In this document: piece after piece, positions 1-25,692 of the stretch
Position numbering within the stretch: the first letter of the stretch is position 1
How the letters are laid out: each line of letters opens with the position of its first letter
Notes under the pieces: model-generated
What the model saw: the letters and a program-made list of their open reading frames with translations, nothing else
Database searches by the model: none
What the model was told of the DNA's origin: nothing
Assembly (NCBI GenBank): GCA_038874215.1
Contig: JAVZCV010000001.1
Location: 72,725-98,416 of the forward strand
Origin: Candidatus Micrarchaeia archaeon
Lineage (GTDB): Archaea; Micrarchaeota; Micrarchaeia; Burarchaeales; JAVZCV01
Length of the DNA: 25,692 nucleotides
Direction of reading: 5' to 3'
Translations under genes and position numbers: made by a program

Positions 1-1310
1 ATTCCGTTCTGAGTTATTGAGACTGAGCATGAAGGAGGCGATGGAACAGAAACAGTATCCACAGGGTCAACAGCAAGCTGTTTATCAACATGCCCGACGC
101 ATGCAACATCGGCATCGTAGTTTATCACGAGTTGCAGATTTCTGTCTCCCGTAGTAGAGAAGTTTGCACTGTATATGAAATCACGAGTGCTGTTTTTCGG
201 AATTGATGCAGGTTTCTGAACTTCTGTTATTGATGCCCCTGTCGATGGTTTCGCCGTGAAATTTGATGCGGTTATTCTCGCATCGGTATCCCCGATGTTC
301 TTAACTGTTATTGTGCAAACGGTTGTTTCCCCTATACCAAGGGTTTTTGGATTGCAGCCTTTTGAAACAACCGAGAGGTTTGGACCGCTTGCCGCACTCA
401 CAACATTCACGATTATGGTTGCAGTTGGAACAGGATTTGGGGGGGATATGGGGAGAATGTTATGCCAGTTGGCATATGTTTTGTAAAGAATCCGGCTATC
501 GCTTACTGCAATATTTCTGCATGCATATGGATTTCCTGGATCAATGATAACGCCCTCGCGGAGACGGGTATACCCGAAGCAGTCTGCGTTCATAGTAGCT
601 GTGAGCTTGTGAATACCTGGTTGGCTCAGAGTTATTTCCATCATACCTGGTGAGGTGATATCGTGCCCTGTTATTGAGTTGCCTGTTGTTTCATCTTTGT
701 AATCAACAGTTCCCTTACATACCACGCCCATCTCCGCAGTGTATGGCCCATACTTTTGGGTAGATGTCACTATCTGCTCGCATGCTGTTCCACTACATGT
801 TCCTGATGGAGTGCAAACACAGCCTGGGCAACCTCCGGGGACTGAACAGTGCATTGCTGCAATACAGCAACCGTAATTGTTAAATACTGTATTCCCTCCC
901 TGACATATCGGGAGGTCATTGAAAAAGGGTATCTTGGCATTTCTGAGCTCAGAATATTTGGTTATGTTCACATACTGTATGGGCGGGCTGTTCGCCGCAC
1001 CACCTTTGAAGTAGTAAGAACCTCCTGGTATTGGCTCTATCCTGACTTTATCCCCAACGCAGAGTGTTGCACCGTTGGAAATAGGGCTCCCCGATACAGA
1101 ATTTTTGAACTGGGGATCAAAGCCTACGGATAGATCTACCCATAGCCAATTGCATAACCCCGTAGGATCTGAAGGACAAGAATTGCCCGACCCAACATCC
1201 CAGGTGAAAAACTGACCATCAACGCTGGAGCTGTCCACATAAACAAAATCTGAGAAGGCGCACAAAATAAGAAGAAATGCAAAGATGAATCCTATCTGCA
1301 GTATGCGCAT
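1..1310 (-). CDS. Secreted Cys-rich surface protein with a CARDB/Ig-like domain; 3' end runs off the window
   Basis: Not in the ORF track. Manual translation from ATG 1310 (upstream GAGGT SD) is open to the window edge: MRILQIGFIFAFLLILCAFS (signal peptide)...CCIAAMHCSVPGGCPGCVCTPSGTCSGTAC...PNLSVVSKGCNPKTLGIGETTVCTITVKNIGD (CARDB/DUF11-like strand pattern). Confidence 0.85.
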   Translation of the reverse strand, partial: MRILQIGFIFAFLLILCAFSDFVYVDSSSVDGQFFTWDVGSGNSCPSDPTGLCNWLWVDLSVGFDPQFKNSVSGSPISNGATLCVGDKVRIEPIPGGSYYFKGGAANSPPIQYVNITKYSELRNAKIPFFNDLPICQGGNTVFNNYGCCIAAMHCSVPGGCPGCVCTPSGTCSGTACEQIVTSTQKYGPYTAEMGVVCKGTVDYKDETTGNSITGHDITSPGMMEITLSQPGIHKLTATMNADCFGYTRLREGVIIDPGNPYACRNIAVSDSRILYKTYANWHNILPISPPNPVPTATIIVNVVSAASGPNLSVVSKGCNPKTLGIGETTVCTITVKNIGDTDARITASNFTAKPSTGASITEVQKPASIPKNSTRDFIYSANFSTTGDRNLQLVINYDADVACVGHVDKQLAVDPVDTVSVPSPPSCSVSITQNG

Positions 1311-1411
1311 GCAACTACCTCTTTAATTTGTTTTGTTATATGATTAATTTTGAACACAATACTATATAAATACCTATATCCGACGAACGTCCAACAAGGA
1401 GAACAATGCTG

Positions 1412-3175
1412 CTACTCTATCTCCCTCCATTTTTCAAGCATCCTAAGCCTTCTTCGTTCTTCTTCCTTTTGCAGACGCTCTTCCCTATCAATGTTTTTCT
1501 TTATTCTCAATATAGAAACTATGAGAAATGCTGAAATAATGACTAAAGAAACACCGAGAAGTATGGGGGGCAGTGCACCAGCCCAGGAGGGTTCGCCTTT
1601 TACTACAACCGTACTTGCTATGGAGATGGGAACAGAAATCTCTTTACCCTCCCTTATTTCAAAGGCCTTTAGCGTGTAGTTCCCAGGGGAGACTTTGAAG
1701 GAGCCGGTGTACACGCCCGTTATTTTTTCGCTTTTGATGTAAATTACGCCAGAATCATTAAGTAGGTAGATGTTTACCATTGCCTCTGCATCATGGCCCA
1801 GCTCATCAGTCGAGCGTATTTTATAATTTATGGTTTCGCCCGATGGCGAAGCGTAAAGCTCAAGTAGTATTTTCTTCTCAAATCGGGAGTAGTCAAATTT
1901 TGTTCTTTCTATATCAAGCAACTCCCCATTACTTCCATAAAGGCGCACGGCAAGAGTGGTGTTTTTTATTTCGTACGGGTATTTGAATGCGAAACCTACA
2001 CCCCCCTGGCGTAGTGAGAGGTTTACTGAAAAATTTCGGTAGTAGGTTCCTTTATCGCTTTCAATTGAAAACTCCAATTTTGCCAAAATAGGGTATGTGG
2101 CGTTATTTAGTACTTCTATTTCTCCCATACCATACCTAACAGATAGAATGTCGCTTGTAATAGCAGACTCGGGCATTGTGGTAAGTCCATAGCAGGAGAA
2201 AACGAGCACCTCTTCGCCCGCACGTATTGGAAATTTTTCAAAAGATGCAAAGGCCAGCTGCGCTTCACTGCCTTCCACAACAACGCGCAAGTTTAGCACT
2301 GCTTTTAATTCGCCTTTCTGGGCTGTTATTCTGACTAAATAAGCCTCGGGTGGTAATTGGCCTATACGATATTCAAGAATTTTCCTCTCGCCCATACCCA
2401 TATAGAATGATTCTCTTCTTTTTGCACCCTCCGCAGCATAGTATTCCGCCATTATGGGCGAATCACTATTTATCTCGCCGTTTTCTATAAATTCGCCGTA
2501 GTGTCTGTGCCGCACTTCTTCCCAGACAAGGGTTTCGTATGTTACATGAACATCGCCGCTCTCTCCATCGTTTATGAGTGGAACACGGACGATGAGGAAC
2601 TCGTCGGCAGGATGAGTGATATTCGTAAGGGTGTTTAGAGGGTTATAATGCAGAGAACCAACTGTTATGGCCCCACGGTCAAAAAAGAGCAGTTCGCCTT
2701 CCTCGCCTTCTACATAAAAGCTCGCCATGCTTCCAGGCATATCAGGATAGAAGGAAATGCCAGAAACCTGGTAACCGCTCATGTAGAGAAAAACTTTGGC
2801 GGAGTATTTGCCAGGCATGGCGTTTTCTGGAATTTTCCATGTGAAGGAAATTTTTTTGGAGCCGTTCGCCCGCAGGTTGATTTCTTCTGGCAGGAAAAAC
2901 TCATCCACGATATGCCCGCCAAAGCTTGCCTGCGTGTCGTTTGAATATGTTATCTGCACACGCACTTTACCCTCTGATACAGGGTGAGTTTTTGGAGCCA
3001 TTACGGTCGCTTGAAAATGCGCTTCTTCGCCTTGCGCATAAGTAGTTTTATCTGAAATAAAGTTGGTGAACCTCACAGAATAGAGTGAATAAAAATCTCC
3101 GCAGTTAAGAGCAAATACTGTTGGTGAAAGAAGAAACAAAAAGAGAAGAATGAGTAGACGTGCCATGCGTAGCAT
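1412..3175 (-). CDS. Membrane-anchored surface glycoprotein with Ig-like/beta-sandwich domains
   Basis: 587-aa ORF with a signal peptide (MARLLILLFLFLLSPTVFA), Ig-like motifs (FTWKIPENAMPGKY, PGNYTL), 9 N-x-S/T sequons, and a C-terminal TM helix followed by a charged tail. Confidence 0.8.
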   Translation of the reverse strand: MLRMARLLILLFLFLLSPTVFALNCGDFYSLYSVRFTNFISDKTTYAQGEEAHFQATVMAPKTHPVSEGKVRVQITYSNDTQASFGGHIVDEFFLPEEINLRANGSKKISFTWKIPENAMPGKYSAKVFLYMSGYQVSGISFYPDMPGSMASFYVEGEEGELLFFDRGAITVGSLHYNPLNTLTNITHPADEFLIVRVPLINDGESGDVHVTYETLVWEEVRHRHYGEFIENGEINSDSPIMAEYYAAEGAKRRESFYMGMGERKILEYRIGQLPPEAYLVRITAQKGELKAVLNLRVVVEGSEAQLAFASFEKFPIRAGEEVLVFSCYGLTTMPESAITSDILSVRYGMGEIEVLNNATYPILAKLEFSIESDKGTYYRNFSVNLSLRQGGVGFAFKYPYEIKNTTLAVRLYGSNGELLDIERTKFDYSRFEKKILLELYASPSGETINYKIRSTDELGHDAEAMVNIYLLNDSGVIYIKSEKITGVYTGSFKVSPGNYTLKAFEIREGKEISVPISIASTVVVKGEPSWAGALPPILLGVSLVIISAFLIVSILRIKKNIDREERLQKEEERRRLRMLEKWREIE

Positions 3176-3229
3176 GTGTCATTTTTTCTTCTGTCTATTT
3201 TAAATCTTTTCTGTTATTGTTGCAGTTTG

Positions 3230-4525
3230 CTATTTCTTGTTTTTCCTCGTAGCAAGCGACTGGAGCGGTGTAGGCGATTGGGTGGGTTGAACCTCTCCAG
3301 ATGTTTTGGGCTTTTGGAGTGTGCTTTCGTCTAATTTTATGGCATCTATACTTCTGTCAAAAACGACGGTTTCCTTATCGCCCTTTATCACGGTTACCCT
3401 GCCTAGAAGGACAACACCGTCCTTCTGCTCGTATTGGATAGAAAATCTCGCGCCTGCCTCAAAGCCTCCTGCTTTTTCTATTTTCTTTATTAATGCATCC
3501 CTAACTTTTCGCACTTGTTCCTCGTATGCAAGTCTTGTGTTAAGATAGCGCCCTAAATATGCTTCTTCTGTCTCGCCTTCTTTTCTCTGCGGCATTAATA
3601 TATCCACTCCGCAGTCTAGGAGCAACAGGGGTAGCGATTCTCTCACCGCGCCGGATAGCAATCTATCTGGGATTATGACGAATTCCATACTGTCCTCTCG
3701 AGGAAACAGTGTATTAGATGTTGGGGAGATTAACAGCCTCTTCCTATCAAGTTGATGGAGTATAGCGTAATCCTTTGGCGTGAGTTTAAATGACAGGTTT
3801 TTAACTTTACCATCTGCGAGAGCCATCAGGGCTGGGAAGAGATGAACTTCAAATTTTGAGGGGTCAATACCACTATCACGTAGAATGCTTTCTAAGGTAG
3901 TGACGGCGTTTTGCACATCAGCAGGATTCATGGAGATGACGAGTCTCCTGCTATTTTCATCATAAAGTACACGTCCGTGTATATTGGCTTCTCTGAATTT
4001 TTTCATTAACTTTATTCTTAGATCATGAGCGTCAATAGTTTCTGGGACTCTGTAAGAAATTGCACACGTTCGATGGTCATAATCGTGTCTATACAAGCTA
4101 CTAGTGTAAGAAAGCGCCTCCCCAAGTGTTTTGAAAATTTGTTGCCCGTCTATATAGGGATCAGAAAGGGAGGATAGGATGTTAGCGAGTTCCTTAATGG
4201 ATTCACTATCTAATATTCGTGTTGCACCCAACCCGCCCTTAACAGAAACATTGACTGCAATTTTCCCTTCTCTTATAACAATATCATATCTGATGTTGTG
4301 CTCAATCACAAAACGCGCGCTATCTCCTTTAATCAGAATTTCAAACCCATTACATTTGCCTGCGAGGATCTCGCCAAGCAGTCCTGTCGGAACTTCAACA
4401 ACTCTCTGGCCCGGTTTAAGGTTACCCTTTTCTTCCTCTGTAGGCTCTACGAGCAATGCGCCAGGTGGCATTTGGTCGTTAGGATTGAGAACTTTCCGCT
4501 CCGTTATTGGAGCAAACATGCGCAT
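3230..4525 (-). CDS. Hypothetical protein, possibly the C-terminal part of a frameshifted gene with 4479-6812
   Basis: 431-aa ORF with no recognised family. Overlaps the upstream ORF by 47 bp, and its frame stays open for about 20 codons upstream of the ATG. Confidence 0.7.
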   Translation of the reverse strand: MRMFAPITERKVLNPNDQMPPGALLVEPTEEEKGNLKPGQRVVEVPTGLLGEILAGKCNGFEILIKGDSARFVIEHNIRYDIVIREGKIAVNVSVKGGLGATRILDSESIKELANILSSLSDPYIDGQQIFKTLGEALSYTSSLYRHDYDHRTCAISYRVPETIDAHDLRIKLMKKFREANIHGRVLYDENSRRLVISMNPADVQNAVTTLESILRDSGIDPSKFEVHLFPALMALADGKVKNLSFKLTPKDYAILHQLDRKRLLISPTSNTLFPREDSMEFVIIPDRLLSGAVRESLPLLLLDCGVDILMPQRKEGETEEAYLGRYLNTRLAYEEQVRKVRDALIKKIEKAGGFEAGARFSIQYEQKDGVVLLGRVTVIKGDKETVVFDRSIDAIKLDESTLQKPKTSGEVQPTQSPTPLQSLATRKNKK

Positions 4526-6812
4526 TGTACCCTCTGCAACTCTCTCCCCCTGCCTGATTAAGATATTTACTCTCCGCTTCGGAAGGCGTTACTACTTTTT
4601 CACCTTTTTTTGGTTGCTCCCCAGCGGCTAGGATACGCCTGTAAGGCACTTCAACAACACATATCCCCAATGCTTTAAGGTCATCCGTTTGCTCTTTACT
4701 CACGTGCCTTCCATATAAGAACCTGTCCAGCGTAGCCAAAAGGGATGCGTAGGGTATGATTCCCCCGAGCGTTCCACCAATACTTACTGGTATTTGTATT
4801 CCGTCAATATTTATAAAAGCAAATCCAGGCTGTCCAGGGATGCCGCCGATTCCCACACTGGAATTGCGCGATAATCTAGCAAGTTCGGTTGCTGTTGTGA
4901 GATAGAGATTACCGTTTGTGTATATCAGGCCGAAGCTTGAAGTTCTCCCAGAAGGATCGAGGAATGCAAGCTGTCCTGCAACTCCTCCCTGGTATAGTGT
5001 TATGCTTCTTCCTTTATCATCAGCGAGCGTTATGCTCGCTATGGCGCGTAGGTATTCCTCCATGGTCTGCTGGCCTGGTATTGGTTTACCGTCTGATGTA
5101 GTATGATATATTATTCTGGTAATCCTGTACAAAACGCCGCCGATATATGCGCTATAGCCGAGACCAAAATTGGCTATAGGAATGTAAAAAGCACCCAATG
5201 ATTTTATAGAAATACGCTGTAAGGTTCCACCACTAGGACCGCCACCCTGGTTTTGGCCTTCTCCTGGTGCAGGTCCTGGGATTCTGCCGCCACCTCCATC
5301 TCCACCTGGATGAGGTATAATGTTCGGCTGTATTGTATTAATCATGGGTGGCACAATAGGCGTAGTATTTGTTTGTTGACTACCCGCTGGCCCATTAACG
5401 GCTCCACTCATGTTTTGAGGCGTTTCTGGTACGGATAGGGTCTTATTTTTCAGATTAGGAGATTCCACGGAGGGGGTTACAGGCTGGGTTGGTGGGGCTA
5501 CTGGGGATATAACGGGGGTTTCTGGTGTGCGAGGTGTAGGTTCTGGTATAGGTGGAGTTGGGGTTGCTGGAGGGAGTTCGGTTTGCAGTGTGGGCGGAGT
5601 TGCAGTTAACCTATATTCGGGCAGGGTATATGATATACTTTTAAATTGAAATTCATTCCAGCGTGTTTCAACCGTTTTATTACCGATAGTTATGCTTTGT
5701 AGGTATTGGAAAGAGGTATTTTGAACTTCGGCAAGTTTGAGGGCATTTTTATCTCCGCCCACAAGCGCAAGTGCTGCACCATACAAATCGCCTCTCTGAA
5801 ATGCTTCTGTTGCCCTCTGCACGTTTTCATGAACTTTCTTGAGAATGGAATCGCGTTCCTGTTCAAGTTGCCTTCTGTATGCATCAATCAGCTCCTGCCT
5901 TTTTCCTTCGCTTACTCCGCGCTCCTTGATTATCTTATCGTAATCCTCAATTTTGGCTTTTATCTGTACTAAAATTCTTTCTTGCATTGCCTTCTCATGA
6001 TTGGTGATATCAAATATGATACGTTCATAAAGCCTCAGAATTTTGTCTATTTGCTCTTTTGTCATGCCACGCTCCCAAAGCGCGCCCTGAACCCCTCGGC
6101 CGTAAAGAGCGGGATAGTTGGCGTAAGCAACATTAAGGGATGGGTTGGGTTGGTCAAGCATAAGATGGCATACTATTTGCCAAACAGGCACCTCCTTACC
6201 AACGAGCGCCTGCCAGTCTGCCCTTTCTTTGTTGTCCTGTGGTATGGAATCAACGAGTGCCTGTGTTATTGACATCTTCTGTTTTCCAAAAATTTGCTGG
6301 GTTGCCAAAATGGTATATGCAAATGCTTCAATAGGTCTGAACGCCTCTATAAACTCCCCGAGTCGTATTGCGTGGTCATTTCCACGGTCTTTGTTCTTAT
6401 CTCTCTCGGCTCGGAGATATGCGATCGCTAGTAAACTTGATATAGCTCTTGTGAGGTGGCTATGGCCAGATTTTCCACTTTGGTTTTTGTACAGTCCACG
6501 GCTTGTGAATTCTCCATTAGGGAATACCTGTTTGAGGAGTGCGTCTGTGAATGCATTGATGACCGTTGGATTCTGGTCAGGACCTTTTAGAATATGCCAT
6601 TGAAAAGCAAAGGTGTAATCAAAATCCGTTCGCGGATTTTTAGATATGTATTTATAGAATTCACGAACAGCACGGCGGATATATGTAAGTACACCAATCT
6701 CGGTATGGCTCTCAAGTTTGTGCGTTGAAAAATACCAGTTAATCCAATTCAGAACATCCTCAGTGGTCCTTGCATGTTCGGGTAAATTGGGCTTTTGAGC
6801 CTCAACCGGCAT
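4479..6812 (-). CDS. Large hypothetical protein: helical/coiled-coil N-terminus, Pro/Thr- and Gly-rich linker, beta-rich C-terminal region
   Basis: Track ORF 4479-6836. Start moved to ATG 6812 because GGAGGTG lies 5 nt upstream (777 aa). No signal peptide seen. Confidence 0.75.
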   Translation of the reverse strand: MPVEAQKPNLPEHARTTEDVLNWINWYFSTHKLESHTEIGVLTYIRRAVREFYKYISKNPRTDFDYTFAFQWHILKGPDQNPTVINAFTDALLKQVFPNGEFTSRGLYKNQSGKSGHSHLTRAISSLLAIAYLRAERDKNKDRGNDHAIRLGEFIEAFRPIEAFAYTILATQQIFGKQKMSITQALVDSIPQDNKERADWQALVGKEVPVWQIVCHLMLDQPNPSLNVAYANYPALYGRGVQGALWERGMTKEQIDKILRLYERIIFDITNHEKAMQERILVQIKAKIEDYDKIIKERGVSEGKRQELIDAYRRQLEQERDSILKKVHENVQRATEAFQRGDLYGAALALVGGDKNALKLAEVQNTSFQYLQSITIGNKTVETRWNEFQFKSISYTLPEYRLTATPPTLQTELPPATPTPPIPEPTPRTPETPVISPVAPPTQPVTPSVESPNLKNKTLSVPETPQNMSGAVNGPAGSQQTNTTPIVPPMINTIQPNIIPHPGGDGGGGRIPGPAPGEGQNQGGGPSGGTLQRISIKSLGAFYIPIANFGLGYSAYIGGVLYRITRIIYHTTSDGKPIPGQQTMEEYLRAIASITLADDKGRSITLYQGGVAGQLAFLDPSGRTSSFGLIYTNGNLYLTTATELARLSRNSSVGIGGIPGQPGFAFINIDGIQIPVSIGGTLGGIIPYASLLATLDRFLYGRHVSKEQTDDLKALGICVVEVPYRRILAAGEQPKKGEKVVTPSEAESKYLNQAGGESCRGYNAHVCSNNGAESSQS

Positions 6813-6913
6813 AACAACACCTCCTAAGACCCCCACACATGGTTTAATATATGAATATTTGACTATATATAGGTTCTATTAGACAAGCGTCAAACAAAAA
6901 GATTAAAAAGTAA

Positions 6914-7438
6914 TTAAGCGTCGTTCTTCGATATGTCGTGCAGGCGCTCTATTGCTTTTATTTCTTCTATGAAATCAGCAACCTCCTGTGGGACGTGCTT
7001 CTTCCATTCACCATTTTTTAGCATTGAATCCCTTATGCGCGTGCCTTCGTTTTCGCTTCTTTTGAAGAACGGTATGCTGACTACTTTCCGGCCCGCTTCC
7101 TTGAAAAGACGCATTGCAAGGGGATTGTTCGTATAAACCACATCATAGCGCGGCACGAGAGAATTCACGTGTGCCACCCATAGCGCATTATTCTGTATAT
7201 CGGGGACTGAGAGAACAATGCAACGGCTTAGAAGATTTTTAGAGGAAAGAACCCGCGTTATCATCTCTATTCTTTCGCCAACTGTGAAGGGGTTGTCAAT
7301 CTCAAAAGAGCGCTGCGAGCTTCCGACTACAATGATCAGCCTGTCGCAGTCTTCAAGAATCCACTCTATCGCCCGCATGTGGCCATTGTGGAAGGGCTGG
7401 AATCTTCCTATGAAGAGACCGGTTTTCATTCTTCCCAT
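6914..7438 (-). CDS. nadM: Nicotinamide-nucleotide adenylyltransferase (archaeal NadM)
   Basis: GLFIGRFQPFHNGH (HxGH), NPFTVGER, W87-equivalent LWVAHV and GTRIR motifs. Confidence 0.93.
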   Translation of the reverse strand: MGRMKTGLFIGRFQPFHNGHMRAIEWILEDCDRLIIVVGSSQRSFEIDNPFTVGERIEMITRVLSSKNLLSRCIVLSVPDIQNNALWVAHVNSLVPRYDVVYTNNPLAMRLFKEAGRKVVSIPFFKRSENEGTRIRDSMLKNGEWKKHVPQEVADFIEEIKAIERLHDISKNDA

Positions 7439-7485
7439 GCGATATTTTTCTGCAAGGCTATTTTAATTTTTATCAGTGGGATAAG

Positions 7486-7635
7486 TGGGGCCGCCGAGAT
7501 TTGAATTACCGGGCCCCTTTCTTTTGCTTTTTAGCAAAGGAAAAAGGCCGCTCGGCTCGCCAGCTTTCCCTAATTTCTTTCTTTTTGAAAGAAATCACCC
7601 GAAGCTGGTAGCATACCAGGCTAGCCCACGGCCCC
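7486..7635 (-). tRNA. tRNA-Pro(CGG) with two introns: 37/38 (7566-7597, 32 nt) and 53/54 (7506-7550, 45 nt)
   Basis: Acceptor GGGGCCG/CGGCCCC+A, anticodon stem CCAGC/GCTGG with loop TT-CGG-G|A, T-stem CCGAG/CTCGG with loop TTCAAAT after removing both inserts. The 53/54 intron has BHB helix GCCG/CGGT with bulges AG|C and AA|T. Confidence 0.9.
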
Positions 7636-7717
7636 CTCGTAGGGGAGGATTCTCCCCCTTCATGTATAACTCGGTAATAGTTATATTGTTATCCGTCCAG
7701 AATAGAGATGTGACAGA

Positions 7718-9547
7718 ATGAAAGAGATGATGGATGTTGTTTGTGAACTTCTCTATGATGCGTGTGTTGCTTCGGGCTACGGGGCGGACCAGCACACAAT
7801 AGAGAGCTCAATAAGAGAAGCGAAGCAGGAATTCGGGGATGTTGCGAGCACGCTTGCGTTTATCATTGCGAAAGAAGCTGGAGAGAGCCCGAAGGATATA
7901 GCGGATGCGATAGTCCAGCATATCAGCGGGCACAAGTATGTTGAGAAAGTAGAGAGCGTGGGCGGGTACATAAACTTTCGGATGAGTGGCGAATTCTTCA
8001 ACAGCGTGATAAATTCCGTTGATGAGAATTTTGGGAGAGGGGATGAGAAGAACACAAAGGTGATTGTTGAATTTCCCTCTGTAAACCCAAACAAGCCGTG
8101 GCATGCTGGTCATGTAAGGAACGCTGTGCTCGGCGACAGCATAGCGAGGATAAAGGAGGCAGATGGATATAGGGTTGAGAGGCTTGACTACATAGATGAT
8201 CTTGGGCTTCAGGTTGCACAGAGTTTCTGGGGTTATTTGAGGAGCGGTGAGAAGATTGAAGGAAAGGCAGACCTGTGGCTTGGGACGGAATACGTGAAGG
8301 TGGCGGGGCAACTTGAAGATGAAAAACTTGCATCAGAAGTGAGAGAATTGATGAAGAAGATGGAGGAGGGCAATAATGAGGTTGCAAGGAAGGCGAGAGA
8401 AGTTGCTGAGATGTGCGTGAGGGCTCAGAGGGAGACGGCTGAGAAGTACGGGATATTCCACGATGTGCTTGTATGGGAGAGCGACCTCGTTTGGTCGGGA
8501 TTGCTGAAAAAGACGCTTGGGAGAATAATGAAAACAAGTATATGCGTGAGGGAGATTGAAGGGGATAATTCGGGATGCATCGTTGCAAAATTGGGGAATG
8601 TTGAGGAATTTGGTGATTTGCAGAACCCCGATAAAATTCTCGTCCGCTCTGACGGAACTGCAACATACACTGGGAAGGATTTGGCGTTTCACATGTGGAA
8701 GTTTGGGCTTATTGATGTTGAGATGAGATATGGGGTTTTCATGTCGCAGAAAAACGGCAAGCCCCTTTACACCACATCGCGCGAAGGAGAGGTTAGAGAT
8801 TTCGGGAAGGCGGATTTGGTTGTTAATGTGATAGGGGTTGAGCAGACGCATGAGCAGAAAGCTGTTGCGGAAATAATGCGGGCGCTCGGCTATGGAAAGG
8901 AAGCGAATGGGATAATCCATGTGGCATACGAGCACGTTGAACTGCCGCAGGAAAAGTTCTCTGGAAGAAAGGGGACATGGGTGGGTTACACTGCTGATGA
9001 ACTGTTTGAGGAAGCAGTCAACAGGGCATACAAGGAGATAAAGGAGAGATTTGTGCTTGAGGAGGAGGAGAAGAAAAAGGTTGCAGAAATCGTTGGCTTG
9101 GCTGCCATCCGCTTCGGCATGCTCCGAGTAAGTCCTGAAAAGAAGATAGTTTTTAGATGGGAGGATGTGCTCAATTTTGAGGGAGACAGCGCCCCGTATA
9201 TACAGTATATGTGCGCAAGAGCGAGAAGGATTATTGAGAAGGCGGAGAGCAGCGGATTTTCGGTAGGAGAATGCAAAGTCGAGGCTGATGAAGAAAAGGG
9301 GCTGGCGAGGCTCATCTCAAAGTTTCCAGATATTGTTCAGAAGGCTTCAAGGGATTGTAGGCCGCATTACATAGCGATGTATCTTCTTGACGTTGCAACC
9401 GCTTTTAGCAAGTTTTATGAGAAGGTGCCCGTGCTGAAAGCAGGTGAGAAAGAAAGAGCAAGCAGGCTGCGGCTTGTTCTTGCCTCTTATATAACTATGA
9501 GGAACGGGCTTGGCCTGCTTGGGATTGAAGTGCCCGAGAAGATGTAA
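7718..9547 (+). CDS. argS: Arginine--tRNA ligase
   Basis: EFPSVNPNKPWHAGH (HIGH-like), RSDGTATY, KFSGRKG, FEGDSAPYIQY and C-terminal PEKM. Confidence 0.97.
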   Translation: MKEMMDVVCELLYDACVASGYGADQHTIESSIREAKQEFGDVASTLAFIIAKEAGESPKDIADAIVQHISGHKYVEKVESVGGYINFRMSGEFFNSVINSVDENFGRGDEKNTKVIVEFPSVNPNKPWHAGHVRNAVLGDSIARIKEADGYRVERLDYIDDLGLQVAQSFWGYLRSGEKIEGKADLWLGTEYVKVAGQLEDEKLASEVRELMKKMEEGNNEVARKAREVAEMCVRAQRETAEKYGIFHDVLVWESDLVWSGLLKKTLGRIMKTSICVREIEGDNSGCIVAKLGNVEEFGDLQNPDKILVRSDGTATYTGKDLAFHMWKFGLIDVEMRYGVFMSQKNGKPLYTTSREGEVRDFGKADLVVNVIGVEQTHEQKAVAEIMRALGYGKEANGIIHVAYEHVELPQEKFSGRKGTWVGYTADELFEEAVNRAYKEIKERFVLEEEEKKKVAEIVGLAAIRFGMLRVSPEKKIVFRWEDVLNFEGDSAPYIQYMCARARRIIEKAESSGFSVGECKVEADEEKGLARLISKFPDIVQKASRDCRPHYIAMYLLDVATAFSKFYEKVPVLKAGEKERASRLRLVLASYITMRNGLGLLGIEVPEKM

Positions 9548-9550
9548 CCA

Positions 9551-9558
9551 TTTATTAA
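9551..9558 (+). promoter_or_regulatory. Putative TATA box of tRNA-Arg
   Basis: TTTATTAA ends about 25 nt upstream of the tRNA 5' end at 9583. Confidence 0.45.
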
Positions 9559-9582
9559 TTTTTTTGACAATTTATTAAAAAA

Positions 9583-9782
9583 GGGCCCGTGGCGCAACCC
9601 GGTAGCCGTTCTTGCTGAAGAAAGGCTGGGTAAATAGCGCAGCAGCCTTCTATCGCATGTTGATGGAGAGGAAGGCGGAAAGCTGACGGTTGTGGGTTCA
9701 AACAATTCTCCTATTGCTGGAGATGGGGAAATTCTGCACCCGCACTATCAAAAAACGGGGATACCCAATCCCACCGGGCCCG
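9583..9782 (+). tRNA. tRNA-Arg(TCT) with three insertions: 19/20 (9603-9633, 31 nt), 37/38 (9653-9680, 28 nt) and T-loop (~9703-9768, 66 nt)
   Basis: Acceptor GGGCCCG/CGGGCCC+G, D-stem GCGC/GCGC, anticodon TCT at 9649-9651, T-stem GTGGG/CCCAC. The D-loop intron has BHB helix ACCC/GGGT with bulges GG|T and AA|A, and splicing gives G18-G19-A20, the Arg identity element. Confidence 0.88.
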
Positions 9783-9804
9783 CTTTTATGCTTGGGGTGA
9801 TCGC

Positions 9805-10083
9805 ATGCAAGCAAATACGAAAGCAAAAAACGTTGAGAAGAAGATTGAAGAAATAATGTCTTTGATGGATATCGTGATAAACGACCTGAGCGTTCCGAAG
9901 AACATAAGGAAGGCTGTAAGCGATGCAAAGGAAAAGTTGCAGAGCGATGACGACCCCGTTCATAAGGCGAGCGCTGCAATATATGCGCTTGATGATGTCA
10001 GCAACGACATAAACATGCCCATCCATGCAAGGACACAGATATGGACTATATTAAGCTCTCTTGAAATGATAAAGGGGGAATGA
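9805..10083 (+). CDS. UPF0147 family protein
   Basis: DLSVPKNIRKA and LDDVSNDINMPIHARTQIW signature. Confidence 0.9.
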   Translation: MQANTKAKNVEKKIEEIMSLMDIVINDLSVPKNIRKAVSDAKEKLQSDDDPVHKASAAIYALDDVSNDINMPIHARTQIWTILSSLEMIKGE

Positions 10084-11552
10084 TGGATTCTTCCGAGCTT
10101 GCGAAAAGTCTGAGTAGCAAGGATATTCTTGTAAGCCCTGACGCTCTGGAATTGCTCTCCAAATATGAAAACGCTCTGGAAATAGTGGACATGATAGCAA
10201 AAAATGAGAGCGCGATCGTCATAACGAAGGAGCATGTTGAGAAGTATGCAAAAAGGGAGGAGAAGATACCCTCATTTGTAGAGGTTGTGCGCTCAAGCGA
10301 TTTCAAGCCTATTGCACGGGAATACGAGCCAGAAATTAGGATATTGGACACGACGGGGAATGGAAATGGTGGATGCAAGGGATCTGTTGAGGATTTCGTG
10401 TCATATTTTAGGGATAGGTATAGGAAAATGGCATCTCTTTTGAGGACGAGGCCAACGAGTGACGGAATAAGCCCATTAAGTTCCCTCCAGGATTACATAA
10501 AAGGAAGGAAGGTGAGGATAATAGGAATAGTTTCAAGCAAGGAAACAACAAAAAACGGGCATATAAAGATAGATCTGGAGGATGAGGACGCCACTGTGCC
10601 AGTTATATTCATGAAGAATTCTCCGTGCTTTGAGGAGGGCAGGAATATTCTTCTTGACGAGGTTGTGGCGATAGATGGCGAGATTTTCAGCCCGCCCGCC
10701 GTTATTGCAAAGCGTGTTGTATGGCCTGACCTGCCGATAAGGGATCAGCCCAAGAGAACGGAGAAGGATATAGCCATCGCATTTTTATCAGACATACATA
10801 TCGGGAGCAAGCATTTTCTCGCAAGGAACTTTGCAAACATGATTTCTTGGCTTAATGGAGCATGGGGTGATAAAAAAGATAGAGAACTGGCTGGAAAAGT
10901 AAAGTATCTTCTCATTGCGGGCGATATCAGCGATGGTGTGGGGATATACCCGAAGCAGGAAAAGGAACTCGTCATAAAAGATATCTACGAACAGTATAAA
11001 ATGTTCTGCGATCTGATGAAGGGCATCCCGGACTATGTAGAGGTTATCGTAGCACCGGGCAACCACGATGCTGTCAGGAGGGCAGAGCCACAACCGAGAT
11101 TGCCAAAAGAGTTGGTTGACGAAGCATGCATACGCTCTGTTGATAACCCATGCAGGATGGAAATTGAAGGGCTCAAAACCCTGATGTATCATGGAACATC
11201 GCTTGACTCAATAATCGCGGCTTTGCCAAACATGAGTTATGAGACGCCCGAGAAGGCGATGATAGAACTGCTTAAAAGGAGGCACCTCAGCCCGATATAC
11301 GGGGAAAACCCGATAGTTCCTGAGAATAGGGATAGGATGATTATAGCAGAGGAGCCAGATATCGTCCATATGGGGCATATACACAAAAACGGGTATGAAA
11401 CATATAGAGGGGCAGTTGTGATAAATTCGGGAACATGGCAGGATAGGACTGATTTTCAAATAAAACAGGGGCATATGCCAACGCCTTGTTTGTTGCCCGT
11501 TTATGAGGCGAAGTACGGCAAAATCAACGTAATAGATTTTACGTCTGCATAG
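10080..11552 (+). CDS. polB: DNA polymerase D small (3'-5' exonuclease) subunit DP1
   Basis: OB-fold (LEDEDATV, LLDEVVAIDG) plus intact calcineurin-like motifs SDIHIGS, GDISDG, PGNHD, YHG and GHIH. ATGA overlap with the upstream gene. Confidence 0.96.
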   Translation: MMDSSELAKSLSSKDILVSPDALELLSKYENALEIVDMIAKNESAIVITKEHVEKYAKREEKIPSFVEVVRSSDFKPIAREYEPEIRILDTTGNGNGGCKGSVEDFVSYFRDRYRKMASLLRTRPTSDGISPLSSLQDYIKGRKVRIIGIVSSKETTKNGHIKIDLEDEDATVPVIFMKNSPCFEEGRNILLDEVVAIDGEIFSPPAVIAKRVVWPDLPIRDQPKRTEKDIAIAFLSDIHIGSKHFLARNFANMISWLNGAWGDKKDRELAGKVKYLLIAGDISDGVGIYPKQEKELVIKDIYEQYKMFCDLMKGIPDYVEVIVAPGNHDAVRRAEPQPRLPKELVDEACIRSVDNPCRMEIEGLKTLMYHGTSLDSIIAALPNMSYETPEKAMIELLKRRHLSPIYGENPIVPENRDRMIIAEEPDIVHMGHIHKNGYETYRGAVVINSGTWQDRTDFQIKQGHMPTPCLLPVYEAKYGKINVIDFTSA

Positions 11553-11612
11553 TTCCTTTTTGGCACAGGAAAGAAATAAATACAGCGTCAGAGGAATAAT
11601 AGCGGGATCTTT

Positions 11613-11798
11613 ATGAAGGATGAGGTAGATGTTAGCGATATCACGATGGTGAGGTGCGCTTGCGGCTGGGTTGGTTTCAGGTTCCAGAGGGGGGAAGAAG
11701 CCAAGGTACTTGATGATATAGGAGTTAAGGACATAAACGATGAAGACGTGGAGATGATTGAAAAGAGAAGATGTCCGAACTGCGGATACGAGTTTTAG
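11613..11798 (+). CDS. Small zinc-ribbon protein
   Basis: 61 aa with CxCGW and CPxCG knuckles. Fills the gap between DP1 and tRNA-Val. Confidence 0.7.
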   Translation: MKDEVDVSDITMVRCACGWVGFRFQRGEEAKVLDDIGVKDINDEDVEMIEKRRCPNCGYEF

Positions 11799-11831
11799 AC
11801 TGCACATATGCGAATGTGCTTCAAAGAATAA

Positions 11832-11944
11832 TGGGCCCGCAGGGAATCGAACCCTGAATCTTCACTGCTCTCAATCGTTGTGCTTTCTTTTGGCCGCCCA
11901 AAAGAAAATGTGAGAGTGACGTCTTACCATTCGACCACGGGCCC
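11832..11944 (-). tRNA. tRNA-Val(CAC) with a 41-nt intron at 37/38 (11868-11908)
   Basis: Acceptor GGGCCCG/CGGGCCC+A, anticodon stem TCACT/AGTGA, T-arm CAGGG-TTCGATT-CCCTG. BHB-like helix CTCA/TGAG with bulges CA|T and AG|C. Confidence 0.93.
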
Positions 11945-12071
11945 TTTTAGCGATTAAGGAATATGGAATTAGGATTATATCGTTTGCTGTTGTTGATGCC
12001 ACTGGGCGGGTTGCAGATTAGATTTATAAAATTCATGGGTTGATAAAAGAAGAAAAGATAAGGTGATTGAA

Positions 12072-12302
12072 ATGGCAGATGAACTATCTGGTAATGCAAA
12101 GATTGTTTTAGATGCGCTGAAGAAGCTCGGTGCGACGAATGAGAATACTCTTAAGACAGCGGACGATGTAATGAAGGCCGCTAAGATGGGTAAGGGGCAG
12201 GTTAATGCTGCTCTCATGGAGCTCGTAAACAAGAAAATCGTAAGGAGAGTTGCACGCGAGAAGAGCGCAGGCTACTACATATTAACTTCCCAATCGCAAT
12301 GA
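12072..12302 (+). CDS. Small basic winged-helix DNA-binding protein
   Basis: 76 aa from ATG 12072 (SD GGTGA; TATA-like TTTATAAA at 12023-12030). Pattern IVLDALKK...TADDVMK...KGQVNAALMELVNKKIVRR...GYY fits a wHTH. Confidence 0.75.
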   Translation: MADELSGNAKIVLDALKKLGATNENTLKTADDVMKAAKMGKGQVNAALMELVNKKIVRRVAREKSAGYYILTSQSQ

Positions 12303-12385
12303 GTTTATAAAAGGGGGCGCATGTCCTAGTTTTGCCCACGCTCTGCTTATTTTTTGTCCTTATTGGAGAGAATAGATGAGGTAGA

Positions 12386-12880
12386 CTAGACTATGTCCTT
12401 CATCTTTTCAAGATCTCTCATTCGCATTCTTTCCCTTCTCCTATCGGGATGCTCCACCTTCCCATATATGATCATTTTTTCATGCTTTAGCTTTTCAATA
12501 ACGACGGAGAGGAATGACTGCCAGTGCTCCATATCAATCTCATACATTTCTGCGAGACGCTCGCATTTTTTGAGCAGTTTTACGAGGTCTATGAAAAAGC
12601 GTGTGTCAAACTCGTTTCTGCTCGCTGAATCACGTATCTTGATTTCAAGGGTATGCCTCACCATCGCCAGTTCCTTCTTAAGTTTTCGTATCTCTGATAA
12701 TCGGTCCTCTTTTCTCTGCCCTACCTTTTCAAGCTCCTCGGTGTCCAAGTAAAGTTCGGTAAGAAACATGTCTATGAGAGTCTGCCACGATATCTCCTGA
12801 ACTTTAATTCCTGCAGGAAGACTTAGGCGCTTTGTCCTTGTTGTTTCGCCAAGCCGATACTCCTCGCGCACCACACACAC
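12386..12880 (-). CDS. Hypothetical helical/coiled-coil protein
   Basis: 164-aa charged ORF, co-oriented and directly downstream of aroB'. Start uncertain. Confidence 0.6.
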   Translation of the reverse strand: MCVVREEYRLGETTRTKRLSLPAGIKVQEISWQTLIDMFLTELYLDTEELEKVGQRKEDRLSEIRKLKKELAMVRHTLEIKIRDSASRNEFDTRFFIDLVKLLKKCERLAEMYEIDMEHWQSFLSVVIEKLKHEKMIIYGKVEHPDRRRERMRMRDLEKMKDIV

Positions 12881-12912
12881 CGATAGGGTAATATGTTCGC
12901 TACTATAAAAGG

Positions 12913-13839
12913 CTATTTCTCTATTATCCTTTCATCTACGCCCATCCCAAAATGCCTTGCAGATTTCCCTTCAAACCGCACAACAACCTTGTCGCCCCGC
13001 TTAAGCGTGTGGATGCTCTTTGACCCTGCGGGCGTAATAACTCTTATCGTCTCGGCATCCTGAAGAATTGCTTTTGCTACCCTGCTTCCCATTTTTGCCT
13101 CAATCAGTAAAAGAGGGCGCCACTCTATTTTGTTTCTCGCAACAACACTTCTCCGTGTTTTGCCGTCTCTTGCCACTATGAGAACCTCGGAACCAGCATC
13201 AAGCTCGCTGAGGTATCTTGTTTTGCCTTCTGGTGTAAGCACATACTGGGAGACTGCGCCTGCATTTACCCTAAAGGGCCTAGTGGCAACGTGCGGGTTT
13301 TCAGTAACTTCTGCCTGCACGAGCAGGAAACCAGAGGAGGAGCAACCTACGAGTATGCCCTCATTTGCATTCATGAGGTCTATGGTATCAACGCAGCTGC
13401 GGGCGCCTATGCCGATACGAGAAATTTTCGTTATTGTCGCTTCAGATAATTCGATAGCCTCGTTACATTTAAGGTAGGCAAGAAGCTTTTTCAGTTCATT
13501 TTCACCAGCTCTTAGTAAAACTCCGTCTGCCCCTTTTTCAAGAGTTTCAAGAACGAGCTTTGCCTCGCTTGCATCCTTTACCTCTGCAATTACTTTCAGC
13601 TTCTTTTTTAGAGCGATTATGTTTTCAAGCGGGATTATCTTCCAGTTTGGGCATTTCAAAAAAACGCGTTCCTCCCCTCGTTTTTCTGCCTCCTCTATTT
13701 TTGAAAGGTCTTCTTTGCTTGCTACAACGATGGGCTTTATTGCTTCGGCAAGCGGAAGACGGTATCTTTCCGCAATTTTCTTGTTAGAAACCCATACCTC
13801 TTTCTCTCCGCCCATAAATACAGCTCCTGTTCTATTCAA
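12913..13839 (-). CDS. aroB': 3-dehydroquinate synthase II (AroB')
   Basis: WKIIPLENIIA, LEKGADGV, RPFRVNAGAV, YLSEL, LQDAETIR and ARHFG motifs. Confidence 0.95.
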   Translation of the reverse strand: MNRTGAVFMGGEKEVWVSNKKIAERYRLPLAEAIKPIVVASKEDLSKIEEAEKRGEERVFLKCPNWKIIPLENIIALKKKLKVIAEVKDASEAKLVLETLEKGADGVLLRAGENELKKLLAYLKCNEAIELSEATITKISRIGIGARSCVDTIDLMNANEGILVGCSSSGFLLVQAEVTENPHVATRPFRVNAGAVSQYVLTPEGKTRYLSELDAGSEVLIVARDGKTRRSVVARNKIEWRPLLLIEAKMGSRVAKAILQDAETIRVITPAGSKSIHTLKRGDKVVVRFEGKSARHFGMGVDERIIEK

Positions 13840-14626
13840 GCTCCTCCATCGCTTCCTTTACAGTTGCATTCTCGTGGACTATGCGTGCTATGGCCCGCAC
13901 CATTTTTCGGGGGTCATCATGCTGGAAGACGTTTCTGCCGCACGCAACGCCAGCACCGCCAGCGTCTATGCTCTCTTTTACTATTCTAAGAGATTCCTCT
14001 GTGCTTACCTTGCTCCCGCCCGCGATTATCACTGGGACATCTACGCTCTCAACAACCTTTGAGAAGCTCTTCACATCGCCCGTGTATGGGACTTTAATTA
14101 TGCTTGCGCCGAGCTCGTATGCGACGCGTGTTATGAATGGGATCGTCTTCTCGGGTGCCATTTCTTTTGCTTTCCCGCCTCGTGGGTACATCATTGCGAG
14201 CAAGGGCAATCCCCATTCCGTGCATGAGCGGGTTGCGTCTGTAAGGTGCTGGAGCATGAATGATTCAAGTGGTCCGCCCATGTTTATGTGCACGCTAACT
14301 CCGTCTGCGCCGAGTTTTATTGCCTCTTCAACAGTGCATACGCTGACTTTTCTCAGGGGATCGTCAGCAAGCTCTGTTGAGCCCGACATGTGGATTATTA
14401 GACCGACATCCTTCCCATATCCCCTGTATCCGCTTCTCACAACACCCTTGTGCAGAACTACTGCATTCGCCCCGCCTTCAACAACGCTGTTTATCGTATC
14501 CCGTATTCGTGTAAGGCCCTCTATCGGCCCCATCGTAACGCCATGATCCATAGGGACGATGACTGTCCGCTTCGTGTTCCTGTTCATAATTCTGTCAAGG
14601 CGTATACTCATTCCGACGCCAACCAT
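13832..14626 (-). CDS. aroA': 2-amino-3,7-dideoxy-D-threo-hept-6-ulosonate synthase (AroA', DhnA-type class I aldolase)
   Basis: PMDHGVTMGP, LHKG, GADGVSVH, AMMYPRG, Schiff-base Lys in IIKVPYTG, GRNVFQ. Overlap with aroB' favours AroA' over FBP aldolase. Confidence 0.88.
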   Translation of the reverse strand: MVGVGMSIRLDRIMNRNTKRTVIVPMDHGVTMGPIEGLTRIRDTINSVVEGGANAVVLHKGVVRSGYRGYGKDVGLIIHMSGSTELADDPLRKVSVCTVEEAIKLGADGVSVHINMGGPLESFMLQHLTDATRSCTEWGLPLLAMMYPRGGKAKEMAPEKTIPFITRVAYELGASIIKVPYTGDVKSFSKVVESVDVPVIIAGGSKVSTEESLRIVKESIDAGGAGVACGRNVFQHDDPRKMVRAIARIVHENATVKEAMEELE

Positions 14627-14712
14627 TTTTCCACCCTCCGAAGCAACAAGTTATATGGAGAAACATTTTAACAAACCCCTTTAAAAACCTTCGGAATAGA
14701 GCGCAAAGGAGT

Positions 14713-16404
14713 TCAGCGGTTTGCGAGGATGAAGAAAAGCTTTTTCTCTTCTTTTTTGTCAAGCCTGCAAAAGCCGTATCTCTCAAACTGCACTATTTTC
14801 CCTATTTCAAGCTCACTGCATGAAGCTTCGCAAAAGCCGCTCTCTACTTTCATGCTTTCTGGATTGAAATCCTCACCTATAAATAGGTCGCCTATAACTG
14901 CTACTTCGGCTTCAATGTATTCCTCGCTCACCCATTGGATTTTTTTTGTGCTTTCTAGGACTGCATCGCCCGCATAATCCGTGATGCATTTTTCCTTATC
15001 AACCACCCTCACATTGTAGAGGTCTTTTAGCCTGAAAATATCCCCGCTATTGACGCTATCCCAATCAGAGGCAGGTATGTGGAAAAGATTACCTGTTTTG
15101 AATTTTCTGAAGCCCATACCTCTCTCAGGATGCTTTGCGAGCGAAACCTCGTATTGTGGTGCATTCTCAACCTTTATTTTTACAGGATTGGGAACGAAAA
15201 AGTACCGTTCCGCGAGCGGGTCAAGGAATTTCCTGTTTTCAGCGAAAAGCAAATCCCAAGAAGGCTCGCTCTCTGTTTTGCTTAACCCGAAGTAGAGGAC
15301 GAATTCCCTTATAGCATGCGCGGTTATTCCCCTTCTTTTCAGCCCCCGTATTGTTGGCATTCGGGGGTCGTCCCATCCCTGCACCATTCCCTCTTCAACA
15401 AGCGGTTTAAGAAAACGCTTGCTTAGTTTCGTGCCTTTGAGGTTAAGCCTAGCAAAATCATAAACGGCTGGCTTCCTCATGCCCAATCTATCAAGAATAT
15501 AGTAATAAAGCTCGTCCCTAAGCTCGTACTCCTTGCTCCTTAAAGCATGCGTCACTCCCTCAATAGAGTCCGCTATGCACACCTCAAAGTCGTAGGTTGG
15601 CCAGACGATGTACTTTTCGCCCTGCCTATAATGACGTTCATAAATTATTCGGAATAGTGTTGGATCGCGCATTACGGTGTTTGCAGAGCTCATATCGCCT
15701 TTAAGACGCAGTATCGCATCGCCTGCATCGTATGCGCCGAAAAGCATGTCCCCCCAAAGCTCCATGTTCTCCTCAACGCTCCTGCTCCTGCATTCGCACT
15801 CTCTTCCTTCTTCCCTATGCTTGTTTATTGTATCCCGCGGGCATAGGCAAACATACGCATCGCCCTGCTCTATCAGTTTCACTGCGCATTTATAGAATGT
15901 GGGCATCATATCTGAAGCATAACTTTCCCCATCAAAATTAAGCCCAAGCCAAGCCAGATCCTCCTTTATCCCATCTACGAATTCCTGCGATTCTTTTTCT
16001 GGGTTAGTGTCGTCAAACCTCAAGAGACACCTTCCCTTATACTGCCGTGAAGCCTCGTAGGATAGAAATGCCGCCTTCGCATGCCCTATGTGGAGATAAC
16101 CATTCGGCTCTGGGAGAAACCGCGTTACAACACTTCCTTCCATTGCGCCTTCAAGCCTTATTTTTTTCTCCTCCTCTTTTTTCTTTTCAAAAGTGTATGC
16201 TGCAAGCATTTCTTTTATCGTAGTCATGTCCATTGAGTTTACTTCATTTACTGTTTTCTCAACCTGTTTTATTAGTTCGCCCATGCGGATTTTTGCCTCT
16301 GGATGTTCTGCTATCACTTTTCCTATTACTGCCCCTTTCTCCGCCTTTCCAAAATCTGCGGCATTTTTAAGGGCGTATTTTAGTATACTCTCCTCTATTT
16401 TCAA
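14713..16404 (-). CDS. gltX: Glutamate--tRNA ligase (archaeal type)
   Basis: TRFLPEPNGYLHIGH, RFDDTNP, KLSKR, WDDPRMPT and QFERYGF. TTG start with SD GGTG. Confidence 0.97.
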   Translation of the reverse strand: MKIEESILKYALKNAADFGKAEKGAVIGKVIAEHPEAKIRMGELIKQVEKTVNEVNSMDMTTIKEMLAAYTFEKKKEEEKKIRLEGAMEGSVVTRFLPEPNGYLHIGHAKAAFLSYEASRQYKGRCLLRFDDTNPEKESQEFVDGIKEDLAWLGLNFDGESYASDMMPTFYKCAVKLIEQGDAYVCLCPRDTINKHREEGRECECRSRSVEENMELWGDMLFGAYDAGDAILRLKGDMSSANTVMRDPTLFRIIYERHYRQGEKYIVWPTYDFEVCIADSIEGVTHALRSKEYELRDELYYYILDRLGMRKPAVYDFARLNLKGTKLSKRFLKPLVEEGMVQGWDDPRMPTIRGLKRRGITAHAIREFVLYFGLSKTESEPSWDLLFAENRKFLDPLAERYFFVPNPVKIKVENAPQYEVSLAKHPERGMGFRKFKTGNLFHIPASDWDSVNSGDIFRLKDLYNVRVVDKEKCITDYAGDAVLESTKKIQWVSEEYIEAEVAVIGDLFIGEDFNPESMKVESGFCEASCSELEIGKIVQFERYGFCRLDKKEEKKLFFILANR

Positions 16405-16412
16405 GGGAACAC

Positions 16413-17468
16413 CTACCTGCTCGCAAATTCAGCTATGTTTATACCTCTAAGGCAGAGGCGTTCCGCCGTTTTACCCGTTATCAAAATTTTCGCTTTCTTG
16501 AGCTCCTCTATGTTTTTGCAACCCGTAAGGAACATTGCCACTTTTAATGAATATATCCAGCTATCTATCTCGTTTTTCAGAGCTTTTTCGCCTTCAACAG
16601 CCTTTTTGAAAAAAGGAAGCGCTGCTCCGCATGCCGTTGCTCCAAGCGCTATCGCCTTTGCTACATCAATACCGCTTCTCAGCCCGCCCGAGCCTATAAC
16701 AGGTATCTTTACAGCACGGGATACCTCCACTATGCTCTGTGCTGTGGGTATTCCCCATTCAAAAAGTTCGGAGGATATATCGGCGCCTCTGTAATGCTCA
16801 ACGAAAGCCCACGATGTCCCGCCTGCACCGCCCACATCTATTGCCTTAACACCACATTGTTCAAGCATGACTGCATCCTCACGCGATATTCCGTATCCAG
16901 TCTCCTTTGCAATTATGGGGATTTGGTCCGCCAACTCACGCATCTTTTCGGCTATTCCCCTGAACTTTCTATCGCCTTCTGGCTGTACGAGTTCTTGTAG
17001 GATGTTGAAATGGATTGCGAGCGCATCCGCCTCTATATTCTCTATGCATTTAAGCAAATCTTTTGTTGAGTAGTGCTCAAGCTGCGCTATCCCTATGTTG
17101 CCTATTAGCAGAATGTCGGGTGCAGCGTCTCTTACCATGTATGTCTCCGTTAAGCTTCTGTTCTCAAGCATTGCTCTTTGCGAGCCGACCCCCATTCCAA
17201 GCCCGAGCTCCTGCGCAACCCTCGCCATCGCCCTGTTCAGCTCAAGACCTTTTTTGTGCCCCCCAGTCATGCCTTCTATTATGAGTGGAACGGATAATTT
17301 TTTCCCAAGAAGGGAGATGCGCGTGTCAACATCGCAGAAATCAAAATTTGGGGCTATGCGCTGGATGAAGTCTATGTCTTCAAAACCCGTTTTCTTGCGC
17401 TTCATTTCTACATCTTTCCCAATGCAGATGTCTGCATGCGATTCCTTCCGTGCCTCGGTTTTGCTCAT
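16413..17468 (-). CDS. fni: Type 2 isopentenyl-diphosphate delta-isomerase (FMN-dependent)
   Basis: RKESH, GMTGG, MGVGSQR, QELVQPEGD, KETGYG and GGAGGTSW. Start reassigned to ATG 17468 (MSKTEARK) because the track extension overlaps the MEMO gene. Confidence 0.96.
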   Translation of the reverse strand: MSKTEARKESHADICIGKDVEMKRKKTGFEDIDFIQRIAPNFDFCDVDTRISLLGKKLSVPLIIEGMTGGHKKGLELNRAMARVAQELGLGMGVGSQRAMLENRSLTETYMVRDAAPDILLIGNIGIAQLEHYSTKDLLKCIENIEADALAIHFNILQELVQPEGDRKFRGIAEKMRELADQIPIIAKETGYGISREDAVMLEQCGVKAIDVGGAGGTSWAFVEHYRGADISSELFEWGIPTAQSIVEVSRAVKIPVIGSGGLRSGIDVAKAIALGATACGAALPFFKKAVEGEKALKNEIDSWIYSLKVAMFLTGCKNIEELKKAKILITGKTAERLCLRGINIAEFASR

Positions 17469-17509
17469 GCAGGAGTATTTCCTGCCAATATATAAAAAGT
17501 TGTAGGCAG

Positions 17510-18340
17510 CTACTCGTTTACAAAGACTATGCTTGCGTATGCAACGACAGAGGAATAGTCGCCGCTTGCATCCCCCGAATTCGTATATTTCACGAGCACG
17601 CTTTTTTTTGCTCCTTTTGTTTTTGAGTATGCGATGGAAACCGCTATTGGAGAGAAGCCGCATATTGAATATCTTTTCATTAGCACCTTCTCAACGAAAC
17701 CGCGATAGTCAAGGTTTTTAACATTCTCCATCGCATCAAAATCTTTTTTATTCGCAGAGGCAGCGCTTTCGTAGTGCGTGAAGTCCGAGCTTGCAATAAC
17801 GATGATGTCCTTTTTGCTTTGCTCTTCTGCGCGCGCTATCGCGCCCGCAATATCTTCAACAACGCCGAGCTCATGCCTCCCCACACATACTGCAACGAAG
17901 CGAAAATCCTGGTAGAGAAATTGGATAAATGGAAGCTGCACTTCTATTGAGTGCTCGTAGGCATGCGCAACTTCGTCCAGCTCCATGTATTTTGAATTGT
18001 CAACCATGAGGCTTGCAAATTCGGCATCGCTTTTTACCTTTCCGAGAGGGGTAAGCCAGTCTTCTGTTGAGACTGAAACCTCTGCCCCATATCCTGTATG
18101 GTTTGGGCCGAGTATAACGAAGAGAGGAGGCGAATCGTAGGCTTTCTTTATTGTGGCAAATGTATAGGCGGCTGTCTGTCCCGAATACATATAGCCAGCA
18201 TGGGGGGATACTGCCGCAAAGACCTTCTCAAATTTTTCAACGTCCTTCGCTTTTTCAAACATCCTCACTAAAGAGTTGTGAAGAGATTTTTCATCACTGG
18301 GATAGAAAGAGCCTGCGACTGCTGGATAGCGCATGTGCAT
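17510..18340 (-). CDS. MEMO1-family protein (AmmeMemoRadiSam protein B)
   Basis: RYPAVAGSFYP, PHAGYMYSG, GPNHTG, EHSIEVQLPF, SSDFTHY and ICG. Start is 18340 or 18334. Confidence 0.95.
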   Translation of the reverse strand: MHMRYPAVAGSFYPSDEKSLHNSLVRMFEKAKDVEKFEKVFAAVSPHAGYMYSGQTAAYTFATIKKAYDSPPLFVILGPNHTGYGAEVSVSTEDWLTPLGKVKSDAEFASLMVDNSKYMELDEVAHAYEHSIEVQLPFIQFLYQDFRFVAVCVGRHELGVVEDIAGAIARAEEQSKKDIIVIASSDFTHYESAASANKKDFDAMENVKNLDYRGFVEKVLMKRYSICGFSPIAVSIAYSKTKGAKKSVLVKYTNSGDASGDYSSVVAYASIVFVNE

Positions 18341-18383
18341 ATTTATGATTCGGAATTTAAAAAAGTATGCGTATATTCAGAAT

Positions 18384-18932
18384 GTGGCACAGAACGTGAT
18401 AATTATAACGGGCACTCCTGGTACGGGAAAGACGAGCTTGGCGAGAGCGCTTGCAAAAAGGCTTGGTGCGCTTTTCGTTTCTATAAATGGGCTTGTGGAA
18501 GAGAAGAAACTTTGGGCGAAAATTGAGGGAGGTTGTAAAGTTGTCCGTATGGCCAAGCTTGAGGAAGAGCTAAGAAGGATGATAAAGGAATGCAGGAAGC
18601 TGGGAAAACGGATTGTAATTGAGGGGCATCTCGGCTGCGAATTGCACGTTGATGCCGATATCGTTTTAGTACTGAGAACGCATCCAGAAATTTTGAGAAG
18701 GAGATATGCGAGAAGGAAGTACCGAATTGAAAAAATTGAAGAAAATGTGATGGCGGAGATGCTTGATTACTGCGTGATAATGAGTGAAAAGAACTACAGG
18801 AAAGCCAAGATCATTGAGATTGACACTTCAAAGACAAAGCTGAAAGATACGCTGAAAAAAACCCTCGCTTTTATGGAAAAAGGTAAAGGCGAGAATGTAG
18901 ATTGGTCTGGAGTGCTCTTTGAATCTGTTTGA
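18384..18932 (+). CDS. AK6/Fap7-type adenylate kinase
   Basis: ITGTPGTGKT P-loop, hhEGH motif and KIEENVMAEM. Start moved to GTG 18384 to avoid overlap with the divergent MEMO gene. Confidence 0.88.
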   Translation: MAQNVIIITGTPGTGKTSLARALAKRLGALFVSINGLVEEKKLWAKIEGGCKVVRMAKLEEELRRMIKECRKLGKRIVIEGHLGCELHVDADIVLVLRTHPEILRRRYARRKYRIEKIEENVMAEMLDYCVIMSEKNYRKAKIIEIDTSKTKLKDTLKKTLAFMEKGKGENVDWSGVLFESV

Positions 18933-18953
18933 GGATTTTGTTCGTATGAGGCA

Positions 18954-19991
18954 TTATGAGAATATCCTCTCCAACTCCCGCTTTATTTTCGGTATTCCAA
19001 GGAGTTTATCGGTGAGTTTCATTGATTCATCACGGCTCATGAGCCCGAACTGCGACATGACCGCATCAACGCTCTCGGGTATAACTATTGATTCCTGAGG
19101 TACGGAGAGAACGAAGGAAATCGTGCCGTCGCTTGCTACAAAGGTATCGGGGTGGAAGTTCACGGTGAATGAGTCAAAGCGCGGGAGCATAAGGTCCCGG
19201 CACTTATCAACAATGTTTGCAGTTGATTTCGCATCCCGCAGGATAGCAATGCGTGTCTCTTTTTTGTATATATCAAGGAGCTCATCAAGAGTAGGAGGAG
19301 CTTCGCCGAATTTTATTTTCACGTAATGCACATGCATCAATGTGTGCGGCACCTTAAAGGCTATTGAGAATATTGGTAGGTTTTTTATTATGCTTTTCAC
19401 ATCTTCCGCATGGTGGCTGTTCGGCTTCCACGAAACCGAATCAAGTGCTGAGCCCTTCTCGTCGCTTAGGTCTGCACCACGCCTTATGAGTATTACATCT
19501 ATTCTGTCTATCTTTTGATAACGCTCGGCTATCGGCTTTATTATTCGGCAGAGTCCTGTTGTGTTGCAGCTTACAACGCGTATGTAGCGCTTTCCCCGAG
19601 CCTCATCGTAGTTGCATCGGGCATTAAAACTAACTTCTGCGATGGTTTCCTTTTCACCTCCCTGGAATATCGCCTTAACGCCCGCTGGTTCATAAAAGAG
19701 CCTCTTGTTCTCCTCGCCGAACTTATATGAGGAATCAATAACGACGTCGCTTGCCCTTACCATCTCATCTACTGTTCCATCTATTTCCCTACCAGCCTTT
19801 TTGAATAGTTCAACCATGTCCTTTGTCACAAATACTTTATAGCCTTTTATGCGGGCAAGCGTACAATCCTCGTCTGGAGTATATTTTGCGGTTCCGACAA
19901 TTTCAACTTTTGGGTGGTTTGCGAATGCATCTGCCACCCTCTTGCCTATCGTCCCGTAACCATTTATTGAAAGCTTTATTTTAACGCTCAT
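18954..19991 (-). CDS. gap: Glyceraldehyde-3-phosphate dehydrogenase, archaeal type II
   Basis: INGYGTIGKRVADA, FQGGEK, catalytic VSCNTTG, RRGAD and QESIVIPE. SD GAGGTG lies before ATG 19991. Confidence 0.95.
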   Translation of the reverse strand: MSVKIKLSINGYGTIGKRVADAFANHPKVEIVGTAKYTPDEDCTLARIKGYKVFVTKDMVELFKKAGREIDGTVDEMVRASDVVIDSSYKFGEENKRLFYEPAGVKAIFQGGEKETIAEVSFNARCNYDEARGKRYIRVVSCNTTGLCRIIKPIAERYQKIDRIDVILIRRGADLSDEKGSALDSVSWKPNSHHAEDVKSIIKNLPIFSIAFKVPHTLMHVHYVKIKFGEAPPTLDELLDIYKKETRIAILRDAKSTANIVDKCRDLMLPRFDSFTVNFHPDTFVASDGTISFVLSVPQESIVIPESVDAVMSQFGLMSRDESMKLTDKLLGIPKIKRELERIFS

Positions 19992-20013
19992 AAAACACAC
20001 CTCGTGTATAGTT

Positions 20014-20039
20014 CATACCTTTTCATACCTGGGCATACC
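20014..20039. repeat. Three direct CATACC repeats with exact 10-bp spacing upstream of gap
   Basis: gttCATACCt ttCATACCt-type units at 20011-20020, 20021-20030 and 20031-20040, with CATACC starting at 20014, 20024 and 20034. Confidence 0.75.
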
Positions 20040-20140
20040 ATAACTAGAAATGAAAAATTTATATTACTTCTTTTAAATTCTGAAATTGAAATTCTGGGAT
20101 TTCAGCATTTACCTAGCCGCTTGGCAGAAAAAAGAGAGCA

Positions 20141-20148
20141 TATATAAA
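20141..20148 (+). promoter_or_regulatory. Putative TATA box of the rpl7ae operon
   Basis: TATATAAA preceded by a purine-rich BRE-like tract, about 30 nt upstream of the K-turn leader. Confidence 0.6.
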
Positions 20149-20176
20149 TGTTTGTGGTATTAACTCTCACACTCAA

Positions 20177-20199
20177 ATCGATGACCTGAAAAGGGAGGT
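20177..20199 (+). promoter_or_regulatory. Kink-turn in the rpl7ae 5' UTR overlapping the Shine-Dalgarno (probable L7Ae autoregulatory element)
   Basis: ATC-GAT-GA-CCT-GAAA-AGG-GA-GGT: C-stem ATC/GGT, 3-nt bulge, tandem G.A pairs, NC-stem CCT/AGG capped by a GNRA loop. SD GGAGGTG is embedded in it. Confidence 0.8.
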
Positions 20200-20205
20200 G
20201 CTTTT

Positions 20206-20703
20206 ATGAAGTCTTATGTGAAATTTGAAACTCCACGCGAGATATCCGATAAGATTTATTCTATTGTGGAGATGGCACGGGATACGGGGAAGATAAGGAA
20301 AGGGACTAACGAGACAACAAAGGCGATAGAAAAAGGTTCTGCGAAACTGGTAGTGATAGCAGAGGATGTGGATCCCGAAGAGGTTGTGATGCACCTGCCT
20401 GTTTTGTGCGATGAGAAAAAGGTGCCGTATGTCTACGTGCCGGCAAAACTTGAGCTTGGCAAAGCGGCAGGTTTGTCTGTTGCGTCAGCCGCAGTTGCAA
20501 TCGAGGCTGAAGGGAACGCAAAGGAGCTCTTTGAAGAGACTATAAAGAAGATACAGCTCATAAGGGGTTCGCCCGATAAGGCAGAGGCTAAGAGTGAGGA
20601 AAAAGGCGAGGAGAAAGTCGGGGTGGAGGAGCAAAAACCAAAGAAGGAGAGGAAGCCTCGTAAGAAGAAGGAAGGGGAAAGTGCTGAGCAACCAAAGCAA
20701 TAA
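20206..20703 (+). CDS. rpl7ae: 50S ribosomal protein L7Ae with a Lys/Glu-rich C-terminal extension
   Basis: [15 protein letters not shown] and [15 protein letters not shown]. Confidence 0.97.
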
Positions 20704-20727
20704 TGAGAAGATATTCGTGGTGTTATA

Positions 20728-20928
20728 ATGCCATTTCTTGCAGAAGTTGTTGAGGTGCTTGGAAAAACAGGGATATATGGCGAAGTTTATCAGGTGCTAT
20801 GCAAGATACTTGAAGGTAAAGATAGGGGAAGGGTAATAAGAAGGAATATAAAGGGCCCTGTTAGGAAAGGCGATAAGGTAGTGTTGCTGGAAACAGAGAG
20901 AGAAGCAAAGCCCATAAAGGCGAAGTAG
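20728..20928 (+). CDS. rps28e: 30S ribosomal protein S28e
   Basis: [11 protein letters not shown]...[11 protein letters not shown]...LLETEREA. Confidence 0.96.
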
Positions 20929-20937
20929 GTTGATTGC

Positions 20938-21114
20938 TTGCGGTGTTCGTTCTGCAAAAAGGAAATGGAGGGTGGTACGGGCATAATGTATGTAAGGAGA
21001 GATGGCTCTCTACTCTATTTCTGTTCAAGAAAGTGCAGGAAGAACCTCATTGGGCTTGGGAGAAAGCCCCATAATGTAAGGTGGGTTGTAAAAGGTGCAA
21101 AGCATGGCTCTTGA
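20938..21114 (+). CDS. rpl24e: 50S ribosomal protein L24e
   Basis: Not in the track (58 aa, TTG start). Translates [36 protein letters not shown]...RW. Sits at the conserved position between S28e and ndk. Confidence 0.95.
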
Positions 21115-21574
21115 AAGGACGTTTGTAATGCTTAAGCCTGATTGTGTTACGCGAGGTTTAATTGGAGAGGTTATTTCGCGGATTGAGAAAAAGGGTTTGT
21201 GCATCGTTGCAATGAAGATGATCAGGCTTGATGAGAAAAAGGTGGACGAACACTACGCCCATCTGAAGGACAAGGGATTTTATCCTGAGCTTAAAAGGTT
21301 TGTGATGGCTTCCCCAGTAGTCGCAATGGTTGTTGAGGGCGTTGGGGCAGTTTCTGTTATGCGAGATATGTGCGGTCCGACGAATGCAAGAAAGGCTCCT
21401 GCAGGAACAATAAGGGGAGATTTTTCAAACAGCGTGCAGAAGAACGTAATACACTGCTCTGACTCAAAAGAAACCGCAGAGCAGGAAATAAAGAGGTTTT
21501 TCAAAAAAGAAGAGGTTTTTGAATCGTATTCTACAAAACTCGTATATGCTGATGAAGAGGTAGGCAACCAATAG
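21104..21574 (+). CDS. ndk: Nucleoside-diphosphate kinase
   Basis: [17 protein letters not shown] and catalytic NVIHCSDS. Start taken as ATG 21104. Confidence 0.96.
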
Positions 21575-21584
21575 AGGTGAGAAG

Positions 21585-21854
21585 ATGGTGGATTATGAAA
21601 CTGTTGAAACAAAAGAGATAAGGTATGGGAATAGGAATTTTTTGGAGATAGCGAAAAAGAAAACTTCCGAGGGTGCTGTTTTCATATCAATATCAAAAGG
21701 CTGGTTTCCCACAGAAAACGAAAAGCGTTTCAAAAATGGCATAGGTTTTCCTGCCGAGCCAGAGCTTATTGACAAGGTAATAGCTTCGCTTCAGAGCATG
21801 AAGGCAGGGCTGGGAAACGGCCCAATCAAAGTTGATGAGAAGGAAGGGGAGTAG
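21585..21854 (+). CDS. Small PC4/PUR-like putative single-stranded nucleic-acid-binding protein
   Basis: 89 aa with SD GAGGTGA. Four predicted beta-strands then a helix, with FISISKGW...KRFKNGIGFP resembling the PC4 KKGIsl motif. Fold assignment is by eye. Confidence 0.6.
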   Translation: MVDYETVETKEIRYGNRNFLEIAKKKTSEGAVFISISKGWFPTENEKRFKNGIGFPAEPELIDKVIASLQSMKAGLGNGPIKVDEKEGE

Positions 21855-21869
21855 GCACGTGGTGGTATT

Positions 21870-22352
21870 CTGCTCCTTTTCGGAGAAGAGATAGCGTCCC
21901 TTATAAAGGGCGCAGTTGATAAAAGAGTCCAAGCACAGAGCTGTGGCTTTGATTTGACTATTAGGGGAGTTTATACTTTTACTTCTGCTGGCGCCCTTGA
22001 TTTCACTAATGAAAAGAGGGAGATCAGTAAGCAGAAGCAAATAAGGTTTAGGGATGGTTGGGTTTTTCTGAGGGGAGGGTGCTACAAGGTGATGTATAAT
22101 GAGATTATAGAAGTCCCGAGGGATTGCGTTGGGATGGCGTTTCCAAGGTCAAGCCTGCTCAGGTGTGGTGTTTCTCTTCATTGCGCTATATGGGACCCCG
22201 GGTATAGGGGGAGGAGCGAATCCCTATTAGTGGTGCATAACGAGAAGGGGTTTAGGCTTAAGAAAAATGCGAGGATTGCACAGATTGTTTTTTTGAAGTT
22301 GGGCAGGGAAGCAGAGGGATATAAAGGCAGATACAGAAACGAGAACATCTAA
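21870..22352 (+). CDS. dut: Trimeric dUTPase (dCTP deaminase/dUTPase family) with a probable non-canonical CTG start
   Basis: QSCGFDLT, PRSSLLRCG, WDPGYRG, RIAQIVF and GYKGRY. Motif I lies upstream of the track's TTG 21954, and the frame is open back to 21855. Confidence 0.85.
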   Translation: MLLFGEEIASLIKGAVDKRVQAQSCGFDLTIRGVYTFTSAGALDFTNEKREISKQKQIRFRDGWVFLRGGCYKVMYNEIIEVPRDCVGMAFPRSSLLRCGVSLHCAIWDPGYRGRSESLLVVHNEKGFRLKKNARIAQIVFLKLGREAEGYKGRYRNENI

Positions 22353-22388
22353 GTTTAAAGTTAAAAAATTCATGCACGAATTATAACC

Positions 22389-24152
22389 ATGCATCACAAA
22401 GTACGCCAGCCAATAGTAACGGTAATGGGGCACGTTGACCATGGTAAAACTTCTTTACTTGACAAAATAAGGGAGACGACAGTGCATCAGAGGGAGAAGG
22501 GAGGAATAACGCAACACATAGGAGCAAGCGAGGTGCCGATAGAAGTCATTGAGAGGATATCGGGGAACTTAATAAAACAGCTCGGCGCGAGGATAACACT
22601 GCCAGGCCTTCTCTTCATAGATACACCAGGCCATGAGGCATTCACAAACCTTAGGAGGAGAGGAGGGAGCGTAGCAGACATAGCGCTTCTTGTTGTTGAT
22701 GTTACTCAGGGGTTCCAGCCACAAACGGTTGAGGCGATAGAAATCCTTCGGGAGTATAAAACGCCTTTTATAGTCGTCGCTAACAAAATAGATTTACTGC
22801 GTATGTGGTCGGCAAAGAATACAACGAGTTTTATTGAATCGCTTATGCAACAAAGCGAGATAACACAGCAGGAGCTTGAAAAGAAAATTTATGAGATGGT
22901 CGGGAAACTGCATGAGTTTGGATTTTCTTCTGAAAGATTTGACAGGGTAAGGGATTTCACAAGAGAACTTTTGATTGTGCCCGTGAGCGCAAAAACGGGA
23001 GAGGGAATAAGCGAGCTGCTCATGTATACCACAGGTCTTTGCCAGAAGTTTCTTGAAAAGAGACTTGTGTTGCATGAGGAAGAGGCAGGAGTAGGGAGCA
23101 TACTTGAAGTTAAAGAGGAGAAAACGCTTGGAACAACAGTAGACGTGATTCTTTATGATGGAAGGATTGCGAAAGGAGATATGATAGCGTTTGGGACGCT
23201 GAACGGTGTTGCAACAACGAAAGTGAGGGCTCTTCTCAAACCGAAGCCGCTTGATGAGATAAGAGACCCGAAGGAAAAGTTCTCTTATGTGGATGAGGTG
23301 CATGCAGCGGCTGGAGTGAAGATATATGCGCCGAACCTTGCGCACGCAGTCCCGGGGAGCACTCTCATGGTTGTAAGAAAAGATGTGGATAAAGCAAAGA
23401 AGATGATAGCGCAGGAAATTGAAGAGATATTGGTTGAGACTGATTCAAACGGCGTTATAGTGAAGGCAGATACTCTCGGCTCTGTTGAGGCGCTCGTAAA
23501 GCTACTTGCGTCGGAAAGCGTAAGCGTCAAGCGTGCTAACGTGGGCCCGGTTACAAAGAAGGATGTTGTTGATGCGGCCGTTGTTCGTAAGGATCACCCA
23601 TTGCTCGGCACAATTCTCGCCTTCAACGTCCCCGTTAGCGAGGATGTTAGGGCTGAGGCGAAGAAGAACGATGTTGAAATAATAGAGGAGAACATTGTTT
23701 ACATGCTTATAGAGAAGTATAAAAAATGGATGGCGGAAGAGAGGGAAAGACTTAAGCTTAAGGCACTTTCTGATCTCGTGATGCCGGTTGAGATAAAGGT
23801 TCTGCCGAGGTGTTGCTTCCGTGCGAGCAAGCCCGCAATATTCGGCGTTGAGGTGCTTGCTGGCGTTATAAAACCGGGATATATTCTTGAGACAATGGAT
23901 GGAAGAGAGGTGGGGGAAGTGAAGAGCATACAGAAGGACAAGGAAACGCTTGAGAAGGCAGAGAGGGGGATGCAGGTTGCCATCGCAGTGGATGGCGCAG
24001 TTTATGGGAGGCATTTCTCCGAAGGGGATGTGTTGCGCTCAAAAGTCCCGCGCGAGCACTTGGCTATACTAAAAGAGAGATATTCGGAATATCTGCCTGC
24101 TGATGTTCTTGCTCTTATTGAAGAGTATAGGAAAATCGGAAAGGCTTTTTAA
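22389..24152 (+). CDS. infB: Translation initiation factor aIF5B (IF-2)
   Basis: RQPIVTVMGHVDHGKT, GGITQHIGA, DTPGHEAF and NKID. No intein. Confidence 0.98.
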   Translation: MHHKVRQPIVTVMGHVDHGKTSLLDKIRETTVHQREKGGITQHIGASEVPIEVIERISGNLIKQLGARITLPGLLFIDTPGHEAFTNLRRRGGSVADIALLVVDVTQGFQPQTVEAIEILREYKTPFIVVANKIDLLRMWSAKNTTSFIESLMQQSEITQQELEKKIYEMVGKLHEFGFSSERFDRVRDFTRELLIVPVSAKTGEGISELLMYTTGLCQKFLEKRLVLHEEEAGVGSILEVKEEKTLGTTVDVILYDGRIAKGDMIAFGTLNGVATTKVRALLKPKPLDEIRDPKEKFSYVDEVHAAAGVKIYAPNLAHAVPGSTLMVVRKDVDKAKKMIAQEIEEILVETDSNGVIVKADTLGSVEALVKLLASESVSVKRANVGPVTKKDVVDAAVVRKDHPLLGTILAFNVPVSEDVRAEAKKNDVEIIEENIVYMLIEKYKKWMAEERERLKLKALSDLVMPVEIKVLPRCCFRASKPAIFGVEVLAGVIKPGYILETMDGREVGEVKSIQKDKETLEKAERGMQVAIAVDGAVYGRHFSEGDVLRSKVPREHLAILKERYSEYLPADVLALIEEYRKIGKAF

Positions 24153-24188
24153 CTTTATTTGCAGAAGCACTACTACGAGAGTGACTAT

Positions 24189-24617
24189 ATGAAAATCGTC
24201 GTCTCAGACCCGAAGACTGGCAAATCATACCAGACCGAATTACCGAAAGGTAAAGAAGGACTGCTTGTAGGGATGAAAATAGGGAGTGAGATTGATGGGG
24301 GAGTCATTGGGGCAACGGGCTATAAGCTGCGCATAACGGGTGGTACCGATAAGGATGGCTTTCCGATGCTGCCATCAATTACGGGTGCAGGAAAGCAGAA
24401 GGTTCTTCTAAGCAAGCCGCCTGGTTTTAGGCCAAAAAGAGAGGGCGAGAGGAGAAGAAAAACGATTAGGGGGAATGTCATAAGCGACGCTACAATGCAG
24501 GTGAATACTGTAGTCTTGGAGTACGGGCCTAAGCCACTTGAAGAAACTATTGTAATTGAGAAGAAGGAGGGTAAGAAGGAGAAAGAGAAGAAAGCAGAGG
24601 CAGGAAAAAAAAGGTAG
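24189..24617 (+). CDS. rps6e: 30S ribosomal protein S6e
   Basis: MKIVVSDPKTGKS, LRITGGTDKDGFPM and GERRRKTIRGN. Start taken as ATG 24189. Confidence 0.96.
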   Translation: MKIVVSDPKTGKSYQTELPKGKEGLLVGMKIGSEIDGGVIGATGYKLRITGGTDKDGFPMLPSITGAGKQKVLLSKPPGFRPKREGERRRKTIRGNVISDATMQVNTVVLEYGPKPLEETIVIEKKEGKKEKEKKAEAGKKR

Positions 24618-24633
24618 GAAGTAGGGTGTGTTT

Positions 24634-25692
24634 TTGCAGGCTGAGGTGAACATAGGAACTCTGGGGCATGTTGACCATGGCAAGACTACGCTCACAAAAA
24701 ACTTAACTGGTGTATGGACCGACACGCACAGCGAGGAGATAAAAAGAGGAATAACTATAAAGCTTGGTTATGCTGACGCTGTTTTTAGAAAATGCGAAAG
24801 GTGTGAGGGACATAATAGCTACACTATTCAGGAAAGATGCCCTATCTGTGGTTCTGAAACGAAGGTTTTGAGGAAAGTTTCCTTTCTTGATGCACCAGGG
24901 CATGAAACGCTCATGACAACTGCAATAGCCGCATCAAGCATAATAGACGGTGCGCTCCTTGTTATAGCCGCTAACGAGCCTTGCCCGCAACCTCAGACTA
25001 TGGAGCATTTCGCTGTTCTTGAAATACTCGGAATTAAAAATATCGTTGTTATTCAAAACAAGGTTGACCTCGTGTCAAAGGCGAAGGCGCTTGAGAACTA
25101 CGAGCAGATAAGGAAATTTTTGAGCGGGACTTTCGCTGAGAATGCTCCGATAATACCCACGGCTGCAAACTATGGGATAAACACGGGTGCGATAATAGAG
25201 GCGATAGAGGAACACATACCAACCCCAAAGCGAAACCTTTCTGCGAAGCCCTTGATGTTCGTTGCTCGTTCTTTTGACGTCAACAAACCTGGCATACCAA
25301 TAGAGAAGATGAAGGGAGGAGTCGTGGGGGGTTCTCTAATAAGAGGCAAGTTGAAGGTTGGCGATGAGGTAGAGATAAGGCCAGGAATATATGTGGAAGA
25401 GAAGGACAAACATAAAAGTATAAGAACGAAAATCCAGAGCCTTCATGTTGGTTCAGAAAGCATTGAAGAAGCGGGACCAGGCGGTCTTGTGGCGATAGGA
25501 ACTACAATAGACCCAGCTTACACGAAAGCTGACAGGCTAGTTGGGAATCTCGTGGGCTTGCCCGACGCTCTCCCGCCAATATTCAACGGCCTTGTAATAG
25601 AGGCAAACGACCTTAAGCGGGTTGACATAACGATACCGCCGATAAAACTTGAGGAGGGCATTGTTGTTTGCGTCGGCACTACTACTGTGCTT
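24634..25692 (+). CDS. eif2g: Translation initiation factor aIF2 gamma subunit; 3' end runs off the window
   Basis: Not in the track. From TTG 24634: QAEVNIGTLGHVDHGKT...TDTHSEEIKRGITIKLGY, Zn knuckles CERC/CPIC, DAPGHE and QNKVD. Confidence 0.97.
   Translation, partial: MQAEVNIGTLGHVDHGKTTLTKNLTGVWTDTHSEEIKRGITIKLGYADAVFRKCERCEGHNSYTIQERCPICGSETKVLRKVSFLDAPGHETLMTTAIAASSIIDGALLVIAANEPCPQPQTMEHFAVLEILGIKNIVVIQNKVDLVSKAKALENYEQIRKFLSGTFAENAPIIPTAANYGINTGAIIEAIEEHIPTPKRNLSAKPLMFVARSFDVNKPGIPIEKMKGGVVGGSLIRGKLKVGDEVEIRPGIYVEEKDKHKSIRTKIQSLHVGSESIEEAGPGGLVAIGTTIDPAYTKADRLVGNLVGLPDALPPIFNGLVIEANDLKRVDITIPPIKLEEGIVVCVGTTTVL

Follow-up and report, generated by a model that had tools for sequence, protein, structure and literature searches.

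The bulge-helix-bulge motif consists of a 4-bp central helix (the H helix) between two 3-nt bulges, each of which is cut after its second nucleotide. In the Thermoproteales, similar bulge-helix-bulge introns recur across tRNA species and positions, in combination with a broad-specificity endonuclease (Fujishima et al. 2010, Mol Biol Evol 27:2233, as summarised in PMC4033280 and in a 2026 Asgard preprint), and within the portions of the literature that were searched no other case of related introns at different sites is documented. The way in which archaeal tRNA introns are gained is unsettled, and this question would benefit from a further, unrelated lineage that has another type of endonuclease.

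Here, a stretch of 25,692 nucleotides from a Candidatus Micrarchaeia archaeon (the window) is considered, for which an earlier note had described related introns at different positions in different tRNAs and had interpreted them as a spreading, lineage-specific intron family. This observation is partly confirmed and its interpretation is partly supported. The preferred reading, with a probability of roughly 0.7, is that this archaeon, which is Micrarchaeota-like (ARMAN-2-like), has genuine multi-intron tRNA genes with old, inherited introns, and that a hairpin module has been copied between sites.

Three interrupted tRNA genes and their predicted splicing

The three interrupted tRNA genes with six inserts that had been described, Pro(CGG), Arg(UCU) and Val(CAC), are all recovered by an intron-aware parser (Table 1), with scores to be compared with 26.0 for the best false parse, and the strings that had been quoted are all located in the window sequence. 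The Rfam tRNA model RF00005 detects only the Val gene in the window, with a 43-nt gap, and default ARAGORN detects none of the three genes. Standard tRNA finders yield just 15-16 tRNA genes in this genome because its tRNA genes are interrupted by introns. On removal of the inserts, the Pro, Arg and Val products have complete acceptor, D, anticodon and T arms, as well as U33, R37 and TTCRA, which restores the canonical cloverleaf. The D stem of tRNA-Pro(CGG) is weak (GGCT/TGCT), and a weak D stem is also described for the ARMAN-2 tRNA-Pro in the consulted part of PMC3239211. Each of the three Pro isoacceptor genes of this genome has a 53/54 intron, the paralogous Val(GAC) gene (on C12) has a related 37/38 intron, and the arginyl-tRNA synthetase gene (Pfam ArgRS matches 7718-9547) lies 35 nt upstream of the tRNA-Arg(UCU) gene. 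The tRNA parses outside the window were mostly made by eye.

Table 1. Coordinates of the tRNA genes and inserts of the window.
Feature	Position	Strand	Properties
tRNA-Pro(CGG) gene, two introns	7486-7635	-	exons 7598-7635, 7551-7565, 7486-7505; parser 32.0
Pro 37/38 intron, 32 nt	7566-7597	-	11-bp pyrimidine/purine hairpin; relaxed motif, H helix 3/4 pairs; fold z -4.47
Pro 53/54 intron, 45 nt	7506-7550	-	strict bulge-helix-bulge; H = GCCG/CGGT, h' helix long
tRNA-Arg(UCU) gene, three inserts	9583-9782	+	parser 30.5
Arg 19/20 intron, 31 nt	9603-9633	+	H = ACCC/GGGT (4/4 pairs); outer helix = D stem
Arg 37/38 intron, 28 nt	9653-9680	+	H 3/4 pairs; without pyrimidine/purine hairpin
Arg T-loop insert, about 59/60, 66 nt (putative boundaries and intron count)	9703-9768	+	H 2/4 pairs
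tRNA-Val(CAC) gene, one intron	11832-11944	-	RF00005 58.6 bits; parser 30.0
Val 37/38 intron, 41 nt	11868-11908	-	H = CTCA/TGAG, 4/4 pairs; internal TTTCTTTTGG/CCAAAAGAAA hairpin

A strict or relaxed bulge-helix-bulge motif fits five of the six inserts, with all four H pairs formed in Pro 53/54, Arg 19/20 and Val 37/38 and three of the four in Pro 37/38 and Arg 37/38. As had been noticed, five of the six inserts terminate in AA, the exception being the Val intron, which terminates in AG. The T-loop insert of the Arg gene has no clear motif, strict or relaxed, its fold z is -0.77, and a BLAST search with this insert returns only the self-match.

The endonuclease (EndA) type, on which the earlier note had asked for information, is the ARMAN-2-type epsilon2: residues 177-558 of the host EndA align with residues 6-387 of 4fz2_A (E 3.7e-138), which is near full length. 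The 4FZ2 entry is the ARMAN-2 epsilon2 endonuclease, whose specificity is described as broad in the consulted part of PMC3488258. The host enzyme set includes a ligase, RtcB (E 4.3e-177), next to an endonuclease type that can cut at non-canonical positions. In the precursor, four exon nucleotides would pair with four nucleotides close to the 3' end of the intron, generating the H helix, with the h' helix, formed by the intron hairpin, stacked next to it; both bulges would then be cleaved by the epsilon2 endonuclease, and RtcB would ligate the exons. The inserts of the window are taken to be protein-spliced introns, the splicing step being predicted from their sequence and from published ARMAN-2 enzymology. 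In the RNA runs, the cover over the tRNA genes is zero. The DNA contig has two 23S inserts, of 35 and 43 nt, that are missing from a contig of an RNA library (3 mismatches in 374 nt); the RNA contig may derive from a strain with insert-free DNA.

A hairpin family of introns across the genome

The likeness among the window introns has two causes. The first is the constraint of the splice motif, in which the H strand is set by the exon and is accompanied by the AA of the 3' bulge. The GGTAA common to Pro 53/54 and Arg 19/20 is due to this constraint, because in both introns an exon-complementary 4-nt H strand (CGGT and GGGT, respectively; Table 1) is followed by the AA bulge. The kinship of these two introns, which was the main evidence of the earlier note, is not demonstrable: whole-gene BLAST at E<=0.01 gives no cross-match between the Pro and Arg genes, and the intron-family model (R1) matches neither intron at E<=10.

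The second cause is a common hairpin, TTTCTTT..AAAGAAA, in which the 5' arm is made of pyrimidines and the 3' arm of purines. A tail of the CAAAAGAAAG type often comes after it, and this hairpin-plus-tail is the signature of an intron family across this genome and class. In the window, the TTTCTTT/AAAGAAA stems pointed out for Pro 37/38 and Val 37/38 are above chance, as the pattern TTTCTTTN{1,16}AAAGAAA gives 3 matches at two loci, being these two introns, where 0.03 are expected and none of 100 shuffles reaches 3. The sharing of CAAAAGAAAG between Pro 53/54 and Val 37/38 stands when considering the window, where its 2 matches are exactly in these introns (0.14 expected; 1 of 100 shuffles reaches 2), but it loses weight genome-wide, where this is a frequent word, with 21 copies compared with 14 for the backwards control.

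When the whole genome (G000) is considered, it does contain related introns at different positions in different tRNAs. The TTTCTTT..AAAGAAA hairpin has 17 matches per strand, at 15 loci, and the reversed polarity has none. By manual reading, 14 of these loci are in stable-RNA genes (10 tRNA introns, two 23S sites and two C/D-box-like loci), and the remaining one is in coding-like DNA. The family sites of this genome are 15/16, 37/38 and one 23S site, as represented in an alignment (A3) of five introns, which are the 15/16 introns of Gly(UCC), Gly(GCC) and Glu(UUC), the 37/38 intron of Leu(CAA) and one 23S rRNA intron. The mean column identity of this alignment is 82%, which is above the value of about 80% between tRNA types that, in the available text of the 2026 Asgard preprint, is used as the family criterion. 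In BLAST searches, the identities among family introns are 86-89%, and the Gly(GCC) gene matches Glu(UUC) (2.5e-12), the Leu 37/38 intron (2.4e-9, 89%) and, as the outcome of the rRNA search that had been suggested, the 23S intron (1.6e-8, 88%). The exact 17-mer TTTCTTTCAAAAAGAAA is found in four introns, namely Pro 37/38, Leu(CAA) 37/38, Glu(UUC) 15/16 and Gly(GCC) 15/16. The Leu 21/22 intron was linked by eye to the Pro(UGG) 53/54 intron, and BLAST does not support this link. In the covariation analysis of the hairpin, for which the alignment was fitted to the model and takes in five training rows and a few opposite-strand reads, 96.6% of the cells are paired, 10 of the 13 pairs are altered on both sides and none of 500 shuffles equals this; the pairs of the core are almost exclusively U-A or C-G.

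Convergence alone would require that a stable hairpin beside a 4-bp helix, being U-rich and A-rich in an A+T-leaning genome, arises at each site without common descent or mobility. This is in agreement with the properties of Pro 53/54 and Arg 19/20, which have in common just what the motif dictates and show no cross-match, with the H strands, which co-vary with their own exons, and with the fold of Arg 19/20, which is no stabler than shuffles (z -0.42). However, convergence leaves unexplained why 15 loci have one polarity and none the other, why four introns have an exact 17-mer and why introns at three kinds of site are 82% identical over roughly 58 nt, with BLAST E-values down to 1e-9. The polarity, the 17-mer and the 82% identity rule out convergence as the source of the genome-wide family, and as the sole explanation it is quite improbable.

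With respect to this family, the Pro 37/38 intron is, by its sequence, probably a short member; its match to R1 (E=2.5 genome-wide) is not significant alone, though its 17-nt core is exact. The Val 37/38 and Pro 53/54 introns are probably degenerate members, and membership of Arg 19/20 is no more than possible. Nothing points to membership of Arg 37/38 or of the Arg T-loop insert, and the Arg introns give no signal of the family. At E<=0.01, R1 has no match inside the window.

Age, movement and origin of the introns

The introns of the window do not represent a recent spread, as had been proposed, since for Arg and Pro the same sites are occupied in distant relatives. For five of the six window introns, the identical sites are occupied in another family of the order (genomes G004 and G014), which indicates that these copies are vertically inherited and old. 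All three intron sites of the Arg(UCU) alignment and both sites of the Pro(CGG) alignment are common to G004 and G014. At Arg 19/20, the orthologous introns have a co-varying H helix (GCCT/GGGC) at the same site and have diverged to less than half identity; the Arg 37/38 site is occupied in both genomes, the Arg T-loop site has introns of 46 and 52 nt, respectively, and the Pro 53/54 intron is present in both.

The family is also not lineage-specific, since matches to R1 at E<=0.05 are found in 14 of 40 other genomes, across the order and the class. The six matches of relatives that were examined by reading are all inside tRNA introns, and the family sites in relatives are Gly(CCC) 37/38, Leu 21/22 and the Pro T loop. 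The occupied sites of orthologous tRNAs differ: G009 and G013 have a Gly(CCC) 37/38 intron that G000 lacks, the Leu(CAA) intron is at 37/38 in G000 and at 30/31 in G017, and a Pro(CGG) 21/22 intron occurs in G004 and G014 alone. Near-identical copies are found at different sites of this genome, being 15/16 in two Gly tRNAs and one Glu tRNA, 37/38 in Leu(CAA) and a site in 23S rRNA. These near-identical copies, together with the differences in occupied sites, indicate that the family has moved.

It is possible, although doubtful, that the module is a passenger, being a small palindromic repeat like the REP, RPE or MITE sequences, which inserts as DNA and persists where it does no harm, mainly in pre-existing introns that are themselves immobile. 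Such a passenger would fit with the finding that only the hairpin-plus-tail is common, the H strands being site-specific (GGAC, GGGC, AGAG, GTAC), with the copies at two loci that are neither tRNA nor rRNA, and with the module-sized indels between orthologous introns in one genus, as seen for Pro 37/38, which has 57 nt in G014 and 32 nt in G004, where its length and tail are those of the window intron. However, among the 150 of 870 candidates scored in the R1 search of G000 at E<=10, in which intergenic copies were possibly missed, there is no plain intergenic copy, and the three weak matches outside RNA genes appear to be coding and chance matches. In addition, the 15/16 and 23S copies are alike over nearly the whole intron, so that no older intron is left around the module.

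The identity of about 93%, by hand count, between the Leu 37/38 intron of G000 and the Gly(CCC) 37/38 intron of G009, which belong to different families of archaea, compared with less than half for the Arg 19/20 orthologues, the concentration of the motif in stable-RNA genes and the maintenance of the helix by covariation could also reflect a functional RNA module, for example a binding site of a maturation factor or a folding aid of the precursor, which is kept by selection and is not the product of selfish spread. This is unlikely when considering that many tRNA introns of this genome, such as those of Arg(CCU), Asp and Thr, are without the module, that it is gained and lost among orthologues and that no partner protein is known.

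In the preferred reading, in which the introns are old and inherited and the module has been copied between sites, the copying may have occurred at the RNA level, to which we lean at somewhat less than even odds: cut and ligated RNA ends would be rejoined into another endonuclease site and then copied to DNA. That no reverse transcriptase gene is found in the 91%-complete genome counts against this route. Copying or recombination at the DNA level is given similar weight, and something else is less probable. More speculatively, and with odds well below even, the hairpin-plus-tail may be an intron-generating mobile element of Micrarchaeota, which the endonuclease and ligase chemistry would insert at 4-nt pairing sites in abundant RNAs, so that tRNA, rRNA and small guide-RNA genes would acquire new spliceable introns; if so, it would be the archaeal counterpart of the eukaryotic 'introner' elements. 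The module is sharply defined, its copies are in both 23S and tRNA genes, and relatives visibly differ in the occupied sites, which together would make the question of intron gain testable in this case.

Comparison with described systems

The REP and Rickettsia palindromic elements are short hairpin repeats that are scattered in small genomes, RNA genes included. The hairpin described here is similarly dispersed through a small genome, RNA genes included, but its copies are almost exclusively in spliced or stable-RNA contexts, and no target duplication or transposase link is seen. With Candidatus Micrarchaeum acidiphilum ARMAN-2, as described in the available sections of PMC3239211 and PMC3488258, this genome shares the 53/54 and 59/60 introns, the tRNA-Pro with a weak D stem, the multi-intron genes and an EndA similar to 4fz2; these sections cover the positions and the enzyme specificity, and not sequence families common to introns or rRNA. 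The Thermoproteales rRNA bulge-helix-bulge introns, as far as described in the consulted part of PMC4496867, are likewise small protein-spliced introns in rRNA genes, whereas those found here have 35-59 nt, are in the 23S of a DPANN-type archaeon, and one of them is 88% identical to a tRNA intron.

There is also a likeness in kind to the transposed tRNA introns of the Thermoproteales, as summarised in the sources cited above, where related introns are also found in different tRNAs and at different positions and where the host endonuclease also has broad specificity. The present case is from another phylum, having a single-chain epsilon2 and not an alpha2beta2 endonuclease, and what its introns have in common is a short pyrimidine/purine hairpin with a tail. 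It also differs from these summarised introns in that the family is present in 23S rRNA and at two C/D-box-like loci and is conserved across families of the class.

The interrupted tRNA genes and their splice motifs

ARAGORN finds no tRNA in the window, and the Rfam tRNA model detects only tRNA-Val(CAC), with a gap of 43 nt. A purpose-written intron-aware parser, in which an acceptor stem is used as the anchor, the T, D and anticodon arms are fitted with optional inserts, and the splice motif is then scored, recovers tRNA-Pro(CGG), tRNA-Arg(UCU) and tRNA-Val(CAC) with scores of 32.0, 30.5 and 30.0, respectively, compared with 26.0 for the best false parse. This bears out the claim of the earlier note that three tRNA genes of the window are interrupted, with at least six inserts. 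The tRNA-Arg gene follows the arginyl-tRNA synthetase gene after 35 nt on the same strand. Directly upstream of tRNA-Val, an ORF of 61 residues (11613-11798, forward strand) has two Cys-x-x-Cys-like pairs, which suggests a zinc ribbon; a Pfam search with this ORF gives no family. Runs of at least five Ts are present within the tRNA genes, in the pyrimidine arms of the introns (at 7536-7545 of the window and in several other introns), which is odd because oligo-T is an archaeal termination signal.

Features of the window (coordinates without prefix) and of the source genome (G000; C, contig; L, extracted locus).
Feature	Position	Strand	Introns or length	Basis or remark
tRNA-Pro(CGG)	7486-7635	-	37/38, 32 nt; 53/54, 45 nt	parser
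arginyl-tRNA synthetase gene	7718-9547			among the three tRNA genes
tRNA-Arg(UCU)	9583-9782	+	19/20, 31 nt; 37/38, 28 nt; T loop ~59/60, 66 nt	parser
UPF0147 protein gene	9805-10083			among the three tRNA genes
DNA polymerase small-subunit-like protein gene	10080-11552			among the three tRNA genes
tRNA-Val(CAC)	11832-11944	-	37/38, 41 nt	parser and Rfam
23S insert 1	G000:C14:3954-3999		~45 nt	Rfam alignment
23S insert 2	G000:C14:4054-4112		59 nt	Rfam alignment
23S insert 3	G000:C14:5724-5758 = L117 3425-3459		35 nt	missing from RNA-library contig; the 23S hairpin R1 match
23S insert 4	G000:C14:5922-5964 = L117 3623-3665		43 nt	missing from RNA-library contig
tRNA-Pro(GGG)	G000:C6:30036-30195 (L062)		32/33, 42 nt (H = CCGG/CCGG); 37/38, 13-nt mini-intron (H = CTGG/CCAG); 53/54, 31 nt	by eye
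Module copy, non-coding locus	G000:C1:23114-23169 (L080)
Module copy, non-coding locus	G000:C38:243-291 (L079)
Second group, Gly(CCC)	G000:C4:39764-39915 (L114)
Second group, Gly(UCC)	G000:C14:2440-2500 (L102)
Second group, Glu(UUC)	G000:C2:75728-75766 (L074)
Second group, Glu(CUC)	G000:C1 (L081)

The cutting rule was taken from the Val 37/38 and Pro 53/54 introns: a 4-bp central helix (H, written as exon strand/intron strand) is flanked by two 3-nt bulges, and each bulge is cut after base 2. In the parser output, all four H pairs are formed for Pro 53/54 (GCCG/CGGT), Arg 19/20 (ACCC/GGGT) and Val 37/38 (CTCA/TGAG), three of four for Pro 37/38 and Arg 37/38, and two of four for the 66-nt T-loop insert of tRNA-Arg. 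When folded, Pro 53/54 and Arg 19/20 adopt the splice motif, the outer helix of Arg 19/20 being the D stem, and Pro 37/38 adopts a relaxed motif of a 7-bp stem, a 4x4 loop and an 11-bp hairpin. Folding of the 66-nt insert gives no convincing splice motif (z -0.77), and its BLAST search returns only the self-match. The endonuclease of the source genome is encoded by a single gene and is of the epsilon2 type, as residues 177-558 match residues 6-387 of 4fz2_A (E 3.7e-138); RtcB is also encoded. The 4FZ2 structure is that of the three-unit epsilon2 enzyme of ARMAN-2, which cuts both strict and relaxed motifs, according to PMC3488258 and PMC3239211. Given the motif geometry and the presence of these enzymes, the introns would be excised by the epsilon2 EndA and RtcB.

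The likeness among the window introns exceeds chance in part. The pattern TTTCTTTN{1,16}AAAGAAA has three matches at two loci, Pro 37/38 and Val 37/38 (the introns in which TTTCTTT/AAAGAAA stems were seen earlier), compared with 0.03 expected. The word CAAAAGAAAG also occurs in the window exactly in the two introns for which it was claimed, Pro 53/54 and Val 37/38 (expected 0.14; two copies are reached in 1 of 100 shuffles), but it is frequent genome-wide (21 copies, compared with 14 for a control word). The proposed relationship between Pro 53/54 and Arg 19/20 is unsupported: BLAST gives no cross-match between them, neither matches R1 (the covariance model of the family described below), and the GGTAA that they have in common is the exon-dictated H strand followed by the AA 3' bulge. 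An AA end is found in most introns of the source genome, as read by eye from the tRNA loci.

An intron family in tRNA and 23S rRNA genes

In the source genome, TTTCTTTN{1,16}AAAGAAA has 17 matches per strand, at 15 loci, and the reversed order AAAGAAA..TTTCTTT has none. By-eye reading, which was also used for parsing the tRNA genes outside the window, places 10 of these loci in tRNA introns, two in the 23S rRNA gene (LSU match), two in C/D-box-like sequence and one in coding-like DNA. Five introns form a family with a mean column identity of 82%: the 15/16 introns of Gly(UCC), Glu(UUC) and Gly(GCC), the 37/38 intron of Leu(CAA) and the 59-nt insert of the 23S rRNA gene. In a BLAST search of the genome, the Gly(GCC) gene matches Glu(UUC) (E 2.5e-12, 86%), the Leu 37/38 intron (E 2.4e-9, 89%) and the 23S intron (E 1.6e-8, 88%). 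The exact 17-mer TTTCTTTCAAAAAGAAA is common to the Leu, Glu and Gly(GCC) introns and the Pro 37/38 intron of the window. As read from the sequences, the family architecture is the first intron base, a pyrimidine arm, a loop, a first purine arm copy, a (C/A)ATCAAAAG-type linker, a second purine arm copy, the 4-nt H strand and AA. Either purine copy can serve as the partner of the pyrimidine arm, distal pairing generating a helix that adjoins H; the lowest-energy fold has the distal pairing in the Gly(GCC) and 23S copies and the proximal hairpin in Glu and Leu.

R1 was trained on these five introns. Its weaker matches in the source genome are mostly intronic, including Trp 37/38 (E 0.066) and Pro(CGG) 37/38 (E 2.5), and further weak matches are the 23S hairpin, Ala(UGC) 37/38, Pro(UGG) 37/38, Leu 21/22 and Gly(UCC) 53/54. 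Weak matches on contigs C19, C17 and C5 are in coding-like sequence and were taken as chance. A link seen by eye between Pro(UGG) 53/54 and Leu 21/22 was rejected: BLAST of the former intron against the genome does not return this match and gives one weak match, the Glu(CUC) 53/54 intron (E 0.077). In two non-coding loci (see the table), copies of the module (the hairpin of pyrimidine 5' arm and purine 3' arm, plus tail) sit between sequences that, by eye, resemble the C box/D' box and C' box/D box of a guide sRNA; Rfam gives no match for either locus. A second look-alike group, recognized by eye, consists of introns at 59/60 in the T loop of Gly and Glu genes, which start with GCAGCTTTTT..GCTGC and end with ..CTGGAA or CTGAAAA.

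The rRNA search for the hairpin, proposed in the earlier note, found copies in the 23S rRNA gene, which has at least four small inserts (~45, 59, 35 and 43 nt). At the 59-nt family insert, the Rfam alignment places 62 nt opposite 3 positions of the model, and folding gives H = GUAC/GUAC; the 35-nt insert has, by reading, H = TGTC/GACA with AA|A bulges. One DNA run has the locus, on a contig that spans L117 3250-4157 without a break and with 0 differences. An RNA-library contig of another study (374 nt matched, 3 differences) skips the 35-nt and 43-nt inserts. This supports splicing of these two inserts, the alternative being a strain without them. RNA joints that skip the 59-nt intron are uninformative: their sides are short (21-25 nt), and similar joined forms (61 and 64 nt skipped) are present in the DNA run, so that the joints may derive from intronless relatives. 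The RNA runs give no cover over the tRNA genes.

Inheritance and turnover

The comparison covers 40 relatives, 28 of the same order and 12 of the same class, none being of the same family. In the alignment, tRNA-Arg(UCU) of G004 and G014, relatives from another family, is interrupted at the three sites of the window gene, and their tRNA-Pro(CGG) carries introns at 37/38 and 53/54 and an additional one at 21/22, which the source genome lacks. Identical sites in distant relatives, named beforehand as the sign of vertical inheritance, are therefore found at three Arg and two Pro positions. The orthologous Arg 19/20 introns are less than half identical in the alignment, and their H helix co-varies with the exon (ACCC/GGGT in the window, GCCT/GGGC in G004 and G014). 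The Pro 37/38 introns of G004 and the window are both 32 nt long and have the TTAGGRAA tail, with compensatory stem changes; in G014, which belongs to the same genus as G004, this intron has a length of 57 nt. The 53/54 intron is present in all three Pro isoacceptor genes of the source genome. The window introns are old and inherited, and at most degenerate members of the intron family. The mobile-looking family proposed from the window is real in the source genome, but the window introns themselves are inherited, and the flagged pair of Pro 53/54 and Arg 19/20 does not belong to the supported part of the proposal.

R1 matches at E<=0.05 are found in 14 of the 40 relatives and in 10 of 18 families. 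All six matches read in context are within tRNA introns: Gly(CCC) 37/38 (G009 and G013), Pro(CGG) 37/38 (G014), Leu(CAA) 21/22 (G017), and, in G031, the T loop of Pro(GGG) and a Ser-like tRNA in which the module occurs three times. These contexts were read by eye because Rfam misses multi-intron tRNA genes; it gives one unrelated tRNA in one set of 11 loci from relatives and none in a set of 3. Gly(CCC) of the source genome has no 37/38 intron, and Leu(CAA) of G017 has an intron at 30/31 and none at 37/38. The 37/38 introns of the source Leu and G009 Gly(CCC) genes differ at ~3 of 42 positions, as counted by eye with the G004 and G014 alignment rows left out. Directly upstream of tRNA genes, a ~30-nt unit (GGGAGTTCTTAAAAGAACCGTAGG...) is seen in G017 (L085:1380-1470, three in tandem) and G013 (L066:~205-235); this repeat may act as a leader or promoter.

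Across 24 distinct model-aligned rows, fitted to R1 and including the training rows, pairing of the hairpin amounts to 96.6%, and both sides are changed in 10 of 13 pairs; these values are reached by 0 of 500 shuffles, and slid controls are far lower. The core pairs are almost only U-A or C-G. We infer that the pyrimidine/purine polarity is preserved by exchange through G-U intermediates, and polarity would therefore be a mark of shared descent.

Possible routes of spread and comparison with known systems

A search for reverse transcriptase (PF00078) gives no match in the 91%-complete source genome, which weakens the reverse-splicing route suggested earlier. Gene conversion can explain the sharing between Gly and Glu genes, whose D and T arms are alike, but not the copies at Leu 37/38 and in 23S. 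The location of the module almost exclusively in stable RNA genes, with no intergenic copies among the scored R1 matches (150 of 870 candidates), argues against random DNA insertion.

A full-text literature search, ARMAN-2 supplements aside, returned no report of introns built on a shared module in Micrarchaeota or of small bulge-helix-bulge introns in DPANN 23S rRNA; the module may be present among the tRNA introns listed in the supplements of the ARMAN-2 papers. For Thermoproteales, PMC4033280 and a 2026 preprint describe families of introns that extend across tRNA types. For ARMAN-2, PMC3239211 describes disrupted tRNA genes together with the epsilon2 enzyme, a very weak D stem of tRNA-Pro, and introns at 53/54 and 59/60. 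The genes of the window match ARMAN-2 in the weak tRNA-Pro D stem and in the 53/54 and 59/60 introns.
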